A DNA stretch of 64,000 bases, taken from assembly GCA_041611095.1 (NCBI GenBank), contig JBFINP010000006.1, positions 12,394 through 76,393 of the forward strand, read 5' to 3'. This document shows positions 1 to 64,000 of this stretch, piece after piece. Under the pieces are notes generated by a model. It searched no databases and had not been told where the DNA came from. It saw only the letters and a list, made by a program, of their open reading frames with translations. The position numbers and the translations under genes were made by a program. The stretch is from Acidimicrobiia bacterium. Its GTDB lineage: Bacteria > Actinomycetota > Acidimicrobiia > Spongiisociales > UBA5794. Numbering within the stretch: position 1 is the first letter of the stretch; each line of letters opens with the position of its first letter.

Positions 1-2
1 CG

Positions 3-215
3 GGTCGCGCAGCCACGTGGTGGGCGCTCGCCGTTCTCCTCGGCATGGACGAGGATTGGCCGGTCGATCCCGAAGGGCTCGGATCGGCCGCCGCCGAGCT
101 TCGCTGGCTCGCGTGGGATCCCGGCGACCAGACGGGAGGGTGGGCCCTTCACCTCGCCGTCGAGGATGCTCGAGAGGGGATCGCCTGGGCGGTGAGCGCC
201 GTCGATGCGGTGTGA
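3..215 (+). CDS. Partial (5'-truncated) hypothetical protein, C-terminus resembling the DUF6183 family
   Basis: Open frame from the window edge: GRAATWWALAVLLGMDEDWPVDP...WALHLAVEDAREGIAWAVSAVDAV*. The family name is from memory. Confidence 0.55.
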   Translation, partial: GRAATWWALAVLLGMDEDWPVDPEGLGSAAAELRWLAWDPGDQTGGWALHLAVEDAREGIAWAVSAVDAV

Positions 216-230
216 TGCCGGGCGGCTGGC

Positions 231-1250
231 TCAGACGTGGGGAAGCACGTCGGCGGCGAGTTCTTCCAGGAGCTCGACCTGATGCTCGTGGTCGAGGGAT
301 GCGAAGAACGATCGGGCGACGAGGTCGATCGGTACGGGCAGCGAGTCGCGTAGCTCGCCGAGCCGGTGGACGATCTCCTCGCCGCTGCCGACGATCACAC
401 CACGCGTCCGGATCTTCTTCAACACATCCGCTGGAGGGACGGGAGACCTTGGGGGTGGCCCCGAGCGCGTCGCCGACGCCTCCATGTCCGAGTACTTCCA
501 CGTCATCTCCCAAACGTGAGAGCCGTATCGGTCCCAGGCGGTGGCGGCATCGGGACCGGGGCAGAGGATCGAGTAGTAGATCCACCGGAACCCTGCGGGA
601 TCGCGTCCGTTGCGGTCCATCTCGTCGAGGGCCCACTCGACCTGTTGGGCGAGCTTGTGGAGGGGAGCGTTGGAGAAGAACCCGTTGGCCATACGTGCGG
701 CGCGGCGCACGGCGGCTTCGGCGCCACCACCGATCACGATCGGAATCGGGACGTGGGGGACCGGACGCACCGCGACTCGAGGAAGCTCGTAGACGTCGCC
801 GGCATGCTCGAAGGGCTCGCCCGACCAGGCCCGGGGAAGCAGGTCGAGGATCTCGCTCATCGCCCGTCCGCGGAGACGGCGGGGGACCCCGAGCGCCGAG
901 AACTCGACTTCGTTCCAACCGAGCCCGAGGCCAAGGGTGAGGCGGCCGTCACTGAGGAGCTGGACCGTCGCCGCATCTTCGGCGAGGCGAAGCGGATGAT
1001 GGAGGGGCGCCAGGAGCACGCCCGTCCCGATCTCGATGCGCTCGGTACGGGCCGCCATCGCCGCGCTCGCCACCAGCACGGACGGCATGTACCCGTCGTC
1101 GACGAAGTGGTGCTCGGTCGTCCAGATGGATGAATAGCCCAGCCGCTCGGCCCGCTCTGTGAGGGACAGGGTCCGGGCGTAGGCAGCGCGCCAGTCGGGT
1201 GGTGCTCCCGGAGCTAGCTGCGCGGAGAGCAGGCCGAAACCGAGGCTCAC
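231..1250 (-). CDS. LLM-class flavin-dependent oxidoreductase (luciferase-like)
   Basis: AERLGYSSIWTTEHHF, RIEIGTGVLLAPLHHPLRLAEDAATV, GRLTLGLGLGW. Confidence 0.92.
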   Translation of the reverse strand: MSLGFGLLSAQLAPGAPPDWRAAYARTLSLTERAERLGYSSIWTTEHHFVDDGYMPSVLVASAAMAARTERIEIGTGVLLAPLHHPLRLAEDAATVQLLSDGRLTLGLGLGWNEVEFSALGVPRRLRGRAMSEILDLLPRAWSGEPFEHAGDVYELPRVAVRPVPHVPIPIVIGGGAEAAVRRAARMANGFFSNAPLHKLAQQVEWALDEMDRNGRDPAGFRWIYYSILCPGPDAATAWDRYGSHVWEMTWKYSDMEASATRSGPPPRSPVPPADVLKKIRTRGVIVGSGEEIVHRLGELRDSLPVPIDLVARSFFASLDHEHQVELLEELAADVLPHV

Positions 1251-1263
1251 GGCAACGTCCTGC

Positions 1264-1641
1264 TCAAACGGTCAGATGTGCGGCGGCGTCTGGGTCGTTG
1301 ACGGCGAGGGCGAAGTGCATGTTGTCGCCGTTGGACCGCAGCAGGTACATCGCGTCGATGTTGACTCCCGTGGAGGCGAGGGACTCGGTGAGGCTCGCCA
1401 GTGCTCCCGGCTGGTTACTCACGACGGTGGCGATGACCCGATGCTCGTCGTACACGAGGGACGCTTCGTCGAGCACATCTCGGGTTGCTTCGAGGTCGTC
1501 GGACACGAAGCGCACGACTCCTGCCTCGCCCGTCGCAAACGCCGCCAGGGCGCTGATGTTGACCCCTGCCTCCGCCAGGCGGCGGGTCAATGTGGCAAGC
1601 TGACCGGGCCGGTTCGCGAGGTGAACGGTGAATTCCGTCAT
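1264..1641 (-). CDS. Tandem ACT-domain protein
   Basis: Two ACT repeats (NRPGQLATLTRRLAEAGVNI; NQPGALASLTESLASTGVNI). ATG at 1641 follows a TATGCT -10 (leaderless). Confidence 0.88.
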   Translation of the reverse strand: MTEFTVHLANRPGQLATLTRRLAEAGVNISALAAFATGEAGVVRFVSDDLEATRDVLDEASLVYDEHRVIATVVSNQPGALASLTESLASTGVNIDAMYLLRSNGDNMHFALAVNDPDAAAHLTV

Positions 1642-1754
1642 ACGTCCAGCATACGACGACCGGCGTGTCTTCGCCGACTGAAAGAGTGAGCAAACGCGAC
1701 CCGGCGGCGAGTCGCGCCGCGAGTGCGACAGGTGGAGGCGGCCGGTCGGGCCGA

Positions 1755-1770
1755 CCGAACACATGTTCGA
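1755..1770. promoter_or_regulatory. LexA (SOS) box upstream of dnaE2
   Basis: CCGAAC-ACAT-GTTCGA matches the Gram-positive/actinobacterial CGAAC-N4-GTTCG consensus. It lies next to a TAGGCT -10 (1772-1777) and the GTG at 1785. Confidence 0.9.
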
Positions 1771-1784
1771 TTAGGCTGTGGCGG

Positions 1785-4700
1785 GTGACCCACTACGCCG
1801 AGCTCCATTGCCACACCAACTTCAGCTTCCTGGACGGTGCCGCGCATCCCCATGAGCTGGTCGCCCGGGCCGCCGAGTTGGGGTACACGGCGCTGGCGGT
1901 GACCGACCACGACGGTTTTCGCGGTGCCGTCAAGGTTCACGAGGCCGCCCGCGTTGTCGGGCTCCCCGTCGTGTATGGCACCGAGGTGGGGATGGCCCGT
2001 GGGCAGGATGACGGTTCACCCTTCGATCCGCTGGACCGCGTCGAGCCCGAGCCGAAGCCGCGGCCTCGTCGCGGTCGTATTCGCCGCATGCACGGATCGA
2101 AGCCGGTGACGAGAGAGCCCACGGATCACCTCGTGCTGCTGGCCCCCGACCCGGCGGGCTATGCAGCCATAAGCCGTTTCGTGACCCGCGGCCAGTACCG
2201 GGGGGAGAAGGACCGGCCCGTGTACCACTACGACGAGCTCGCCGAGGCGGCGCATCACGGCAACCTCGTGGCGCTCACTGGGTGCCGCCAGGGCGCCGTG
2301 CCCGGAGCGGCGCAGCGGGGCGACCTCCCCGGTGCGATGAAGGAGGCGGCTCGGCTGCGTGAGATGTTCCCTGGACGGCTCTTCGTCGAGCTGTGGCATC
2401 ACGGTTTGCCCGAGGACGACCCGCGAAACGAGATGCTCGTCGAGGTCGCCGCCCGGCTCCGGCTGCCGACCATCGCCACCAACAACGTCCACTACTCCCA
2501 TCGCCGCGACGCCCATCTGTCCGAGGTGCTCGCCGCCGTCGCCGGCAGGCGAGATCTCGCCACGGCCGACGGATTTCGACCCGCCACCGACCTGCGACAC
2601 CTGAGGACTCCCCACGAGATGGCCGAGCGCTTCACGCGCTATCCGGGGGCCGTGGCACGCGCCGCCGAGCTGGGGGAGGCGATGGCATTCGACCTCGACC
2701 TGCTGGCGCCCCAGCTTCCCGACTTCCCGATGCCCGGTGCCTTCACCACCGAAGACGAGTACCTGCGCCACCTCGTCTTCGAAGGTGCACGTGACGTGTA
2801 TCCGGGCACCGGAGAGCACGGGACCGACCCCCAGGCCGTGGTGCGGCTCGAGCACGAGCTCGAGGTCATCGCCGAGCTCGGCTTCGCCGGTTTCTTCCTC
2901 GTGGCCTGGGACATCGTGAGGTTCGCCCGCTCCCAGGACGTCTACTGCCAGATCCGAGGCTCCGGAGCCGACTCGGCGGTGTGCCGGTGCATCGGGCTCA
3001 CCAGGGTCGATCCGATCCGCCTCCAGCTGCCCTTCGAGCGCTTCCTGTCCGAGGAACGCGGGCGCCCCCCGGACATCGACATCGACTTCGAGGCCGAACG
3101 GCGCGAAGAGGTGATCCAGTACTGCTATCGGCGGTACGGCCGGGAGCGGGCGGCGATGGTCGCCAACGTCATCACGTACCGTGCCCGTTCCGTGCTCCAG
3201 GACGTCGGCAAGGCCTTCGGGCTGACCCAGGCGCAGGTGAACGCCCTCACCAAGTACCTCGACACGCACAACCCTCGACAGATCCCGGAGCTGGTCGATC
3301 TTCCCGCCGGCCTCACCTCGGAGCTCATCTATGACGTATGCAACCGCCTCGACGGGTTTCCCCGCCATCTCGGCATCCACTCGGGGGGGATGGTGGTTGC
3401 ACAACGCCCGCTGTGGGAGATCGTCCCGATGGAGTGGGGGCGCATGGAGGACCGCTCGGTGCTGCAGTGGGACAAGGACGACTGCGCTGCGATGGGCATC
3501 GTCAAGTTCGACCTGCTCGCCCTGGGGGCGATGAACGCCCTCCATCTCTCGGTCGACGCAATCCGGGACACCCACGGAGTCGACATCGATCTCGCCACCA
3601 TTCCCCAGGAACCGGTGATCTATGACATGCTCACCCGTGCGGACACCGTCGGGATCTTCCAGGTCGAGTCGAGGGCGCAGATGGCGACGCTCCCGCGGAT
3701 GAAACCCCGGACGTTCTACGACCTCGCCATCGAGGTGGCGCTGATCCGACCGGGGCCAATTCAGGGCCATTCCGTCCATCCGTTCCTGCGTCGCCGCAAC
3801 GGCGAGGAGCCGGTGCGGTATCCACATCCGGCTGCCGAATCGATCCTGAAGAAGACGCTGGGCGTGCCGGTCTTCCAGGAACAGCTCATGGAACTCGCCA
3901 GGGTGTGCGCCGGGTTCACGTCGGGGCAGTCCGACCGGCTGCGTCAGGCGATGACCCACAAGCGCTCGGACGAGGCCATGGCGACGCTGCGTGACGAGGT
4001 GTACGCCGGGATGAGCCGGATCGGTATCACCGGCGCCGCCGCCGACGAGATCTGGGAGAAGCTCCAGGGATTCGCCTCCTTCGGGTTCCCCGAGTCCCAC
4101 TCGGTGTCGTTCGCCTACATCGTCTACGCCGCGTCGTGGCTCAAGTATCACTGGCCCGGCGAGTTCTTCTGTGGTCTGCTCAACGCTCAGCCCATGGGGT
4201 TCTACACACCCAACTCACTCGTTCAGGATGCCGTACACCACGGCGTCGTTGTGCTGCCACCTGACATCAACCGCTCGGAGTTCGACTGCACGATGGAGTT
4301 GGTGGACGCCGACGAGGACGACATCGCCGAGTACCTGGGCATGCGATGGCGGCGGGGGAGGGGCGCCGTCGACGACCCACTGCGTCCGGCCGTTGCGGTG
4401 AGGGTCGGCCTCCGTTATGTGCGCAACCTCGGCGAGACGGAGATAAGCCGCATCGAGGCGGCGCGGATGGTGGGGGGAGTCTTCGGGACCCCCGAGGATC
4501 TGGCACAACGCACCGGCTTGCAGCTCGCATCTCTGGAGGCTCTGGCTGCGTCCGGCGCCCTCGTACCGCTGGGGCTCGGTCGCCGTGAGGGGATCTGGTC
4601 GGCGGGGGCCCTCGCCGGGATGGGGCCGGACCGTCTGGCGCTGGCGCCGGGTACCTCGTCACCCGACTTGCCGTCGCTGACCCGGCCGGAGTCGGTTCAG

Positions 4701-5087
4701 GCAGACCTGTGGTCGACCGGGATCTCGGTCACGCATCCCGTCGCCTTCCTTCGTCATGCCCTCGGCGAATCCGGCTGCCTGACCATTCGGGATGCTCTTG
4801 CTCTCCGACGTCACGGCTTCCGTGCGCGGGTAGGCGGTATCGTCACCCACCGGCAACGACCGGGAACGGCGAAGGGGGTGCGCTTCCTCAACCTGGAGGA
4901 CGAGACGGGCCTTCTCAACGTCGTGGTCCTGCCCCAGGTGTGGGAGGCGCACTTCGAGATCGCCCGAAAGGCGGTCGGGGTCGTCATCGAAGGCGTCCTC
5001 GAGCACCGCGACGGTGTGACCAATCTCGTTGCCCACCGCTTCGAGCACTGGCCCGTCGACGGCATCCGCAGCCGCGACTTCCGATAA
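1785..5087 (+). CDS. dnaE2: Error-prone DNA polymerase DnaE2
   Basis: PHP motif YAELHCHTNFSFLDG, catalytic PDIDIDF, OB fold, C-terminal SRDFR signature of DnaE2, LexA box upstream. Confidence 0.95.
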   Translation: MTHYAELHCHTNFSFLDGAAHPHELVARAAELGYTALAVTDHDGFRGAVKVHEAARVVGLPVVYGTEVGMARGQDDGSPFDPLDRVEPEPKPRPRRGRIRRMHGSKPVTREPTDHLVLLAPDPAGYAAISRFVTRGQYRGEKDRPVYHYDELAEAAHHGNLVALTGCRQGAVPGAAQRGDLPGAMKEAARLREMFPGRLFVELWHHGLPEDDPRNEMLVEVAARLRLPTIATNNVHYSHRRDAHLSEVLAAVAGRRDLATADGFRPATDLRHLRTPHEMAERFTRYPGAVARAAELGEAMAFDLDLLAPQLPDFPMPGAFTTEDEYLRHLVFEGARDVYPGTGEHGTDPQAVVRLEHELEVIAELGFAGFFLVAWDIVRFARSQDVYCQIRGSGADSAVCRCIGLTRVDPIRLQLPFERFLSEERGRPPDIDIDFEAERREEVIQYCYRRYGRERAAMVANVITYRARSVLQDVGKAFGLTQAQVNALTKYLDTHNPRQIPELVDLPAGLTSELIYDVCNRLDGFPRHLGIHSGGMVVAQRPLWEIVPMEWGRMEDRSVLQWDKDDCAAMGIVKFDLLALGAMNALHLSVDAIRDTHGVDIDLATIPQEPVIYDMLTRADTVGIFQVESRAQMATLPRMKPRTFYDLAIEVALIRPGPIQGHSVHPFLRRRNGEEPVRYPHPAAESILKKTLGVPVFQEQLMELARVCAGFTSGQSDRLRQAMTHKRSDEAMATLRDEVYAGMSRIGITGAAADEIWEKLQGFASFGFPESHSVSFAYIVYAASWLKYHWPGEFFCGLLNAQPMGFYTPNSLVQDAVHHGVVVLPPDINRSEFDCTMELVDADEDDIAEYLGMRWRRGRGAVDDPLRPAVAVRVGLRYVRNLGETEISRIEAARMVGGVFGTPEDLAQRTGLQLASLEALAASGALVPLGLGRREGIWSAGALAGMGPDRLALAPGTSSPDLPSLTRPESVQADLWSTGISVTHPVAFLRHALGESGCLTIRDALALRRHGFRARVGGIVTHRQRPGTAKGVRFLNLEDETGLLNVVVLPQVWEAHFEIARKAVGVVIEGVLEHRDGVTNLVAHRFEHWPVDGIRSRDFR

Positions 5088-5233
5088 TTCGCTCGAAGCG
5101 GGCTTCGAGCGAGTTGAATCGTCGGCCTCTCGGCCGGCCCGTTGTGCGGTGCGGCGGCGGAGCCACCGCACCGCTGATCGAGGGGGTCGCGGAGCGTCCC
5201 CCTCGAGCTCCCCTGGCTCACTTTCGCATCGCT
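5088..5233. repeat. Structured intergenic repeat, copy A (five stem-loops)
   Basis: About 80% identical by hand alignment to the reverse complement of 50157-50303, with compensatory changes in the stems. Confidence 0.85.
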
Positions 5234-5450
5234 TTCCGAATGGCTCCCCTTTAGGGGGAGCTGTCCGATCGGGCGTTAGCCCGAGCGGACTGAGGGGGGC
5301 GGGGGCGAGGCGTTCGGCGCGCATAGGTCGAGCGGCCCGATTCGGGGGGGATCGCTTCTGGGGGATCGGGGGGCGCGGTACACTCGCCTTTCTTGCTGTC
5401 GGCCGCATCGGGATGTGCGATGGGGCTGCTGAGAGGGGGAAGGAACAGCA

Positions 5451-6371
5451 ATGACCACTGAGGCCGTGCAATCGCGAGTCGTCGACCAGCCGGTGTTCTT
5501 TCCGCCGGATGAGAAGACGTACTTCGGTTTCGCCACGTTGCCGGCAGAAGGGCCTGCGAGCACGACGGCGGTGATCCTGTTGTCGGGCACGCACACGGGG
5601 TCGACCACGATGGGCCGTAATCGCATGTGGGTGAAGGCCGCACGCACGCTGGCCGGCCGCGGATATCCGACGATCCGCATCGACTATGCGGGTCTCGGGG
5701 AGAGCCTGTCGGGCGGACCCATCTACGACCTCGAGCTGCCCGCCGTCCATGCGTTCAACGAGGCGGTCGAGCAGATGCGGAGCTATGGCGCCAGCCGGTT
5801 CGTCGTCGTCGGCACATGCTTCGGCTCGCGCACGGCGATCGCAGGAGCGGTCGAGCAGCGCGACATCGCCGGCCTCCTCCTGCTGGCACCGCCGGTCCGC
5901 AACCCGACGAAAGGCGACGGCGGTACCGATCACCTCGCCCTCTACGCATCGACGGCAGATCTCGCCAAGAGGGCGGTATCGATGCGGACGATTCGCAAGC
6001 TGCTGCGTACGAAGAAGGCCCGCTCGGTGGCGCGGCGGGTGTTCACGGGCAAGGTCCAGGCGTCGCTCGGCCGGGGACCGGCCGGTGAGGGGCAGGGAGG
6101 CGCGACCGACGCAGCCCCGGGCTTCCTCGAGCCTATCAAGCGCCTCGTGCAGCGCGGCGTGCCGATTCGTATCGTGTACGGCGAGAGCGACATCTTCTGG
6201 ACCGAGTTCCAGAAGGCGGCGGAGGGACGGCTCGGCCAGATCCTCGAACGGGCCGGCGACCTGATGCGGGTCGAGACGGTGCCCGGCATCATTCGCGGCT
6301 TCACGTCGGTCCGCATCCAGGAAGCATGCAACCAGCACGTGCTCGACTTCGTCGAGGAGTGCACACGATGA
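5451..6371 (+). CDS. Alpha/beta-hydrolase-fold protein with Cys at the nucleophile elbow (exosortase-A-associated hydrolase 1-like)
   Basis: RIDYAGLGESL and VVGTCFGSRTA (G-x-C-x-G); SD-like GGAAGGA upstream. Confidence 0.75.
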   Translation: MTTEAVQSRVVDQPVFFPPDEKTYFGFATLPAEGPASTTAVILLSGTHTGSTTMGRNRMWVKAARTLAGRGYPTIRIDYAGLGESLSGGPIYDLELPAVHAFNEAVEQMRSYGASRFVVVGTCFGSRTAIAGAVEQRDIAGLLLLAPPVRNPTKGDGGTDHLALYASTADLAKRAVSMRTIRKLLRTKKARSVARRVFTGKVQASLGRGPAGEGQGGATDAAPGFLEPIKRLVQRGVPIRIVYGESDIFWTEFQKAAEGRLGQILERAGDLMRVETVPGIIRGFTSVRIQEACNQHVLDFVEECTR

Positions 6372-7234
6372 CGCGGTTCGAGCCCGCCGTCAGGATCCAT
6401 CCGGACACCGGGATCCGCGAAGAGGTGTCGTTCTTCGGCGATCGCGAGCCCGCCATGTTCTTCGGCCTCCACCTGCCGGCCGGGGAGGTGAGAGGGGCCG
6501 TCGTCTCGTGTCCATCGGTCCACGCCGAGCTCATCAAGGCCTACCGCAAGGACGTGCTGCTGGGACGCACGCTGGCCGAGCAGGGGTATGCAACGCTGCG
6601 CTACCACTACCGAGGGGCCGGGAACAGCGAGGGCAGCGGCTCCGAGCTCACGCTCGACGCGATGATCGGCTCCGTCGAGGAGGCGCGTGCCGAGCTGGCC
6701 CGGCGCACCGGGGTGGACCGCTTTGCCTACCACGGGACCCGCCTGGGATGTTTCGCCGCCGCCGCCGCCGCCGAGCACGACCCCGGCGCTCCGCTGGCCC
6801 TGTGGAGTCCCGTCATCGAGACCGACGACTTCATGAGGGAGATCTTCCGCAGCCACTACATCGCAGCTCTCAAAGGCGAGGAGAAGCCGGAGCCCACGGC
6901 CCGCATGGTCGAGCGCGTCAAGTCCGAGGGCGAGATCGAGCTTCTGGGGTACAACTTCTCGCGAGACTTCTACGAGAGCCTCGAGGGCCGCCGGCTCGAC
7001 GCCCATCAACCGAAGGGCAGTCCCGTCCTGCTCGTACCTTTCGGCCCCAAGGACATGAGCACGCTCGTCGAGCCGTGGACCGCCTGCGGTGCCACCGTGA
7101 CGGTGTTCGAGAACTCGAGCGAGGAAGCGTGGTGGCTGGCCGGCGATGCGACCAAGCCCGAAGAGGGCCAGGAGCGCATCGACAAGCTCATCGGTGGCAC
7201 CGCGAGCTGGATCGTCGAGCAGCTCGAGGCGTGA
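6368..7234 (+). CDS. Alpha/beta-hydrolase-fold protein with Arg at the elbow (exosortase-A-associated hydrolase 2-like)
   Basis: RYHYRGAGNSEG, HGTRLGCFAA, LALWSPV, ELLGY; ATGA overlap with the upstream gene. Confidence 0.75.
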   Translation: MTRFEPAVRIHPDTGIREEVSFFGDREPAMFFGLHLPAGEVRGAVVSCPSVHAELIKAYRKDVLLGRTLAEQGYATLRYHYRGAGNSEGSGSELTLDAMIGSVEEARAELARRTGVDRFAYHGTRLGCFAAAAAAEHDPGAPLALWSPVIETDDFMREIFRSHYIAALKGEEKPEPTARMVERVKSEGEIELLGYNFSRDFYESLEGRRLDAHQPKGSPVLLVPFGPKDMSTLVEPWTACGATVTVFENSSEEAWWLAGDATKPEEGQERIDKLIGGTASWIVEQLEA

Positions 7235-7419
7235 CATCCCACGGTGCACAAGGTGTGCGTCGAGAGTCGCAAGCGAATAGCTCGGGCCCCCGGGGCCAGG
7301 CCTGGACTCCCGACCCCGACACACCACACGAGCCGGAGCCCGCTTCTCACCGGTGACCTTTGCCGCTACCGACCTCCTGTCCGTCGGTGTACCAATGGGG
7401 TGACGGACAGGACTGCGTC

Positions 7420-7980
7420 GTGCCCACCGAAGCGAAGGTCGGCTCCTTCGAGGACGAAGAACGTGCCGGCCGGACCGTCCGCTGGCTACTCCGTTCCGGA
7501 TTGCACGCTCGGATCGTGCGGACGGGTGAGACTTTCGAGGTAGTCGTCCCATCGGGCCGCGAGGAGGAACGGGCGCAGAGCGTGCTACGGGCACTCGCCC
7601 ACACCCGCGAACCCACTGAGCTGCCGAAGCCCGCGGGATGGGATTGGGTGCGCAGCCACGTGCTCAGGCTCGAATCCTTGGCGACGGTGCTCGCCGTCGT
7701 GGTCGGAACGATGTTTCTCTTCTTCATAGGGATCTGGCTGTGGGCGCTCGCTGGGATGCTCGGCTGGCTGGGGCTGATCGTCGTGGTCGTCGCGGGATTG
7801 GTCTTCTTCCACTTCTCCGGGATCCCACACAGCGCCGTGCAGGGTCCGCGGCGCTACAGCCACAAGCACGACGTCACCATGGGGCTGGAACAGGAAGTGC
7901 AGTACCGGCTTGCCTGGGCACGTGACCAGTACCGCAAGTCCCGTCGGTGGCGGCTCCGCCGGAGGCGGCCGAAGGCGTGA
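7420..7980 (+). CDS. Hypothetical membrane protein
   Basis: Small N-terminal soluble domain, two hydrophobic helices, basic tail; start uncertain. Confidence 0.6.
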   Translation: MPTEAKVGSFEDEERAGRTVRWLLRSGLHARIVRTGETFEVVVPSGREEERAQSVLRALAHTREPTELPKPAGWDWVRSHVLRLESLATVLAVVVGTMFLFFIGIWLWALAGMLGWLGLIVVVVAGLVFFHFSGIPHSAVQGPRRYSHKHDVTMGLEQEVQYRLAWARDQYRKSRRWRLRRRRPKA

Positions 7981-8124
7981 GCGCACCGGGTGCCGGCCCG
8001 GTGGCGCCCCGAGCTGACGCAACGGTTGCGGCGTCGAATCTCCCGAAATGGGTCGTAAAAAGCTGCGGGATTGCCGGGTCCCTCGTAGGATCGTGCACGC
8101 GTTACAGCCAATCCAGGGAGGAAC

Positions 8125-9297
8125 ATGCTTCTGGCAGCCGAGTACACCACTACCACCCTTGCGGCCTGGATTGCGGTAGCGCTGGTGGTCGGGCTCGTCA
8201 TCGGTTGGCTGCTACGCCCCTGGCTCGTGTCGGATCGGCTTCGCAACGATTATGAGGACGAGCTGAGGAAAGAGCGAGCCGACCGGGCCCGGGTGGAGAC
8301 GGACCTACAACAGCAGATGGCGGTGGCCGAAGAGATGAGGGGTGAGCTCGAAGAACTTCGTGGAGATTCCGCTCGGCTCAATGCGGAGCTGGCGACCGCC
8401 CGCTCGCGCACCTCACATCTGGAGGGGCAGGTGGCGGCGTTGGCGATGGAAAAGGACGCCGAGATCGCGAGGTTGGCCGCGGAAGCAGGCAAGGTGGGAC
8501 CATTGGAGGTCGCCATCGGGGAGCGCGATGCCCGAATCGCCTCGCTCGAGTCCGAGCTCGGTGCAGCTCCGTCAGCGGCAGACGTGGAGCAGCTCAAGGC
8601 CGACTCCGATCGGGCCGTTGCCGAGGCACGGACGCAGGCAGAGGAGCACGAGTCCCGGCTTCGGAGTGTCCGGCAACGAGCCGCCGCAGAGGCGGCGGCA
8701 GCGGCTCGCGAGCTCGAGCAGGCGTCGACCGAGCTGGCGCTGGCCAAGGCGCGTGCCGAGGAAGCCGAGCGCACGCTCGAAGCGCTGCGAGCCGACCGTG
8801 CTCGTCCCGGCAACGAGCCGGCGGGCGGTGCGGCGCAGGAGCCGTCTGCAGCGGTGCCGCCACCTGGCGAACCGACCGAAGTCATCCCACGCCCCGCCGA
8901 ACCGGCAGCTCCGGCGAGCGCAGGCCCGGCGGCGCCGCAACCGATCGAGCCCGCCGTACGGCCGGCGAGCGGTATGGGGCCGTCGGGTACGCCGACGGCT
9001 GCGCTCGAGCCGACGCCCGCGCCGACGCTCGAGGCGGCTGAGGCTGCCGCAGTCGCCGAACCGCAGACGGCCGACGACGACGATCTGAAGCTGATTCACG
9101 GAATCGGTCCGGCGATCGAACGCAAGCTGAAGGCGATGGGGATCACGACCTACCGCCAGATCGCCTCGTTCTCCGGCGACGACGTGGCGCGCGTCGGCGC
9201 GGCGCTCGGTTCGTTCAGGGACCGGATCCAACGCGACGATTGGATTGGCTCGGCCCGCCGGCTCCACGCCGACCGCCACGGCAGCGAATCCGGCTGA
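8125..9297 (+). CDS. Membrane-anchored coiled-coil protein with C-terminal helix-hairpin-helix (COG3743/DUF4332-like) domain
   Basis: N-terminal TM helix, long heptad region, Pro/Ala linker, DDLKLIHGIGPAIERKLKAMGITTYRQIA...RIQRDDWIGSA; GGAGGA SD. Confidence 0.8.
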   Translation: MLLAAEYTTTTLAAWIAVALVVGLVIGWLLRPWLVSDRLRNDYEDELRKERADRARVETDLQQQMAVAEEMRGELEELRGDSARLNAELATARSRTSHLEGQVAALAMEKDAEIARLAAEAGKVGPLEVAIGERDARIASLESELGAAPSAADVEQLKADSDRAVAEARTQAEEHESRLRSVRQRAAAEAAAAARELEQASTELALAKARAEEAERTLEALRADRARPGNEPAGGAAQEPSAAVPPPGEPTEVIPRPAEPAAPASAGPAAPQPIEPAVRPASGMGPSGTPTAALEPTPAPTLEAAEAAAVAEPQTADDDDLKLIHGIGPAIERKLKAMGITTYRQIASFSGDDVARVGAALGSFRDRIQRDDWIGSARRLHADRHGSESG

Positions 9298-9300
9298 AGG

Positions 9301-9783
9301 CTACGCGGTCGCCAGCCGCTCCACCCAGGTCTGCTGTTCGAACGTTTCCGGGACGGGGCGACGACGGGCAACGGTCACGAGCCGCCACGCCAGGTCGGGT
9401 TCCTCGCCCGACATCACGAGCAGCGAAGCCGCAAGCATCGGTGAGCGGCCCCGAGCAGCAAGGCAGTGGACCGCTGCGTGCTCGCCCGGGTCGGAGAGCC
9501 GGTCGAGCAGGTTTCGCAGCGCCGTGGTGACTGCGTCCCCGTCGGTCGGCACGCCGAAATCGACGATGGGGACTCGGATGAAGTCGATGCCCTCTCGACG
9601 CAGTACGGCGGCTTCGCGGGCGAGACCGAGACCGTTCTCGTCTTTGGCCGGGAGCGCCGAGACGACCACCGTCACTCCGAGGTCGCGAAGCTGCGCCGCA
9701 TCGGCCTCGAGCGAGTCAGGCGTCGGGCACGAGGCGAGGCTCAGCGATCCTGCGGTGGCGATCGGGATGTTCCAGAGGTTCAT
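9301..9783 (-). CDS. Protein-tyrosine/dual-specificity phosphatase
   Basis: PIVDFGVP acid loop, HCLAARGRS (CX5R), PETFEQ; ATGA-coupled to ltaE. Confidence 0.85.
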   Translation of the reverse strand: MNLWNIPIATAGSLSLASCPTPDSLEADAAQLRDLGVTVVVSALPAKDENGLGLAREAAVLRREGIDFIRVPIVDFGVPTDGDAVTTALRNLLDRLSDPGEHAAVHCLAARGRSPMLAASLLVMSGEEPDLAWRLVTVARRRPVPETFEQQTWVERLATA

Positions 9784-10829
9784 GACTTCACCACTCGCGT
9801 GATGATCCCGAGGGCGCGATCGATGTCGGAACCGGAGACGTCCAGGTTGGTGACGGCACGTATCCGGGCTGGGCCGGCCGGGTTCACGAGCAGCCCCTCG
9901 GCGGCGCATCTTTCGGCAAGCTCCAGTGCGGGAATCGTCGTCACGGTGAAGTACACCATGTTCGTTGTAACGGTCGCGGGGTCGATCTCTACACCCTCGA
10001 TCTCGGCGAGCCCCGCGGCGAGCTCGGCTGCATTTGCGTGATCGTCCGCGAGCCGTGCGCGGTGATTCCGGACGGCGTATAGGGCTCCGGCGGCCATCAT
10101 TCCGGCCTGCCTGAAGCCTCCACCGAACATCTGCTTGAACCGCCTCGCCCTCTCGATCAAGTCGTGGCTCCCGACGAGCGCCGAGCCCATTGGAGCACCG
10201 AGACCCTTCGAGAAGCAGACACTCACGGTGTCGTACCCGGCGGCGAGATCACGCTCCTCTTCGCCGGATGCGACCGCCGCGTTCCAGAGGCGAGCGCCGT
10301 CCATGTGGGTTGCCAGACCGAGGTCGTGGGCCGCGACGGCCACCTCGCCGAGCTTCGATCGCTCCCAATACGCGCCGCCGGCCGCGTTGTGGGTGTTCTC
10401 GGCGCAGACCAGTGTCACGGGCTGGAAGAGCGAAGACGGCATCGCCTTCGGTATCTCCGGCACGGCACGGCGAACCGCCTCGGCAGTGAAGGTCCCGCGG
10501 GTGCTCGGCAGGAACTCGGGCGTGACCCCCGAGAGCGCATAGGGCGCCCCCAGCTCGTGGATGTGAACGTGCGCCGCCTCCGCCATCAAGACGACGTCAC
10601 CGGGCTCGGTGTGCGTTCGCAGCGCGATCTGGTTCGACATCGTCCCGGTCGGGACATACATGGCATCGTCCTTGCCCAGCAGGTCTGCCACGTGCCGCTC
10701 GAGGGCGACTACGGACGGATCGTCGTGATAAACATCGTCGCCGACCTCGGCGGCCGCGATCACGCGGCGCATGTCCTCGGTGGGTTGGGTGACGGTGTCC
10801 GAGCGCAGATCGATCATCGGATTGCTCAC
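9780..10829 (-). CDS. ltaE: Low-specificity L-threonine aldolase
   Basis: [50 protein letters not shown]. Confidence 0.93.
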
Positions 10830-12454
10830 CCGGCGTAGTTGCTCGATGCCCGAGAGGTCTCGTCGACGTGGACGTTGATCAGCGACGGCTTGCCGCTGTC
10901 GACTGCACGATCGAGCGCAGGTCGGAGTTCGTCGGGGTGGGTCACCAGCTCACCGTACCCGCCCAGCGCGGTGACGACGTCGTGATACGGCCGGCGGCCG
11001 AGATCGGAGGCCACGATGCGGTCGGGGTAGAACAGTCGGTGGAACGTCTTGATGTTGTTCCACACGCCGTCGTTCCCGACGACACCGACGATGGGGAGAT
11101 CGTGGCGAACGAAGCTGTCGTACTCGAAGCCGTTGAATCCGAACCCGCCGTCACCGAAGACGATTCCGACCAGCCGGTCCGGGTACGCGATCTTCGCGGC
11201 GAGGGCGAAGCCAGGGCCGGTGCCGAGGGTGCCGGCGGGGCCTGGCTCGAGCACGTGACCCGGCGTCGAGACCTGGAGCCATTTCGCAGTCGTTGCGACG
11301 ATGTCCCCCCCGTCGACGGCGACGATGGCGTCGGTGCCGAAGAACCGACCCACCTCCTTGCCGAAGCGCTGTGGCATGACAAACGTCCCGTCGATCTCCG
11401 CCTCCGCCTCGGCGGCGGCCCGCCTCTCGAGCTCCGCCGCCTGAATGTCACCGGTCCACGCCCGGGTGCTGTCCGAGCCGTAGTTACCGGTCAACGCGGC
11501 GAGCTGGCTCAGGAACCGCCCGGGGTTGGCGATCACGGCGTGACCGGCAGGTCGATTCCACCCCAGCTTCACCTCTTCGGCGTCTACTTGAATGACGATG
11601 GCGTCGGTGTTCACCTTCTGGCCGTATCCGGTGCGGAAGTCCCAGTCGACGCCCAACGCGAGGAGCGTGTCGCACTCGGCGAGGGCGCGGCCTCGCGTGT
11701 GCACGCCGAGCAATGGATGGTCATGGGGAAGGCCGCCGCGAGCACCGGCGTTCAGGTACACCGGAGCATCGAGCGCCTCGGCAACGGACGTGAGGCTCTT
11801 GACGTCGCCGCCACGGATCCCGCCGCCGGCGAAGATGACCGGGCGCTGCGCCTTGGCGAGCACGCTGGCCGTGTACTCGACGGCGGCGGGATCGCCGCCG
11901 CGTGGCTCTGTGGCCCGATAGCCCGTCGGTAGGTCTGTCGCCTCGTCGACCAGACCCGACTGCACGTCGAGCGGGATGTCGAGGAACACCGGTCCGCCGC
12001 GACCGGAGAAGGCGTGGCGCGCCGCCATGGCGATGTACTCGGCGAGGCGAGCCGTCTCCCACGCGGTGGAGCTCCACTTCGTGATCGTTCGGAAAAGCGG
12101 AGGATGATCCATCTCCTGTAGCCCCCCTGCGTGCTCTTGTCGGATCAGGTGGCGACCGCCGATGACGAGCATCGGCGTGTGGGCGAAGTGGGCATTCATG
12201 ACGGCGGTGATCGTGTTCGTCACGCCCGGCGCCGCCGTGACCGCAGCCACGCCGAGCCTCCCGGTGAGCCGTGTGTAGGCCTCGGCCGCGTGCCCCGCCG
12301 TTTCCTCATGGCGAACGTCGACGATCCGTATGCCCTCTTCGACGCACCCGTCGAGAAGAGGGACGATGTGGCCACCGGTCAGCGTGAAGAGCGCGTCGAC
12401 ACCCTCGGCACGCAGTGCCTTGGCGACCAGCCGTCCTCCATGGATCTTTCCCAA
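10826..12454 (-). CDS. Thiamine-pyrophosphate enzyme (acetolactate synthase-like / 2-hydroxyacyl-CoA lyase family)
   Basis: [29 protein letters not shown]...GND TPP motif; TTG start with GGAGG SD. Confidence 0.88.
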
Positions 12455-12478
12455 TTCGGTCCTCCGCTGCTGGTGATC

Positions 12479-12997
12479 CTATGTCACCTCGTCCACTGCC
12501 CAGCCGGTGTCCTCGAAGTGCCGCGGCTGGAGCAGGGCCACGAGCTCGCCGGACATGGCCGTGCGGTGGGGAGAGGCACCCTCGACCACGTCGATCACGG
12601 CGATGGTCGCCGTTTTCATCTGCACCGACGCACCGGTCACTGCGTGCACCAAGGCTCCCCATGCGGGCTGGTGCCCGACGACCATCAGGCGCTCGGCGTC
12701 GTCCCCCAGCCTCCGAATCACGGCGAGCGCGCCGTCGGGTGACGTGCCGTACAGGTGCCGCTCGACGACGATCTCGGTGGCCCACTCGCCGGCGTCGGCC
12801 GCGAGCTCGACGGTTCGTCGTGCCCGCACCGCCGACGAGGTGACTGCAACGTCCGGGATCTCGCCGATTCTGGCGATCACGAGGCCCATCGTGCGGGCCG
12901 CTTCACGGCCCCGCCGGTTGAGGGGCCGCTCGTGATCGGTGGCGGCTCCCGCATTCCAGTCGGACTTGGCGTGACGCATCACGAGCAGTCGTTTCAT
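12479..12997 (-). CDS. sixA: SixA-like histidine phosphatase
   Basis: MRHAKSDW, DHERPLNRRG, SSAVRARRT, VVGHQP. Confidence 0.85.
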   Translation of the reverse strand: MKRLLVMRHAKSDWNAGAATDHERPLNRRGREAARTMGLVIARIGEIPDVAVTSSAVRARRTVELAADAGEWATEIVVERHLYGTSPDGALAVIRRLGDDAERLMVVGHQPAWGALVHAVTGASVQMKTATIAVIDVVEGASPHRTAMSGELVALLQPRHFEDTGWAVDEVT

Positions 12998-13003
12998 GGG
13001 CGG

Positions 13004-13023
13004 AGGCTACTGCGGGGTAGCCT
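13004..13023. promoter_or_regulatory. Back-to-back divergent -10 hexamers (TAGCCT on both strands)
   Basis: AGGCTA at 13004-13009 and TAGCCT at 13018-13023, each 6-9 nt from a divergent ATG. Confidence 0.55.
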
Positions 13024-13032
13024 GATCCGGCC

Positions 13033-13446
13033 ATGATCCGCTACACCAGCTCGTTGGAATCCGTAGACGAGGCCGCCCTCGCCGGCCCCTTCTTCACCGG
13101 CTGGCGCAATCCGCCCAGCCCAGCAACGCATCTCGAGGTCTTGCGGGGGAGCGACCACGTCGTGCTCGCTCGCCTCGAGGGCGACGACAGAGTCGTCGGC
13201 TTCGCCACGGCCATCACGGACGGCGTGCTGGCGGCGTTCATCCCGCTGCTGGAGGTGGTCCCCGAGTACCGCGGTCGAGGGATCGGGAGCGAACTCGTCC
13301 GCCGAATCATCGGTGCCGTCGGCCCGCTCTATGCAGTCGACGCCGTCTGTGACCCTGATCTCCAGCCCTTCTACCGACACCTCGGGCTCGAGCTGGGCCA
13401 TGCCGTCATGCTGCGTGACTACGCACTCCAGAGTGGACGTCGCTGA
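13033..13446 (+). CDS. GNAT N-acetyltransferase
   Basis: LEVVPEYRGRGIGSELV motif A; PFY motif B. Confidence 0.88.
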   Translation: MIRYTSSLESVDEAALAGPFFTGWRNPPSPATHLEVLRGSDHVVLARLEGDDRVVGFATAITDGVLAAFIPLLEVVPEYRGRGIGSELVRRIIGAVGPLYAVDAVCDPDLQPFYRHLGLELGHAVMLRDYALQSGRR

Positions 13447-13977
13447 ATGGCCATCGACCCGACCGCGCGTTCCGCAGCACGGCTTCAGGCCATGGCCGGC
13501 GATGAGCTGCGCAAAGGGGAGCGGATTGGCGCTGCGATTCCGGTGTGGCTTGGCGGCACCTACGTGCCCTTCCTCGGCACGATCGTCCTGGCGGTCGTGC
13601 TGGCCTCGGTTGCGGCGTCGGCAGTCGCCATCAACCGGCTCGTGACCATCGCCATCGGCGCCGCCATCGGGGCATATGTGGGCCGGCAGCTGGCGTTGCG
13701 CGCCTCCCGGGATCATCCGGTGAGGGCGCGGGCGCTTCAGGTGTTCCTCGGTGCCACCGAACGCCGCGTGATCGTCTTCGAGCCGCGCAGCTGGGGCAAA
13801 CCGGCGACGCTTGTCGCCGCGTTCCCGCTCGGTCAGGTCGCCCACCTCGAGTTCCAGAAGGGCGGGTTGGTCAGACCGAGCCGCCTCAGTTTCCTGACTC
13901 CCGCCGGTGAGCACCGCTACGAGTTCTCGGGGCTCTGGGACGTCGACTCGCTGCTCGAGGCTCTCGGCAGGAGCTGA
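13447..13977 (+). CDS. Hypothetical membrane protein
   Basis: Two TM helices plus a beta-rich (PH-like) C-terminus; abuts the GNAT stop. Confidence 0.65.
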   Translation: MAIDPTARSAARLQAMAGDELRKGERIGAAIPVWLGGTYVPFLGTIVLAVVLASVAASAVAINRLVTIAIGAAIGAYVGRQLALRASRDHPVRARALQVFLGATERRVIVFEPRSWGKPATLVAAFPLGQVAHLEFQKGGLVRPSRLSFLTPAGEHRYEFSGLWDVDSLLEALGRS

Positions 13978-14543
13978 TCCGGCGACGTACCGACGGTTGG
14001 CGACGCAACGTTGTGCCACAGCCCTTCGTAGCTGGCCACGAGGCCGTCTCCATCCACGGTGAGGTCGGCGCTGAACGTCCCGGACGAGAACCGGTACCGG
14101 TTCTCGGCGAGGCGCCGGTAGCTCTGTGTACGCCGGGTCACGGCGTGTCCCGGGAAGTCCACGTACGCGACGCTGATCTCTGCGGACTCGCCCACGGCCA
14201 GACCGAGCCGCCGGATCGCAAGGGTGTTGGTGGCGGGTGTCCATGCCAGATCGACGTCGACGGCGCCGTACAGATCGAGGATCGGGTTGTCTGCGACGTT
14301 CCATCCACCGTCTCCGTCGGCGTTCAGGGCCATGCGCCGGTCACCCGATGCGCCCTGGACATGTGCACCCACCGTCCTCGTACGCCACTTGCGGTCGGTT
14401 ACGACCGAGTAGCGGATCTCGTAGGGCTCGCCATCGGTGACGAGGAGCGCCGTGCCGACGAGCCGGTGACCGTCCGGAACTGCGTCCACGACGCAGCGAT
14501 CGAGACCGAGACCGTCGAGACGCTGCCACATGGCGACTGGCAT
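13917..14543 (-). CDS. Putative glycolipid-binding domain protein (DUF1089-like)
   Basis: DVDLAWTPATNTLAIRRLGL, QSYRRL, FSADLTVDGDGLVASYEGLW. Confidence 0.85.
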   Translation of the reverse strand: MPVAMWQRLDGLGLDRCVVDAVPDGHRLVGTALLVTDGEPYEIRYSVVTDRKWRTRTVGAHVQGASGDRRMALNADGDGGWNVADNPILDLYGAVDVDLAWTPATNTLAIRRLGLAVGESAEISVAYVDFPGHAVTRRTQSYRRLAENRYRFSSGTFSADLTVDGDGLVASYEGLWHNVASPTVGTSPDQLLPRASSSESTSQSPENS

Positions 14544-14625
14544 TCGTGCAGCCTAGGCCGGGAGCTCGACTGCACTCCTCGTGGGGCGGGCCGATAGGGT
14601 GGGCGGCGCGACGGAGCGCTACCCC

Positions 14626-15771
14626 ATGACGCAATCGAGCGACCTCAACCCCGATCGAACTGTGGCCGGCACCGAAGAGGAGCCTGCGGCCCGCGTCCCG
14701 TGGAAACGGGCCGGTCAGAGCCTGCTCTCGATCGTCATCGTCGTGGGCATCTTCGCCGGTGTCATGCCACGGATCGCCGACTACCCCGACGTTTGGGCGA
14801 CGGTGCAGGATCTGACGTGGTTGGAGGCGACCTCGTTGCTCCTCCTCGCCCTGTGGAACCTCGCCACCTACTGGTTCGTCATCGTCGCCGCGCTGCCCGG
14901 CCTCCGACTACGCGAGGCGGCTGTCGTCAACCAGGCGTCCACGGCTGTGTCCAACACGTTGCCTGGAGGAGGGGCGATCGGCGTGGGCGTGACCGTCGCC
15001 ATGTTGACGTCGTGGGGTTTCACCATCGCTGCGATCACCCGGTCGGCGCTGGTGACGGGCATCTGGAACAACTTCGTGAAGCTCGGGATGCCGGTGGTTG
15101 CGCTAGCACTCTTGGCGCTCGAAGGTGGGATCACCCCGGGCCGGATCGCTGCGGCGGCGATTGGCATCGGCGCGCTCATCGGCGCCATCGTGCTGTTCGG
15201 TCTCGTCCTCAAGAGCGAGCGGCTCGCTCGGTCGATCGGCAACGGACTGGGGACGGCCGTCAACAAGCTGAGGTCGCTGGCTCGCCGTGAACCGACCGAT
15301 GGCTGGGGCGACCGCGCCGCACGGTTCCGCGCCGAGACCGTCGGCTTCCTGCGGCACCGGTGGCTGCAACTGACGTGGACGAGCATCGTCAGCCACGGCT
15401 CCTTGTACATCGTGCTCCTCGTCACGCTCCGGCACGTCGGAGTGTCCCAGCAGGAGTTGAGCTGGATCCAGGTGCTGGCGGCGTTCTCGTTCGTCCGGCT
15501 CATATCGGCGCTGCCCATCACCCCGGGCGGTGTCGGCGTGGTCGAGCTCGGGTATGCAGCGGCACTCACGATCGGCCTCGATCCCATGACGAAGGCGCAG
15601 GTGGTCGCGGCGATCCTCGTGTTCCGGGTCATCACGTACGCAGTTCCCATCCCGTTGGGAGCCACCTCGTACGTGATCTGGCGGCGCAACCGCACGTGGA
15701 GGCTGTCGACGGACGAGCGTGCCGTCCTCGCGGGGGATGCCTACGAGTCGCCCGAGCCGGCCGCACCGTAG
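14626..15771 (+). CDS. Lysylphosphatidylglycerol synthase TM / flippase-like (YbhN) membrane protein
   Basis: Multi-TM; SNTLPGGG, PITPGGVGVVE, FRVITY. Confidence 0.85.
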   Translation: MTQSSDLNPDRTVAGTEEEPAARVPWKRAGQSLLSIVIVVGIFAGVMPRIADYPDVWATVQDLTWLEATSLLLLALWNLATYWFVIVAALPGLRLREAAVVNQASTAVSNTLPGGGAIGVGVTVAMLTSWGFTIAAITRSALVTGIWNNFVKLGMPVVALALLALEGGITPGRIAAAAIGIGALIGAIVLFGLVLKSERLARSIGNGLGTAVNKLRSLARREPTDGWGDRAARFRAETVGFLRHRWLQLTWTSIVSHGSLYIVLLVTLRHVGVSQQELSWIQVLAAFSFVRLISALPITPGGVGVVELGYAAALTIGLDPMTKAQVVAAILVFRVITYAVPIPLGATSYVIWRRNRTWRLSTDERAVLAGDAYESPEPAAP

Positions 15772-16475
15772 CCCGTGGCCGCCGCCTCGGTGATGCGGGG
15801 CACCGCACGGAACCGCTCCACGATGATCGCCGCGACGATCGCCGACGCCGCTCCGAACGCGACACCGGCGACGACGTCGGTGAACCAGTGGGCCCCCAGG
15901 TAGACGCGGCTTCCCGCCATGACGAAGGCGAACGCCGCTGCCGCGATCTCGAGATTGCGGCGGGCAGGGCCGGCGGGTACGAAGATGATGACCAGCGAGA
16001 GAGCGACGACCGCACCGGCCGTAGCGTGGCCGGACGGGAAGGCCGCGGTGACGCTCTCCACGAGCGCAACCGGGGGTCGAGGCCGTCCGTAGGCCGCTTT
16101 GAGGATGCCGATGAAGGGATCGGAGAGGGCTGCGGCGAGAAGCCAGACGGCGAGCCCCGCCCAACGGCGACGCACCGAGAGGTACACGGCGACCACGGCC
16201 CGAAGCGGCCACACGAGCCAAGCGCTGCCGATGAACGCCATGGCATGTGCCAGCACGGTCAGCGGACCCCATTTGATCGGATAGATCCAGTCGTAGAGCT
16301 GCTCGTCGAACGCGTAGATGGCGTCACGAACCGGCGGGATCGCCATCGCCACGAACAACGTCCCGGCGATGATCCACAAGAGCACGACGAAGCGGACCGC
16401 CCTGGGGTGGTCGTGGAGGAGGAGCGCCTCGACACCGTGGTGTCCATCGTCGGGCGTGTGCACCGAAGCCGTCAT
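15741..16475 (-). CDS. PAP2-family phosphatase
   Basis: KAAYGRPRP, FPSGHA, SRVYLGAHWFTDV. Confidence 0.9.
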   Translation of the reverse strand: MTASVHTPDDGHHGVEALLLHDHPRAVRFVVLLWIIAGTLFVAMAIPPVRDAIYAFDEQLYDWIYPIKWGPLTVLAHAMAFIGSAWLVWPLRAVVAVYLSVRRRWAGLAVWLLAAALSDPFIGILKAAYGRPRPPVALVESVTAAFPSGHATAGAVVALSLVIIFVPAGPARRNLEIAAAAFAFVMAGSRVYLGAHWFTDVVAGVAFGAASAIVAAIIVERFRAVPRITEAAATGYGAAGSGDS

Positions 16476-16528
16476 CAGGTTCCAGTCTCGCAAAGGGTCG
16501 GAGCTAGCGCCATGCCGGACCGCCGCGT

Positions 16529-17653
16529 TCAGGGCCGGAGGCGCTCGACGATGTGGTCGATGGCGCTCGTCAGCGTTGCGACGTCGTCGGGATCGATGTT
16601 GGGGAAACACGCGATGCGGAGCTGGTTGCGGCCGAGCTTGCGGTATCCGAAGGTATCGACGATTCCGTTCGCGCGGAGCACCGCCTCGACGGCGTCGGCG
16701 CTGACGTCCTCGGCGAGATCGATGGTTGCGACGGTCATGCTGCGCATGGCGGGATCGGCCACGAAGGGGCGGGCGTAGCCGGAAGCATCGGCCCATGCAT
16801 ACAGAGTGCGTGACGACCGTCCCGAGCGATCCTGTGCCCAGGCGAGGCCTCCGCGCTCCAGCATGCGGTCGATCTGGTGGGCCAGGAGGAACAGCGTGGC
16901 CGAGGAAGGCGTGTTGTAGGTCTGGTTCTTGCGCGAGTTGTCCACGGCCAGCTGGAGATCGAGGAACGGCGGCCGCCACCGGCCGCTCGCAGCGATCGCG
17001 TCGATGCGGGCGAGTGCAGCCGGCGAGCAGAGCGACAGCCAGAGCCCTCCTTCGGACCCGAGTGCTTTCTGAGGGGAGAAGTAGTAGGCATCGAACGCCG
17101 CCGGCCCGACCGGGGCGACGCCCGCCGCCGAGGTGGCATCGACGAGCACGAGACCTTCCGCTCCGGCGGGCCGCTCGATCGGCATCATCACGCCGGTGGA
17201 CGTCTCGTTGTGGGTCAGTGCGTAGACGTCGACGTCGGCTGTCGGTTGCGGCAGCGGATGCGTGCCGGGAGGAGACTCGATCAGCTCGGGGTCCTCGAGA
17301 TGGGGGGCTCCTGCGGTGACCGCGGCGAACTTCCCCGAGAACTCGCCGAACACGAGGTGCTGGCTCCTGCGCTCGACGAGACCAAACGCGGCCACATCCC
17401 AGAACGCCGTGGCCCCGCCGACACCGAGAACCACCTCGTAGCCGTCGGGCAGCTCGTACAACTCGGCCAGCCCGCGGCGCACCCTGGCCACGACGTCGCG
17501 GACGGGTCGCTGCCGGTGGCTCGTTCCCAGGTAGGTCGTTCCGGTGGCGGCGAGTGCTGCGACGGCCTCGGGGTCGACGTTGGAAGGCCCCGACCCGAAC
17601 CGGCCGTCACGCGGTATCAGGTGCGGGGGGAGGGTGATCTCGGGCGGCGCCAT
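16529..17653 (-). CDS. serC: Phosphoserine aminotransferase (actinobacterial type)
   Basis: [48 protein letters not shown]. Confidence 0.93.
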
Positions 17654-17719
17654 CGTCCTGTCCGTTGGTTAGGGTGCAGCACTCGGAGATGCCGGGTTGC
17701 CCGGCGGAGGGTAGTGAGC

Positions 17720-18913
17720 ATGAGCGAGCTCTCACAGCGTGTCCAGGCGCTGGCCGAGTCGGCCACGATGGCGATCGACGGCAAGGCCAAGGCGATGCGC
17801 GCCGCAGGGGAGCCGATCATCGGCTACGGAGCCGGCGAGCCCGACTTCCCTACGCCAGCCTTCATCGTCGCTGCGGCCGCCGAGGCCGTCGTCGACCCCC
17901 GCTGGCACCGCTACACCCCGGCGGCCGGGCTTCCCGAGCTGCGACAGGCTGTAGCCGTCAAGACGGCCCGGGACTCAGGCCTTGAGGTCGAGCCCGAGCA
18001 GGTCGTGATCACCAACGGCGGCAAGCATGCGGTCTACGCCGGGTTCCAGGTGCTCGTGGACCCGGGCGACGAGGTGCTGCTGCCGGCGCCGTACTGGGTG
18101 ACGTACCCGGAGGCGATCCGGCTCGCCGGAGGGACGCCGATCGTGGTGCCTGCGGACGCGGGGTCCGGCCATCGAGTGACTGTCGACGAGCTCGAGCGGG
18201 CCCGGACGGAGCGGACGAAGATGCTCGTCTTCGTCTCGCCGTCGAACCCGAGCGGTGCGGTGTATCCCCAAGACGAGGTTCGCGCCATCGGCGAGTGGGC
18301 CGCACGGCACGGGATCTGGGTGCTGACGGACGAGATCTACGAGCACCTCGTCTACGGAGGGGCCTCCGCGGCATCACTGCCGGTGGTGGCGCCCGAGGCC
18401 GCTGAACGCTGCGTCGTGGTGAACGGCGTCGCCAAGACCTACGCCATGACGGGCTGGCGCGTGGGCTGGCTCATCGGGCCACGCGCCGTCGCTGCGGGAG
18501 CGACGCGACTGCAATCCCACACGACCTCGAACGTCAACAACATCGCACAAGTTGCAGCACTCGCCGCTGTCTCCGGGCCGCTTGATGCCGTGTACGCCAT
18601 GCGCGATGCGTTCGACCGGCGGCGAGGGAAGATGCACGACATGCTGAATGCGGTGCCCGGCATCGTGTGCCCGGAGCCGCAGGGCGCCTTCTATGCCTTC
18701 CCGTCGGCGGAAGGCCTTCTCGGTCGCGATCTCGGTGGCTCCGTAGCCGGATCGACGCTGGAGCTGGCTGCACTGCTCCTCGATCGCATCAAGATCGCCG
18801 TGGTGCCCGGCGAGCCGTTCGGGGCACCGGGGAGTCTCCGCTTGTCGTATGCGCTGGGCGACGACGACTTGGTCGAAGGTCTCGCCCGCCTCCAGGAGTT
18901 CGTCGGGGACTGA
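17720..18913 (+). CDS. PLP-dependent aspartate aminotransferase (class I/II)
   Basis: [42 protein letters not shown]. Confidence 0.92.
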
Positions 18914-18937
18914 CGGTTCGGTGGCTGCGGGGCCCGA

Positions 18938-20086
18938 TCAATTCGGAAGCGCACGGAGCACGTGGGCCCACGCCTCCCCGCCCGGGTCGAGCACGTGGAA
19001 GTGGCCTGCACCGGCCAGCTCGACGTACTCGACTTCGGCACCGGCTGCGGCAGCCGCCGTCACGTACGACCGCGACTGGCTCGCCGGCACGAGCGTATCG
19101 GCGTCTCCGTGGATCATGAGCCGATGCAGGGAAGGGGACGGCGAGGCGATGGGCGACGCAGCCGAGTAGGCCGCCTCGCGATCCTCGGGCGCCCCGTCCA
19201 TGTACAGCTCGACGATGCCGCCGTCGAGGCCCTCTGCGTGGGCGGCTGCGAGATCGGTGATCGGAGCCAGCCCGACGACGAGCGCCGGCGGCGTGGTGGC
19301 GGCGGCGGCCGCCGTGAGGGCGAGCTGGGCGCCGGCGGAGTGCCCGACGAGCACGAGCCGGTCGGGGTCGACGTCGGAGCGCGCCTGAAGCGTCTCGATC
19401 GCATCCAGGACGTCCACGCCCGAGATCGGCCACCCCCCACCGGTGTCGAGGCGGCGATACTCGACGTTCGCCGTCATCCACCCACGCCGGTAGAGGGCGA
19501 CCGCGAGCGTGTCGATGGTGTCCCTGCCCCATTCGCCTCGCCAGAATCCACCGTGGAGGAAGATGCCCACCGGATGGGGTCCCGCACCTGCGGGGATACG
19601 GAGATCCATGACCTGATGCTCGGTCTCTCCGTAGATCAATGGTTCCGGCGGCGCCGTCGTCAGATTGACGAGAGCCCGCATCGCATCGCGATAGCCGGTG
19701 ATGCCCCGCCCATATATCGACGCCAGACAGGCGGGAGCGATGACGGAGTGGCGCCGCCACGCCTCGCGCTTCATGACGTTCGAGATGTGGACCTCGACGG
19801 TGGGGAGCGAGGTCGCCACGATCGCATCGTGCAGGGCGTAGCTCGTGTGCGTCAAGGCTCCGGCATTGATGACGACGCCGTCGACGCCATTCCGTTCGTC
19901 GTGGAGCCGGTCGATCAAGGCACCCTCGTGGTTCGACTGGAACGGGGCCACCTCGAGTCCGAGTCGTTCTCCCCAAGCGGTGAGGTTGCGCTCGAGGTCT
20001 GCAAGTGTCGTGGCGCCGTAGACCTCGGGCTCGCGAGTTCCCAACAGGTTCAGGTTCGGGCCGTTGAGCACGAGGACTCGCTGCAT
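18938..20086 (-). CDS. aroQ: Type II 3-dehydroquinate dehydratase fused to a C-terminal alpha/beta esterase
   Basis: NGPNLNLLGTREPEVYG, NAGALTHTS, EVHISN, then in frame HGGFW, GHSAG, HGDAD, GHF. Confidence 0.9.
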   Translation of the reverse strand: MQRVLVLNGPNLNLLGTREPEVYGATTLADLERNLTAWGERLGLEVAPFQSNHEGALIDRLHDERNGVDGVVINAGALTHTSYALHDAIVATSLPTVEVHISNVMKREAWRRHSVIAPACLASIYGRGITGYRDAMRALVNLTTAPPEPLIYGETEHQVMDLRIPAGAGPHPVGIFLHGGFWRGEWGRDTIDTLAVALYRRGWMTANVEYRRLDTGGGWPISGVDVLDAIETLQARSDVDPDRLVLVGHSAGAQLALTAAAAATTPPALVVGLAPITDLAAAHAEGLDGGIVELYMDGAPEDREAAYSAASPIASPSPSLHRLMIHGDADTLVPASQSRSYVTAAAAAGAEVEYVELAGAGHFHVLDPGGEAWAHVLRALPN

Positions 20087-20205
20087 CGAGCCAGCGTATG
20101 CAGCTCGGCCACCACCCGCCAATGGACGCACCCGCGGCGGGAAGCGGCTAGCTTGAGCCCACGGCGAACCGATCGCTCGCCGTATCAGGGAAGGAGGCTC
20201 CCTCC

Positions 20206-21966
20206 GTGAGATACACCAAGCGGCTCCTCGCGTTGCTCTTCGTGTTCATGCTCGTAGCGGCGGCGTGTGGAGGAGACGACGAGACCGGAGACGACACCGA
20301 CACCACTGCGGCCGCCCCGGAAACCACCGCGGCGGCGCCCGACACGACTGCAGCTACGCCCGACACGGCGCCCGAGACGACCGCCGCCGGCGGTGACTTC
20401 GCCGGCGCCAAGGTCGAGGCGCCCAATTGCGACTACGGCGGCCGGATCTCCTCGATCGAGGCGGTCGACGAGCTCACCGTCGTGTTCACGCTGTGCTCGC
20501 CGCAGCCGGCGTTCCAGCAGATCGCGGCCTTCACGCCGTTCGGAATCCAGCCGGCCGAGCACCTTGCCGCAACCAACGGTGCTCCGCTCGACAATCCGAT
20601 CGGCACCGGTCCGTTCAAGCTGGACACGTGGCAGCGCGGCGACAGCATCATCTACTCGGCAAACCAGGACTACTGGGGCGACGTCCCGGTGTTCGACACC
20701 CTGGTGTTCCGGTGGGCAACCGAAGGTGCGGCCCGTCTGCTCGAGCTGCAATCCGGCACGGTCGACCAGATCACCAATGTGAGCCCGGACGACTTCGACA
20801 CCGTGAGGAACGACCCCAATCTGACGTTCCTGCCGGTGGCGAACCCGAACACGCTGTACCTGGCGATGACGGCGCAACTCGATCCCTTCGGCGACAGCCC
20901 GGGTGGGGACACGGTCTTCGCCGACGTCAACGTGCGCAAGGCGATCGCCATGGGCATCGACCGGCAGCGGATCGTCGACAACTTCTACCCGGACGGGTCT
21001 GAGGTTGCGTCGCACTTCACGCCGTGCTCCATCCCCAACGGGTGCGAGGGCGAGTCGTGGTACGAGTTCGATCCGGAAGCGGCGCGCCAGATGCTGGCGG
21101 ATGCCGGATTCCCCGACGGCTTCTCGACCACGATCTTCTACCGGGACGTCTTCCGCGGGTATCTGCCGGAGCCGAGCCAGGTGGCGGTCGAGTTCCAGAC
21201 CCAGCTCCAGCAGAACCTGAACATCGACGCCCAGATCCAGGTCATGGAGTCGGGTGAGTTCATCGACGAGTCGACCAACGGCCGTCTCGACGGGTTCTAC
21301 CTGCTCGGGTGGGGTGCGGACTACCCGCATGTCACGAACTTCCTCGACTTCCACTTCAGCAAGTCGAACCCGCAGTTCGGCGAGCCGCACGAGGCGATCT
21401 GGAGCTTGCTCGAGCAGGGCTCGACGATCGCCGACCCGGCGGAAGCCGCACCGATCTACGAGCAGGCGAACAACGCCATCAAGGAGCTCGTGCCCATGGT
21501 GCCGATCGCCCACGGCGCTTCGGCATCGGCGGCGCTGGCGAGCGTCGACGGTGCTCACTTCCCGCCGTTCGGCGCACCGCAGTTCCAGTTCGTGGATCCG
21601 GGCAAGGACACGTTCGTGTTCATGCAGAACGCCGAGCCCATCAGCCTCTACTGCACCGACGAGACGGACGGTGAGTCGCTTGCGGCCTGCCAGCAGGTCG
21701 TCGAGGCGCTGCTCACGTACGCCCAGGACTCGGGCGAGGTGCTCCCAGCGCTGGCCACCGGCTGCGAGGCCAACGAGGATGCCACCGTGTGGACGTGCTC
21801 GCTCCGTGAGGGCGTCACGTTCCACGACGGCTCGGCCTTCGACGCCAACGACGTCGTGGCTTCGTGGGCTGCCGGGATCAACGCCGGCGACCCGCTCCAC
21901 ACCGGGAACACCGGTGCGTTCGAGTACTACAGCTACCTGTGGGATGCGCTCATCCCCGCAGGCTGA
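20206..21966 (+). CDS. ABC peptide transporter substrate-binding lipoprotein (family 5), circularly permuted
   Basis: Lipobox VAAAC, Thr/Ala linker, PIGTGPFKL near the N-terminus; the LREGVTFHDG module sits at the C-terminus. Confidence 0.9.
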   Translation: MRYTKRLLALLFVFMLVAAACGGDDETGDDTDTTAAAPETTAAAPDTTAATPDTAPETTAAGGDFAGAKVEAPNCDYGGRISSIEAVDELTVVFTLCSPQPAFQQIAAFTPFGIQPAEHLAATNGAPLDNPIGTGPFKLDTWQRGDSIIYSANQDYWGDVPVFDTLVFRWATEGAARLLELQSGTVDQITNVSPDDFDTVRNDPNLTFLPVANPNTLYLAMTAQLDPFGDSPGGDTVFADVNVRKAIAMGIDRQRIVDNFYPDGSEVASHFTPCSIPNGCEGESWYEFDPEAARQMLADAGFPDGFSTTIFYRDVFRGYLPEPSQVAVEFQTQLQQNLNIDAQIQVMESGEFIDESTNGRLDGFYLLGWGADYPHVTNFLDFHFSKSNPQFGEPHEAIWSLLEQGSTIADPAEAAPIYEQANNAIKELVPMVPIAHGASASAALASVDGAHFPPFGAPQFQFVDPGKDTFVFMQNAEPISLYCTDETDGESLAACQQVVEALLTYAQDSGEVLPALATGCEANEDATVWTCSLREGVTFHDGSAFDANDVVASWAAGINAGDPLHTGNTGAFEYYSYLWDALIPAG

Positions 21967-21999
21967 TCCGAAAGACCGTCCCAGAGAGGACGAGACCGC

Positions 22000-22038
22000 A
22001 GGGCCCGCCCACAAACCCGTGGGCGGGCCCTTTGCTTT
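22000..22038 (+). terminator. Intrinsic terminator/stabilising hairpin after the SBP gene
   Basis: AGGGCCCGCCCAC-AAACCC-GTGGGCGGGCCCT followed by TTGCTTT. Confidence 0.8.
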
Positions 22039-22097
22039 GGCTCTAAGGTTGCGACGAGCGCCACTCGGTGCTCGGAGGCACGAGAAGAGGCAGCGGA

Positions 22098-23165
22098 ATG
22101 CCGCAATACATCGCCAGGCGTCTGCTCTTCGCCATTCCGGTGCTCTTCGGGATCCTCGTCGTGACGTTCATGCTCGCCCGGCTCATCCCCGGCGACCCCT
22201 GCAAGTCGATTCTCGGGGAGAAAGCGACTGCCGCCGCATGCGAGGCCTTCGCCGAGAACAAAGGCCTCAACGACCCGATCCCGGTCCAGCTAGGTATCTA
22301 CATCCGTGACGTCGCCGGTGGAGACTTCGGTGACTCGATCCGCTTCTCCCGGCCCGTCTCTCAGATCCTCGTCGAGCGCATCCCGCTGACCATCGAGCTC
22401 TCGCTCACGGCACTGGTCCTGGCGCTGCTCATCGGGGTTCCGCTGGGCATCATCTCCGCGATGCGCCACAACTCGGCGGCCGACGTCGGAACGATGATGT
22501 TCGCCAACATCGGAGTGTCGATGCCCGTCTTCTGGCTGGGTCTGATGCTCATCTACGTCTTCGCCGCCCAACTCGGGTGGTTACCGCCGTCGGGACGGCT
22601 GACGGCAGGCGTGGTCTCGATCCCGTTCTACGAAGCGTGGGGCTGGACCGTTCAGCCGGATACGTTCCAGTTCCGCGTCGTCGAGTTCATCTCCAACCAC
22701 TACCTCCTCAACTCGGTCATCACCGGAGAATGGGAAGTGTTCCGGGACGGCGTGAAGCACCTCATACTGCCGGCGGTTGCCCTGTCGACGATCCCCATGG
22801 CCATCATCGCCCGCATGACCCGCTCGAGCCTGCTCGACGTGCTCGGCCGCGACTACGTGCGCACGGCGAGAGCCAAGGGGGCCCGGGAGCGCCGGGTGGT
22901 CGCCAAGCACGCGCTCCGCAACGCATTGTTGCCGGTCGTCACGATCGTCGGCTTGCAGATGGGTGCGTTGCTGTCCGGGGCCGTGCTCACCGAGACCGTG
23001 TTCGGTCTCGCCGGGATGGGGACGATGCTGTTCGAGGCCATCACCGCTCGCGACTTCCCGATCATCCAGGGCTTCACGGTGATCGTCGCTGCCGCCTACG
23101 TGGTGATCAATCTCATCGTTGACGTCTCGTACGCATACCTGGACCCGCGGATCCGCTTGGAGTGA
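22098..23165 (+). CDS. dppB: ABC peptide transporter permease (DppB/OppB)
   Basis: PGDP, GDFGDS, DYVRTARAKG, HALRNA, ETVF, DPRIR. Confidence 0.9.
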   Translation: MPQYIARRLLFAIPVLFGILVVTFMLARLIPGDPCKSILGEKATAAACEAFAENKGLNDPIPVQLGIYIRDVAGGDFGDSIRFSRPVSQILVERIPLTIELSLTALVLALLIGVPLGIISAMRHNSAADVGTMMFANIGVSMPVFWLGLMLIYVFAAQLGWLPPSGRLTAGVVSIPFYEAWGWTVQPDTFQFRVVEFISNHYLLNSVITGEWEVFRDGVKHLILPAVALSTIPMAIIARMTRSSLLDVLGRDYVRTARAKGARERRVVAKHALRNALLPVVTIVGLQMGALLSGAVLTETVFGLAGMGTMLFEAITARDFPIIQGFTVIVAAAYVVINLIVDVSYAYLDPRIRLE

Positions 23166-23169
23166 TGCG

Positions 23170-24138
23170 ATGAGTACGAGCCCGGTGAGCCCGCTCGAGC
23201 AGCAGACTGAGGATGCCCTCCGCGAGCAGCAGCATGAGCAGACCCACGATCGCCCGATCGGGCTGTGGCGCGGTGCGTGGCGGCGGCTGCTTCGCCGCAA
23301 GACCGGCGTGGTCGGCCTGGTCATCGTCGGTGTCCTCATCATCGTCGCCGCCTTTGCCCCGCTCATCGCTCCGCACGACCCGACACAAGACTTCCTCAGC
23401 GAAGAAGGCTCGACTCGCCGTGATCCGCCGTGCGTCCACGTGTTCGGCTGCGATCCCGAGAAGCCGCAGCACATTCTCGGACTGGACGGCAACGGACGTG
23501 ATCTCTTCAGCCGTGTCGTCTACGGAACTCGGGTCAGTCTGTCGATTGGCTTCATCACCGTGACCCTCGCCTTCGTCATCGGCTCGGCCCTTGGGGCGAT
23601 CGCCGGATTCTGGGGAGGGCTACCGGACAACAGCATCATGCGGGTGATGGACGTGATCCTCGGTTTTCCGGCACTGCTGCTCGCCATCGCCATCGTTGCC
23701 GCGCTCGGTCCCGGGCTGCGCAATACCATGCTGGCGATCGCCGTCGTCTCGATCCCGGCGTACGCTCGCGTCATGCGAGCGAGCGTGCTTTCGATCAAGG
23801 AGTTGGAGTACGTCGCGGCTTCCCGGGCTCTGGGTGCGGGGCGGCTGCGCATCCTGTGGTCGCGGGTCGTTCCCAACGCGCTGACGCCCCTCGTCGTCAT
23901 CGGCACGCTCGGTATCGCCACGGCCATCCTCGACGCTGCAGCGTTCGGCTTCCTCGGTCTCGGTGCCCAAGAGCCGACGGCGGAGTGGGGGAGCATGCTG
24001 GCTCGGGAGCGCAACCAGCTCTTCAGCGCACCCCATCTCGTGTTCTTCCCGGGTATCGCCATCATGATCACCGTGCTCGGCTTCAACCTCCTCGGCGACG
24101 GTCTGCGCGATGCCCTCGACCCATCCCTCGCCGACTGA
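23170..24138 (+). CDS. dppC: ABC peptide transporter permease (DppC/OppC)
   Basis: LGLDGNGRDLFSRVVYG, EYVAASRALG, EWGSML, GDGLRDALDP. Confidence 0.9.
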   Translation: MSTSPVSPLEQQTEDALREQQHEQTHDRPIGLWRGAWRRLLRRKTGVVGLVIVGVLIIVAAFAPLIAPHDPTQDFLSEEGSTRRDPPCVHVFGCDPEKPQHILGLDGNGRDLFSRVVYGTRVSLSIGFITVTLAFVIGSALGAIAGFWGGLPDNSIMRVMDVILGFPALLLAIAIVAALGPGLRNTMLAIAVVSIPAYARVMRASVLSIKELEYVAASRALGAGRLRILWSRVVPNALTPLVVIGTLGIATAILDAAAFGFLGLGAQEPTAEWGSMLARERNQLFSAPHLVFFPGIAIMITVLGFNLLGDGLRDALDPSLAD

Positions 24139-25145
24139 TGACGGACTACGGCCGCGACGGCATGCCGGTCCTCGAGGTACGTGATCTCGTCACGCACTTC
24201 CACACGAGGGACGGGGTGGTCCGCGCCGTCGACGGGGTGAATCTGCAGGTCCATCGTGGGGAGGTGCTCGGCCTCGTCGGGGAGTCCGGGTGCGGGAAGT
24301 CGGTCACCTCGTTGTCGATCATGAACCTGGTGCCGCCACCGGGCGCGATCGAAGGCGGCCAGGTGCTGTTCCAGGGTCGCGACGTGCTCGGGATGTCGAA
24401 GAGCGAGCTGACGGATCTGCGTGGCGAGCACATCTCGATGATCTTCCAGCAGCCCACCTCGTCGCTGAACCCCGTGTACCGCGTCGGTGCGCAGATCGCC
24501 GAGGTCTTCGAGTTGCACCGGGACATCAAGCGGCGCGTGGCAGCGGAGCGTGCCGTCGCCATGCTCGAGAAGGTCGGGATCCCGGATCCGGAGCGGCGGG
24601 TGAAGTCGTACCCGCACGAGTTCTCCGGGGGCATGGCTCAGCGGGTCATGATCGCGATGGCACTCGCCTGCGAGCCAGAGCTGTTGATCGCAGACGAGCC
24701 GACCACCGCCCTCGACGTGACGATCCAGGCGCAGATCCTGGATCTGATGCGGGATCTGCAGCGGGACTCGGGAACCGCGGTCATCCTCATCACACACGAT
24801 CTGGGGATCGTCGCCGAGATGGCCGATCGCGTCGCCGTCATGTACGCCGGCGAGATCGTCGAGGAGGCCGATGTCGCGACGCTCTTCACCGATCCAAGAC
24901 ATCCCTACACCCAAGGCCTGATCGGCTCCGTTCCCGTGCTCGGCACCGTCAAGGAAGAGCTCGACGTCATTCCCGGGAACGTTCCCAACCTGGTCGATCT
25001 CCCAATCGGGTGCCGCTTCGCCGACCGCTGCAAGGCGCGGGTGGAGAACGAGCTCGAGATCTGCACGCGACAGAAACCCGAGCTGCTGCCGGTGGGGGAG
25101 CGACACGTCGCCCGCTGCTGGCTCTACGCGGACGGTGCCGAGTGA
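24138..25145 (+). CDS. dppD: ABC peptide transporter ATPase (DppD/OppD)
   Basis: [37 protein letters not shown]. Confidence 0.92.
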
Positions 25146-26152
25146 GCGAGCCCCTCATCCGTGTCAGGAACCTCGTGAAGGACTTCCCGATCAAAGGTGG
25201 TGTGCTGCAGCGGGTGAAGGGGCAGGTGCGCGCTGTCGATCACGTTTCCTTCGACATCAACAGGGGCGAGACGCTCGGGCTGGTGGGTGAGTCGGGATGC
25301 GGCAAGACCACCCTGGGTCGGATGCTCGTCCGGCTGCTCGATCCCACCGACGGGACGATCGAGTTCGCAGGTCGCGATCTCGCGCACCTCGAGGGTGCGG
25401 AGCTGAAGAAGATGCGCCAGGAGGTGCAGATCATCTTCCAGGACCCGTTCTCGTCGCTCGATCCGCGCTCGCCGGTGGGCGACAGCATCGCCGAGGGTCT
25501 GAAGATCCACGGCATCGGTGACGCCAAGGAGCGGCACCGCCGGGTGCTCGAGATGCTGGAGCTCGTCGGGCTCGAGCCTTACCACTCCCGCCGCTTCCCC
25601 CACGAGTTCTCCGGGGGTCAGCGACAGCGAATCGGGATCGCCCGGGCGCTCATCATGCGGCCGACGCTCGTCGTCGCCGACGAACCGGTGTCGGCGCTCG
25701 ACGTTTCGGTCCAGGCGCAGGTGCTGAACCTGCTCAAGGAGCTCCAAGACGAGCTGGATCTCACCTTGCTGTTCATCGCCCACAACCTGGCGGTGGTCGA
25801 GCACATCAGTGATCGGGTGGCGGTCATGTACCTTGGCGACATCGTCGAGATCACCGACCGAGAGACGTTGTATCGCAACCCGACCCATCCGTACACGCAG
25901 GCCCTCCTGTCGGCGATCCCGATTCCCGACCCGACGCTGCGCCGCACGCGCGTGGTGTTGGAGGGTGACGTGCCGAGCCCGCTCAACCCCCCGTCGGGAT
26001 GCCGCTTCCACACACGGTGTCCGATCGCCCGGCCCGAGATCTGCCCGATCGAGGCGCCGCGGCTCCTTCCGGTCGGCGATCGGGCCGATCACGTCGCCGC
26101 CTGTCACCTGCGGACGGGGGAGTACCGCCACCTGGATCCGGCCCGGGTGTGA
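25142..26152 (+). CDS. dppF: ABC peptide transporter ATPase (DppF/OppF)
   Basis: [33 protein letters not shown]. Confidence 0.92.
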
Positions 26153-26158
26153 TCGGCC

Positions 26159-26731
26159 TCACTCGTCGGCCCGGGCGACCCCGTCGTCCACGTCCTTGAC
26201 TCCGAACTGACAGGCGGGGACGGCGGCGAACGCCGTGGTGAGCGCTTCATCGCCGTAGCCTGCGATCTCCGGCTTCACGACGTCGATGAGCTTCTCGAAC
26301 TCACCGAAGAACGAAGGCACCCGCTGCCGGCCCGGCGGCTCTTCGGCCGCCGGCGTCGACTCGATCGTAGCGATCAGGTCGGCGAGCTCACCTCGGGCGA
26401 CCGCCACGCCGGCTGCGATCTCGGCGACCATCGTCGCCGTGTGCCTGGTGGCGGGGAGATCGGCGACGGCGGCGGAGAGCTCGTCGAGCTCCGCACCGAG
26501 GTCCGCAAACGTGGTGAAGTAGAGAGCCTGGCGCTGGGTGGGATCCTGCTCCGTGGTCGCGGACCTGCTCATGTGGTTGATCCGCTCGCCGACGCCGAGC
26601 TGCCACTCCCACAGGAGCGGGCACACATCGAGCGCCAGCTCGTCGAGCGACGCTGCGCTGCGTGGCGGGTCCGTACCGCCTCCGCACCCGACGAGGATGA
26701 GAACCATGAGGCCGGCGCCGATGCATCTCAT
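26159..26731 (-). CDS. Hypothetical helical lipoprotein
   Basis: MRCIGAGLMVLILVGC lipobox; ATGA-coupled to the upstream ligase-family gene. Confidence 0.7.
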   Translation of the reverse strand: MRCIGAGLMVLILVGCGGGTDPPRSAASLDELALDVCPLLWEWQLGVGERINHMSRSATTEQDPTQRQALYFTTFADLGAELDELSAAVADLPATRHTATMVAEIAAGVAVARGELADLIATIESTPAAEEPPGRQRVPSFFGEFEKLIDVVKPEIAGYGDEALTTAFAAVPACQFGVKDVDDGVARADE

Positions 26732-27492
26732 CCCGGGGCGAGCGCCACGTGCTCGGCGGCCAGCCGGCGGGCCAGCGCGAGGGTGGCCGGATCCAACACC
26801 CCTCGATCGAGATGGGCGAGCCCGCCGAGCTGGTCGAGGACGGAGGCGATCGTGTCGTCTGTGGTGATCCCGGGGCGGACGTCGTCGAGGGCGCCTGCTG
26901 TGGCCGGATCCCAAGTGAGCCCGAGTGCGGCGTAGACGGGCACCAAGACCTCTCGGATCAGGTCCGAGCCCTGCACGACGATGACGCCGCCGACGTGCGC
27001 CGCATGTCTTGCGAGGCGCTGGCCGACACCCATGAGCTTGATACGTCCGTCGTGGTGCACCGAGTAGTCCCCCGGGCAGTACTCGCCGGCGATCTGGCCC
27101 ACGGCGCCGGCGACACCCAGCCGGGCGAACGCACCGACCATGATCGAAGCGAGCCGCTCGAACCGCTCATAGATGCCGGAGCGGGGGTCGGGATCTGGGA
27201 TCGTCCATGCGAAGGCCAGCGTGAGCTCCGTGAAGACGGCGGCCCTCCCGCCGGCGAGGCGCTCGATCGAGGTGAAGCCTCTGTCCCTGGCTGCCGAGAC
27301 CGCCTCGGCATAGCCCGGTTCGAGGGTGTCGCGCTTGCCGAATGCCACGATGCGGTTTGGCACGTGCAGGCGAAACGTCTCGGGCACCTCACCTCGCGAT
27401 GCCCTCAGGAGCAGAGCACGGGACACCGCGGTGTCGACGCCTGGCTCGGACGGATAGGCGTCGTGCAGGATACGGATCGTTCGATCGGACAC
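26728..27492 (-). CDS. Lipoate-protein ligase family protein (LipL-like amidotransferase)
   Basis: RLAGGRAA, EYCPGDYSV, KLMGVGQR. Confidence 0.82.
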   Translation of the reverse strand: MSDRTIRILHDAYPSEPGVDTAVSRALLLRASRGEVPETFRLHVPNRIVAFGKRDTLEPGYAEAVSAARDRGFTSIERLAGGRAAVFTELTLAFAWTIPDPDPRSGIYERFERLASIMVGAFARLGVAGAVGQIAGEYCPGDYSVHHDGRIKLMGVGQRLARHAAHVGGVIVVQGSDLIREVLVPVYAALGLTWDPATAGALDDVRPGITTDDTIASVLDQLGGLAHLDRGVLDPATLALARRLAAEHVALAPG

Positions 27493-27565
27493 GGCGTCAG
27501 GCTAACGATGCACGTGTTGGGCGAGAGCGCCGGTAGGCTCGGCGCCTCGGGCTGGTGAATCCAGG

Positions 27566-28291
27566 ATGGTTTCGGTCGTGCGACGTCTTCTCTTGTGTGG
27601 AGCGCTCATGCTGCTCCTCGCCTCATGTGGCGAGGAGGGGTTACTCGACGGGCTCGGGGAGCGGTCCCACGAGTACGTCGAGGGCTCGACGACGACGACG
27701 CTCTTCTCCGACGTCACGGTGCCCCAGACCACACCTCCTGGCGTGGTCGCCGCCGGCTCTGTGAATTGGTTCAACGTCGGGATCGAAGGTGAGGAGCCCA
27801 GCCCGGAGCCTGCGATCGTCCTGGCGGCGGTGTGGAGGCGGGGCCGGGACACGGGTCGGTTCATCCAGGCCAGCCCGCGTGAGATCGCGACTGCGCTGCC
27901 CGGCATCGAGTTCCCGGCGGTCGTCCCCGAGCAGGCTGGATGGGTTACGAGCCAGTTGGTGTTCGACGCCGCGTCGGCGACCTTGGACATCGACACCTCG
28001 GCGGCGTTCGGCATGTGGGCCGTCGAGCCCTACACCGAGGACGAGGCCCGATTGGCGGTGCTCCGTGTCGGCCAGGCGGCCAACGTCGCCGAGGTGGGCG
28101 GAGGAATCACGTCGTCGGCGGTCGAGGACGGTCTCAGTCTCCAGTGGACCGATGGAGGATTCCGCTACGAGCTCTTCTGCGTGGCCCAGATCCCCGAGGA
28201 CATGTGCTGGCAGATGGTCGAGTCGGCCCAGCCGCTCGACCGCGTTGCGCCGACCCCGCCGCCGGTCGTCGAGGGTGAATCGACCGGCTGA
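27566..28291 (+). CDS. Hypothetical lipoprotein
   Basis: LLLASC lipobox, Thr-rich linker, C-terminal Cys pair. Confidence 0.72.
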   Translation: MVSVVRRLLLCGALMLLLASCGEEGLLDGLGERSHEYVEGSTTTTLFSDVTVPQTTPPGVVAAGSVNWFNVGIEGEEPSPEPAIVLAAVWRRGRDTGRFIQASPREIATALPGIEFPAVVPEQAGWVTSQLVFDAASATLDIDTSAAFGMWAVEPYTEDEARLAVLRVGQAANVAEVGGGITSSAVEDGLSLQWTDGGFRYELFCVAQIPEDMCWQMVESAQPLDRVAPTPPPVVEGESTG

Positions 28292-28343
28292 GGAGGAGCC
28301 GAGGCAGCGGCCGCGGCTCGTGGGCCACGACCGCTGCCTTGCG

Positions 28344-30452
28344 TCACCTCGCTCGGCGGCAGGTGCCCACGATCTGCGCGGTACCGCTGGCATCGTCGAT
28401 GGCGACGGCGCCGTACAGCCCATTGAGATTGGCGGTGCAGGGGCGGATGATCTTGACGGCAGTGGCGTCGGCCCCGACGTAGATGCCGTAGACCTTGGCC
28501 TCTTTCGTCGGGCTGCCCACGGCGATCGGGCCACCCCAGCCGGCATCGGCGCCGTCGAGTGCGACGTCGACGAGCCGGACATTGCCGCTGTCGGTGAAGA
28601 TGTCGAACCCGAATGCCGAGCCGGCGTAGGCCGTGATGTCGCGCACCGTCGCTTTGGCGACAAACGCATCTTGCGTGCCGGCAAACGTGTAGCCCCGGAC
28701 CACGGCACCTCCATAGCCGGGCAGAGTCGCCGAGGGATGCGACGTCCCCTCGAGGTAGTCGCCGCACAGGGTCGAACCTGCCTCGCCGAGGTTGTCGAGA
28801 CCGGTCACGCTGGTGTTGACCAGGCGAACGTCCCGGGCCGCATCCATCTTGAAGGCGATGACTCCCTTGTTGACGTGGAACATCGAGTCCCCGTTGCAGA
28901 CATAGGTCACACCCGCTTCGGCGAGCGTCTCGGCGCCCGGCTCGCCCTCGACCCAGTCGAGCACCGAGGTTGGGATGTTGAGCCGGCTCAGGTCGAGTTG
29001 TGACGACCCGAACTCGCCGTTGAGATTCGCCTTGGCCACGAATGCCTGGGCGTTGGCGACGGGGTTCCCCGTGTAGCGGGCGACGGCATCGTCCATGTCC
29101 GAGATCGTCACCGGCTCACCCGTCGCCGGATCGAGATTGCGGATCTGGAACACCGCACCGATCGGGTCGATGGCAGCAACCCCGTCGACGCTGATGGCGG
29201 GGACCTCGTTGATGAAGGCGCGCTGGCCGTGGACGTGAACGTTCCGGAAGGAGATGTCCTCCGCCGGGAGGGCCGTCACGCCGTCGGGCGCCGACGGGAA
29301 TCCGTTGACGGCGACGCCGAAGCTGTTGATGAGGAACGAGTACGAGTTGCCGTCGACGACGCCGTGCCGGTTGTGGAAGAGCCCATACTCCACCGGGTTT
29401 GCGACCTGGTCGATCTGGGCACGACCCCTCACGACGTTCGGGCTGGCGATGACATCGGCGTGGGTGTTGTTGATGGCGGTCTGCAGCTCGGCCTGCACGT
29501 CGTACACGTCCAGGGTTCGGCCGTCCACCTCCAAGGTCGTCGGCGAGCCGTTGCGAGCGAGCTCGTCGACGAAATGCTTGATGAACTGAGCCGACGAGAA
29601 CGTGCCCAGCACCGGGACGTCCTTGCGGTTGGTCGCGGTGACGTCGATGACGTCGAGACCCTTGACACCGTTGAGCGCCACGGCTCCCACCTCGTACCCG
29701 ACGAAATCGACGTTCTGGATGCGGATGTCCTCGTTCCCGTTGCCGTGGATGCCGTGATGAGAGCTCAGGCCGATCGTGCCGTTCTTGATCGTGACCCGTT
29801 TGGCGGAATCGATGCCCTCGCCGAAGTCGAATGGGCCCTGCGCCGGGATGAAGGGTTGATCGGCGAGCTCGATCACCGAGAAGAACCGCTGGAGGAGTGC
29901 GTGCTCAGGGCTCTGAGCGATGGTGTGGCCGCCGAGGTCGATCGTCACGTCGTCCGCGGTGACCGAGATCGCGGCGAAGAACCCGACGCCGTACGCGGCC
30001 GGATCGTATCGGGCATCCAGCGGTCCGCCGGGCTCGAAGTCGTCGACTCCCCCCGGGGCGAACTGGGTGAAGAGCGGGAAGCCTGCGTGATAGGCGTCGA
30101 CGGGCGTCGGCAGCTCGAGTGCCGAAGCCAGCCACGACGGGATCGTGCCGTCCGCCACGTCCGCCGTCAGTCTGGCCGGCGAGTTCGGGTTGAAGGTGAT
30201 GTCCTCGCCGAGTCGGTAGACGCCGGGCTTGTCGATGACGTACGTGCCGTACGCGAACTCCTCCGCCGTGAGTACGGTCACTCCTGCCGCAGCTGCGGGG
30301 GCTGCGGGCAGGGCGGTGAGCATTCCCGCAAGCAGGGTCAAGGCGACGACGAGTCGGGTTCCGCGGTTCGAGGAGCCTGCGGTGCGCCCTCTCATTGGTG
30401 AATTCATCGCTGCCAGAGCGCGTTCAGAGACGACACCGAGCTTCGTACCCAT
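28344..30452 (-). CDS. Large secreted protein with right-handed beta-helix-like repeats
   Basis: GGAGG SD before ATG 30452; signal peptide ending PAAAAG; VTIDLGGHTI, IKNGTIG, SSHHGIHGN. Confidence 0.8.
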   Translation of the reverse strand: MGTKLGVVSERALAAMNSPMRGRTAGSSNRGTRLVVALTLLAGMLTALPAAPAAAAGVTVLTAEEFAYGTYVIDKPGVYRLGEDITFNPNSPARLTADVADGTIPSWLASALELPTPVDAYHAGFPLFTQFAPGGVDDFEPGGPLDARYDPAAYGVGFFAAISVTADDVTIDLGGHTIAQSPEHALLQRFFSVIELADQPFIPAQGPFDFGEGIDSAKRVTIKNGTIGLSSHHGIHGNGNEDIRIQNVDFVGYEVGAVALNGVKGLDVIDVTATNRKDVPVLGTFSSAQFIKHFVDELARNGSPTTLEVDGRTLDVYDVQAELQTAINNTHADVIASPNVVRGRAQIDQVANPVEYGLFHNRHGVVDGNSYSFLINSFGVAVNGFPSAPDGVTALPAEDISFRNVHVHGQRAFINEVPAISVDGVAAIDPIGAVFQIRNLDPATGEPVTISDMDDAVARYTGNPVANAQAFVAKANLNGEFGSSQLDLSRLNIPTSVLDWVEGEPGAETLAEAGVTYVCNGDSMFHVNKGVIAFKMDAARDVRLVNTSVTGLDNLGEAGSTLCGDYLEGTSHPSATLPGYGGAVVRGYTFAGTQDAFVAKATVRDITAYAGSAFGFDIFTDSGNVRLVDVALDGADAGWGGPIAVGSPTKEAKVYGIYVGADATAVKIIRPCTANLNGLYGAVAIDDASGTAQIVGTCRRAR

Positions 30453-30646
30453 CTCGTACCTCCCCCTGCCGCATGATGCGGCGTCGCCACCACCCCCTGG
30501 TGGCGCCCTTCGTACCAAGAATGTCGGACTTCCGTCCGTAGGCCACCTTAGCCGGGAGTGTCGGATCCTGGTCAATGGGTCGCTGGACCCAGTGGGGCCG
30601 CGAGGCCACCGGGGCAACGCAGGACCGCCCCTGATACGATCAGAAC

Positions 30647-31264
30647 GTGGAGGTTCTCGATCAGATCGGGTTCGTCGCCGGCCTCATCCTGTTGCCGGCT
30701 GCGGTTGTGATCGCCGGCGGGCTCCTCGTGAGCTGGCTGGAGAGCCGCCAGGTCGCCCACCAGGCTGCCGGCTTGTCGTCGGGCCGCCGCAAGGCCCAGT
30801 GGCTGGCATGGTCGCTGCCTTTCGCCGCGGTCACGGCCCTGATGGTGTTGGCACCCGTCGTAGTCGGTGTCTGGGCAGTGGTAGCCGGAGAGCTTGCCGC
30901 GGGCTATCTCGCCACGGCGGGTTTCGGGCTGGGCGGCCTCACCCTCGGTGCGCTCGCCAGCGCGACCGAGAACGGCCTCCACGGTCCCTCCTGGCACAGG
31001 GTTTCCGGGGTGCTGCTGTCGAGTGCGGTGGGCTTTGCCATCACGCTGGCCAGCTACCTCGGGAGTTCCTTGGCGACGGCTCTCGACCTGGATGCGCGTG
31101 AGTTGCGTGTCGCGATCCCGATCGTCCTAGCACTTGCGCTCGGCGGCCTCGCGATCGTTGCCGTGCGCATGCGCCGCACGGAGCGGGTCGACGAAGGTCT
31201 CGCGGAAGCCGACGCCATTGCCGACGAGTCATCGGGTGTACTCACGGCCGCTCAGAACGAGTAG
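30647..31264 (+). CDS. Hypothetical integral membrane protein
   Basis: About five TM helices; TACGAT -10 just upstream. Confidence 0.7.
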   Translation: MEVLDQIGFVAGLILLPAAVVIAGGLLVSWLESRQVAHQAAGLSSGRRKAQWLAWSLPFAAVTALMVLAPVVVGVWAVVAGELAAGYLATAGFGLGGLTLGALASATENGLHGPSWHRVSGVLLSSAVGFAITLASYLGSSLATALDLDARELRVAIPIVLALALGGLAIVAVRMRRTERVDEGLAEADAIADESSGVLTAAQNE

Positions 31265-31881
31265 CTCTCGCCCCAGTCGAGGGGGATGACCTCGATCCCG
31301 TCGCCGGCCAGGACGTTCTTGGCCAAGCCCATGACCCAATGGCGGCCACTCCTGCTCGTGTAGAAGTCGTGGATGGGGACGACCTGGGCCGGCGCCAGGC
31401 GGCGGGCAAACGCAACGGCCGTCGTCACCGACGTCCACGGCGTGATGAGGGGTAACGCCAGCACCGGAGCCGTCGTGGACGGCTGCTGACTGTCCCCGGG
31501 GTGGGTGAGCACGCCGTCGACGGTGTAGGCCCGATTCGGCGGCTGCGCACCTGTAGGGATGAGCTCGTGGAGGACGTCCTCCGAGGACACGCCGGCCGGA
31601 TCGTCGGTGGACACGTCGATGTCGTGTGGTGCCAGCAACCGAGCAACTGCGCCGTTGGAGTGCACGGTGAGATCGGAGCCGCGGTCGAGGAGCCATCGCA
31701 CGAATTCCGGTTCGACGTGGTCCCCGTGCTCGTGGGTGACGAGAACCCGGGTGACGTCGCCGATGGAGGCGAGGTCGATCTCTCCAGAGCCGAAGGTGTG
31801 GAACCCCGGGTCGATGAGGATCGCCGCATCATCGGTCATGACGATCAGGCAGGAGTCGGTGAGGCGTCGGACGGTCGGCAT
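31252..31881 (-). CDS. MBL-fold metallo-hydrolase
   Basis: LIDPG, THEHGDH, HPGDS, PIHD. Confidence 0.88.
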   Translation of the reverse strand: MPTVRRLTDSCLIVMTDDAAILIDPGFHTFGSGEIDLASIGDVTRVLVTHEHGDHVEPEFVRWLLDRGSDLTVHSNGAVARLLAPHDIDVSTDDPAGVSSEDVLHELIPTGAQPPNRAYTVDGVLTHPGDSQQPSTTAPVLALPLITPWTSVTTAVAFARRLAPAQVVPIHDFYTSRSGRHWVMGLAKNVLAGDGIEVIPLDWGESYSF

Positions 31882-32066
31882 CCCGCCAGACTATCGGTAG
31901 CCCGACGGCGGTGCCGGACCAGCCCGCTCAGCCGAGGGCGCGGCGGAGCCGGTTGCGCCATGCGTCGTCCGCATCAGTTGCGCCGGTCCGGTCGGCGCAA
32001 GGAGCGGTAATCGGTATTACGCGTCGCAAGCCGGTAGTACCGTCGCAGGCAAGAAGGAGGTGACAC

Positions 32067-33950
32067 ATCTTCCACTCCGGCGGTTGGTGGTCGTACCTGC
32101 GGTACGACGAGGACCAGGATCGCCCGTCGCTCGACCGAGCGCTGCTCCGGCGCGTTTTGCGCTACGGCACTCCGTACAAGGGAAAGATCGCCGTCGTGCT
32201 GGCGACCATCTTCGTGATCTCGGCGCTGACGCTCGTGCCGCCGCTGATCATGCGGGCGCTCATCGACACGGCCATCCCCGAGAAGAACCTTGGACTCGTC
32301 ACCCTGCTGGGTATCGGGATGGTCGCTGTGCCGCTCGTCAACGGTGTGCTCGGTGTGCTTCAGCGGTGGGCGTCGGCGGTGATCGGCGAGGGCATCATCT
32401 TCGACCTGCGGTGCGAGCTGTACGGGCACCTCCAGCGGATGTCCCTCGGGTTTTTCACGGCGACCCGCACGGGGGAGCTGATGTCCCGTCTCAACAACGA
32501 CGTCGTCGGCGCCCAACAGGCGATCACCGGGACCTTCGTCACGCTCGCCGCCAACATCGTCACCACCATCATGACGCTGGGGATCATGTTCGGCCTGGAG
32601 TGGCGGCTCACCCTGCTGTCGATCGTCATCCTGCCGTTGTTCATCGCCACCTCCCGGTCGGTCGGCAAGAGGCTGCGCGTGATCCGTCGCCGTCAGCTCG
32701 AGAGCAACGCACGGATGTCGTCGCACATGCAGGAGACGTTGAGCGTCTCCGGCGCACTGCTCGTCAAGCTGTTCGGGCGGACGCGCGACGAAGACGGTCG
32801 GTTCGCCGGACACGCCGCCGAGGTGCGCGATCTCGGCGTCCGTCAGGCGACGATCGGCCGGTGGTTCTTCATGGCGCTCGGTGTCATGAGCGCCATCGGC
32901 ACGGCGCTGGTCTTCTGGTTCGGCGCCCTATTCGTCATCAACGGCACCCTCACGATCGGAACGATCGTGGCGCTCAGCGCCTACCTGGCGAACCTCTACG
33001 GGCCGCTCACGGCGCTGACGAACGCCCGAGTCGAGTTCGCCACCTCACTCGTCTCCTTCGAGCGAGTGTTCGAGGTGCTCGACATGGGGCACGACATCGT
33101 CGAGGCACCGGAGCCCGTCGCACCCGAGAGACTGACCGGCGCCCTCGAGCTCGACCACGTCTGGTTCTCCTACGGGGCGTCGTCAGGACTCGAATCGGTC
33201 CGGCGCTACGGGTGGGGTGGCATGACGGAGGGTGACGACGCGGAGCAGCGTCGCACCACGAACGGGTGGGCGCTGCAGGACCTCACCTTTCGGGTGGAGC
33301 CCGGTGAGCTGGCGGCTCTCGTGGGTCCGAGCGGTGCGGGCAAGACCACGACGACCTATCTGGTGCCGCGGCTCTACGACGTCGACGAGGGTCGCGTGCT
33401 GATCGACGGTACCGATGTTCGGTTGCTGGACCTGGAGACGCTGGCGGCCGCGGTAGGCGTCGTCACCCAGGAGTCGTACCTGTTCCACGACACGATCGGT
33501 GCCAACCTGAGGTATGCGAAACCCGATGCCACCGACGACGAGGTGCGGCGGGCGGCGGAGACGGCCAACATCGCGAACTTCATCGAGTCCCTTCCGCTCG
33601 GATACGACACCGTCGTGGGGGAGAGGGGCTACCGGCTTTCGGGAGGTGAGAAACAGCGCATCGCGATCGCCCGCGTCATCCTCAAGGATCCTCGCATCCT
33701 CATCCTCGACGAGGCGACGTCGCACCTCGACGCCCACTCGGAGTCGCTGATCCAGGAGGCCCTGGAGCGGGTGATGGAGGGCCGTACGTCGCTCGTCATC
33801 GCCCACCGGCTCTCCACGATCCTCGCCGCGGACCGGATCTTCGTCATAGATGGCGGCCGGTTGGTGGAGTCGGGAACCCATCTCGAGCTGCTGGGCCGCG
33901 GCGGCCTCTATGCATCGCTCTACCGCACCCAGTTTGCGGCCACGGCGTGA
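32067..33950 (+). CDS. ABC exporter (fused permease/ATPase), probable non-canonical ATC start
   Basis: GPSGAGKTT, LSGGEKQR, LDEATS, IAHRLST. AAGGAGGTGA SD, ATC at 32067, in-frame TGA at 32061. Confidence 0.9.
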   Translation: MFHSGGWWSYLRYDEDQDRPSLDRALLRRVLRYGTPYKGKIAVVLATIFVISALTLVPPLIMRALIDTAIPEKNLGLVTLLGIGMVAVPLVNGVLGVLQRWASAVIGEGIIFDLRCELYGHLQRMSLGFFTATRTGELMSRLNNDVVGAQQAITGTFVTLAANIVTTIMTLGIMFGLEWRLTLLSIVILPLFIATSRSVGKRLRVIRRRQLESNARMSSHMQETLSVSGALLVKLFGRTRDEDGRFAGHAAEVRDLGVRQATIGRWFFMALGVMSAIGTALVFWFGALFVINGTLTIGTIVALSAYLANLYGPLTALTNARVEFATSLVSFERVFEVLDMGHDIVEAPEPVAPERLTGALELDHVWFSYGASSGLESVRRYGWGGMTEGDDAEQRRTTNGWALQDLTFRVEPGELAALVGPSGAGKTTTTYLVPRLYDVDEGRVLIDGTDVRLLDLETLAAAVGVVTQESYLFHDTIGANLRYAKPDATDDEVRRAAETANIANFIESLPLGYDTVVGERGYRLSGGEKQRIAIARVILKDPRILILDEATSHLDAHSESLIQEALERVMEGRTSLVIAHRLSTILAADRIFVIDGGRLVESGTHLELLGRGGLYASLYRTQFAATA

Positions 33951-34008
33951 GGACGATGGACATGGTGCATGCATGCGATCGCCGGGGTGGGCGCAGTACC
34001 CTGCCGGT

Positions 34009-34611
34009 GTGACGAGACGGATCGAGGCCACGCACTGGGTCGTCCTCTCGGCGCTGGCCGTGCTGCTCGTCGCATGTTCGGGAGCGCCGAGCCCCGAGGA
34101 CTACTTCGACGGCGTCGCCCAGGAGACCGCCGACTACGGAGAGGCCCTCGACGAGCTGCGCTCCGGCTATGCCTCGGACCTTCGCGACGAGCTGTCGTCC
34201 CTCGCCGACCGCACCGACTTCACGGACACCGCGGCCGTGGACGCCTACTTCGTCCAAGCCAAGGAAGTCGCCATCGTCAAGACCGCCGACCTTTTGACGG
34301 ACGCCGGCGCCTCCTTGCGTACCTTGCTCGATGCCTTCGAGGCGCTGGAGCCTCCCGAAGACCTCACTGCGGAGCACGACGACTTGATCGCAACCGGTGA
34401 GGCGCTGGCCGCGTCGATGCCGAGCTCGATCGAGACACTGCGGAACCTCGGGTCCATCGAGGAGCTCCAGGAGACCTTCGAGCGGACGCCGTACTCGGTG
34501 GCCGCTCAGCGGTTCGCCATTGCGTGTGAGAACCTGGAGGACGCCGCCCGGTCCCGTGCGATCGAGGTCGAGCTGGTGTGTCCCGGGGGGGTCGATCGCT
34601 CGCCCGACTGA
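34009..34611 (+). CDS. Hypothetical lipoprotein
   Basis: LLVAC lipobox; helical acidic domain; TACCCT -10 upstream. Confidence 0.7.
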   Translation: MTRRIEATHWVVLSALAVLLVACSGAPSPEDYFDGVAQETADYGEALDELRSGYASDLRDELSSLADRTDFTDTAAVDAYFVQAKEVAIVKTADLLTDAGASLRTLLDAFEALEPPEDLTAEHDDLIATGEALAASMPSSIETLRNLGSIEELQETFERTPYSVAAQRFAIACENLEDAARSRAIEVELVCPGGVDRSPD

Positions 34612-34655
34612 GGAGCGAGCCGGCGTTGGCGAGCCGTCCTAGTAGCGTCGATGCC

Positions 34656-35135
34656 ATGACGCTGCGAAGCGTGCTCCTGCTGCTCGTCCTCGCTGCCTGT
34701 GGCGGCGCCGACACCGGTGGCGCTTCGATAGAGCCTTCGACGAGCGCACCGGCGACCACCCGGCCGGTGACGACAGATCCCGCGACGACGATGCCTTCGC
34801 CTTCGTCGTCCTCCGCCTCAGGGGACGGCTGCGCTCACGTCGTCGATGCCACGGTCGAGCTGGAGGGCACCACCGCCACGGTGACCGCCACGGTGCTGTC
34901 GGACGACACGGGGTGGGACAAGTACGCCGATGCCTGGGAAGTTCGAACGCCGGATGGAACCGTGCTGGGCGAGCGGGTGCTGACCCATCCCCACGAGAAC
35001 GAGCAGCCGTTCACGAGGTCGCTCGCCGGCGTGGAGATCGCTCCCGACGTGGCCTTCGTCGAGATCGCAGCCCACGACTCGGTCTTCGGTTGGTGCGGCG
35101 AGACGATCGTCGTCGAGCTGCCCGTACGGTCGTGA
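34656..35135 (+). CDS. Conserved hypothetical lipoprotein
   Basis: LAAC lipobox; DTGWDKYADAWEV, LTHPHENEQPFTRSL, AHDSVFGW. Confidence 0.75.
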   Translation: MTLRSVLLLLVLAACGGADTGGASIEPSTSAPATTRPVTTDPATTMPSPSSSSASGDGCAHVVDATVELEGTTATVTATVLSDDTGWDKYADAWEVRTPDGTVLGERVLTHPHENEQPFTRSLAGVEIAPDVAFVEIAAHDSVFGWCGETIVVELPVRS

Positions 35136-35674
35136 CCACGATGCGGCCCGTGTGGACCGGCAGCGCTTGGGTCGACCTGCCGGTTCCGGTTAGTGGCGGT
35201 GAGGCCGTCGTCGTGCCCAACGTGAACGCGCTGGTCTACGACTCCACGAAGCGGGAACGCATCCTGCTGCAGCGTCGTGACAAGCCGGGTGAGGCGGTTC
35301 GCGGCAGGCTCGAGCTGCCTGGCGGGCGGTGGCGCGCCGGATTCGGCCCAGATGAGGAGATCGCCCGCGAGGTCCTCGAGGAGACCGGAATCCGGGTCGT
35401 CGCCGTCGCCGCCGGTCTCGAGCGGATCGAGCACGAGCCGCACGTCACCACTGTTGCCGCCCGTCCGATCGCGATCGTCGCCGGCATCGACGGGGCGTAT
35501 CCCTCGCTGCACGTCCTGTTCGAGTGCTACGGGGAGGGCGAGCCGCGGCCGCTGCCCGGGGAAGTCGCCGATGCCCGCTGGTGGCCGGTGGTGGAGGTGA
35601 GACGGATGCTGGACGTCGATCCGGGTGCCTTCGTATGGCAGGCGGCGGCGATGCTCCGGGCTGCGCTCGGCTGA
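35132..35674 (+). CDS. NUDIX hydrolase
   Basis: LELPGG...IAREVLEETG Nudix box. Confidence 0.85.
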   Translation: MTTMRPVWTGSAWVDLPVPVSGGEAVVVPNVNALVYDSTKRERILLQRRDKPGEAVRGRLELPGGRWRAGFGPDEEIAREVLEETGIRVVAVAAGLERIEHEPHVTTVAARPIAIVAGIDGAYPSLHVLFECYGEGEPRPLPGEVADARWWPVVEVRRMLDVDPGAFVWQAAAMLRAALG

Positions 35675-35695
35675 GACGATGCGGGTCGTCCCAGC

Positions 35696-36202
35696 TCAGT
35701 CCTCGTCGGCGGCCGCCGCCGTGAGCCGGGTCGGGGGAGGCAACACCAAGACCGGTTTGGCGCACTCCAGGATCACTCGCGCCGACACGCTCTCCCAAGA
35801 CGCCTGATCGAATATCGGCCGGGTTGCTCCCATGATCACGATGTCTACGTCGAGCTTGTTGGCGAGCCCCGAGATGGTGGACGACGGGTCCTCGCCCTCG
35901 AGGTACACGGCCTCGGTGTCGATCCCCTCCGCGACGAGCGCTCGCACGAGGGGTTCGCAGATGCGGCGGCCCCGCTCGGTGACGTAGCGCTCGACGACGG
36001 CGTCGTCGGCAGCCGTCCATGCGACGTGGGTACCGTCCTCGAGCGGGTGCCAGCGGTCGGAGCGAAGCTCCTCCAGGAAGCTGCGCGGCACCTCAATGAC
36101 CGTGGTCACGGTGACGCGGCCATCTGGTGGCACGAGCTTGCGGCAGAAGTTCACCACGGACCCGGGGCTCAACACCCCGGACGTGGCGATGAGCACGTGC
36201 AT
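35696..36202 (-). CDS. Universal stress protein
   Basis: MHVLIAT, GEDPSSTI, DIVIMGA, SVSARVILECAKPVLVLP. Confidence 0.85.
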   Translation of the reverse strand: MHVLIATSGVLSPGSVVNFCRKLVPPDGRVTVTTVIEVPRSFLEELRSDRWHPLEDGTHVAWTAADDAVVERYVTERGRRICEPLVRALVAEGIDTEAVYLEGEDPSSTISGLANKLDVDIVIMGATRPIFDQASWESVSARVILECAKPVLVLPPPTRLTAAAADED

Positions 36203-36288
36203 GGGGAACATGGTAGAGAGATCGGCGACGAATGGGGTGACGACGGGTCGGTCATCCTTGCGTAGCCTCGGCTCAGTCGCTGCGGACG

Positions 36289-37047
36289 GTGCGAGAGGAG
36301 CGGGCAGTGGTCGCGGAGGTCGCGGACGGAGTGACCCGGGTGGCGGGTTCGAGGACGAACCTCTACGTGGTCGCCGAGGGCGGCTCGATCTGCCTCGTGG
36401 ACACGGGCTACCCGGGCGACCACGCAAAGATCGTGGCCGGGTTGGCGGCGTTCGGGAAGTCGCTCGCCGACGTGGAGGCTGTGCTCTTGACGCACGCCCA
36501 CGTGGACCACATCGGCTCGGCCGAGCGCCTCAGAGCCGAGCACGGCGCAACGGTCCACACCCACGTCGACGAGGCGCCGCACGCCAAGGGCGAGTACGAG
36601 CAGAGAATCACGACCGGCTACATGCTGAGCCGCATGTGGTGGCCGAAGATGGCGGCCTTCGTCCTCAACGCCGTTCGATCGGGTGCCGCCAAGGTCGACC
36701 ATGTCGCCGAGGTCGCAACCTTCGACGGCGCCCAGACACCACTCGATCTGCCGGGGCGACCCGTCCCCGTGTTCACGCCCGGTCACACCTCAGGACATTG
36801 TGCCTACCACTTCCCCGATCGCGGCGTGCTCGTGAGCGGCGACGCACTCGTCACAGAGGATTCGCTCACCCGCGAGACCGGGCCGCGGCTCCTGCATTCG
36901 TCCTTCAACCACGATCAGGCGGAGGCGGTTCGCTCGCTGGATCGCCTGCGGGGCCTGGCAGCCGACGAGATTCTGCCCGGTCACGGTGACCCGTATCGGG
37001 GCACTCCGGCCCAAGCGGTGGAGATGGCTCTCCACCACGCGGGTTGA
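36289..37047 (+). CDS. MBL-fold metallo-hydrolase
   Basis: VDTG, THAHVDHIG, TPGHTSGH, SGDAL, LPGHG. Confidence 0.9.
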   Translation: MREERAVVAEVADGVTRVAGSRTNLYVVAEGGSICLVDTGYPGDHAKIVAGLAAFGKSLADVEAVLLTHAHVDHIGSAERLRAEHGATVHTHVDEAPHAKGEYEQRITTGYMLSRMWWPKMAAFVLNAVRSGAAKVDHVAEVATFDGAQTPLDLPGRPVPVFTPGHTSGHCAYHFPDRGVLVSGDALVTEDSLTRETGPRLLHSSFNHDQAEAVRSLDRLRGLAADEILPGHGDPYRGTPAQAVEMALHHAG

Positions 37048-37048
37048 G

Positions 37049-37078
37049 CGCCGGGCGAATCGGCCGGTTCGTCCGGCG
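37049..37078 (+). terminator. GC-rich hairpin just after the MBL stop (no U-tract)
   Basis: CGCCGGGCGAATCGG/CCGGTTCGTCCGGCG inverted repeat with G-U pairs on the + strand. Confidence 0.45.
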
Positions 37079-37085
37079 GGCGTTG

Positions 37086-37102
37086 GTGAACAATGCGTGA
37101 AC
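37086..37102. promoter_or_regulatory. Direct repeat with 11-bp period (OmpR/PhoP-type site) upstream of the response regulator
   Basis: GTGAAC-AATGC-GTGAAC; TACGAT -10 at 37141-37146. Confidence 0.5.
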
Positions 37103-37152
37103 TCGTCCCGGGGGCGTCGGGTTGCCGACGCAGGGTGACGTACGATGCTGCG

Positions 37153-37848
37153 ATGGCCGAGCGGGCAGAAGGTGTTCGAGTGCTCGTCGTCGACGATGAG
37201 CCCATGGTGTGCGAGGTGGTGACCGCATACCTCGAGCGAGATGGGTTCGACGTGACCCAGGCGGCCGACGGGCGCTCTGCGCTCGAGGCATTGCGGAGCG
37301 AGCGGCCCGACCTCGTCGTCCTCGACGTGATGCTTCCCGAGGTGGACGGCTTCAGCGTCTTGAGCCAGCTCCGACGCACCAGCGACGTACCAGTGATTCT
37401 GCTCACGGCGCGGACGGAGGAGCCGGATCGCATCCTTGGGTTCGAGCTGGGCGCCGACGACTATGTTCTAAAGCCTTTCTCTCCGCGAGAGCTTGCGGCG
37501 AGGGTGCGGTCGGTCTTGCGCCGCAGCATGCCGGCGGCGTCCGCGCCACGTCTGGACTTCGACGGGCTGACGATCGATGGCGCCACTCGTGAGGTGACGT
37601 GCGATGGTTCCACGGTCGAGCTCACGCCCAAGGAGTTCGACCTCCTCGCCTATCTCGCAGCGTCCCCGCGCCAGGTCTTCTCGCGAGCCCAGCTGCTCGA
37701 GCAGGTCTGGGACTCGTCGGCCGACTACCAGGACCCTTCGACCGTCACCGTGCACGTGCGCAGGCTGCGCAAGAAGATCGAGATCGACCCGGAGACGCCT
37801 CGGTGGATCCACACGGTGTGGGGCGTCGGGTACCGGTTCGAGCCATGA
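37153..37848 (+). CDS. OmpR-family response regulator
   Basis: VLVVDDE, LDVMLP, KPFSPREL, winged helix IHTVWGVGYRF. Confidence 0.95.
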   Translation: MAERAEGVRVLVVDDEPMVCEVVTAYLERDGFDVTQAADGRSALEALRSERPDLVVLDVMLPEVDGFSVLSQLRRTSDVPVILLTARTEEPDRILGFELGADDYVLKPFSPRELAARVRSVLRRSMPAASAPRLDFDGLTIDGATREVTCDGSTVELTPKEFDLLAYLAASPRQVFSRAQLLEQVWDSSADYQDPSTVTVHVRRLRKKIEIDPETPRWIHTVWGVGYRFEP

Positions 37849-39026
37849 GAACCCTCGTATACCTGGGGCTGGCCGTGGTGGCCTCGATCGCGCTCTTCGA
37901 GGTGACGATGCGCCCCTCTGCGGGCGATCGCTCCCAGCTCCTCGTTCTGTTCATCGCGATGGCGGCAGGAACTGCCCTTCTCGGGTGGGTGATTCCGCGG
38001 GTCACAGGCCGTTTCCGGTCGCTGCGGGCCGCCGTGATCGTCCTTGCCGTCGCCTCCATCGTCGCCGTCGCCGTGGCGGTCGGCGTCGCCGCCCGGCTCA
38101 TGTTCCTCGAGTCGCACGATCTCCAGCTGCTCACCGTCGTGCTGGGCTTCGGTGTCGGGTTGGGAGTCGTGCTGGCGACCACGCTGGCGGCGAGGTTGAC
38201 TCGAGACCTGGGGCGCATCAGCGGGACGGTGGCGCGGATCGGTGAAGGCGACCTGCGGGTGCGCACCGGGGTCGTGCGCCCCGACGAACTCGGCGAAGCA
38301 GCGGCCGCCGTCGATGTGATGGCATCCCGGCTGGAGGCCGCGGAGGCCGAGCGTCAGCGGAACGAGACGGCCCGCCGGCACTTCCTCGCCGCGGTCGGCC
38401 ACGACCTGCGCAGCCCGCTCGCCGCGCTGCGGGCATCGGTCGAGGCGCTCGAAGACGGCCTTGCTCCGGATCCCGATCGCTACCTGGGCTCGATGCGCAG
38501 GGACCTCGACGCCATGGCGCACCTCGTGGACGACCTCTTCCTGCTCGCCACGATCGAGGCCGGAAAGCTGCAATTCGATCGGGAGCCGGTCGATCTCGCC
38601 GAGCTCGCCGACGAATCCATCGAGGCGCTCCGCCCCGTTGCGGCCGGTCGTAACGTGACGCTGCGGCTGGATGCCGACGGCGCCGTATCCGCGCTGGGCG
38701 GTCCTGCGGAGTTGGGGAGGGTCATCCGCAACCTGCTCCAGAACGCCATCCGCTTCAGCCCGGAGAACGCCTCGGTGACCGTGCGGGTCGCCAACGGCAC
38801 GACGGCGCGCGTGATCGTCGCCGACGAGGGCCCAGGCTTTCCCGCGTCGATGATCGCAACGGCATTCGAAGAGTTCGTGACCGGAGATGCGGCCCGGTCC
38901 CGAGCTGTCGGCGGCGCCGGCCTGGGTTTGGCGATTGCACGAGGCATCGTCGATGCGCACGGGGGCACGATCTGGGCGGAGCCCGGGCCGGGCGGGAGGG
39001 TTGGTTTCGAGATTCCGGTCACGTGA
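37845..39026 (+). CDS. HAMP-domain sensor histidine kinase
   Basis: TM helices, HAMP, HDLRSPL, NLLQNA, DEGPG, GAGLGLAI. Confidence 0.95.
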   Translation: MRTLVYLGLAVVASIALFEVTMRPSAGDRSQLLVLFIAMAAGTALLGWVIPRVTGRFRSLRAAVIVLAVASIVAVAVAVGVAARLMFLESHDLQLLTVVLGFGVGLGVVLATTLAARLTRDLGRISGTVARIGEGDLRVRTGVVRPDELGEAAAAVDVMASRLEAAEAERQRNETARRHFLAAVGHDLRSPLAALRASVEALEDGLAPDPDRYLGSMRRDLDAMAHLVDDLFLLATIEAGKLQFDREPVDLAELADESIEALRPVAAGRNVTLRLDADGAVSALGGPAELGRVIRNLLQNAIRFSPENASVTVRVANGTTARVIVADEGPGFPASMIATAFEEFVTGDAARSRAVGGAGLGLAIARGIVDAHGGTIWAEPGPGGRVGFEIPVT

Positions 39027-39085
39027 CATTCCCGGCTCACGAAGGCGCGCTCTAACCTCGAGCATCCTGCGATCGAGGAGATGAA

Positions 39086-39598
39086 GTGACCGAGGCCGTG
39101 TCCGCCGAGACCCTGAACAAGGTGCTCTGGAAGATTCCGAACGTACTGTGCCTCGTCGGCTCCCGGTCCGGGGACGAGTGGAACGGCATGACCCAGAGCT
39201 GGGTGACGCAGGTCGCCATGGAACCCGTGCTGGTGGCGGCATCCATCGACGTGAAGGCGGTCACCAACCGGCTGATACGTGAGAGCGGCTCGTTCACGAT
39301 CAACCTGTGGGACAGGGCCGACACCCGGCCCTTCGTCAAGTTCTCGAAACCCGCCACGAAGGACGGCATGACCCTCAACGACCGACCCATTCGTGAGGGA
39401 ACGACCGGGACCCCGATCTTCACCGAGGCGGTTGCGTTCATCGAGTGTCGGGTCTGGCAGGTCGTCGAGTGCGGGACCCACGACCTCTTCCTCGGCGAGG
39501 TGGTCGACGCCGGATTCTCGGGGGACGACGACCCCGACGTCGCCCGTATGGAGGACACGCGGATGAAGTACGGAGGCGTCAAGCGCGGCGGGCATTGA
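39086..39598 (+). CDS. Flavin reductase-like protein
   Basis: NGMTQSWVTQV, IECRV, GTHDLFLGEV. Confidence 0.88.
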   Translation: MTEAVSAETLNKVLWKIPNVLCLVGSRSGDEWNGMTQSWVTQVAMEPVLVAASIDVKAVTNRLIRESGSFTINLWDRADTRPFVKFSKPATKDGMTLNDRPIREGTTGTPIFTEAVAFIECRVWQVVECGTHDLFLGEVVDAGFSGDDDPDVARMEDTRMKYGGVKRGGH

Positions 39599-39605
39599 AC
39601 CGGCG

Positions 39606-40829
39606 TCAATCGGCGTCCCCGTTGTTCCCCCCGAGGTCGTACCCGGGCATCCCGTCTTCCAGCCATTGGGCGAAGGCCTCGCCAGTCGGCACGTCTCTTT
39701 GCTGGGCCACGGCGATGAGGTAGCGGTGGTGGAGGAAGTCGCAGTAGCGCTGGACGGCGTTGCCGTCTCGTCCCGTCTGCGCGGCGATCTCGTCGAGCAG
39801 AGGTTCGAAGACCTCCACCCGCCAGCGTATCGCCGTGATTGCCTTGCCCGTGGCGCTGTCTTGAGGCCGCGATGCCTCGAAATAGCGGAGATCGGCGAGG
39901 ATGATGCGCGCCTGGTGCTCGGCGGCGTCGATACCGGTGAGCTCCCTCAATCGGGTGCGATGGAAGTTGCGGCCGCCGACCTTGACTCGTAGCTGGAGGC
40001 GCCGTTCCTGTTGATCGTCGAACGGGCTGAGGTCGACGTCCTCGACCTCGAAGCCCAGGGCATTGAGTCGCTCGACACGCTCGCGCACCCTATAGCTCTC
40101 GTGGGGTCCGATCACGATCGGCTCGTACAGCTCGTTCCACAGCGCCTCGTAGCGGGCGATGACGTCCTCGCCGAGGCGGAGGTCGGCGTCATCGACGTCG
40201 AGGCCCTGCTCCGCGGCGATGTCGGCCATGCCGCCGGCCAGATTGACGAGCATGATGTCGAGGTCGTGCAGACGCTGACCCCGAGTCAGCTCGTCGTGGA
40301 GCTCGCTGGTCTCGGCGTCGATCATGACGGCTTCGATGGCGCCGGCGTCGTACCGGTAGAGCAGGTTGGAGAGCGAGCAGTCTCCCCAGAAGCATCCGGC
40401 GAGGTGCAGCTCCACGAGCAGACCGGCAACGGCGTCGAGCATCTGATTGCGACGCGAGCCGAAGTTGCCTCCCGAGATCAGCTCTCTGTAGGTGAAGGCG
40501 TACTTGACGTAACGGGTGATGATGGCCGCGGACCACTCCTGATCGCCGGAAACCCAACCCCGATCGACGAGACCGACGGCAGTTGCCACCGGGGTCACGC
40601 GCTGGCCCAGCGATCGCAGCGTCCGGTATTCGTGCCGGGCAACCCGACGGGGCAGCTCCTTGATGGCGTAGATCTCCTCGTCATAGACGACGAACCGCAC
40701 GACGTGGCGATGCACCCCCGTCGGGACCTCCACGAGCCGTGCGTGAGCCCACTCCTCGAGGGGGCGTTCCCACTCGAGATCCAGGAAGGCCGGATGGCCC
40801 GGTCGAATCGAAAGGGTTGGCGTGCTCAC
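39606..40829 (-). CDS. DUF4032 domain protein (Kdo/LPS-kinase-like fold)
   Basis: HRHVVRFV, AIKE, HLAGCFWGDCSLSNLLY, IDAETSE, RLNALGF. Confidence 0.85.
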   Translation of the reverse strand: MSTPTLSIRPGHPAFLDLEWERPLEEWAHARLVEVPTGVHRHVVRFVVYDEEIYAIKELPRRVARHEYRTLRSLGQRVTPVATAVGLVDRGWVSGDQEWSAAIITRYVKYAFTYRELISGGNFGSRRNQMLDAVAGLLVELHLAGCFWGDCSLSNLLYRYDAGAIEAVMIDAETSELHDELTRGQRLHDLDIMLVNLAGGMADIAAEQGLDVDDADLRLGEDVIARYEALWNELYEPIVIGPHESYRVRERVERLNALGFEVEDVDLSPFDDQQERRLQLRVKVGGRNFHRTRLRELTGIDAAEHQARIILADLRYFEASRPQDSATGKAITAIRWRVEVFEPLLDEIAAQTGRDGNAVQRYCDFLHHRYLIAVAQQRDVPTGEAFAQWLEDGMPGYDLGGNNGDAD

Positions 40830-40939
40830 GTGGCCTCCGTGGATGGGTGAGCCTCCGGCGACGGCAGCGACGCTAGCGACGCTAGTGCCGTGGGGGCTTC
40901 GATGAGGGGATCCGCTCTGTGGCGGGCTAACGTCGGCGC

Positions 40940-41245
40940 ATGGAGCACGTCCCCCGTCGTATCGAGATCGTTGAGGGGGCCGGCGTCGAGATCACGTGGG
41001 AGGACGACTCGGTCACCGAGCTGGATGCCCCCACGTTGCGGGGTGCGTGTATGTGTGCGGTGTGCCGGGAGCCCGCAGGCGAGGCGGCCACACAGGCCGT
41101 CCTCGATGGTGAGGATCCGGTGCGCATCGCGTCTGCGGACCTCGTCGGCGGTTACGCCATCCGTTTCGAGTTCGAGCCGGATGGGCACGCCACCGGCATC
41201 TACCCATTCACCGCGTTGCGTGAGCTGGCGGAACGCTGGGGCTGA
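40940..41245 (+). CDS. DUF971 (gamma-butyrobetaine hydroxylase N-terminal-like) protein
   Basis: LRGACMCAVC, VGGYAI, DGHATGIY. Confidence 0.87.
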   Translation: MEHVPRRIEIVEGAGVEITWEDDSVTELDAPTLRGACMCAVCREPAGEAATQAVLDGEDPVRIASADLVGGYAIRFEFEPDGHATGIYPFTALRELAERWG

Positions 41246-42018
41246 CACCTCGGACACCAGTAGGTGACACGCGCCAGTGGGCCGTGGCGGTCGGATGCGA
41301 TGGGCGTTGCGCAGCGGCGGCACGGCCGGCCGGCCCGTCCGTAAACCCAGTAGTTGCCGCGTCCCCGCGTGCCGGTGGTAGATCGGTTCCCGTCTCCGAG
41401 GTTGCCCCGCAAGAGCCGGTGGGCGCGGGCGAAGAGCGCCCGTAGCGTGTCGTTGTCGAGGGCCTCAGGTGCGCTCGCCGGCCCGAGACCCTCCAGGAAC
41501 AAGACTTCGCTCTTGTAGACGTTGCCGATCCCCGAGGCCACGGCCTGATCCAGCAGGAGGTCGGCGAGGGTCGCCGCTCCGGCGTTCCGCGCCCTCTCCA
41601 CGACGGCGGAGAGCGGCGGATCGGGCTTGGCCAGGTCGGGGCCCAGCCGCTCCAGATCTGCGAGCACGACCTGGGTCGGTGCGACCTCCACGGTGGGTGC
41701 CGCAAAGCAGACGGCCACGGCGCGTGCGACGCGCAGCACTACCCGGGCCTTGCCCTCGGTGACCTTCCAACGCTCGTGTGGCTCGTAGACATGCCAGCGC
41801 CCGGTCATGCCGAGGTGGGTGCGCAACGACCAGCCGTTGTCGGTGTGAACGAGCAGGTGCTTGCCGATCGCTTCGACGCCGGTGACCCGGTGTCCCCTGA
41901 GCCGCCGGCCCTCGCGGCGCACCGCCCGGTGACTGCCCGTCACCTCCACCAGCACCTGGTCCGTCAACGCAAGACCCAGCCGGCGTGCGGCACGGTGGAG
42001 GGTGTCTCCCTCAGGCAC
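41200..42018 (-). CDS. nei: Fpg/Nei-family DNA glycosylase (Nei2-like)
   Basis: MPEGDT, GKHL, HLGMTG, LLDQ..GIGNVYKSE, C4 zinc finger. Confidence 0.93.
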   Translation of the reverse strand: MPEGDTLHRAARRLGLALTDQVLVEVTGSHRAVRREGRRLRGHRVTGVEAIGKHLLVHTDNGWSLRTHLGMTGRWHVYEPHERWKVTEGKARVVLRVARAVAVCFAAPTVEVAPTQVVLADLERLGPDLAKPDPPLSAVVERARNAGAATLADLLLDQAVASGIGNVYKSEVLFLEGLGPASAPEALDNDTLRALFARAHRLLRGNLGDGNRSTTGTRGRGNYWVYGRAGRPCRRCATPIASDRHGPLARVTYWCPRCQPQRSASSRNAVNG

Positions 42019-45000
42019 GGCGAGGCTGACTGTAGGTGAGCCCGCGGTAGCCAGGTGTGAACCCCGCCATGCTCAGACGAGGCGCCAGCGGACCGCCGGC
42101 GGCCGGGCGGCCATCGATCGTCTCCACGGTGAGCCGGGTGCGGCGCCGCCGCGCCAGCTCGATCAGGGCCGTCACCGCCGCATCGGGCTCGTTGGTGAAC
42201 GTGAGCATCGTTCGCCCGCCGCGCTCGACGAACGCCACCAACCGTCCGTCCTCGAGGACGACGTGGGCTCCCGCCCGTCGTGCCGGTCGGCCTGAGTCAT
42301 GGTCGGGCCAGGGCACGGTCGCCCCGTACGCATTCGCCGGGTCGGCAGCGGCCAGCACCAGGACGCCTCCGTCCTTTTCCGATCGCAGCCGGTCGACGGC
42401 ACCGGGAAGCGCGAACTGCGAGCCGCCCATGCCTTCGATGAAGTAGCCACGCCGGACCTGACCGGTGTCCTCCATCGTCGCGAAAACCGGGTACAAGCCG
42501 GCGAACCCGCCGGGGACACCTTCGGAGAGCACCGCATCGCGGGTCACCACTCCGTACCGCTCCAGAAGCTGGTCGGCGACGGCGGTGGCGCGGGTCTCGG
42601 GAGCGATCGGATCCCCGACGGCGAGCAGATCGCGGGCAAGGTACCAGCGCCCGGTGCCTGCGGGCGGGGCCGCCGACGGGAAGACGGGGCCGCGTCCGGC
42701 GCGACGCTTCCGCGTCCCGGTCAGGTGGGCGCGGAGCGGGGCCAGGGTGTCATTGGTCACCTCTCCCGCCCAGACGAGATCCCACAGCGCAGCCAGCACG
42801 TCCTCCACCGGACCGCCCTCGGCCGCCACGTAGAGGTCTCCGAAGAAGCTGGCGCCACGCTCCTCCAGGTGGTGGCGGAGCACGTCGTGGAGTGGGCTCT
42901 GCGGGGGCTCGTCGGTGGGTGGAGAGAACAGCAGCGGCACCTGGTGGCGGATGTAGAGGGAGAGCTTCCCGTCACTCCTGCCGAGCGGGCCCCGACCCAG
43001 CCATACGACCTCGCCGGAGGCGAGCAGCGCATCGAGCATGCCTGGCTGGTACTCGAGCCGGCTCGACAGGACGTCGCTCTCCAGGATGCTGGCGGGTACG
43101 GCCGACCCCTGCAGCTGGCGCACGACCTCCATGAGGCGTGTCGTATGAGGTGCATCGTTGCCGACCCCGTGCCACGCCGGGAGGAACCGGGCGTGGACGT
43201 GGGGCTCGACAGCTTCGATCTCGGCGCGCAGCGCGGCGAGCGAGCGCCGCCGGATGCGGCGGAGCACCTCGACATCCACCCATTCCTGATCGGTGCCACC
43301 GGGCCGGTACGCGCCCGCCGACACTCGGCCGGCCGCGGCGAGCCGGCCCAGGACCTCGGTGACCGCGGCGATCGGCAGCCCCAGATCGGAGGCGGCGTCC
43401 TCGGCCGGGAAGGGCCCGTGGGTGCGGGCGTAGCGCCCGACCACGTCGCCAAGCGGATCGGGCACCGGTTCGAGCAGCGTGGGTGGAATCCAGACCGGTG
43501 GGTTCACGCCGAGCGCGTCGCGGAGCCGCGCGAGATCTTCGACGGCGGCCAGCCGCTCCTCGCCGTGCATGCGGACCTCGGCGATCCGTCTGGTTCGGGA
43601 GAGCTCCTCGATCCAGTCCTCCCTCGGCTGGCCGGCGGCCGTGCGAGCCGAGATGCCCGGCCGGGTGAGTGGCCCGAGGTCGCGGAGGGCATCGTGGAGG
43701 GCATCGGCCGATGTGATGTGCCGCTCCGGGGCAAGACGCTGCAGTTCGGACTCGACGTCGGCGATGACCTCGGAGTCGAGGAGGTCACGGAACTGGGGAT
43801 CGCCCAGGAGCTCTTGGAGCAGGCTGCGGTCGAGCGTGAGTGCGGCGGCGCGTTTCTCGGCTACCGGGGCGTCGTATTCGTACATGAACGACGCGATGAA
43901 GTCGAACATGAGTGACGATGCAAACGGGCTGGGGTTGGCGAGGTCGACGTCGACCACTCGGATCCGCCGTGCGGCCACCTCGCCGAGGACCTCGCTGAGC
44001 GCCGGGACGTCGAAGTGGTCCTGGAGCACCTCGCGGTAGGTCTCGAGGACGATGGGGAACGACGCGTATTGGCGGGCGATCTCGAGGAGGCTGGCGGCCC
44101 GGCGCCGCTGCAGCCACAGCGGTGTCCGGGAGCCGGGGCGGCGGCGGGGGAGCAGGAGAGCGCGCGCCGCGGCCTCGCGGAATCGAGAGGTGAACAGCGC
44201 CGAGTCGGCCACCTCTTCGAGGAGCAGCTCGTCCACCTCGTCCGGCTGTAGCAGCAGCGCATCGGCCGCAGGCGGCTCATCCACGTCCGGGAACCGGAAG
44301 ACGATACCGTCGTCGGACCAGATGACGTCGACCTCGCTCCCGATCTCGGCTCGGAGGCGGTGGCGGGCCGCAAGCGCCCACGGTGCATGGATGCGGGCAC
44401 CGAACGGCGAGAGCAGCACCATGCGCCAGTCGCCGATCTCGTCGCGGAAGCGTTCGATCACGATCGTCCGGTCCGTCGGCAGGGTTCCGGTCGCCTCGCG
44501 CTCCTCCTCGAGAAACGCCGCAAGGTTGTCGGCCGCCCACTCGTCGAGCCGGTAGCGATCCCGAAGGGTCGTGCGGGCTGCGTCAGGCTCCATCGCGCCG
44601 ACCTCCCGCACGAACGCACCGACGGCTCGACCCAGTTCGAGGGGACGGCCCGGGGCGTCGCCGTGCCAGAACGGCATTCGGGCTGCGGTTTCGCCCGGCG
44701 CAGGGGTGACGATGACGCGGTCGTGGGTGATCTCGTCGATGCGCCACGCCGTCGATCCGAGCATGAACACGTCCCCGGTGCGGCTCTCGTAGACCATCTC
44801 CTCGTCGAGCTCGCCAACCCTTCCGCCTTCGGGGAGCGTCACCGTATAGAGGCCACGATCCGGGATCGTCCCTGGGTTCGTGACCGCCAGCAGCTTGGCG
44901 TTCCGGCGAGCCTCGATCCTCCCATCGACGCGATCCCACACGATCCTGGGTCGCAGCTCGGCGAACTCATCGGATGGATACCGGCCCGCCAACATGTCGA

Positions 45001-46399
45001 GCACCGCTTCGAACGCTGCTCGCCCGAGGTCGCGATACGGCGCTGCGCGGCGGATCGTGGCGAAGAGGTCGTCGACGTCGTGGGGCGCTACCGCGACGGC
45101 GGCGACGATCTGTTGAGCGAGCACGTCGAGGGCGTTGCGGGGGATGCGGGTCGCCTCGATCGCTCCGTGAGTCATGCGCTCGACGACGACCGCCGTCTCG
45201 AGCAGGTCGCCGCGGTGCTTGGGGAAGATGCGGGCCACGCTGGGAGTGCCCACCTGGTGGCCGGCGCGGCCGACCCGCTGGAGTCCACTGGCCACCGATG
45301 CGGGTGCTTCGACGAGGATGACGAGGTCGATGGCCGCCATGTCGATGCCGAGCTCGAGGGTCGACGTCGCCACCACCCCTCGCAGCTCGCCCGCCTTGAG
45401 CCGGTTCTCGATCTCGAGTCGCTGTTCGCGCGAGACCGAGCCGTGGTGCGACTGGACGAGGTCCTCGCCGGCGAGGCGGTTGAGCTCGGCGGCGAGCCGC
45501 TCGGCGAGCCCGCGGCTGTTGACGAACAGGAGCGTGGAGCGGTTGGCCAGGATCAGCTCGAGAAGCTTCGGGTAGACCGCAGGCCAGATCGAGCGGCGTG
45601 GAGGCTTCTCGTCGGCGCCGGAATCGACGGAGGTCTCCTCGGGCCGCGTCATGTCGGCGACCGGAACCACGATTCCGAGATCGAGCTCCTTGTCCCACGG
45701 GGCGTCGACGATCGTCACGGGCCGAGGTTCCCAGCCGGTGCCGTTCGGCTCACCCCCGCCGAGGAACTCGGCGATGTCTTCGAGAGGCCGCTGGGTCGCC
45801 GACAACCCGATTCGCTGTGGCGGCTGCTCGGTGAGGTCGGAGAGCCGCTCCATCGTCAGACTGAGGTGGGAGCCCCGCTTGGTACCGGCGATCGCGTGGA
45901 TCTCGTCCACGATCACCCAGCGCACCGCAGACAGGATCTGGCGCGCCTGCGAGGTGAGCATGAGGTAGAGCGACTCGGGCGTCGTGATCAGGATGTCGGG
46001 CGGGTGCCGGACCATGGCCTGGCGCTCGGATCCCGGGGTGTCGCCCGTGCGCATGGCGGTGGTGATCTTCGGTACGTCGAGTCCGAGCCGGCCGGCGGCG
46101 TTCTGAATCCCGGCCAGTGGCGCGCGGAGGTTCCGCTCGACGTCGTACGCCAGCGCCTTCATCGGAGAGACGTAGAGAATGCGGCACCGTTCTCGCTCGG
46201 GCGGCGTGGGCTCGGAGGACAGCCGATCGATGGCCCACAGGAATGCGGCGAGGGTCTTACCGGACCCCGTGGGGGCATGGATCAGCGTGTGGTCACCCTG
46301 CCGGATGGCCGCCCAACCTCGGACCTGGGCCTCGGTGGGGGCGTCGAACGACGCCGCAAACCAGGTGCGGGTGGCCTCGGTGAAGTCGCTGCCGCTCAC
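42011..46399 (-). CDS. lhr: Lhr ATP-dependent helicase (full length)
   Basis: APTGSGKT, TTPESL, DEIH, SATQ, LELGID, QRVGRAGH; C-terminal RRGYF...GSQFALPG; coupled to nei. Confidence 0.95.
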   Translation of the reverse strand: MSGSDFTEATRTWFAASFDAPTEAQVRGWAAIRQGDHTLIHAPTGSGKTLAAFLWAIDRLSSEPTPPERERCRILYVSPMKALAYDVERNLRAPLAGIQNAAGRLGLDVPKITTAMRTGDTPGSERQAMVRHPPDILITTPESLYLMLTSQARQILSAVRWVIVDEIHAIAGTKRGSHLSLTMERLSDLTEQPPQRIGLSATQRPLEDIAEFLGGGEPNGTGWEPRPVTIVDAPWDKELDLGIVVPVADMTRPEETSVDSGADEKPPRRSIWPAVYPKLLELILANRSTLLFVNSRGLAERLAAELNRLAGEDLVQSHHGSVSREQRLEIENRLKAGELRGVVATSTLELGIDMAAIDLVILVEAPASVASGLQRVGRAGHQVGTPSVARIFPKHRGDLLETAVVVERMTHGAIEATRIPRNALDVLAQQIVAAVAVAPHDVDDLFATIRRAAPYRDLGRAAFEAVLDMLAGRYPSDEFAELRPRIVWDRVDGRIEARRNAKLLAVTNPGTIPDRGLYTVTLPEGGRVGELDEEMVYESRTGDVFMLGSTAWRIDEITHDRVIVTPAPGETAARMPFWHGDAPGRPLELGRAVGAFVREVGAMEPDAARTTLRDRYRLDEWAADNLAAFLEEEREATGTLPTDRTIVIERFRDEIGDWRMVLLSPFGARIHAPWALAARHRLRAEIGSEVDVIWSDDGIVFRFPDVDEPPAADALLLQPDEVDELLLEEVADSALFTSRFREAAARALLLPRRRPGSRTPLWLQRRRAASLLEIARQYASFPIVLETYREVLQDHFDVPALSEVLGEVAARRIRVVDVDLANPSPFASSLMFDFIASFMYEYDAPVAEKRAAALTLDRSLLQELLGDPQFRDLLDSEVIADVESELQRLAPERHITSADALHDALRDLGPLTRPGISARTAAGQPREDWIEELSRTRRIAEVRMHGEERLAAVEDLARLRDALGVNPPVWIPPTLLEPVPDPLGDVVGRYARTHGPFPAEDAASDLGLPIAAVTEVLGRLAAAGRVSAGAYRPGGTDQEWVDVEVLRRIRRRSLAALRAEIEAVEPHVHARFLPAWHGVGNDAPHTTRLMEVVRQLQGSAVPASILESDVLSSRLEYQPGMLDALLASGEVVWLGRGPLGRSDGKLSLYIRHQVPLLFSPPTDEPPQSPLHDVLRHHLEERGASFFGDLYVAAEGGPVEDVLAALWDLVWAGEVTNDTLAPLRAHLTGTRKRRAGRGPVFPSAAPPAGTGRWYLARDLLAVGDPIAPETRATAVADQLLERYGVVTRDAVLSEGVPGGFAGLYPVFATMEDTGQVRRGYFIEGMGGSQFALPGAVDRLRSEKDGGVLVLAAADPANAYGATVPWPDHDSGRPARRAGAHVVLEDGRLVAFVERGGRTMLTFTNEPDAAVTALIELARRRRTRLTVETIDGRPAAGGPLAPRLSMAGFTPGYRGLTYSQPRRA

Positions 46400-46406
46400 G
46401 TGGCGC

Positions 46407-46428
46407 AGCGTACCTGGCGGGTGTGACA
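46407..46428 (-). promoter_or_regulatory. PafBC / RecA-NDp-type DNA-damage promoter of lhr-nei
   Basis: Minus strand reads TGTCAC-N10-TACGCT-N7-GTG, matching the TGTCR..-N10-TANNNT spacing. Confidence 0.7.
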
Positions 46429-46455
46429 CAACTCGCGGCCGGGGCCGGCGGGCCG

Positions 46456-47142
46456 CTACGGGATGTACTGCTCTTCGATGGCGACGACCACTACGTTCTC
46501 GACGGTGAGCCAGACGCCGTTGCCGGCTGGGCCGGGTGCGGCGAGCCAGTCCGTGTACGAGACCGTCTCGTGGCCGGGACTACCACCGATCAACCGATCG
46601 ACCGTGGTGATGCCCGCCACCGTGATCGTGCGCAGCATCGGGTTGTCGTTGCGCACGTAGTAGCTGTTCTCCGGTGGTGACAGCGCCCCGTCTTCGGCGG
46701 CGGCGAGCGTCGCCGCGTCGCCGAAGAACCAGCAGGCGAGGTCGAACTCGATCTCGGTGGCGCCGGCAGACTCGACGAAGCCGTACCACTGGCCGTCGGG
46801 GAGCTCCTCGGTTCCCGGGGTGCATCCCGACCCCGAGGCAAGCGCGTAGACGTCGAGCGTCGTCGTGGTGGCACGAGGCGCGGTCGTGGTGGTGGGTGTG
46901 GCGGTGGTCGTGGTCGTGGAGGACGTGGACGTGGTGACCCGTGTCGTCGGAGGTGATGTCGCCGGGACGGCCGTGGTGGTCGTCGTGTCGAGGGTCGTCG
47001 TGGTCGCCGGTTGAGCCGTCGTGCTCGGCTGTCTTGCCGTTTCGTCTGTCCCACAGGCGGCGAGAGCGAGGACGAGCATGATGCCGACGACCAGCGTCCC
47101 ACCGGCGAGACGTCTCGGCGGGGGCGTGGTTCTGCCTCTCAT
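46456..47142 (-). CDS. Hypothetical lipoprotein with Thr-rich linker
   Basis: LALAAC lipobox, poly-Thr stalk, LPDGQWYGFV, YYVRNDN, EQYIP. Confidence 0.8.
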   Translation of the reverse strand: MRGRTTPPPRRLAGGTLVVGIMLVLALAACGTDETARQPSTTAQPATTTTLDTTTTTAVPATSPPTTRVTTSTSSTTTTTATPTTTTAPRATTTTLDVYALASGSGCTPGTEELPDGQWYGFVESAGATEIEFDLACWFFGDAATLAAAEDGALSPPENSYYVRNDNPMLRTITVAGITTVDRLIGGSPGHETVSYTDWLAAPGPAGNGVWLTVENVVVVAIEEQYIP

Positions 47143-47532
47143 CGCGCGAACATACGACTTCCCCGGGGCGGTTTCTAGATCCGTGTAGCCGGGACGAGTC
47201 CCGTTGTGCGGCGCTCCTTTCCCGGGTCCGCCGAGGCATGGAGAACGGTGCGATCAACGCCCTTGGAGAGCCGATTCCTGAGGAAGCAAACCCTCGAGCG
47301 AAGTCGGCTCAGAAGCCTCCATCGAAAGTCGAGGCCGGAGCGAATCACAAAATCGTCTTACACGCGGTCGTTACATAAGTCTTTGAGGGCCAGGCGTTTG
47401 GCTCGTCGAAGAGGCGTGACGGCCGGCGCTCGGCGGCGCTCGGCGGTCTCGACCAGTGGTCGAGGGTTGGTCGAGGGCACTCCCGTCATCGGGCGCCGCA
47501 ACGTTGTGGCGTCGTCCCACTGGCTTCGGGGC

Positions 47533-48159
47533 ATGGACATCACGGTCGATCTCGTCGAGAGCTACCTGCGGCTGACGGGTTATCTCACGTTGAGCGAGTA
47601 CGAGGTGCAACGCCGGGACGAATCGGGTCGCTACAAGGCCGTGACGGACATCGACATCATGGCGCTCCGGCTGCCGGGCAACGTGTACGTGGGCGATCCT
47701 CGTCGCAACTGCGCCCTTCTCGAGCTCGACGATCCGGCGCTGGGGCTCGAATCCGGTCTGACCGACGTGATCATCGGCGAGGTGAAGCAGGGTCCTGCCG
47801 AGCTGAACGCCGGGATCAAGGATCACGCTGCGTTGCACTCGATGCTGCGACGCGTGGAATGGCTCTACGCGACGGACCTGGACGGTGTGATCGACGTGCT
47901 TCAGCGGGATCTCACCCACCGGGGGCCCGGCCGCGGCGGGGGAACCGTGCGCACTCGGCTCGTTGCCTTCGGTCGGAGCAGCCTCGTATCGGAGAACGTG
48001 ATCTCAATAGGTCACATCATCGACGTGCTACTCGCCTTCTTCGAGGAGCACGAGGATGCGTTCCGGCCGGTCCAGTTCCGTCAGGCGGCGCCGGCGTTCC
48101 TCCGGCTTCTGCTCAAAGCCGGGTTCGTCGTGCGGCGCAGGACCGTCGAGAAGACCTGA
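47533..48159 (+). CDS. Hypothetical protein, PD-(D/E)XK nuclease-like
   Basis: LVESYL, TDIDIMALR, DVIIGEVK. Confidence 0.7.
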   Translation: MDITVDLVESYLRLTGYLTLSEYEVQRRDESGRYKAVTDIDIMALRLPGNVYVGDPRRNCALLELDDPALGLESGLTDVIIGEVKQGPAELNAGIKDHAALHSMLRRVEWLYATDLDGVIDVLQRDLTHRGPGRGGGTVRTRLVAFGRSSLVSENVISIGHIIDVLLAFFEEHEDAFRPVQFRQAAPAFLRLLLKAGFVVRRRTVEKT

Positions 48160-48198
48160 TCCAGATGGACCGGAGACCCGACGTGGACGCCGTCGGGA

Positions 48199-48960
48199 TC
48201 AGTACGCACGCAGCAGACGCAGCGCGGTCTCGGCGTCGTCCCCGATCGCTTTGAGGCCGGTGTCGGCGACGTCCATGCGGTGTACGGCGACGCGGCAGAA
48301 CTCCGATGCGATCCCCTTGATCACGTTCTCGGAGTCGTCGGGGCCGAACACCCACCGTGCGTACTTGGGGCCCATCAGTTGCACGCGCACGCCACCCTCG
48401 GGGAAGGGCTCACCTGCCTGCTCGAAAGCGAAGGGGAGCATGCGGTGCGCCAGCCAGGCAACATGGCGGAGGCGAGGCGAGTCGCCCTCCGGCTCCTCGT
48501 CCTCGTCGACCGGAAGGCGGCCGTCCATCGCCGCCTTGATGTCGAGTCCATGTGCCCACGTCTCCATGAGGCGCAGCGTGGCGAAGGCCTTGGCGCTCAT
48601 CGTCGACAGCACCCACGGGATGCGGTCCTTGGCGTCCATACGGGAGAGCGCATCGACGACGTCGGCCCGGCCGTTGCGCCACCACTCGATCACCTCCTGG
48701 TAGCGCTTCCCGCGTCCCTCGGCGACTCCGCGAGCGGTCCACTCGTCCACGTCCGTCACCGCGGCGGCGTCGACGAACTCCTGGCCTTGCTCGATCGCGG
48801 ACGCAGCAAAGGTCTCGGTGTAGGCGAGGTGGCTCACGGTATCGATGATCGACCAGCCTTCGGCAGGAGTGGCGAGCTGCCAGTCCCGCTCATGGATCCG
48901 CTGCAGAAACTGATCCAGCGATTGCTGCTCGGCGACGAGGTCGGAGAGGATTTCACGCAT
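48199..48960 (-). CDS. Mycothiol-dependent maleylpyruvate isomerase family (TIGR03084-like) metal-binding protein
   Basis: TPAEGWSIIDTVSHLA, RLMETWAHGLD, RLRHVAWL. Confidence 0.87.
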   Translation of the reverse strand: MREILSDLVAEQQSLDQFLQRIHERDWQLATPAEGWSIIDTVSHLAYTETFAASAIEQGQEFVDAAAVTDVDEWTARGVAEGRGKRYQEVIEWWRNGRADVVDALSRMDAKDRIPWVLSTMSAKAFATLRLMETWAHGLDIKAAMDGRLPVDEDEEPEGDSPRLRHVAWLAHRMLPFAFEQAGEPFPEGGVRVQLMGPKYARWVFGPDDSENVIKGIASEFCRVAVHRMDVADTGLKAIGDDAETALRLLRAY

Positions 48961-49040
48961 GGAGTCGCGATTCTACTGCTTGTTCGTGGGCGTCGATCCA
49001 GCGGGCGCCGTTTTTCCGCCGGGCGCAGACGGCGCCACGT

Positions 49041-50102
49041 TCACTCGCCTGCGGTGACATCCGCCTCGAGGTTGAGGCGGTCGACGAGCGCCCGCAGGCG
49101 ACCAAGACCGCGCCGGTTGAAGTGCAGACGAAGGCGGGGGAGTTCGACGTGGTCGTCGTCGGCGATCTCGCGCTCGGTAGCACCGATCTTCTCGATGCGA
49201 CCCTGCACCAGGAGATCGGCGTAGTCGCTGTTCAGCTCCTCGACGAGGGGGGCGCTGGGCTCGTGCTTCAACCGCAGAACGAGCTTGCCTTCGACGTATC
49301 GCTGCGAGTGGTAGTTGCCGTAGAACCGCCTGATCTCCCGGCAGGCGTCCTCGATGTCGGTCGTGAAGTGGAACAGGTTGCGATCGTGCGGGGAGATCAT
49401 GCCCTGGCGCTCGAGCACTCCGATGAACTCGAGCCACGACTCCCAGTAGCCCGTGCCGGGCGCTTCGATGAGCACGATCGGGTGCAGGTCGGACTTGCCC
49501 GTCTGGATCAGGGTCAGCAGCTCGAATGTCTCGTCTTGGGTGCCGAAGCCACCGGGGAAGATCGCAAACGCGTCGGACTCCTTGACGAACATGAGCTTCC
49601 GGGTGAAGAAGTACTTGAAGTTGATCAGGCGGCTCTCGTGCACGTAGGGATTCGCCTCGGCCTCGAACGGCAGCCGGATGTTGACCCCGAACCCGTACTC
49701 GGTGCCGGCGCCCTTGTTGCCGGCCTCCATGATTCCCGGACCGGCGCCGGTGACCACCATCCACTTGTGCTCGTCCGCCATCCGGTTGGCGAAGTCGGCG
49801 GCGAGGAGATAGTTCGGGTCGTTCGGCGGCGTGCGGGCCGATCCGTAGATCGTCACCTTCGGCGTCTCTCGGTAGCGGGAGAAGATCAGAAACGAATACC
49901 GCAACTCCTTGAGCGCACTGTTCACCAGCTTCAGGTCACCTCGGTCGGTGTCGTCACGCAGCAGCTTGAGCCCGCTCACGAGCATCTCGGCAACGAGATC
50001 CTCGTCGCGATCTTGGGCCGGATGGCCGTCTTCCGAGACGGCATCGCGGATCAGCTCGGCGAGACGGCGATCGAGATCGTCGCCCAGGCGGTAGCGTCGC
50101 AT
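49041..50102 (-). CDS. LOG-family (TIGR00730) Rossmann-fold protein
   Basis: YGSART, TGAGPGIMEAGNKG, FKYFFTRK, PGGFGTQDE; TACATT -10 (leaderless). Confidence 0.9.
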   Translation of the reverse strand: MRRYRLGDDLDRRLAELIRDAVSEDGHPAQDRDEDLVAEMLVSGLKLLRDDTDRGDLKLVNSALKELRYSFLIFSRYRETPKVTIYGSARTPPNDPNYLLAADFANRMADEHKWMVVTGAGPGIMEAGNKGAGTEYGFGVNIRLPFEAEANPYVHESRLINFKYFFTRKLMFVKESDAFAIFPGGFGTQDETFELLTLIQTGKSDLHPIVLIEAPGTGYWESWLEFIGVLERQGMISPHDRNLFHFTTDIEDACREIRRFYGNYHSQRYVEGKLVLRLKHEPSAPLVEELNSDYADLLVQGRIEKIGATEREIADDDHVELPRLRLHFNRRGLGRLRALVDRLNLEADVTAGE

Positions 50103-50156
50103 GGAGCGAATGTAGTCGCCCGGCCACCCATCCGAACCCCAGTGCTCCAGCGATTC

Positions 50157-50303
50157 AGCGATGCATAGCGAGCCGGGGTGCTCGTCGGGGGTCGCTCCGC
50201 GACCCCCCACGTTCCGCGGTGCGGTGACTCTGCCGCCGCACCGCACAATGAGCCCGCCGGGAGGCGGTCGCCTGCAACTCGTCCGAAGCCTGCTTCGGAC
50301 GAA
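50157..50303. repeat. Structured intergenic repeat, copy B (inverted relative to copy A)
   Basis: Reverse complement aligns end to end with 5088-5233. Confidence 0.85.
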
Positions 50304-50318
50304 GCTAGGTTTGGGCTG

Positions 50319-50981
50319 ATGCTTGCCCCCGACTTCACGCTCCCTGATCACGCCGCCGAGGACTGGACGCTGTCCGACCAGCGCGGAGCGGCAGTGGTCC
50401 TCCTCTTCCTTCGCGGTGACTGGTGAGCCTATTGCAACGGCCAGCTGGTCAGCGTGGCGCGCAGATACGACGAGTTCACGGGTGCCGGGGCGATCGTGGC
50501 AAGCGTGAGCGTCGACTCCGTCGGCCAGAACGCAGCGATGGTCGACAAGCTGCAATTGCCGTTCCCGCTACTCTCCGATCCTGACCGGAGCGTCGCGGTC
50601 GGGCCCTACGGCGTGGCCGATCCCGTGGACGCTCGCGAGATCGCGCTTCCGACGACGGTCGTGATCGACCCCGCCGGGGCGGAGGTGTGGCGACGTTCCT
50701 CGACAGACTTCGCCGATCGTCCCGAAGAGGACTTGACGCTCGAGGTCGTGAACGCGCTCGACCTGCCCGCCACGACAGCGGCGGCCGTGAAGCGCGGACG
50801 GCCCGAGCCCGGACCGAAGGCGATGCCGTTCGATGCCCTGACGGCGTACTACCGCGGGGCCAAGTTTGCGGCGATCGCCATGGGCCGTCGTTTCCCCGAC
50901 GCGCGCGACACCTCCATGGCCTATGCGGCGCAAATGGACCGTTATGTCGAGGCCGTCCACCAGACGAGGGATCTGCGCTGA
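50319..50981 (+). CDS. AhpC/TSA peroxiredoxin-like selenoprotein (in-frame UGA read as Sec, UxxC)
   Basis: MLAPDFTLPD...LLFLRGDW-[TGA 50424-50426]-AYCNGQL...SVDS...FPLLSDP, one continuous thioredoxin fold. Confidence 0.85.
50433..50463 (+). promoter_or_regulatory. Candidate bacterial SECIS hairpin
   Basis: GCCA-GCT-[GGTC]-AGC-G-TGGC; the G-led apical loop starts 20 nt after the UGA. Confidence 0.6.
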
Positions 50982-51001
50982 GCCGCACCGACGGAGGCCC
51001 T

Positions 51002-51640
51002 GTGGCCCACATCGTGTGGGATTGGAATGGGACGCTGCTCGACGACCTCGCCGTAGTGGTCGCCGCCGTCAACGTGTCCCTGGCCGAGCTGGGTGCGCCA
51101 CCGATCGACGCCGACACCTACCGCGACCACTACACGCGGCCGGTCCACCTCTTCTATGAACGCCTCCTGGGACGCCGTCTCTCGCCGACCGAGTGGACCC
51201 AAGTCGACGAGGTGTTCCACGTCGCGTACCGGACCGGGGTCCGTGACGCATACCTGACCATCGACGCCGAACCGGCGCTCCGACAGGTCGCATCGAGCGG
51301 GGCGACTCAATCGTTGCTGTCGATGTGGTGGCACGACGAGCTGCAGCCGGTCATACGCAGGTTCGGGATCGACGGCTTCATGGAGCGGGTCGACGGCAAC
51401 CGCGGCGAGGCGGGGGAGACCAAGCTTCGCCACCTCGCCGCCCATCTCGAGGCCCTCGGGCGCGACCGCGCCGTGGTCATCGGCGACAGCGTCGACGACG
51501 GCCGTGCCGCCCTCGAGCTCGGCCTGCCGTGCGTCATGTACGACGGGGGGTCGCACCACCGCCGGGGCCTCGAGGAGCTGGGGGCGCCGGTCGCCGATTC
51601 GCTCCTCGCCGCGGTCGAACTGGCCAAGGCGCAATGGTGA
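51002..51640 (+). CDS. HAD-family hydrolase
   Basis: WDWNGTLLDD, LLS, K, IGDSVDD. Confidence 0.9.
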   Translation: MAHIVWDWNGTLLDDLAVVVAAVNVSLAELGAPPIDADTYRDHYTRPVHLFYERLLGRRLSPTEWTQVDEVFHVAYRTGVRDAYLTIDAEPALRQVASSGATQSLLSMWWHDELQPVIRRFGIDGFMERVDGNRGEAGETKLRHLAAHLEALGRDRAVVIGDSVDDGRAALELGLPCVMYDGGSHHRRGLEELGAPVADSLLAAVELAKAQW

Positions 51641-52560
51641 TGCACAGGGCGTATCGCGGTCCGGAGGACGTCGGCGCCCTCCAGGCGTTCCAGGCCTCGG
51701 CGATCGAGCGCGCCGACCATCGCGGGTATCTCCACGTCGGGGATGTTGCCCACCGGATGTTCAACGGGCTGCGCAATGAGCCCAATCTGTCCGACCTCAT
51801 GCGTCTATGGGAATCGGACGGGAGGATCATCGCCTGGGCGCTCGTGGAACCGAAGCATCCAGGCTTCGATGCCCAGGTCGACCCGGACGTCCGTCGAGAG
51901 CAACCCGAGCTGGAACGGGAGGTGCTCGAGTGGGCGCAGGCCAGAACCGTCGAGGTTCTCGACGAACAGGGGGCAGGGGCCGGGGAGATCCTCGCCGAGG
52001 TGTTCGACGCGGACGAGCACCGACGGCGGCACTTGCTGGAGATGGGCTGGTCTCCGGGGACCGAGATCTTCGTCCTGACCCGCCGCTCGCTCCGGTCCGC
52101 ACCTGAGCTGAAGCTCCCGCCGGGCTACACGATCCGGCAGGTGCGCGGAACCGACGAGGCCGAAGCCGTCGCCGCCGTCCACGCCGCATCCTTCGGCTCG
52201 GTGTGGCTTCCCGGCCAGTATCGCTCGGTCATGGAGTCGCCGGGCTACGACCCGGAGCGCGAACTGCTGGCGGTGGCGCCGGACGGGGAACTCGCCGGGT
52301 TCACGGTCCTCTGGTACGACGAGCGCAACGGGATCGGGCTGTTCGAGCCGGTAGGTGTCCACCAGGACCACCGGAGACGTGGATTGGGCAGGGCGCTGCT
52401 GGCTGCGGGATGTGAGCAGATGCGTTCGGCCGGTCTCGCCACGGCCACCGTCATGTACGAGGAGGCCAATCCGGCGTCCGGGCCGTTGTACCTGGCGATG
52501 GGCTTCGAACCGGCGTGGCCGATCCGGGACTACCGCAAGGACATCACTCCCGGAAGTTGA
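51640..52560 (+). CDS. GNAT N-acetyltransferase (tandem GNAT)
   Basis: FEPVGVHQDHRRRGLGRAL, NPASGPLY..MGF. Confidence 0.87.
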   Translation: MHRAYRGPEDVGALQAFQASAIERADHRGYLHVGDVAHRMFNGLRNEPNLSDLMRLWESDGRIIAWALVEPKHPGFDAQVDPDVRREQPELEREVLEWAQARTVEVLDEQGAGAGEILAEVFDADEHRRRHLLEMGWSPGTEIFVLTRRSLRSAPELKLPPGYTIRQVRGTDEAEAVAAVHAASFGSVWLPGQYRSVMESPGYDPERELLAVAPDGELAGFTVLWYDERNGIGLFEPVGVHQDHRRRGLGRALLAAGCEQMRSAGLATATVMYEEANPASGPLYLAMGFEPAWPIRDYRKDITPGS

Positions 52561-53029
52561 CGTACTGCAGCGGGATCCTGTAGTCCAGCTCCTTGAGCGT
52601 TGCGATGACCTGCTGCAATTCGTCACGCTTCTTGCTCTGGACGCGGAGCTGACCTCCCTGGACCTGGGCCTGGACCTTGAGCTTCGTGTCCCTGATCACC
52701 TTGCCCAGCTCTTTCGCCGCATCTTGGGGGATGCCTTGGCGCAGCGCGAACTCGGTCCGGACTCGTCCACCGGCGGCCGGTTTCACGTCCCCGCCCTCGA
52801 GCACCTTCAGCGACACGCCACGTTTCACCAGCCGACCCTTGAGGACGTCGATGGCAGCGTCGAGGCGTCCCTCGGCGGCCGACTCGAGGGCGATCGACCC
52901 GTCGGACAGGTCGATCTTGGTGTCGGTCCCCTTGAAGTCGAACCGATTGACGATCTCGCGCATCGCCTGGTCGACGGCGTTGCGCACTTCTTGCATGTCG
53001 ACTTGGGAGACCACATCGAAGCTCGGCAT
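52544..53029 (-). CDS. yajQ: YajQ-family nucleotide (c-di-GMP)-binding protein
   Basis: MPSFDVVS, NRFDFKG, KKRDELQ, PLQYVNFR. Confidence 0.93.
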   Translation of the reverse strand: MPSFDVVSQVDMQEVRNAVDQAMREIVNRFDFKGTDTKIDLSDGSIALESAAEGRLDAAIDVLKGRLVKRGVSLKVLEGGDVKPAAGGRVRTEFALRQGIPQDAAKELGKVIRDTKLKVQAQVQGGQLRVQSKKRDELQQVIATLKELDYRIPLQYVNFRE

Positions 53030-53087
53030 CGGCGGCAGGCTAGGCGAATCCGCCACGCCGGGCGCCGCGGCCCTACCGTGGCGGCCG

Positions 53088-53624
53088 ATGCAGCAGGATC
53101 TGCCCGTTCTCATCGGCGCCGGCGACATCGACGATCGGGTTGCCGCACTGGCGGTGGCGATCGACGAGGCGTATCGCGACACCGAAATGCTGGTGCTGAT
53201 CGGCGTGCTCAAGGGCTCGTTCATCTTCCTCGCCGATTTGTCGCGGCGGCTCCGCGTGCGTCACCGCGTCGAGTTCATCGCCGTGACCAGCTACGGCGCC
53301 GCGCGGAGCGAGGATCCCGGAGCCGTGCGGCTCCTCATGGACGTTCGCCACGACATCACGGGCGAGGACGTGCTCGTGGTGGAGGACATCGTCGACACGG
53401 GGCACACGCTGAGCTACCTGCTCCGGATGCTCTCCGCACGCAATCCGCACACACTGCGAACGTGTGCGTTGCTCCACAAACCGGAGCGGACCGTCGCCGA
53501 CGTCGCCATCGACTTCCTCGGATTCGCGATACCCGACGTGTGGGTGGTCGGGTACGGGCTCGACTACGCCGAGCAGCACCGCACGCTGCCCGACATCTGC
53601 TCGTTGCCTCCCGAGCTGCGCTGA
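53088..53624 (+). CDS. hpt: Hypoxanthine phosphoribosyltransferase
   Basis: VLKGSFIFLADL, VVEDIVDTGHTL, VVGYGLDY. Confidence 0.93.
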   Translation: MQQDLPVLIGAGDIDDRVAALAVAIDEAYRDTEMLVLIGVLKGSFIFLADLSRRLRVRHRVEFIAVTSYGAARSEDPGAVRLLMDVRHDITGEDVLVVEDIVDTGHTLSYLLRMLSARNPHTLRTCALLHKPERTVADVAIDFLGFAIPDVWVVGYGLDYAEQHRTLPDICSLPPELR

Positions 53625-53640
53625 CGGCCCGGGACGATCG

Positions 53641-53892
53641 TCAGCGACGCTCGGCGCGTGGGCGAGCCTCGTTGACCGTGAGGGGCCGGCCGCCGAAATC
53701 AGAGCCGTTGAGATCCGCGATGGCCTTGCGCCCCGCCTCGTCCGGCATCTCGACGAAGCCGAAGCCGCGAGAGCGGCCGGTGTCGCGGTCCATGATGACT
53801 GAGGCCGAATGCACCGGGCCGTACTCGGAGAACAGCTCTTCGAGGTCGACGTTGGTCGTCGAGAACGGGAGGTTGCCTACGTAGATGTTCAC
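53641..53892 (-). CDS. RRM RNA-binding protein
   Basis: RNP2 IYVGNL, RNP1 RGFGFVEM, VNEARPR. Confidence 0.93.
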   Translation of the reverse strand: MNIYVGNLPFSTTNVDLEELFSEYGPVHSASVIMDRDTGRSRGFGFVEMPDEAGRKAIADLNGSDFGGRPLTVNEARPRAERR

Positions 53893-54070
53893 GGCGTCGC
53901 TCGCCTTTCGTCCTTGGCCACACCCTTTGTGGCCGCCGCACTCGTGCCGGCTGTGCTCCTCCGCCATTCCGGTCCACATGAGAGGGGGGTCTGGGCGAGT
54001 CGCCGCCTGAGCAGCACGGTCAGCTTAGCTGCCGCCTGTCGGGTCGCCGGTCCACGGGCGCGACGACGGC

Positions 54071-55063
54071 TCAGTCGCGGAAGGCGGGTCCCTTGGGGCC
54101 TCGCCGGACGACTGCCGCCCACACCGTGTCGTAATGGTCGCGGTCGAATGGCTCGATGTGGGGGAGGACGAACTCGTCCCACGACCGTCGCAACGGATCG
54201 TCGGCGTCGTTGTTCATCCGCAGCCCGGCTGGGATGCGCTCCAGCACCGCCCGCAGGCTGAGTGGTGTCTCGACCCTGGTCCGGGCGTCGGTCGAGGTGA
54301 ACGACGCGTTCACCTCGACGGCGAGTTTGGCGATCGCCGTGACGTACTCGCTCTTGAGGGTCGGGTGGCGGCGCTCCAGCATCGACACCAGCTCGTCTCG
54401 GGCCGGAAACGACTTCTCCCAGATGAGCCACCGGTCGGCGAAGGCCTTGTTGAGTGTCTGGGTTCCCGCGTAGTCCCGCAGGTCGGTCGGGTTGAGCGTC
54501 CCGAAGATCCGTACGTCGGGTCGCAGGTGAATCATCTCGCCGGTCGGCAGCTCGAGGGCCCGGTGCCGGTCGAGGAGCCCGTGCAGGGCGAAGAGCGTCT
54601 CGGCGCCGGCCGCGTTGAGCTCCGAGAGGTTGACGAGGGCCGGGCCGCGCAAGGCCCGAGTGATGTCACCGTCCTCCCACCGGCTCTCGGTCCCGCCCTT
54701 GCCGTCGCCGTGGAGCTTGACGGATCCGATCAGGGTGATGTCGCGCACCTCGCCGGTGAGGGGGATGCGGTAGTAGGGGAGCCGGAGAAGAGCGGCGAAC
54801 TGCTCGAGGTCGTGGTCTTTGCCGGTGCCCATGTGACCGCGCAGCGCGAGATGGAGCGGCATGTCTTGGAGGTAGTGGCGCCGGACATTCTCGAGCTGAG
54901 CGAGCCGGTACAGCATCCCGAGGTCGACGTAGTACGGGTCGGGTTCCGGGACGTGCTGCATCCGAAGCTCTTGGTCGGGTAGGTCCTTCGGGATGTCGAC
55001 GGTTTCGAGCTCGATCGGGGTGCCGTCACCAACCGGGTCCTTGAAGATCACCGTTTCCGACAT
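54071..55063 (-). CDS. MoxR-type AAA+ ATPase (CbbQ/NirQ/NorQ/CobS-like) with atypical Walker motifs
   Basis: GHMGTGKD, DGDITRAL, LVNLSELN, GTLNP..YAGTQTLNKAFADRW, LSLR; GGAGG SD. Confidence 0.85.
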   Translation of the reverse strand: MSETVIFKDPVGDGTPIELETVDIPKDLPDQELRMQHVPEPDPYYVDLGMLYRLAQLENVRRHYLQDMPLHLALRGHMGTGKDHDLEQFAALLRLPYYRIPLTGEVRDITLIGSVKLHGDGKGGTESRWEDGDITRALRGPALVNLSELNAAGAETLFALHGLLDRHRALELPTGEMIHLRPDVRIFGTLNPTDLRDYAGTQTLNKAFADRWLIWEKSFPARDELVSMLERRHPTLKSEYVTAIAKLAVEVNASFTSTDARTRVETPLSLRAVLERIPAGLRMNNDADDPLRRSWDEFVLPHIEPFDRDHYDTVWAAVVRRGPKGPAFRD

Positions 55064-55112
55064 GCGGGAATCCTCCTGTGTTTCGTTGCGGAAGAGGGGA
55101 GAGCTGGGCGGA

Positions 55113-57404
55113 TCACGATGCCAGCTCCGCTCCATCCAGGCCGGGCGCCGTGACACCCATGCGCACGATTCGCTCCGGGTGGGACCACCAGCCGTGGCCG
55201 CCCATTGTCGCCAGCGTTCTATAGAGGGTCGAACGGACCCCTTCGACCATGGCGCGTGCCAGCTCGTCGGGCCGTTCGACCACCTGATTGCGTGCGTAGG
55301 CGGCCTGCACCGTGGTGTCGCCGATTCCGATGCCGAGCACCACCGTTCCGGACTGCTCGATCGCCTCCACGGAGTCGGCGAGCGCCTGGACGGAGCCACG
55401 TGTCATGCCGTCGGCGAGCACTACCAGGATGCGGGTGGCGACATGGCGACCACCGAGGCGTCCGGCGGCGTAGGCGAGGTTGAACTCGTCGACGTTGGCG
55501 GCTTTGTCGAACATCGAGACCGGTGGTGCGCTCTCCGGGTCCTGACGGGCCCTCCGCCCCGCCTCACCTGGGCTTGCCGCAGTCCAGAACAGCCCTGCAA
55601 TGAGATCGTCGGCGCCGCGCCACCGTCGGTCGAAGGGCTTGACGAGGTAGTGGTTCACGGTGCGCGTCAGCCGCTCGGCCGCACCACCCTGGGTGCGTCG
55701 TAGCGCACCCGTCGCCCGGTGACGCCGGTCGCTGAACGAGCGCTCAGAGTCGTCGGCGGCGGCGGCGAAGGCACGGTTGAACAGAGCGACTTCGAACTCG
55801 ATCTGGAGCTCGTCGCACAGGTGGGCGAGCGTCCATGCCCCCAGCGTGGCGGCCGCGAGGGCCCAGGGGGTCTTCCGGCCCCCGGGCGCCGGTCGCGGCT
55901 GGAGCATGCTCGCCGATCCGTCCACGAGGACGCTGACGGCATAGGAGCGGCGCATCGGCAGGTCGCGACGCTCGAACATCCGCTCGTAGAGGCCGGCGCC
56001 GAGCAACAGGGCAGCGTGCGGGGACAGATCGCCGGCGTCGTAGCCGCTGCGCAGGCCTCGGCGCTGGTTGGCGAGGAACAACGGATACAGCTCTCCCGAC
56101 ACCCTCCGCTGGGCAACGGCCCAACGCATGGCGGCATCGTCGATGAGGGCCCGCCCGTCGCCGGCGAACTGGCCGAACCGACTCGGGAACGACCCGACGA
56201 CCAGCTTGCCGCCTTGCCCCGTCGGCAGGTAGACCGTCGGTGCTTCGCTGACGAGAACGACCTGCTCCGTCGCCGGATCGCCGGCGTGCTCGGCCTCGCC
56301 CTTGCGTCCGGCCTCCGCACTCACCGACTGGGCCGCCTGTCGCGTCTGCTCATAGGACTCTCGGTCGCGCAGGGGAGGCGTGACCATGCGCACGGCGTCG
56401 ACGGTCTCGGCAATAGCCGACGCATCGGCCTCGTCCCGGAGCTTGCGGGTCGCGGACGTGTCGACGCCGCCGGCGTCGGTGACGAGCTGGTGGAGACGCG
56501 CCACCTCGAGCAACTGGAGCGCAATGGTCCCGGTCTCCCAGGGCCCGTCGGCTTCCGGCAGCTCGTCGAGGAAGACCGTGGCGTCATCGAGGGCACCGGC
56601 CACGGCCGGGGCGACGCGGCGCTCCAGCTCCTTCCGCTCGAGGTAATCGCCGACGAGCAGGAAGCAGCTCAATGCAAACTGGCCCAGCGCCCGTGCCTCG
56701 CGCATCGCATCGGGCACGGCCGCCCGGTAGAGATCGGCGAGCACAGACCTGGCGCCGCCGTATGCACCGAAGTGGATGCGCTCTTGGCGAGCATCCTCGA
56801 TGCTCAGGAACAATGCTTCTGCGGATTCGCCTCCGGCTTCGTTCAAGGCGTCGAGGAGGGCGAACTCCTGGGCCGGCGAAGCGGCGGCCTCCGCCCCGGC
56901 CTCACCGTCGTCTTCCCTGATCGAGGCCGCCACCGCCGCCATGTCCTCGTCGTCGTCGAAGAGCGACAGCGGGCTGGTGATGGGCTCCTCGGGCGGAGGG
57001 ACCGCTGCCGGGCGGCGATGGCGGACCCACTCGGCGGGAAGGGGGCGCCGCTCGTCGAGGTCGGTGGCGATCAAATGGATGGCCTCGTGCAACGCCGACG
57101 TCAGTGCCACTTCGGTAGGAGTGACCGGTGCGTTCCGCGCATAGGCGGCTTGGAACGTGCCCGGATCCAGGACGATCTCACCGTCACCGGCGGCGGCCTG
57201 CGAGCCGAGCCGTACCCGCAGCTCCTCGTCGTCGGCGACGGCGCGCGCAAAGCGCGTGACAGCCGGCGCCACCCTCTGGTACCGGGCAACGACGGCCTCG
57301 ATGGCGCGCTCGTCGGCGGGCAGGATGCCTGTGAGCACGGACTCGTTGCGACGACGCATAACCGTCGATTGTCTCACACGGGGCGGAATCGTGTTCCGGT
57401 TCAC
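55113..57404 (-). CDS. vWA-domain protein (CobT/NorD/CbbO-like)
   Basis: HEAIH, IEDARQE, MIDAS DGSAS and LADG, LGIGIG. Start uncertain (57404 follows AGGAG; 57359 is an alternative). Confidence 0.82.
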   Translation of the reverse strand: MNRNTIPPRVRQSTVMRRRNESVLTGILPADERAIEAVVARYQRVAPAVTRFARAVADDEELRVRLGSQAAAGDGEIVLDPGTFQAAYARNAPVTPTEVALTSALHEAIHLIATDLDERRPLPAEWVRHRRPAAVPPPEEPITSPLSLFDDDEDMAAVAASIREDDGEAGAEAAASPAQEFALLDALNEAGGESAEALFLSIEDARQERIHFGAYGGARSVLADLYRAAVPDAMREARALGQFALSCFLLVGDYLERKELERRVAPAVAGALDDATVFLDELPEADGPWETGTIALQLLEVARLHQLVTDAGGVDTSATRKLRDEADASAIAETVDAVRMVTPPLRDRESYEQTRQAAQSVSAEAGRKGEAEHAGDPATEQVVLVSEAPTVYLPTGQGGKLVVGSFPSRFGQFAGDGRALIDDAAMRWAVAQRRVSGELYPLFLANQRRGLRSGYDAGDLSPHAALLLGAGLYERMFERRDLPMRRSYAVSVLVDGSASMLQPRPAPGGRKTPWALAAATLGAWTLAHLCDELQIEFEVALFNRAFAAAADDSERSFSDRRHRATGALRRTQGGAAERLTRTVNHYLVKPFDRRWRGADDLIAGLFWTAASPGEAGRRARQDPESAPPVSMFDKAANVDEFNLAYAAGRLGGRHVATRILVVLADGMTRGSVQALADSVEAIEQSGTVVLGIGIGDTTVQAAYARNQVVERPDELARAMVEGVRSTLYRTLATMGGHGWWSHPERIVRMGVTAPGLDGAELAS

Positions 57405-57426
57405 GGCCACTCCTACGCTGGTGTCC

Positions 57427-57849
57427 ATGGACGATCTGGAGCTGGCCGGAGGCCGAGTGATCCCGGCGGCCGAGCTCACCGAACGATTCGACCCCAGTGG
57501 GGGGCCGGGTGGTCAGCACGCCAACCGATCGGCGACCCGAGTGGCGCTGTCGTGGGACCTCGGCGCCAGCGCCGTGTTCGAGGGCTCCGAGAGGGACCGG
57601 CTGCTGGCACGGCTCGCAACCCGCCTGCACGAGGGCGTGGTCACGGTGGAGGCCGGGGAGTCGCGCTCGCAGTGGCGCAACCGCCAGCTCGCCCGTCGCC
57701 GGCTCCGCGAGCTCGTCGAGGAGGCGCTCCGACCGGAAACCAAGCGCCGCCCCACCCGTCCGAGCCGCGCCGCCCGCCGGCGCCGTCTCGAGGAGAAGCG
57801 GCGGCGCAGCATCACCAAGCGCCTGCGCGGCAGGCCCGACATCGAATGA
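57427..57849 (+). CDS. arfB: Alternative ribosome rescue peptidyl-tRNA hydrolase ArfB
   Basis: SGGPGGQHAN, RSQWRN, basic tail RRPTRPS. Confidence 0.93.
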   Translation: MDDLELAGGRVIPAAELTERFDPSGGPGGQHANRSATRVALSWDLGASAVFEGSERDRLLARLATRLHEGVVTVEAGESRSQWRNRQLARRRLRELVEEALRPETKRRPTRPSRAARRRRLEEKRRRSITKRLRGRPDIE

Positions 57850-57869
57850 CCGGCGCCGCGATCGCCTCA

Positions 57870-58195
57870 GGTGCCCGCGGCTTCGGTGAAGAAGTTCGGT
57901 GAAGAAGGCGGCCATTTGTCCGGCGAGCTCGCCGCCGAACACGTCGACGAATTGCAGACCGCTCGGCGCTCACGCCGTGCTCGTGGGGCGGGGCCAACGG
58001 CGTGGCGACGCCGTCGAAGGCCACGTCGTCTCGCCCTCCGGCCATCAGGATGGTCTCGTATCCGAGCTCGTCGAGATAGCGATGGGCGGCGGCGACATCG
58101 AGCGGCGAGTTGTCGATGTCCTTCTCGCCTGCGGATTGTCCTGTCGCCGGGAGTCATCCCACGGACCTGAGCCACGCCGTGTCCTCGTGTCGCAT
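57870..58195 (-). pseudogene. Possible decayed alpha/beta-hydrolase remnant
   Basis: Protein-like fragments GQSAGEKDIDNSPLDVAAAHRYLDELGYETILMAG and, in another frame, FVDVFGGELAGQMAAFF; in-frame stop; 13-bp tandem duplication at 57882-57907. Confidence 0.35.
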
Positions 58196-58292
58196 CGAGT
58201 ATACCATCGGTCGGTAGTAATATGATCTCATACGACAGTATATGCTCAGGCCGGCCAGAGGCAAGCCGCCGGGCGACACCTATCATCGCCCG

Positions 58293-59543
58293 ATGCACTA
58301 CGACCTGACCACGCTGCCGAACGGCTTACGCGTGATCTCCGAAGACATGGCGTCCGCCCGATCGGTGGCCGTGGCCTGCTGGGTCGATACCGGCAGCCGG
58401 GATGAGCACGGCCCGGAGGCCGGGGCCAGCCACTTCCTCGAGCACCTGCTCTTCAAGGGCTCCGAGACGATGACGGCCCAACAGATCTCGGAGGCGTTCG
58501 ACGCCGTGGGCGCCCGGAACAATGCGTTCACGTCGAAGGAGTACACGGCCTACTGGGCTCGCTTACGCGACGCCCACCTGCCGCTCGCCCTCGACATCCT
58601 CGCCGAGATGATCATGCGCCCGGCGTTCCGGCAGGAAGAGATCGATTCCGAGCGCCACGTCGTCCTCGAAGAGATCAACATGAACGAGGACGATCCCAGC
58701 GACGTCGCCCACGAGCTGTTCGTCCGAGCGCTGTGGGCGGACCATCCGCTGGCGCCGCCGATCCTGGGCACGAGAGAGTCGATTCTGGCGATGACCCGCA
58801 AGTCCATCGCCGGCTACTGGGGCCGCCGGTACTCGCCTCGATCGGTCGTCGTGGCCGTTGCCGGCCGGGTTGATCACGAGGAGCTCGTCGCCTTCGTCGC
58901 CGAGCGCTTCGGTGCGTGGCAAGGCTCCGAGATCGAGCGGCCGCTGTCGACACCGCCGACGGTGAGCCAGGTCAACCTCCGGTCCAAGGACACGGAGCAG
59001 GCGCATCTCGTGTTCGGAACGACAGCGTTGCGCCGCGACGACGAGCGGCGTCACGCGTTCCTCGTCGCCGACCACATCCTCGGCGGCGGGATGTCGTCGC
59101 GGCTCTTCCGCGAGATCAGGGAGCAGCGGGGCCTGGCGTACTCGGTCCACAGCTTCCGGATGCCCTTCGCAGACACGGGTGCGTCGGCGATCTACGTCGG
59201 CACCACGCCGAACCAGGCGCCCCAGGTCCTCAAGCTGGTACGAGCCGAGCTCGACAAGATGATGGCCGACGGCCTGACGGACGATGAGCTGGAGCGGGCC
59301 AAAGGACACGTCCAAGGCTCTCTGGCACTGTCCCTCGAGGATCCCAACAGCCGGATGACCCGGCTCGGCCGCAACGAGGTCACGGGCTCGGAGCACCTCT
59401 CGGTCGACGAGATCGTGGAGCGCATCGAGGCGGTGACCCCCGATTCGGTGCTCGACGTCGTGGGGGAGGCGTACGCCGGGCCCTACGTGCTTGGTGCCGT
59501 GGGGCCGTTCGAGCCGGGCGAGCTGGAACCCTACGTCGTATGA
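58293..59543 (+). CDS. M16 (pitrilysin) family zinc peptidase
   Basis: HFLEHLLFKG, NAFTSKE, GGGMSSRLF.EIRE.RGLAY; TATCAT -10. Confidence 0.93.
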   Translation: MHYDLTTLPNGLRVISEDMASARSVAVACWVDTGSRDEHGPEAGASHFLEHLLFKGSETMTAQQISEAFDAVGARNNAFTSKEYTAYWARLRDAHLPLALDILAEMIMRPAFRQEEIDSERHVVLEEINMNEDDPSDVAHELFVRALWADHPLAPPILGTRESILAMTRKSIAGYWGRRYSPRSVVVAVAGRVDHEELVAFVAERFGAWQGSEIERPLSTPPTVSQVNLRSKDTEQAHLVFGTTALRRDDERRHAFLVADHILGGGMSSRLFREIREQRGLAYSVHSFRMPFADTGASAIYVGTTPNQAPQVLKLVRAELDKMMADGLTDDELERAKGHVQGSLALSLEDPNSRMTRLGRNEVTGSEHLSVDEIVERIEAVTPDSVLDVVGEAYAGPYVLGAVGPFEPGELEPYVV

Positions 59544-59556
59544 GGTGCACGCTCCG

Positions 59557-60327
59557 ATGATCGAGGTCGCCGTCTCCGGGGCGGCGGGCCGCATGGGCAG
59601 CCTCGTGTGCGAGGCCGTCGATGCGGTCCCCGACATGAAGCTCGTGGCGGCGCACGACCCGGCCGGCGTGGGAGCCGAGCGGTGTGGGGTCCCGGTCACC
59701 GACGACGTGGAGGCTATCGCAGATGCAGATGTCGACGTCGTCGTCGAGTTCACCAACCCCGACGTCGTGCTCGACAACCTCGCCCACTGGCACCGGCTCG
59801 GGGTTCATGCGGTCGTCGGAACGTCGGGCTTCGGCGCCGACCGTATCGAGCACGTTCGCGACATGTGGACGAGCGAATCGAGTCGCTGCCTCATCGTGCC
59901 CAACTTCTCGATCGGGGCGGTGACGATGATGCGGCTCGCCGAGATCGCCGCTCCCCATTTCGCTGCCGCCGAGGTCATCGAGCTCCACCACGACCGGAAG
60001 GCCGACGCTCCGAGCGGCACCGCGATCGCCACGGCCGAGCGGATCTCCGCCGCCGCTTCGCAGCATCGTGAGGTCGATTCGCGCGAGCTGCTCCCGGGTG
60101 CGCGCGGCTCCTCGGTTGCAGGAGTCCCGGTGCATGCCGTGCGTCTCTCCGGCCTCGTCGCCCACCAGGAGGTGCTGCTCGGCAATCCCGGCGAATGGCT
60201 CACGATCCGTCACGACACGACGGATCGCACGGCGTTCATCCCCGGCGTGCTGCTCGGCATCCGCAGCGTTGCCGCTCTCGACGACCCGGTGACCGTCGGA
60301 CTGGAGGGCATTCTTGGGCTGGGTTGA
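59557..60327 (+). CDS. dapB: 4-hydroxy-tetrahydrodipicolinate reductase
   Basis: GAAGRMG, VGTSG, PNFSIG, ELHHDRKADAPSGTA. Confidence 0.95.
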   Translation: MIEVAVSGAAGRMGSLVCEAVDAVPDMKLVAAHDPAGVGAERCGVPVTDDVEAIADADVDVVVEFTNPDVVLDNLAHWHRLGVHAVVGTSGFGADRIEHVRDMWTSESSRCLIVPNFSIGAVTMMRLAEIAAPHFAAAEVIELHHDRKADAPSGTAIATAERISAAASQHREVDSRELLPGARGSSVAGVPVHAVRLSGLVAHQEVLLGNPGEWLTIRHDTTDRTAFIPGVLLGIRSVAALDDPVTVGLEGILGLG

Positions 60328-60361
60328 TCCGGTACTCGCCGTCGAGGCAGGCCGGACGGCG

Positions 60362-61324
60362 TTGACTCGATTCGACGTCCCGGGCTGGCTGTGGTGGGCG
60401 TTCCTCATCGGTATCGCCGGTCTGCTCTTGCTCGATCTCATGGTCTTCCATCGCGAGTCCCACGAGATCGAGCTGCGCGAGGCATCGATCACGTCGGCGT
60501 TCTGGATCGCACTCGGTGTCGCGTTCACCGCGGTGGTGTGGGCGGCGCTCGGCGGCACTGCAGCAGGGCAATACATCACGGGCTACGTGATCGAGAAGTC
60601 GTTGTCGGTCGACAACGTCTTCGTATGGGCGGTGATCTTCGGGTACTTCTCCGTGCCAAACCGTTATCAGCACCGCGTGCTGTTCTGGGGCATCTTCGGT
60701 GCGCTCGTCCTGCGGGCGGTGTTCATCTTCGCCGGCGTGACCCTCCTCGAGCGTCTCGAGTGGCTGCTGTTCGTATTCGGCGGTCTGCTGCTCTTCACAG
60801 CGGTTCGCGTCTTCACTCACGAGCCGGGCGACATTCATCCCGAGCGCAACCCCGTGCTTCGCCTCGTCCGGCGCTTCGTGCCGATCAGCGCCTCGTACGA
60901 TGGTCAGAAGTTGTTCACCCGCCAGAACGGGCGGCGGCTGGCGACCCCGCTGTTCGTCGTGCTGGTGCTCATCGAGGCGACCGACGTGGTGTTCGCGGTG
61001 GATTCGGTCCCGGCGATCCTGGCGGTGAGTCGAGACCCCTTCGTCGTGTTCAGCTCGAACGCAATGGCGATCCTCGGTTTGCGGGCGCTCTACTTCCTGC
61101 TGGCGGGAGCACGGGATCGGCTGGTCTACTTGAACCGCGGTCTCGGGGTGATCCTCTTCTACGTCGGAGTGAAGATGATCGCTTCGCACTGGTACCACAT
61201 CGACGCCTTCGTGTCGCTGGGCATCATCGCCGTAGTGCTGACCGTCACGGTGGTGATGTCGCTCAGGGCCAGCCGAGAGCGAGGCGAAGTCGGCGCACGT
61301 GCCGGTCAGGAATCCGACTCATGA
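60362..61324 (+). CDS. TerC/Alx family membrane protein
   Basis: EKSLSVDNVFV, QHRVLFWG, DVVFAVDSVPA, ILGLRALYF. Confidence 0.92.
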   Translation: MTRFDVPGWLWWAFLIGIAGLLLLDLMVFHRESHEIELREASITSAFWIALGVAFTAVVWAALGGTAAGQYITGYVIEKSLSVDNVFVWAVIFGYFSVPNRYQHRVLFWGIFGALVLRAVFIFAGVTLLERLEWLLFVFGGLLLFTAVRVFTHEPGDIHPERNPVLRLVRRFVPISASYDGQKLFTRQNGRRLATPLFVVLVLIEATDVVFAVDSVPAILAVSRDPFVVFSSNAMAILGLRALYFLLAGARDRLVYLNRGLGVILFYVGVKMIASHWYHIDAFVSLGIIAVVLTVTVVMSLRASRERGEVGARAGQESDS

Positions 61325-61752
61325 TCGAGCGTATCGTGGTCGGGGCCGAGGGATCGCCGGGTGGGCGGAGGGCGATCGAGTGGGCTGCGGAGCTGGCCCG
61401 CGGTCACGGTGCCCGCTTGATCATCGTGCACGCCTTTCAGCCCCTCGACCATCTCCCGGAGCTGACGCCGGGCGCCGACTTCGCGACACTCGAGGAGCGC
61501 GCCCTGGTGGACATCAGGGAGGACTGGTGTAGACCCTGCGCCGACGCGGAAGTCCCTTTCGAAGCCATCGTGCGCGAGGGCGAGCCCGCCAGGGTCCTCC
61601 TCGACGTCGCCGAAGCCGAGGCCGCCGACGTCATCGTCGTCGGATCGCGCCGGCTGGGGTCGGTCAAGCGGCTCGTCCTCGGCAGCACCTCGTCGAAGGT
61701 CGTCCACGAGAGCACCCGCCCTGTGCTGGTGGTCCCTGCACCTACGGCCTAA
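61321..61752 (+). CDS. Universal stress protein
   Basis: RIVVG, GEPARVL, VVGSR, LGSTSSKV..PVLVVP. Confidence 0.9.
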   Translation: MIERIVVGAEGSPGGRRAIEWAAELARGHGARLIIVHAFQPLDHLPELTPGADFATLEERALVDIREDWCRPCADAEVPFEAIVREGEPARVLLDVAEAEAADVIVVGSRRLGSVKRLVLGSTSSKVVHESTRPVLVVPAPTA

Positions 61753-62174
61753 TCCTGCCCTGACTCACCGAGATCTATCAGTCCGGCTGCGGTCGGCGTG
61801 AATCCGCACCGATCGATGTAGAAGGTCGCCAGGTCGTCGTCGAAGTCCACGTGGAGCCACTCGCACCCCGCGGCGCGGGCTCCCTCCGTGGCGACCGCGA
61901 CGAGGCGGGAGCCGATGCCGCGACGACGCACGGATCCGGCGACTATTACGTCCTGGAGCCAGGCGTGGACCAGACCGTCCCAAGCGATGTTCACGAACCC
62001 GATCAACGAGCCGTCCGAGCGGGCGGTGACCCAGCCCAGGCTGTGCTGCTCGACGAGGTGGCGCCAATCCCACTCGTCGGCGTCGTAGATCCGGTGATCG
62101 AAGGCCTCGGCGTGGAGGCGATTGAGCTCGGGCGACGAGAACTCGCCTCGCCACTCGTAGACCGGGGAGTCCAC
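61749..62174 (-). CDS. GNAT N-acetyltransferase
   Basis: GFVNIAWDG, RRRGIG, EWLHVDF. Confidence 0.87.
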   Translation of the reverse strand: MDSPVYEWRGEFSSPELNRLHAEAFDHRIYDADEWDWRHLVEQHSLGWVTARSDGSLIGFVNIAWDGLVHAWLQDVIVAGSVRRRGIGSRLVAVATEGARAAGCEWLHVDFDDDLATFYIDRCGFTPTAAGLIDLGESGQD

Positions 62175-62176
62175 CC

Positions 62177-63031
62177 TCAGAACAATGCGTTGCTCAGCTG
62201 GCGCCGGTACGCCTGCGTCAAAGGGTGCTCATTACCCAACACCTCGAAGATGTCGAGCATCGCATCGCGAGCCTCCTCCCAATGCCCGCCTTTCGTGCGC
62301 ACGACGGCGAGCATGTTATCGAGCGCCGGCTCGAACTCCGAACCCGATGCGAGTGCCCGAGCCAGGGCGAGACGGGCGGCTCCGTCCTCTGGATCGGCAG
62401 CGACGGCTGATTCCATCGGCCCGAGATCGTCGGTGCGGGCGCCGGTCAGCCGTGCGGCGGCCTGGAGGCGCTCCACCTCGGCGTTGGGGGCGAGCTTGCC
62501 GAGCACGATGAGGGCCTCCTCCGAGTCGCCGCGGGCGATGAGGAGGCTCGCCAGGGCGGCTCCGGCATCGGGATGGTCCGGTTGCCTGTCGAGCACCATG
62601 CGGAAGATCTGTTCGGCCTGGACCAGATCGCCGGCCAGCGCGGCGTCCCGCCCCTGATCCACCATCTCGTCCAACTCCGAGGGAAGGATCTCCGTGAGCC
62701 ACGCACGGAGCTGAGGCTCGGGAAGCGCACCTGTGAATCGGCCGGCCACGGCGCCGTCCCGGAAGCCAACCACGGTGGGAATGCCCTGGACGCCGAACTG
62801 CTGCGACAGCTGGGGGTTGGCGTCGACGTCCACCTTCACGAGTTCGAACGCGCCACTTGCTTCGATCGTGAGCTTCTCCAGCAGCGGGCCGAGCACCTTG
62901 CAGGGACCACACCATGCAGCCCAGAAGTCGACCACGACCGGCACCTCGTGGCTGCGCTGGAGCACCGCCTGGGGGAAGTCCTCGGTCGTGATGTCCGAGA
63001 TGTGTTCGTGTTGTCGAGCCACGAGCGTCAC
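62177..63031 (-). CDS. Thioredoxin-TPR co-chaperone (YbbN/CnoX family)
   Basis: DFWAAWCGPCK, QGIPTV, TPR helices, YRRQLSNALF. Confidence 0.92.
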   Translation of the reverse strand: MTLVARQHEHISDITTEDFPQAVLQRSHEVPVVVDFWAAWCGPCKVLGPLLEKLTIEASGAFELVKVDVDANPQLSQQFGVQGIPTVVGFRDGAVAGRFTGALPEPQLRAWLTEILPSELDEMVDQGRDAALAGDLVQAEQIFRMVLDRQPDHPDAGAALASLLIARGDSEEALIVLGKLAPNAEVERLQAAARLTGARTDDLGPMESAVAADPEDGAARLALARALASGSEFEPALDNMLAVVRTKGGHWEEARDAMLDIFEVLGNEHPLTQAYRRQLSNALF

Positions 63032-63092
63032 CTACGTCCGGCGTCCTGGCCGGGTAATCGTAGCCGTGATCGCCGCTGCTACCGTCCGGTCC

Positions 63093-63986
63093 ATGGAGCC
63101 CAGAACCGCCCCCTTCGGAGAGTTGCTCACCGCCGCCATAACCCCGTTCACCCCCGAGGGCGCCGTCGACTACGACACCTTCTGGCGCCTCCTCCGCCAC
63201 CTCGCCGACAACGGCTCGGACGGGGTGGTCGTGAGCGGGACGACGGGTGAGTCACCGACACTGACCGCCGACGAGAAGGTCAGCCTCTTCGCCACGGCGG
63301 TCGAGGCCGTCGGTACTCGCATGAAGGTGGTGGCTGGCACCGGGACCTACGCCACCGCCGAGTCGGTCGAGTTGACCAAACGCGCAGCGGAAGCCGGTTG
63401 CTCGGGCGTCATGGCGGTCACGCCGTACTACTCCAAGCCGCCACAGGAAGGGCTCTATCGCCACTTCGTCACGATCGCCGAGGCAACGGATCTCCCGGTC
63501 TTGCTCTACAACATCCCGGGCCGCACCGCCCGGCTCATCGAGGTAGACACGCTCGTGCGACTCGCCGGGCATCCCAAGATCGTTGCGGTCAAGGACGCCG
63601 TCGACCAGATCGACTTCACCCGGCGCAGCCTCGCGGTACTGCCCGAGGACTTTGCGGTGTACTCCGGGTCGGACTCGATGACCTTCGACATCGTCGCCGC
63701 CGGCGGAGTCGGTGTGGTCTCGGTGGCGTCCCACCTCGTCGGCCCGCAGATCAAGGAGATGATCACCGCACTGCGCTCCGGCGACGAGCCCCGTGCCCGC
63801 AAGATCGACGCCGCGCTCAATCCGCTGTTCGAGGCGCTGTTCCTCGAGCCGAACCCGATGCCGGTGAAAGCGGCGATGGACCGATGGTGGGAACCGGTGG
63901 GTGACCCGCGGCTTCCGCTGGTGCCGGCATCGGACGCCACCCTGGCTCAGATCGAGGCGGCCCTGGAGGCGGCAGCCGCGGCATGA
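63093..63986 (+). CDS. dapA: 4-hydroxy-tetrahydrodipicolinate synthase
   Basis: GTTGES, VTPYYSKP, LYNIPGRT, VKDA, NPMPVKA. Confidence 0.95.
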   Translation: MEPRTAPFGELLTAAITPFTPEGAVDYDTFWRLLRHLADNGSDGVVVSGTTGESPTLTADEKVSLFATAVEAVGTRMKVVAGTGTYATAESVELTKRAAEAGCSGVMAVTPYYSKPPQEGLYRHFVTIAEATDLPVLLYNIPGRTARLIEVDTLVRLAGHPKIVAVKDAVDQIDFTRRSLAVLPEDFAVYSGSDSMTFDIVAAGGVGVVSVASHLVGPQIKEMITALRSGDEPRARKIDAALNPLFEALFLEPNPMPVKAAMDRWWEPVGDPRLPLVPASDATLAQIEAALEAAAAA

Positions 63987-64000
63987 GCACATCGATCACG
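63983..64000 (+). CDS. Start of a translationally coupled downstream gene (possibly ribonuclease J by synteny)
   Basis: ATGA overlap with the dapA stop; only 6 codons visible. Confidence 0.35.

Follow-up and report, generated by a model that had tools for sequence, protein, structure and literature searches.

Structured interspersed repeats such as REP, BIME, ERIC and TRIT are common, their spread and function are mostly unsettled, and for uncultured Actinomycetota such as the Acidimicrobiia there is almost no knowledge of them. A REP is one palindrome of 20–40 bp with a tag at the side of its hairpin (GTAG or CGTC) and occurs in alternating orientation; BIMEs consist of alternating REPs with defined linkers, and a REPtron has a RAYT flanked by repeats. 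BIMEs have been proposed as a binding platform for gyrase, IHF and Pol I. BOX (boxA-B-C), ERIC and Correia elements are non-coding, intergenic, modular units of 100–200 bp that fold strongly; they are co-transcribed, can alter mRNA stability or termination, and have terminal inverted repeats and usually target duplications. None of these is known to be fixed in place just a few bases past stop codons or tRNA ends. Elements of the IS200/IS605 or IS91 type carry a Y1/TnpB or a Y2 transposase between their hairpin ends. REPs located 15 nt or less from a stop codon affect translation (PMC12306157, citing its ref. 17). PMC3733652 describes CGTC-tagged REPs as having no dedicated transposase, as probably transcribed and as acting as RNA elements. 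TRIT, a hairpin of Mycobacterium, has 147 (~150) copies at a very narrow distance to stop codons, and its authors suspected a binding factor because sequence as well as structure is conserved (PMC3152330). In M. tuberculosis Term-seq, overlap of TRIT with mapped 3' ends was only 2–4% (bioRxiv 10.1101/2022.06.01.494293).

The family described here works like REP/BIME, TRIT and structured MITE-like repeats and is, by the defining features tested, a member of none of them. Like REPs and BIMEs it is high-copy, extragenic and often located behind genes, with which it is probably transcribed; it has a tag on the hairpin side and forms mosaics. However, where a REP is a single short palindrome, the element is a ~145-nt unit of four different hairpins kept in one order and orientation, and whole units form inverted pairs only in the arrays of one relative (G022, see below). 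Its tag is GGTT, with CGTC found before the second hairpin in some copies only, and in contrast to a REPtron no RAYT was found in six genomes. The CGTC-tagged and 'untagged' REP-like families are short single stem-loops, mostly head-to-head dimers (PMC3733652), whereas the element is long, ordered and multi-hairpin. Placement is also tighter, with 29 of 53 copies starting within 9 nt of a stop codon as against ~11% of E. coli REPs lying within 15 nt of one (PMC12306157). TRIT shares with the element its occurrence in Actinomycetota, anchoring at stop codons and conservation of both sequence and structure, but it is described as a single, largely bidirectional palindrome centred at about -8 in the coding end and reported only in Mycobacterium (PMC3152330). 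The element, by contrast, belongs to Acidimicrobiia; it begins at +0 to +9 relative to the stop, has an orientation and comprises four to seven hairpins. Neither the terminal inverted repeats nor the target duplications of BOX, ERIC and Correia elements were found, and the host genome has no match to PF01797, PF07282 or PF04986, the families expected of an IS200/IS605 or IS91 element.

We analysed a 64,000-nt stretch (the window) of an Acidimicrobiia MAG (G000; 3.55 Mb, 157 contigs, 67.7% GC, 92.7% complete). It contains two members of one dispersed repeat, copy A at 5089–5233 on the plus strand and copy B at 50157–50302 on the minus strand. An earlier, sequence-only reading had singled out two similar blocks at these places. 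MAFFT aligns 5070–5260 with the reverse complement of 50130–50320, flanks included, at a mean column identity of 84% over 190 nt, and BLASTN gives 81% identity over 149 nt. The extent then given to copy A holds for the block as such and shifts at both ends. Similarity sets in sharply at 5088/5089 (MAFFT), and the proposed first base, 5088, is flank; the first bases of the copy are TCGC at 5089, one base past the TAA stop at 5085–5087. On the other side, copy A is composite, with a separate 63-nt tail module (5236–5298) behind the core, and in a coverage profile its repeated DNA extends between 5088/5089 and 5298, stepping at ~5137, 5213, 5233 and 5298. The gene upstream of copy A encodes a DnaE2-like product of 1100–1140 aa (longest version of the ORF beginning at 1665) with PHP, DNA_pol3_alpha, finger, HHH_6 and OB domains in Pfam. 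The intergenic region that holds copy B is divergent, and the copy stands ~55 nt upstream of a minus-strand LOG-family gene.

Table 1. Positions, within the 64,000-nt window, of the two copies, their modules and the genes next to copy A
Feature	Position	Strand	Basis or remark
Upstream gene, DNA polymerase III alpha-type (DnaE2-like)	1785..5087	+	ORF list, codon-bias gene caller, Pfam
H1	5089..5112	+	10-bp stem, 4-nt loop CGGG in copy A
H2, short GC hairpin, core CGGCC-TCTC-GGCCG	5121..5138	+	Fold, covariation
H3, 13 pairs, GGA triloop, one conserved C-A mismatch	5146..5174	+	Fold, covariation
H4, 13-pair G-run/C-run hairpin, GGA triloop	5178..5206	+	Fold, covariation
C-run and conserved GGCTCGCTTCGCATCGC segment, closes core module	5207..5233	+	Alignments, fold
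Tail module: H6 (5242–5262), H7 (5263–5289), end CTGAGGGGG	5236..5298	+	Coverage profile, copies, fold
Downstream gene, alpha/beta hydrolase	5451..6371	+	Gene caller, Pfam
Copy B, core module only, H1 at 50302–50279	50157..50302	-	Alignment, covariance model

The family numbers ~60 copies in the host genome. BLASTN matched ~40 places, iterated nhmmer gave 68 matches including fragments, and a covariance model of H1–H4 gave 62 at E ≤ 0.01, among them one antisense echo and one copy split across two contig ends. The core is a fixed order of four different hairpins followed by the C-run segment, behind which optional modules may stand. H1 forms the family's constant 5' end; GGTT usually stands before it and GTT after it, and its loop is CAGG in 40 of 50 copies. 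The C-G-closed GGA triloops noticed earlier in H3 and H4 are present and conserved (18/50 and 34/50 copies, respectively). H3 exists in two versions that are unrelated in sequence, each forming a hairpin at the same place, and since H1 variants occur with both versions the modules reassort. The tail module is a repeat family of its own: it occurs 20 times, and in 8 of these cases a core copy precedes it; its end CTGAGGGGG is conserved even in solo tails, and covarying H7 stems are visible among the tail copies. A mini-ORF in the tail (ATG...TGA) was considered and rejected as not conserved, because loop indels shift its frame. A third repeat, T2, is joined to cores in either orientation. Copies end near model positions 34, 55, 90, 130–135, 149 or 197, that is near hairpin borders; the 5' end (GGTT-H1) is fixed, while the 3' end differs from copy to copy and tends to fall on such borders. 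Pairwise identity among copies has a median of 0.69 and a maximum of 0.86, by which divergence the copies are judged to be old, and as no pair exceeds 86% identity the element is probably not multiplying fast any more.

To examine the structure we used covariance-model alignments, because plain MAFFT misplaced indels. The model was built from 14 copies and a hand-written structure, and such alignments lean towards the structure of the model; from the plain alignment, RNAalifold recovered no more than parts of H1 and H3. In 50 copies of the host genome, 89.5% of the cells were paired, as opposed to 37–44% when the partners were slid, and double changes were seen in 28 of 41 pairs (200 cells); not one of 500 shuffles reached the observed value on any measure. 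A second alignment of 42 distinct copies from seven other genomes gave 91.8% paired cells against 33–53% with slid partners, and double changes in 34 of 41 pairs (371 cells). Here none of 500 shuffles matched the observed value on four measures, and 57 of 500 did on 'further pair types'. Cells of H1 were paired in 93% of cases in the host genome and 98.8% elsewhere, with double changes in 6/10 and 10/10 pairs; those of H2 in 96.7% and 95.7%, with double changes in 4/5 pairs across genomes. For H3, double changes affected 12/13 pairs in the host genome and 11/13 in the others, and for H4 9/13 in both alignments. Mean pairwise identity per column was 0.78 in loops, 0.73 in stems and 0.60 in linkers, in the same order in the alignment of other genomes. 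Hairpins H1–H4 are strongly supported by covariation: the stems covary, the loops are conserved and the linkers drift. This agrees with the earlier proposal of a dispersed family with conserved structure and real covariation, and with its observation that the stem differences between copies A and B are compensatory in H1, H2 and H4, H3 being nearly identical between the two. A fifth hairpin (GAGC/GCTC) that it had proposed does not hold up, as only 48% of its cells pair, compared with 31–64% for a slid partner; its 5' arm is part of the 3' arm of H4, and where it has turned into CAC(A/G)C, as in many copies, GCTC has not changed with it.

The folds are stable on either strand. RNA folding of 5085–5300 gave -136.8 kcal/mol (z = -6.7), with a similar z for the opposite strand, and folding with DNA parameters gave z = -7.3, far below the shuffles. 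In the minimum-energy fold of this segment the C-run at 5207–5214 pairs with a G-run at 5293–5300, enclosing H6 and H7. Non-canonical pairs favour neither strand, as had been noted from copies A and B: we counted 58 G-T against 73 A-C mismatches in the 50 copies of the host genome and 40 against 41 in the 42 distinct copies of other genomes. Since the two kinds are balanced, the stems do not reveal which strand is transcribed. H1, a nearly perfect palindrome, would suit DNA recognition equally well. Palindromes can also acquire compensatory changes with no selection acting, via intrastrand template switching.

We then looked at where the copies are placed, using a simple codon-bias gene caller that predicted 3328 genes in the host genome (91% coding). 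The 68 nhmmer matches (13 without a 5' end dropped, one contig-junction duplicate) gave 55 5'-complete copies, and the 53 with an upstream gene on their own contig make up the placement set. The upstream gene is co-oriented in 41/53, compared with 40% for random intergenic points, and 29/53 copies start 0–9 nt past the stop of the co-oriented gene where 3.4% would be expected (binomial p ~1e-28). Three further copies are 31–35 nt away because an extra solo H1 stands between copy and stop. The co-orientation rule has 12 exceptions among the 53, and copy B itself is situated in a divergent promoter region; two of the placements counted as 'opposite' are copies that start 5 nt after the 3' end of a tRNA-Thr and 9 nt after that of a tRNA-Ser. 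In two relatives, copies start 5 nt after the 3' ends of tRNA-Tyr and tRNA-Ala, which brings the tRNA-adjacent copies to four in three species, all 5–9 nt after the 3' end. Elsewhere, 12 of 42 copies from other genomes start 2–7 nt past a long ORF, and in G022, which belongs to another genus, copies start 3–7 nt after the stops of ordinary genes. Across several genera the start point is thus tied to the stop codon or the tRNA 3' end. The bases in front of H1 are GGTT-like (T at -1 in 40/54 copies and at -2 in 33/54, in a genome with ~16% T), and since empty sites have no GGTT, this motif belongs to the element. Copies almost never overlap predicted genes, and the rest of the intergenic DNA falls downstream of the element.

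The 25 upstream genes that we checked are unrelated housekeeping genes (they include an ABC ATPase, 3-hydroxyacyl-CoA dehydrogenase, pirin, DinB, ribosomal protein L9, HPPK and OTCase), and their C-terminal Pfam domain is complete wherever known. We considered whether the element supplies the stop codon of these genes and rejected this on three counts: the distance from stop to H1 varies over 0–9 nt, the C-terminus of DnaE2 (...SRDFR*) and its stop position are the same in four relatives, and the C-terminal domains are complete. Altogether, the anchored 5' end, the modular 3' end and the tail module, none of which the sequence-only reading had noticed, point to a role in the transcript, or at the least to a placement tied to gene ends.

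A covariance-model survey of 41 related genomes, the host included, showed a patchy distribution. Besides 58 copies in the host genome itself, it found 47 in G022 (another genus; 3 contigs, 96% complete), 21 in G003, 4 in G015 and 1 in G007 (all of the same family), 10 in G001 and 2 in G002 (both of the same genus) and 4 in G035 (another family); the 33 other genomes, from the same family or order, had none. An exact 27-mer of H1 was found among 185,579 species genomes in four stretches, all from Acidimicrobiia/Acidimicrobiaceae MAG records, and in no phage or viral contig. As far as searched, the repeat is confined to some genera of Acidimicrobiia. Rfam 15 gave 0 matches in the whole window at gathering thresholds, and in E-value mode four matches in 5000–5460, all far below threshold (the best 23 bits against 52.5). 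With no family matched, and with the further copies and the covariation described above, the earlier suggestion of something new stands in part: we found no account of the element in Rfam or in the literature searched, but of the 'undescribed ncRNA family' that had been suggested we retain only the first word, a cis-acting 3' trailer being more likely than a free-standing RNA gene.

Comparison of filled and empty sites, which the sequence-only reading had called for, gave empty sites in relatives at all three loci examined. The DnaE2 site of copy A is empty in two genomes of the same genus and two of other genera, the site of copy B is empty in both same-genus genomes, and the tRNA-Thr site is empty in one of these and holds a different, 958-nt insert in the other. 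No target duplication was seen in these three filled/empty comparisons, where the intergenic DNA has diverged. A duplication suggested by the resemblance of the tail end CTGAGGGGG to some left flanks (TGAGG..TT) was rejected, as copy A and others do not fit and solo tails keep the same end. Nor are there terminal inverted repeats: the ends, GGTT-H1 on one side and C-run/GCATCGC or CTGAGGGGG on the other, are unrelated.

We searched for an enzyme that could mobilise the element. With positive controls matching, no Y1_Tnp/RAYT (PF01797) was detected in G000, G022, G003, G001, G002 or G015. Y2_Tnp/IS91 (PF04986) was absent from G000, G022, G003 and G001 and represented by one fragment in G015, and the TnpB zinc ribbon (PF07282), RVT_1 and rve had no match in G000. 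Draft genomes can lose transposase genes, and the absence of an enzyme is not proof. A single IS110-family transposase gene (contig C32) was dismissed as mover, with no copy of the element nearby. An autonomous element inside the clusters of G022 was likewise rejected, as the genes between these clusters are housekeeping (PNPOx, Asd, polyketide cyclase, LuxR regulators and a class-I tRNA synthetase).

Signals of transcript ends were sparse. No promoter-like site was found in 4900–5600, and a terminator scan of the same segment found no site within the element; no hairpin is followed by a canonical U-tract. After H1, the commonest tail is GTTTG (12/50 copies), and 29/50 copies have at least three T in the next 7 nt, with a maximum of 5. 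A canonical hairpin with a T-run comes after one tRNA-Ser copy, so that this copy probably lies inside the transcription unit.

We put about 50% on the following reading: the element is a formerly mobile, now mostly resident, non-autonomous and REP/BIME/TRIT-like repeat that is transcribed as a structured 3' trailer. It would have spread in the past through recombination or some trans-acting activity. Given where it lies and how it is oriented, it would now be transcribed at the head of the 3' trailer of the upstream mRNA or tRNA precursor; we infer co-transcription, and any RNA role, only from position. The stable stack of hairpins would most likely shape the 3' end of the transcript by blocking 3'-to-5' decay and/or by making RNA polymerase pause or terminate weakly at H1-GUUUG. 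In protein genes H1 may also affect the terminating ribosome, since it is close to the stop codon, as are the REPs within 15 nt. Placement behind both tRNAs and ORFs argues for a general role at transcript ends over one in translation only. A putative specific binding partner is suggested by the conserved loops. CsrA, for which the GGA loops might have served as a sponge, is excluded because no CsrA gene was found. If the element acts in transcripts, it would offer a ready-made 3'-end module to dozens of unrelated genes in a lineage that has few canonical terminators. Counting against a transcript reading are the lack of a strand signature, the lack of U-tracts, the 12 of 53 copies that do not follow a co-oriented gene and the poor support for TRIT in Term-seq of M. 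tuberculosis. Moreover, selection at the 3' end alone does not account for a 5' end placed only a few bases from where the gene stops.

The first alternative is that the element is a selfish, MITE-like repeat that targets the first bases after gene ends and has no host function, its hairpins being recognised by the mobilising enzyme and its pairing kept via gene conversion or self-correction of palindromes. Such an element would account for the empty sites in same-genus genomes at 3/3 loci, for copy numbers ranging from 0 to 58 among relatives, for the reassortment of modules (the same H1 variant with both H3 variants) and for the copies of G022, which lie in arrays and inverted pairs between genes; the conserved GGTT before H1 would be part of it. 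It fits less well with the missing terminal inverted repeats and target duplications or with the failure to find a candidate enzyme in the genomes searched. There are also no young copies, yet pairing is ~90% and the loops are conserved, which is hard to obtain with ~60 scattered neutral copies, and the conserved C-A mismatch in H3 argues against simple self-correction. We therefore regard a purely selfish element as unlikely.

If the anchoring reflects targeting, it points to a new mechanism of insertion. In such a polar route the element would enter in the first bases behind a stop codon or tRNA 3' end, in the orientation of the gene, with a fixed GGTT-H1 end and stepped length. The process might be coupled to transcript ends or consist of one-end copying (rolling-circle-like or RNA-templated), with the conserved loops as recognition points for an enzyme not yet linked to mobile DNA. 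Such polarity would imply a process of this sort, given that no Y1, Y2, TnpB, rve or RT was found in G000 and no Y1/Y2 in the main carriers. We consider such a route quite unlikely.

An ssDNA element of an HUH nuclease (RAYT/IS200-like, or IS91-like and rolling-circle) that recognises the hairpins had been among the proposals of the sequence-only reading, and does not fare well. If copying were one-ended or broke off early, a fixed 5' end with 3' ends at hairpin borders would follow, and the palindromic H1 with its 5' tetranucleotide GGTT recalls the GTAG tag of REPs; the C-GGA-G triloops, the balanced mismatches and the low z of the DNA fold are all in keeping with it. Against this, Y1_Tnp was missing from the host and five relatives, Y2_Tnp from four genomes and TnpB from the host. 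In addition, both strands are used within single clusters of the 4.16-Mb contig of G022, so orientation follows the neighbouring upstream gene rather than the replication strand, unlike lagging-strand targeting. Such an origin is improbable on these results. A DNA-level binding platform for a nucleoid or topology protein at gene ends, recognised via hairpins or cruciforms or via the loop sequences, would agree with loops being the most conserved columns, with mismatches that carry no strand signature and with the inverted pairs of G022, which between convergent genes would form long cruciform-prone palindromes. However, a DNA site needs neither a fixed orientation nor a start 0–9 nt past the stop, and stems that vary freely while pairing is kept suit a folded single strand better than duplex recognition, which leaves the platform with a low probability. 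Finally, free-standing sRNA genes, a multi-copy family with its own promoter, are highly improbable: strong structure conservation, conserved loops and the lack of an Rfam match would fit an undescribed family of this kind, but a start 0–9 nt after the stop in 29/53 copies leaves no room for a promoter, no promoter-like site was seen in 4900–5600 and the 3' end is variable. An RNA derived from the 3' UTR and released by processing may still exist.

Whichever of these applies, the element is an unusually clean case, an ordered unit of four to seven hairpins with two independent covarying alignments and with loops more conserved than stems. It also has practical consequences. At least four copies are situated at contig ends, which indicates that the repeat breaks assemblies, and in contigs of four DNA runs no joint skipping the element was seen at 4300–5900, the contigs breaking inside the repeat. 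Contigs from public runs confirm the filled form; X6, from the run of another study (4606–5136), spans the gene and H1. Other public-run contigs bridge the right side of the element. The repeat should make a good marker for the clade.

The tail of copy A, which ends in CTGAGGGGG, is a two-hairpin (H6 and H7) repeat family independent of the core, that is, of hairpins H1–H4 and the C-run segment. The tail module occurs at 19 further places in the genome, and 12 of its 20 copies have no core copy ahead of them; the stems of H7 covary between copies. A third repeat, T2, has the pattern GATCCCCC..GGGGGATCGCAGAGCG.AGCGATGCGAGGGGGG..GGCCGCAGGCCCGAGC and adjoins cores in both orientations, and the GCATCGC segment of the core could pair with part of it. 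Five T2-like matches of ~52 nt each, spaced by exactly 121 nt, lie on one contig of a same-genus genome (G002) and form a tandem array.

Coordinates of features (G000, genome of the window; G001 and G002, same-genus genomes; C, contig; L, extracted locus, numbered internally); T2 places are a partial list
Feature	Location	Strand
Tail module	window 5236-5298	+
T2 places, among others	L024:1653-1766 (G000 C18); C66:732-820; C1:28517-28612; C22:13736-13811	
T2-like matches	G002:C7:202325-202859	
DnaE2-like gene	window 1785-5087	
DinB/IMS-family gene	L002:247-1494 (G000 C15)	
IS110-family transposase gene	L107 = G000:C32:1-2035	
Insert at tRNA-Thr site	G001:C120:7801-8758 (L117/L115)	
tRNA cluster (Tyr, Thr, Met)	L083:1412-2067 (G002)	
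Peroxiredoxin-like ORF	window 50322-50981	+
In-frame TGA	window 50424-50426	

An element copy stands directly behind both error-prone polymerase genes seen, one DnaE2-like and one of the DinB/IMS family, which may be coincidence. The sole IS110-family transposase gene found in G000 lies at a contig start, and no element copy was found within 2 kb of it. At the locus where G000 carries the element 5 nt behind tRNA-Thr, G002 has 92 nt and G001 an unrelated insert of ~958 nt. In G002, a tRNA cluster holds a copy that separates tRNA-Tyr from tRNA-Thr and would therefore belong to a polycistronic tRNA precursor.

Finally, an AhpC/TSA-type peroxiredoxin-like ORF in the window is broken by an in-frame TGA. 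Its context, GDW-TGA-AYC, corresponds to a U-x-x-C redox motif, and the identical TGA is present in two of two same-genus genomes. No convincing SECIS hairpin was seen in a fold of 50421-50490. A SelA gene was found on contig C88, and the ORF probably encodes a selenoprotein that was split by table-11 ORF calling.

Follow-up and report, generated by a model that had tools for sequence, protein, structure and literature searches.

The window analysed here, a stretch of 64,000 nucleotides from the genome of an Acidimicrobiia bacterium, contains two plus-strand open reading frames which are offset by 276 nt (3 x 92) and therefore lie in one frame. The first (50178..50426) is ended by a TGA and the second comprises positions 50454..50981, and this split is also what translation table 11 makes of the region. 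With TGA translated as selenocysteine (Sec, U), positions 50319..50981 of the plus strand yield a complete CDS of 220 residues plus a terminal TGA at 50979..50981, which in the translation is an ordinary stop. The internal TGA (50424..50426) becomes residue 36 within FLRGDW-U-AYCNGQ and takes the first position of a U-x-x-C motif, the Cys39 of which is encoded by the TGC at 50433..50435. A preliminary description made from the sequence alone had noticed the split gene with its shared frame and had placed the TGA exactly at the first Cys of a redox motif (RGDW-U-AYC), and both observations hold. The Pfam model AhpC-TSA (PF00578) matches residues 3-120 of the recoded protein (E 3.6e-28, 98.4 bits against a cut-off of 26), so the domain runs across the TGA, and the Redoxin model extends to residue 124 (E 3.1e-14). 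Conservation at the protein level is found in both halves around the TGA, and every orthologue retains the N-terminal 35 residues as a conserved stretch in frame. The apparent internal stop at 50424-50426 is almost certainly a selenocysteine codon, and gene finders that take it for a stop divide a redox enzyme of 220 residues into two pieces. From the ORF listing, the read-through translation, the Pfam matches and the orthologue alignment we consider it very probable that 50319-50981 is one gene for a cytoplasmic thioredoxin-fold selenoprotein with a recoded UGA and a U/C redox site.

Conservation of the UGA codon and of a downstream hairpin

A six-frame search of 61 genomes (the window's own genome and 60 relatives) gave full-length orthologues with 43-100% identity in 26 of them, and all 26 carry the in-frame TGA. 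Compared by script, the TGA column in its context RGD[WF]-U-x-[YF]-C is identical in 26/26 orthologues, or in 25/25 if the locus L036 from an unpublished genome (G039) is excluded. In a class sample of 401 Acidimicrobiia genomes we obtained 45 matches at E <= 1e-25, with an in-frame TGA in 45/45, the column itself having been checked for the first 26 orthologues. The same order accounts for 42 of these matches, while 3 belong to other orders and show 37-39% identity. No Cys orthologue was found in this 401-genome sample. A scan of species-representative genomes yielded 80 loci, mostly from Acidimicrobiia MAGs, the other taxa being Rubrobacter, Thermomicrobiales, Limnocylindria/Chloroflexota, Dormibacterota and Solirubrobacterales. 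The motif RGD[WFY][UC]x[YFW]C is present in 59 of the 80 loci (named MAGs), with TGA in 47 cases and Cys in 12, of which 5 resemble full-length orthologues, and the remaining 21 loci fall outside the expression. Five Cys forms (L068, L073, L077, L078, L110) retain the CNGQL peptide, four of the five matching to residue 219 or 220, and RGDWCxYCNGQL was found in five Rubrobacter/actinobacterial loci. Full-length database relatives with 39-45% identity, fetched from a library of 1.84 billion proteins, have Cys at the Sec column in 9 of 9 cases. An alignment of homologues had been named at the outset as a check, and the classical evidence for a selenoprotein, Cys homologues beside the TGA-containing orthologues, is thus seen at this column.

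Downstream of the UGA lies a SECIS-type hairpin at 50440..50458 on the plus strand, entirely within the CDS. It consists of the 5' arm GCCAGCT (50440-50446), a GGTC loop (GGUC tetraloop in the RNA, 50447-50450) and a 3' arm at 50451-50453 and 50455-50458, with a bulged G at 50454, which gives a bulged stem of 7 bp (GCCAGCU-GGUC-AGC(G)UGGC). Between the TGA and the stem lie 13 nt, and 20 nucleotides separate the TGA from the GGUC loop, which begins 21 nt after the UGA. The stem-loop with a GGTC loop described initially is therefore present, but the start of 20 nt downstream given for it applies to the loop and not to the stem. Rules of the bSECISearch type ask for a stem-loop shortly downstream of the UGA, with a G in the apical loop and the loop 16-37 nt from the UGA; the hairpin agrees with this rule, having a G-led loop at 21 nt. 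RNAalifold on 26 orthologues independently returned exactly the hairpin 50440-50458, and 99.5% of the alignment cells pair in this structure, compared with 7.7-50.5% after a shift of the partners by 1-3 columns. At the pair 27/43 we counted CG in 22, GU in 2 and AU in 2 sequences, and the six other pairs are nearly invariant. Support by covariation is confined to one of the 7 pairs and to few lineages, and since the four covarying sequences come from these few lineages they are not independent events.

Stronger evidence for the hairpin than covariation is the freezing of synonymous sites. Among 25 orthologues (L035, which contains an N, was dropped) the hairpin codons are almost uniform, namely GGC for Gly41 in 22/25, CAG for Gln42 in 25/25, CTG for Leu43 in 24/25, GTC for Val44 in 24/24 and AGC for Ser45 in 23/24, whereas at Gly, Leu, Ser and Val positions of equal conservation outside the hairpin 3-6 different codons are found. 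The NGQL peptide is conserved in the Cys forms as well, so part of the conservation is at the protein level. Further, we defined a hairpin rule (at least 6 bp, one bulge allowed, a loop of 4-5 nt whose second and third bases are GU, at a distance of 15-28 nt from the codon) and applied it to 78 distinct sequences. Sec forms have such a hairpin in 63 of 66 cases and Cys forms in 0 of 12, and in the genome at large it follows 3.6% of the 77,888 TGA trinucleotides. The rule was composed after the sequences had been seen, and the sequences are related to each other. In the Sec forms L051, L056 and L058 the hairpin has just 4-5 bp. In other subclades the hairpin seems to be shifted 4 nt upstream and to have an AGUU(G) loop, and one structure shared by all lineages is therefore not demonstrated. 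That a SECIS-like element lies 3' of the UGA, as the preliminary description held, agrees with the conservation of the hairpin at the nucleotide level.

Regarding the stability of the structure, the 60 nt after the TGA have a folding z-score of +2.1 against shuffles, so that the hairpin does not exceed shuffled sequence in stability. The proven fdhF element of E. coli (K-12 annotated record) itself scores only z = -0.08, so this value is no argument against the hairpin, and we rejected the thermodynamic z-score as a criterion. An alternative register, GGCC-AGCU-GGUC, which appears in folds of 40-50 nt, was discarded as well for the type of hairpin at this locus: column 27 shifts to G/A and its would-be partner stays G. 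An Rfam scan of 50300-50600 at E <= 10 gave no bacterial SECIS family and only a chance miRNA match. The hairpin shares with the fdhF SECIS its position directly downstream of the UGA and within the CDS, the GGUC tetraloop lying at +22 to +25 in fdhF and at +24 to +27 here. It differs from the fdhF element in the sequence of the stem, in its bulged G, which interrupts the 3' arm three pairs beneath the loop, and in having no conserved long lower stem that leads back to the UGA. E. coli SelB contacts G23/U24 and a bulged U. In the mechanism we propose, the UGA at 50424-50426 would be bypassed as a stop during translation, the GGUC hairpin 13 nt downstream (50440-50458) most likely being bound by SelB carrying Sec-tRNA(Sec), which would deliver Sec to the ribosome.

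Selenocysteine machinery and other readings of the TGA

The window's own genome (157 contigs, 92.7% complete) contains the complete set of selA, selB, selC and selD, the presence of which had been put forward as a check of the selenoprotein proposal. We located selA at C88:4046-5128 (352.6 bits) and, adjoining it, selB at C88:2217-3998, where the 326 bits are the sum of two matches in frame. The gene selD was found at C59:12068-12991 (386.7 bits) and has one in-frame TGA of its own in the active-site motif GAGUACK, and aragorn predicted a tRNA-Sec with anticodon tca on C5. In the class sample we found SelA in 275 of 401 genomes; of the 45 genomes that bear the gene, 44 have SelA. In the one exception (G047, 98% complete, 120 contigs) neither SelA nor SelB reached the cut-off, but selD with an in-frame TGA is present, and the missing SelA and SelB are likely to be an assembly gap.

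We screened the genome for GGTC-loop hairpins, defined as a hairpin of at least 6 bp with a GGTC-led loop 12-28 nt downstream of a TGA trinucleotide. Such hairpins follow 841 of 77,856 TGAs (1.08%), 130 of them with open frames on both sides, and from these 130 cases candidate selenoprotein genes were chosen by eye. The genome has at least seven TGA-containing candidates: the gene described here, FdhA, SelD, two DUF3179 proteins, an AhpD-like and a MerB-like protein. The FdhA-like gene on C33 (633.7 bits) has the context CNRT-U-HAPS and a GGUCU loop at +22. A GGUC-loop hairpin also follows the TGA in the two DUF3179 paralogues (context VTW-U-PLC), in the AhpD-like gene (NECDY-U; TIGR01926, 129.6 bits against a cut-off of 81.8) and in the MerB-like gene (PF03243, 94.9 bits), and in each of the recognised candidates, FdhA, the two DUF3179 proteins, the AhpD-like and the MerB-like protein, the domain spans the TGA. 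A clean GGUC-loop hairpin is present in six of the seven candidates; in selD the GGUC lies within a larger predicted loop and was missed by the filter. The proposal of Sec recoding in this lineage thus finds support in the Sec machinery, the conservation of the TGA column, the Cys forms and the conserved hairpin.

Three other readings of the TGA have to be weighed against recoding. A nonsense mutation or sequencing error in a pseudogene would account for the two ORF pieces under table 11 and for the truncation of nearly all database entries. However, TGA occupies the same column in all 26 orthologues, at identities of 43-100%, and in 47 further loci, and both the protein halves and the hairpin are conserved; judged from these comparative data the pseudogene reading is already refuted and its probability practically nil. 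The truncated entries might instead reflect two separate products, a 35-residue peptide and a 175-residue protein that starts at the GTG at 50454. Gene calls of this kind make up 118 of the best 120 database homologues, which cover 61-80% of the query with 145-186 aa, and in each of the three entries that were read (P0002, P0070, P0081) the first residue lies beyond the TGA. In the shorter protein, however, a domain that is continuous in Pfam and in the AlphaFold2 model would be left without strands beta-1 and beta-2 and without any of its U-x-x-C site, the in-frame conservation of the N-terminal 35 residues extends to all orthologues, and the internal start varies, with P0002, P0070 and P0081 beginning at different residues. 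We regard two products as extremely unlikely.

The UGA might also be read as Trp, Cys or Gly, either by a changed code or by SECIS-independent read-through. The only two full-length entries among the best 120, P0019 and P0024, indeed carry W at the Sec column, which points to a TGA=W gene call. Against such a reading, TGA still serves as the stop codon of 33 of the 65 distinct Sec-form genes, this one included (21 end in TAG and 11 in TAA), the genome encodes the full Sec machinery, the internal TGA stands at the place of a redox Cys, with Cys forms existing, and the hairpin is found in TGA forms only, all of which makes a residue other than Sec very unlikely. With 118 of 120 entries 5'-truncated and devoid of the active site and 2 of 120 carrying W, a widespread Acidimicrobiia subfamily is misrepresented in public databases.

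Fold, active site and C-terminal helices of the selenoprotein

AlphaFold2, run on an alignment of 25 rows, gave a model with pLDDT 96 and pTM 0.92. Residues 1-146 (50319..50756, plus strand) form a thioredoxin/peroxiredoxin-fold domain, in line with the PF00578 match and the VIA-align results, and U36-A-Y-C39 lies immediately before helix alpha-1, which starts at residue 37 in the model. The best VIA-align match is AhpE of M. tuberculosis (5id2_A; Z 20.0, rmsd 1.5, 146 residues aligned). According to VIA-align and Foldseek the structural neighbours are AhpE, BcpB and Bcp/Bcp1 (Z 19-20, rmsd 1.5-2.0), and ResA (2f9s) with Z 15.9, all of them covering residues 1-150 only. In profile alignments with solved chains, U36 shares its column with two residues, the N-terminal Cys of CxxC in ResA and the Ser/Thr of PxxxT/SxxC in peroxiredoxins. 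The Cys39 column is invariant and aligns with the peroxidatic Cys of peroxiredoxins (HMM alignments to 2cx3, 2ywn and 6j13), while Arg32 lies on the catalytic Pro column and Pro111 (family consensus 'alp') on the Arg of the 2cx3 sequence KRAVF. The protein consequently lacks the peroxiredoxin Pro and Thr/Ser, Arg32 and Sec36 standing in those columns in the alignments with 2cx3, 2ywn and 6j13, and it has Pro111 in place of the catalytic Arg that precedes strand beta-6. Calling the protein 'peroxiredoxin-like', as was done initially, is thus correct for the fold (AhpE, Z 20.0) but not for the catalytic residues; the term refers to shape and not to chemistry.

With the BCP/AhpE-type peroxiredoxins (5id2, BcpB 5epf, Sulfolobus Bcp1/Bcp4) the protein shares the fold of residues 1-150, of which 143-146 are aligned, and the placement of Cys39 at the peroxidatic position; it departs from them in the replacement of Pro, Thr/Ser and Arg by Arg32, Sec36 and Pro111, and its C-terminal helices are unmatched by the listed chains. 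With ResA/TlpA, the W-C-x-x-C motif aligns residue for residue with W-U-A-Y-C (3c71), at a fold similarity of Z 15.9 (2f9s). ResA and TlpA are membrane-anchored, extracytoplasmic proteins, whereas no N-terminal signal or anchor was seen when the recoded sequence was read by eye. From sequence and model we infer a protein of peroxiredoxin shape with a thioredoxin-type U-x-x-C site and the function of a thiol-disulfide oxidoreductase. Sec36, at the attacking N-terminal Cys position of thioredoxin/ResA-type CxxC proteins, would have Cys39 as its resolving partner (alignments to 2cx3, 2ywn, 6j13 and 3c71), and the pair most likely cycles between selenol/thiol and selenenylsulfide. The activity would be that of a thiol-disulfide (or sulfenate/peroxide-reducing) oxidoreductase and not that of a classical peroxiredoxin.

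Sec is a good peroxide nucleophile, and the protein might instead be a true Sec peroxidase in which, as in a glutathione peroxidase, Sec36 is the residue that attacks the peroxide and Cys39 the resolving one. The closest folds, those of AhpE, BcpB and Bcp (Z 19-20, rmsd 1.5-2.0), and the peroxidatic position of Cys39 favour this idea. On the other hand, of the four residues that make up a peroxiredoxin active site three are exchanged (Arg32, Sec36, Pro111), W-[C/U]-x-x-C aligns equally well with the ResA CxxC, and no NCBIfam peroxiredoxin model is reached, PrxU (NF040737) scoring 46.6 against a cut-off of 270 and PrxQ 38.2 against 260. A peroxidase is the main rival to the oxidoreductase but appears rather unlikely. 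No other NCBIfam model reached its cut-off either, the SelL-related redox protein (NF040769) scoring 36 against 120 and WAxxUGC_long (NF041054) 25.6 against 300.

Beyond the thioredoxin-like fold, the protein has the helical C-terminal extension that the preliminary description had anticipated. In the AlphaFold2 model (pLDDT 96) it is a hairpin of two helices, residues 171-191 and 193-219 (50829..50975, plus strand), which contains a conserved MDRY and, at residues 176-187 inside a helix, YYRGAKFAAIAM. No Pfam family was found for this helical part, and among the matches listed by Foldseek and VIA-align, lists that are filled by the redox domain, no solved structure covers the C-terminal helices. 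In Dormibacterota/Chloroflexota the helical part is a separate ORF in 7 of 8 loci (L090-L094, L098, L103); the redox ORF ends there after about 147 residues and the helical ORF (…LEPYMRGAKFA…) lies in another frame, seeming in L090 to start one base after the redox stop, as read from two printed frames. In Acidimicrobiia and Rubrobacter the helical partner is fused to the redox domain. This arrangement suggests that the C-terminal helices are an autonomous partner module. The two helices lie against the redox domain in the model, and their role is probably to bind a substrate or a partner. A more far-reaching reading, that the family is a distinct two-module selenoenzyme whose redox domain always comes with a dedicated helical partner of about 75 residues and which acts on a specific Sec-requiring substrate, is tentative and on balance improbable. 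If it were true, there would be a specific substrate for which Cys is no substitute, possibly belonging to the low-molecular-weight thiol system of these actinobacteria.

The genes around the locus encode MDMPI_N/DinB, LOG-family, HAD hydrolase, GNAT and DUF520 proteins, each of which is common to at most 5 of 88 loci. Among 12 downstream ORFs tested in other loci, 4 encode LutA-type CCG proteins (L050, L058, L064, L074), all in the RGDF-U subclade, and in L064 a LutB-type ORF then follows. The others include 5 AI-2E transporters (QLASL subclade), 1 SulP permease and 1 ORF with no family. The downstream genes thus vary by subclade and no operon partner emerges, nor was a conserved adjoining redox partner gene found in the 88 loci used for neighbours and the 12 downstream ORFs.

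Going by sequence, the gene is a member of the known Prx-like UxxC selenoprotein class. Passages of a 2026 review (PMC13188914) list a Prx-like thiol:disulfide oxidoreductase (PF00578, UxxC/UxxU), a Redoxin family protein (PF08534, UxxC) and a cd02970 family with UxxS. Prx-like 1 (pfam00578, UxxC) appears in passages of the GOS study (PMC2398784) with 225 Sec and 2,740 Cys sequences, and a passage of PMC1794560 places a Prx-like UxxC family in Deltaproteobacteria. Prx-like 1 selenoproteins are known from Sargasso Sea and GOS metagenomes and from Deltaproteobacteria, a published example being WP_010940744.1. The relevant parts of these three sources (PMC13188914, PMC2398784, PMC1794560) bear out the earlier statement that selenoproteins of the AhpC/TSA type, here with UxxC, form a recognised class. 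Passages of the Actinomarina preprint, from the literature on Acidimicrobiia and selenocysteine, contain no mention of peroxiredoxin or AhpC. With Prx-like 1 the gene has in common the PF00578 domain, a Sec that comes first in U-x-x-C, many Cys homologues and a function predicted by computation alone. It differs from Prx-like 1 in that its subfamily has RGDW-U-x-YC-NGQL together with a C-terminal two-helix domain of about 75 residues, and in that this subfamily was found in Sec form only in the sampled Acidimicrobiia genomes. PRX_like2 (CDD cd02970) is a CxxC family with the second Cys at the peroxidatic position and the other catalytic residues absent, a description that the residue pattern seen here would fit.

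The selenoprotein gene is genuine, conserved and ordinary. It leaves the mechanism of Sec insertion and the knowledge of the Prx-like class unchanged. The subfamily is missed by curated models, and the value of the gene lies in the correction of its annotation and in a clean SECIS consensus for the lineage, with the GGUC consensus being usable for a lineage-specific SECIS model.

Gene neighbourhood and split form of the selenoprotein gene

In the loci examined, the gene lying 3’ of the selenoprotein gene varies with the subclade. Behind the RGDF-U forms lies lutA (CCG), at 3660-4400 in locus L050, 3676-4407 in L058 and 3667-4395 in L074, and in L064 lutA with lutB (LUD_dom) after it, at 3667-5789; behind the QLASL forms lies an AI-2E family transporter gene (L051, L053, L056, L061 and L063, each at about 3700-5000). 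The region in the window is flanked by genes for an MDMPI_N/DinB-type protein on the minus strand (48199-48960) and a GNAT acetyltransferase on the plus strand (about 51637-52560), a synteny shared by the closest relatives only. Mycothiol-linked enzymes are known in both of these families.

The C-terminal helical module is encoded by its own ORF close behind the redox ORF, in a different frame, in the Dormibacterota/Chloroflexota loci L090 (3091-3649), L091-L094, L098 and L103. In these relatives the protein, a fusion in Acidimicrobiia, thus exists in split form.

Further genes with an in-frame TGA

Several other genes of the genome carry an in-frame TGA codon. Two DUF3179 paralogues (PF11376; L129:1-1074, minus strand, 170 bits; L130:1-1065, plus strand, 183 bits) have it in VTW-U-PLC, followed 3’ by the hairpin GGCGAU-GGUCC-AUCGCC, and DUF3179 with UxxC/T is named among the known selenoprotein families in PMC13188914. 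An AhpD-like “peroxidase-related enzyme” gene (L131:1-597), which scored 129.6 against a cut-off of 81.8 for TIGR01926 and also matched PF02627, has its TGA in NECDY-U-IRAH (CxxU), with a perfect 7-bp hairpin, GACCUCC-GGUC-GGAGGUC, on the 3’ side. In a MerB-like gene (L132:1-816, minus strand; PF03243, 94.9 bits) the in-frame TGA lies within the PF03243 domain and is followed by a GGUC-loop hairpin. Because the published MerB-like selenoprotein SaoL has the motif CU, whereas this gene reads IGFT-U-STID, it may be a variant other than SaoL.

By its sequence selD is itself a predicted selenoprotein gene (L009:1501-2424, corresponding to 12068-12991 on contig C59 of the window’s own genome, minus strand): an in-frame TGA falls in the active-site motif GAGUACK, and a hairpin with GGUC in its loop region lies about 16 nt 3’ of it. 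A formate dehydrogenase alpha-like gene (L121:1501-3369, contig C33:23774-25642, minus strand; TIGR01591 633.7 bits, slightly below the cut-off of 666) reads CNRT-U-HAPS around its in-frame TGA, which is followed by a 6-bp hairpin whose GGUCU loop starts at +22, matching the position in E. coli fdhF.

Fold stability and selenocysteine use across the class

The experimentally established fdhF SECIS of E. coli K-12 (L133:4901-4950, minus strand) is no more stably folded than shuffles of its sequence (z -0.08), which makes the stability of a single sequence a poor criterion for bacterial SECIS elements. Across a class-wide sample of 401 Acidimicrobiia genomes, SelA turned up in 275 (4 of these genomes are flagged as unpublished), and selenocysteine use thus appears to be common in Acidimicrobiia.

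Follow-up and report, generated by a model that had tools for sequence, protein, structure and literature searches.

Can a P-loop ATPase remain active when the Walker A hydroxyl and the Walker B carboxylate have traded places? According to the main text of Kozlova et al. 2022 (PMC9599734), the Ser/Thr that follows the Walker A Lys (position K+1) and the Asp of Walker B form a hydrogen-bonded, Mg-linked and strictly conserved pair, and replacement of either residue abolished activity in the enzymes tested. The same text holds that no other proton-carrying residues are strictly conserved across all P-loop NTPases, and proposes the two as a universal catalytic module. The exceptions that it names are nucleotide monophosphate kinases with Gly at K+1, in which water replaces the lost ligand, and NTPases with Glu in Walker B. 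These are a loss and a like-for-like change, respectively; in neither case are the two residues swapped, as they are here. That main text contains no mention of 'AspK+1', and no description of an exchanged pair was found in the openly searchable literature.

The gene and its Walker motifs

The window (the whole stretch of DNA analysed, 64,000 nucleotides) carries a gene for a CobS-like, MoxR-class AAA+ ATPase at 54071..55063 on the minus strand, as are all features described below. It encodes 330 amino acids followed by a stop codon, and it is the only copy of this ATPase in its own genome. Direct reading of the sequence placed a Shine-Dalgarno motif, AGGAGG, at 55072..55077, 8 nt upstream of the ATG at 55063, so the 330-aa reading is the right one; a 442-aa open reading frame starting at GTG was dropped as the gene product.

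The Walker A motif (P-loop) reads GHMGTGKD (54815..54838), with K82 at 54818-54820 and Asp (D83, codon GAC, 54815-54817) where Ser or Thr is expected. Walker B reads LVNLSE (54620..54637), including N145 (54629-54631), and has Ser (S147, codon TCG, 54623-54625) in place of Asp, followed by the predicted catalytic Glu E148 (54620-54622) as its last residue. Both readings, first made in a preliminary description of this DNA, were borne out by a base-by-base check. The substitutions also lie at equivalent Walker positions, as that description had assumed: in HMMER alignments to midasin AAA domains, D83 fell on the Walker A Thr (GKD on GKT) and S147 on the Walker B Asp (SE on DE). In the AlphaFold2 model of the ATPase (pLDDT 91.2, pTM 0.90), strand 142-147 terminates at S147 and helix 82-93 begins at K82, a predicted arrangement of the Walker A and B strand and helix around K82 and S147 that is of canonical geometry.

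The remaining catalytic residues were sensor-1 Asn N191 in TLNP (54491..54493), Arg finger R211 in ADRW (54431..54433) and sensor-2 Arg R271 in SLR (54251..54253), assigned by motif spacing relative to CobS (bioRxiv 10.64898/2026.10.09.757910) rather than from a structure. An alignment of 48 rows, made of the clade and 15 canonical outgroups, showed G76, G79, G81, K82, E148, N150, N191, P192 and R211 to be invariant, and R271 was at least 90% conserved in the same alignment (A2). The early statement that the Lys, the Glu, TLNP, ADRW and SLR are all kept was thus upheld.

Distribution and fixation of the exchange

The ATPase was found in 40 of 41 relatives, a tally that counts two unpublished genomes, G027 and G038 (38 of 39 without them), and in all 32 of the high-quality ones. 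Within the family of ~1 Mb genomes it was present in 34 of 35. In relative G030 (85% complete), a TGA interrupts the gene, which lies in several pieces, and no match was obtained in relative G020 (79% complete). Together with the partner gene described below, the ATPase forms a single-copy, near-universal operon in one Acidimicrobiia order and in a sister lineage whose genomes are ~1 Mb in size.

The two substitutions always occurred together. GKD and NLSE were both present in the 120 closest proteins (120/120), in 35/35 genome loci and in 80/80 loci of species-level genomes, sets that partly overlap and are not additive. Over the 35 loci, D83 was encoded by GAC (22) or GAT (13), and S147 by TCC (12), TCG (10), TCA (7), TCT (5) or AGC (1), Ser being invariant throughout. 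Both changes were also fixed in orthologues of 57-61% identity from ~1 Mb genomes of ~30% GC. No form with just one of the two changes was found among the relatives examined, while the 15 aligned outgroup sequences all had T/S in Walker A and D/E in Walker B. The co-occurrence anticipated from the single sequence therefore held among relatives, and the nearest outgroups were canonical.

In a representative search over 1.84 billion proteins, every family row that covered a motif and was short enough to scan had GKD or SE, and the next single-domain relative outside the family (46-48% identity) had canonical motifs. A search started from that canonical outgroup returned 21 proteins, all with GK[T/S], and a sample of 301 genomes of the phylum yielded one further outgroup, G262, with GKT/EE. 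The survey for independent GKD sites covered midasin-like proteins and the genome of origin, a narrower set than P-loop NTPases at large: Asp followed the Lys in none of the 538 G..G.GK. sites of 125 midasin-like proteins, and among 18 regular-expression matches in the own genome only this ATPase gene resembled a P-loop, as judged by eye.

Constraint and origin

Invariance within the clade was highest in the core of the ATP site and pore loops (residues 68-215, 56-74%), compared with 18% in the N-terminus and 26% in the lid. When the window was compared with a ~1 Mb genome from a distant order, identity reached 59% for the AAA+ protein against 28% for the neighbouring DapB and 26% for the partner; the ATPase evolves slower than DapB. 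Decay of the ATPase appears unlikely from these sequence comparisons, because the protein retains K82, E148, N191, R211 and R271, is best conserved in its ATP-site core and shows higher identity than DapB.

The exchange mapped to a single, long branch in a quick tree, the only basis for this mapping. Perfect co-occurrence is therefore one inherited event and provides no independent statistical support for compensation. The preliminary description had read the reciprocal change as compensation rather than decay; its rejection of decay is sustained by the kept catalytic set and the conserved core, whereas the co-occurrence lends compensation no statistical weight. The same branch also fixed at least 14 other clade-wide changes, among them R252N (an Arg invariant in outgroups), K202Q and R87E, so the ATP site may have been rebuilt for something besides ordinary hydrolysis.

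Class and fold of the ATPase

Residues 71-211 matched Pfam AAA_5 (PF07728) with 52.2 bits (cut-off 22, E 8e-14). The AlphaFold2 model and Foldseek displayed an AAA+ fold that has a large and a small (lid) subdomain, as in solved MoxR members, and the Foldseek matches included NorQ and CbbQ (E 1e-17 to 3e-17, target-normalised TM 0.84-0.87). Of the features that characterize the MoxR class, the sensor-1 Asn, the Arg finger and the sensor-2 Arg were all present in the 48-row alignment, and an adjoining gene for a VWA/MIDAS partner was found at 25/25 loci. The Walker motifs departed from the class patterns: GHMGTGKD deviates from GxxGxGK[S/T], and LVNLSE from hhhhDE by its Ser in place of Asp, the Glu being retained.

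The sole NCBIfam match was TIGR01650 (CobS), with a score of 47.5 bits where the equivalog cut-off is 558.55; the orthologue from a ~1 Mb genome scored 67.9 bits. The first label given to the protein, MoxR AAA+ ATPase, was therefore right as to class, given the AAA_5 match and the NorQ/CbbQ fold, but loose, the nearest named family being CobS at a score far under its cut-off.

The VWA partner

The partner gene (55113..57359) is CobT/NorD-like and encodes 748 amino acids from an ATG at 57359, a start inferred by alignment of orthologues. It stood directly upstream of the ATPase gene, on the same strand and adjacent or overlapping, at 25/25 loci. In the protein, a linker joins the HExxH domain at the N-terminus to the MIDAS-bearing VWA domain at the C-terminus. 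The MIDAS motif DGSAS (DxSxS) occupies 55908..55922, coordinates that were checked, and two further MIDAS residues lie outside that range, T567 at 55659-55661 and D650 at 55410-55412. The MIDAS was intact at 25/25 loci, with D480, S482, S484, T567 and D650 invariant in 26/26 aligned partners.

Fold comparisons of the VWA domain gave NorD (9qh8_G) as the best match, with Z 18.1 over 226 aligned residues by VIA-align and E 6.5e-7 by Foldseek, and a likeness to the Rea1 MIDAS domain at Z 15.8; whole-model fold searches of the partner were dominated by matches of this domain. The profile of the partner family found CobT as its best match in the PDB (E 7e-6), spanning the VWA part and a weak N-terminal stretch around EDARQE (CobT residues 95-162, domain E-value 47). 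At E <= 0.1, Pfam VWA was matched by 14 of the 26 partners and CobT_C by 13; the window's own copy scored 16.3 against Pfam VWA, below the cut-off of 21. The N-terminal domain carries HEAIH (HExxH, 57075..57089) within predicted helix 81-98, and H91, E92 and H95 were invariant in 26/26 partners, as was E193, a candidate third metal ligand if the domain were a zincin-like metallopeptidase. SprT-like matches were weak and limited to 3 of the 26 partners (best E 0.031).

Comparison with known systems

Among the closest counterparts was the CobS-CobT pair of the aerobic cobaltochelatase CobNST. Sizes are alike (a ~330-aa AAA+ protein and a ~650-750-aa partner), and CobS was the best single-domain PDB sequence match to the ATPase family profile (E 8e-50), with the N-terminal extension of the ATPase aligning too and the Walker, sensor-1, Arg-finger and sensor-2 motifs similarly spaced. 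The differences concern gene order, the partner gene here coming first and the ATPase gene second; the Walker residues, with GKD/SE instead of the GKT/DE of CobS; and the partner N-terminus, which has an invariant HExxH and, among the partners searched, no match to the Pfam CobT N-terminal model. CobN (PF02514), the catalytic subunit of CobNST, was found in none of the five genomes searched, namely the own genome (92.7% complete), G059 (98%), G037 (99%), G121 (87%) and G044 (94%), while a control search with the same model matched 5 of 14 reference genomes. Membership in CobNST was ruled out on the lack of CobN in these five genomes and a CobS score far under the cut-off.

NorQ (9qh4, E 1e-17, TM 0.86) and CbbQ (6l1q, TM 0.87), MoxR AAA+ proteins that likewise have VWA partners, gave the best fold matches to the ATPase, although sequence identity is just 21-24%. 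Their Walker motifs are canonical. The clients of NorQ-NorD and CbbQ-CbbO, NO reductase and Rubisco, are not implicated here. Midasin AAA domains were the top-scoring PDB sequence matches of the ATPase, but midasin is a single giant eukaryotic polypeptide. As for unusual Walker A motifs, TorsinA is a functional AAA+ protein with GxxxxGKN and hence no Ser/Thr after the Lys. It differs in having Asn rather than Asp, a canonical Walker B DE, no Arg finger of its own (PMC5628414) and no reciprocal change.

Proposed activity of the exchanged site

The best explanation, to which we give roughly even credence, is that the protein is the ATPase component of a remodelling motor that resembles CobS/CobT, is encoded by two genes and works without CobN, and that it bears an ancient and fixed exchange of Thr to Asp (D83) and Asp to Ser (S147). 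We infer that the protein has most likely kept the ability to bind ATP-Mg2+ and to hydrolyse ATP. That it would be a fully active P-loop ATPase, whose Mg2+-holding and proton-relay pair is inverted with the Walker A carboxylate on the metal and the hydroxyl in Walker B, is plausible at somewhat under an even chance. [quoted passage not shown] E148, N191, R211 (in trans) and R271 would act as in other AAA+ hexamers. The pore loops of the H2 insert may pull on the VWA finger of the partner, whose MIDAS, and possibly the HExxH domain too, may engage the client. An Asp beside the phosphates would be expected to repel the nucleotide if Mg2+ were not bound, which counts against an active site of this kind.

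It is possible, though rather unlikely, that the ATPase is an ATP-binding but hydrolysis-poor switch or scaffold, in which nucleotide and metal are held tightly, hydrolysis is slowed or gated, and the hexamer serves less as a fast motor than as a platform on which the VWA partner assembles in a nucleotide-dependent manner. Replacing either residue of the pair kills activity in the P-loop enzymes tested (main text of PMC9599734), R252 and K202, invariant in outgroups, were lost in the clade, and an inner-sphere carboxylate should, from general coordination chemistry, hold the metal tighter. However, E148, N191 and the trans Arg finger R211, which matter mainly for hydrolysis, are nonetheless invariant, and conservation in the pore-loop region ranks among the highest in the protein.

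A changed cofactor, with the Asp/Ser pair suiting another divalent metal (e.g., Mn2+, Ca2+ or Co2+) or another nucleotide while catalysis continues, seems improbable. A charged inner-sphere ligand would alter metal affinity and selectivity, and the nearest named relatives, CobS and NorQ, serve metal-insertion systems, but the sequence holds no pointer to a particular metal or base, and the P-loop glycines and Lys are standard.

Very improbable is a nucleotide-free pseudo-ATPase, in which D83 would occlude or neutralise the P-loop, for instance by pairing with K82, and the fold would persist as a structural ring only. Some relatives, midasin and dynein among them, do contain degenerate AAA modules, and both of the residues called strictly conserved are non-canonical here. 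Against this, GxxGxGK, E148, N191, R211 and R271 are all kept over a deep clade and conservation peaks in the ATP-site core, while dead sites would usually shed such residues piecemeal.

Finally, an artefact, be it an error of sequencing or assembly or a pseudogene undergoing decay in this genome, has practically no chance of being the cause and is already refuted, as all relatives examined share D83 and S147 while both codons vary synonymously, the frame is intact behind a strong ribosome-binding site, and the gene is single copy in its own genome.

Implications

The exchange sits in a slowly evolving, single-copy protein in which every other catalytic residue is kept. The ATPase thereby offers a natural test of whether the Walker A/Walker B pair works as a unit, and of whether direct ligation of Mg2+ by a carboxylate suits AAA+ catalysis. 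The analysis also defines a lineage-specific CobST-like motor without CobN, which is kept even in genomes of ~1 Mb. If the inverted site is indeed active, P-loop catalysis would require the chemistry that the two residues supply together rather than a fixed position for either one.

ATPase gene and active-site motifs

The ATPase gene (54071-55063, reverse strand) starts with an ATG at 55063 and translates into 330 aa. Because a strong Shine-Dalgarno sequence (AGGAGG, 55072-55077, reverse strand) lies 8 nt 5' of this ATG and ATPase homologues measure 328-334 aa, a 442-aa ORF starting with GTG was ruled out as the gene. The Walker A (GHMGTGKD, 54815-54838, reverse strand) and Walker B (LVNLSE, 54620-54637, reverse strand) motifs were located exactly where the preliminary description had placed them, and the reciprocal swap it reported, with Asp (D83) for Thr/Ser after the Walker A Lys (position K+1) and Ser (S147) for the Walker B Asp, was confirmed. 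Pfam AAA_5 matched residues 71-211 with 52.2 bits (cut-off 22), and HMMER alignment of the ATPase to midasin AAA domains paired GKD with GKT and SE with DE. An AlphaFold2 model, with a 48-row alignment as input (33 GKD/SE rows, referred to as the clade, and 15 canonical outgroup rows), reached a pLDDT of 91.2 and a pTM of 0.90. As in canonical P-loops, S147 was predicted to end strand 142-147 and K82 to begin helix 82-93. The best solved folds in Foldseek were NorQ (E 1e-17) and CbbQ, with TM scores of 0.84-0.87 normalised by target.

Conservation and distribution of the swap

GHMGTGKD and NLSELN were found together in all 120 closest proteins listed (77-100% identity, mostly labelled as Acidimicrobiia MAGs), GKD and SE in 35/35 genome loci (the window and 34 others), and GKD and NLSE in 80/80 additional loci, which came from species-level genomes and were the best 80 among 407 relatives; these sets overlap in part and their counts are not additive. 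One of the loci L042-L121 displayed GHRGTGKD (M78R), keeping GKD and NLSE. Among the 35 loci, codons varied synonymously at the invariant D83 (GAC 22, GAT 13) and S147 (TCC 12, TCG 10, TCA 7, TCT 5, AGC 1), which excludes sequencing error, or an assembly artefact, as the source of the swap and shows that purifying selection acts on Asp and Ser themselves.

Its own genome carries one copy of the gene, which was present in 40 of 41 relatives (38/39 without the unpublished genomes G027 and G038), including 32/32 high-quality ones; no match was obtained in relative G020 (79% complete). In genome G030 (85% complete), the orthologue (G030:C6:333639-334620) was broken by an in-frame TGA and matched in three pieces; it may be either a pseudogene or a product of faulty assembly. 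A 151-genome class sample contained the gene in 72 genomes: every sampled family of the order was positive (36/36 genomes besides G000), as were 34/35 genomes of the family with ~1 Mb genomes, and no orthologue was found in the remaining families. The sole match in G081 (family f27) was distant and NorQ/CbbQ-like (31% identity, E 4.6e-12). The ~1 Mb, ~30% GC genomes retained the gene pair, with 57-61% identity and identical motifs. In a 301-genome phylum sample, matches were confined to the order and one distant outgroup, G262 (36% identity).

Conservation of the active site

Residues G76, G79, G81, K82, E148, N150, N191, P192 and R211 were invariant in 48/48 alignment rows, and R271 was conserved in at least 90%. 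Residue spacing (D83-E148 65, E148-N191 43, N191-R211 20, R211-R271 60) agreed with that of T75, E138, N182, R206 and R267 reported for Rhodobacter CobS (63, 44, 24 and 61; bioRxiv 10.64898/2026.10.09.757910), so the earlier assignments of sensor-1 (N191), Arg finger (R211) and sensor-2 (R271) appear reasonable. The clade-invariant positions (136/330) fell mostly in the nucleotide-binding and pore-loop core, reaching 64% in the P-loop, 74% in Walker B and 69% in the sensor-1/finger block, against 18% in the N-terminus and 26% in the lid. Between the window and L013, a locus from a distant order (G121, ~1 Mb genome), the ATPase was 59% identical, compared with 28% for DapB and 26% for the partner protein; judged from sequence, the ATPase rate is unusually slow for a lineage-specific gene. 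Such conservation fits an active site that works rather than one that decays, and decay of the ATPase is unlikely.

Origin of the swap

Intermediates were sought among 1.84 billion representative proteins. Among the 25 listed matches short enough to scan, each family row covering a motif carried GKD or SE, and the matches next after the family rows were multi-domain midasins and two canonical single-domain relatives, P0143 (GKT/DE, 46-48% identity) and P0250 (GKS/EE). One 2600-aa midasin-like protein, P0204, showed four GERGTGKN repeats followed by WLILDEID, thus combining a GKN Walker A, as in torsin, with a Walker B of canonical form. A search started from P0143 returned 21 proteins, all with GK[T/S], and in all 15 alignment outgroups position 83 was T or S, while position 147 was D (11) or E (4). 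No protein with one change alone was seen in either search or in the alignment, and every clade member examined had both, as the preliminary description had expected of homologues.

In a quick maximum-likelihood tree, one branch with an SH-aLRT of 100 and a very long stem set apart the 33 GKD/SE rows. The swap thus had a single origin from a canonical ancestor, and the perfect co-occurrence reflects one inherited event. The same stem fixed at least 14 further changes, counted as clade-invariant and differing from all or most outgroups: T78M (within the P-loop), R87E, N101P, T107R, D/E110T, G141P, G142A, H181R, A188G, K202Q, F212W, R252N (Arg in 15/15 outgroups), T270L and W276R. Together with N145, invariant in the clade two residues before S147, these may represent co-adapted residues of the ATP site.

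The nearest genomic outgroup, locus L041 (G262:C18, another class of the phylum), encodes a GKT/LLLEE ATPase (3542-4627, reverse strand) convergent with an adjoining gene (1741-3522, forward strand) for a 593-aa VWA protein whose MIDAS motif reads DASYS; the ATPase was therefore already paired with a VWA protein before the swap.

Possible mechanism of the swap

Canonical P-loops coordinate Mg2+ in the inner sphere through the K+1 hydroxyl, which also forms a hydrogen bond with the Walker B Asp; this pair was proposed as the universal proton-accepting module (PMC9599734). The swap would keep one carboxylate and one hydroxyl opposed, with summed side-chain length and net charge unchanged. In the simplest reading, D83 would ligate Mg2+ directly and S147 would hydrogen-bond D83. 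TorsinA (GKN) is an AAA+ protein reported as functional without Ser/Thr at K+1 (PMC5628414). A slow, switch-like ATPase and an altered metal preference of the ATP site are both serious alternatives, since PMC9599734 describes tested enzymes as inactive once either residue was replaced, and R252 and K202 were lost in the clade as well. The interpretation in the preliminary description was partly supported: all its sequence-level predictions held, and the two residues may compensate for each other in an active ATPase. Their co-occurrence represents a single inherited event, not repeated covariation.

In the openly accessible full texts that were searched, neither a GKD Walker A nor an exchange between Walker A and B was found described. 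The only exceptions given in the main text of PMC9599734 are Gly at K+1 and Glu at Walker B, and 'AspK+1' does not occur there. The AAA+ protein is rated as MoxR/CobS-like, and the configuration of its active site as unprecedented.

Genomic context and partner protein

Just downstream of the ATPase gene, a 112-aa protein (53641-53979, reverse strand) matched Pfam RRM_1 (E 7.9e-22), an RNA recognition motif of eukaryotic type. By eye, a LOG-family-like gene (PGGFGTQDE; 49041-50555, reverse strand) was recognized near the operon in the window, and in G037 and G059 (loci L015 and L016) a similar ORF immediately 3' of the ATPase gene. Divergent from the partner gene, an ORF at 57157-57849 (forward strand) carried a GGQ motif (GGPGGQHANRS) and looks, by eye, like an ArfB-type peptidyl-tRNA hydrolase/release-factor domain. 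By eye, the upstream region contained M16 peptidase and dapB genes in the window and dapB/dapA in the ~1 Mb genomes.

The partner gene (55113-57359, reverse strand; 748 aa) lies directly upstream of the ATPase gene, an arrangement shared by 25/25 other loci, usually with overlapping reading frames. All 26 partners shared an N-terminal HExxH (in the window HEAIH, 57075-57089, reverse strand, on a predicted helix), an invariant downstream Glu (E193, 56781-56783, reverse strand) and the full MIDAS set (D480, S482, S484, T567, D650). SprT-like Pfam matches were obtained in 3/26 partners and were weak (best E 0.031); the N-terminus may represent a metallopeptidase domain of zincin-like type joined to a CobT/NorD-like VWA protein. 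The partner model (pLDDT 77.5) displayed a predicted C-terminal VWA domain, best matched by NorD in complex with NorQ (Z 18.1 over 226 aligned residues, rmsd 7.1), with Z 15.8 for the Rea1 MIDAS domain.

Against the PDB, CobT was the best sequence match of the partner family profile (E 7e-6), with a second, weak stretch in which CobT residues 95-162 aligned with the region around EDARQE. The ATPase family profile matched CobS (8e-50), CbbQ (2e-49) and NorQ (2e-44), and the sole NCBIfam match of the ATPase was CobS, far under cut-off. CobN was not found in any of the five genomes searched. These matches and the absence of CobN argue that the pair is a divergent CobST-like AAA+/VWA motor minus the chelatase subunit. 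By homology with CobST and NorQD, the ATPase would form a hexamer whose H2-insert pore loops engage the partner VWA finger, and the partner MIDAS site would hold the client.
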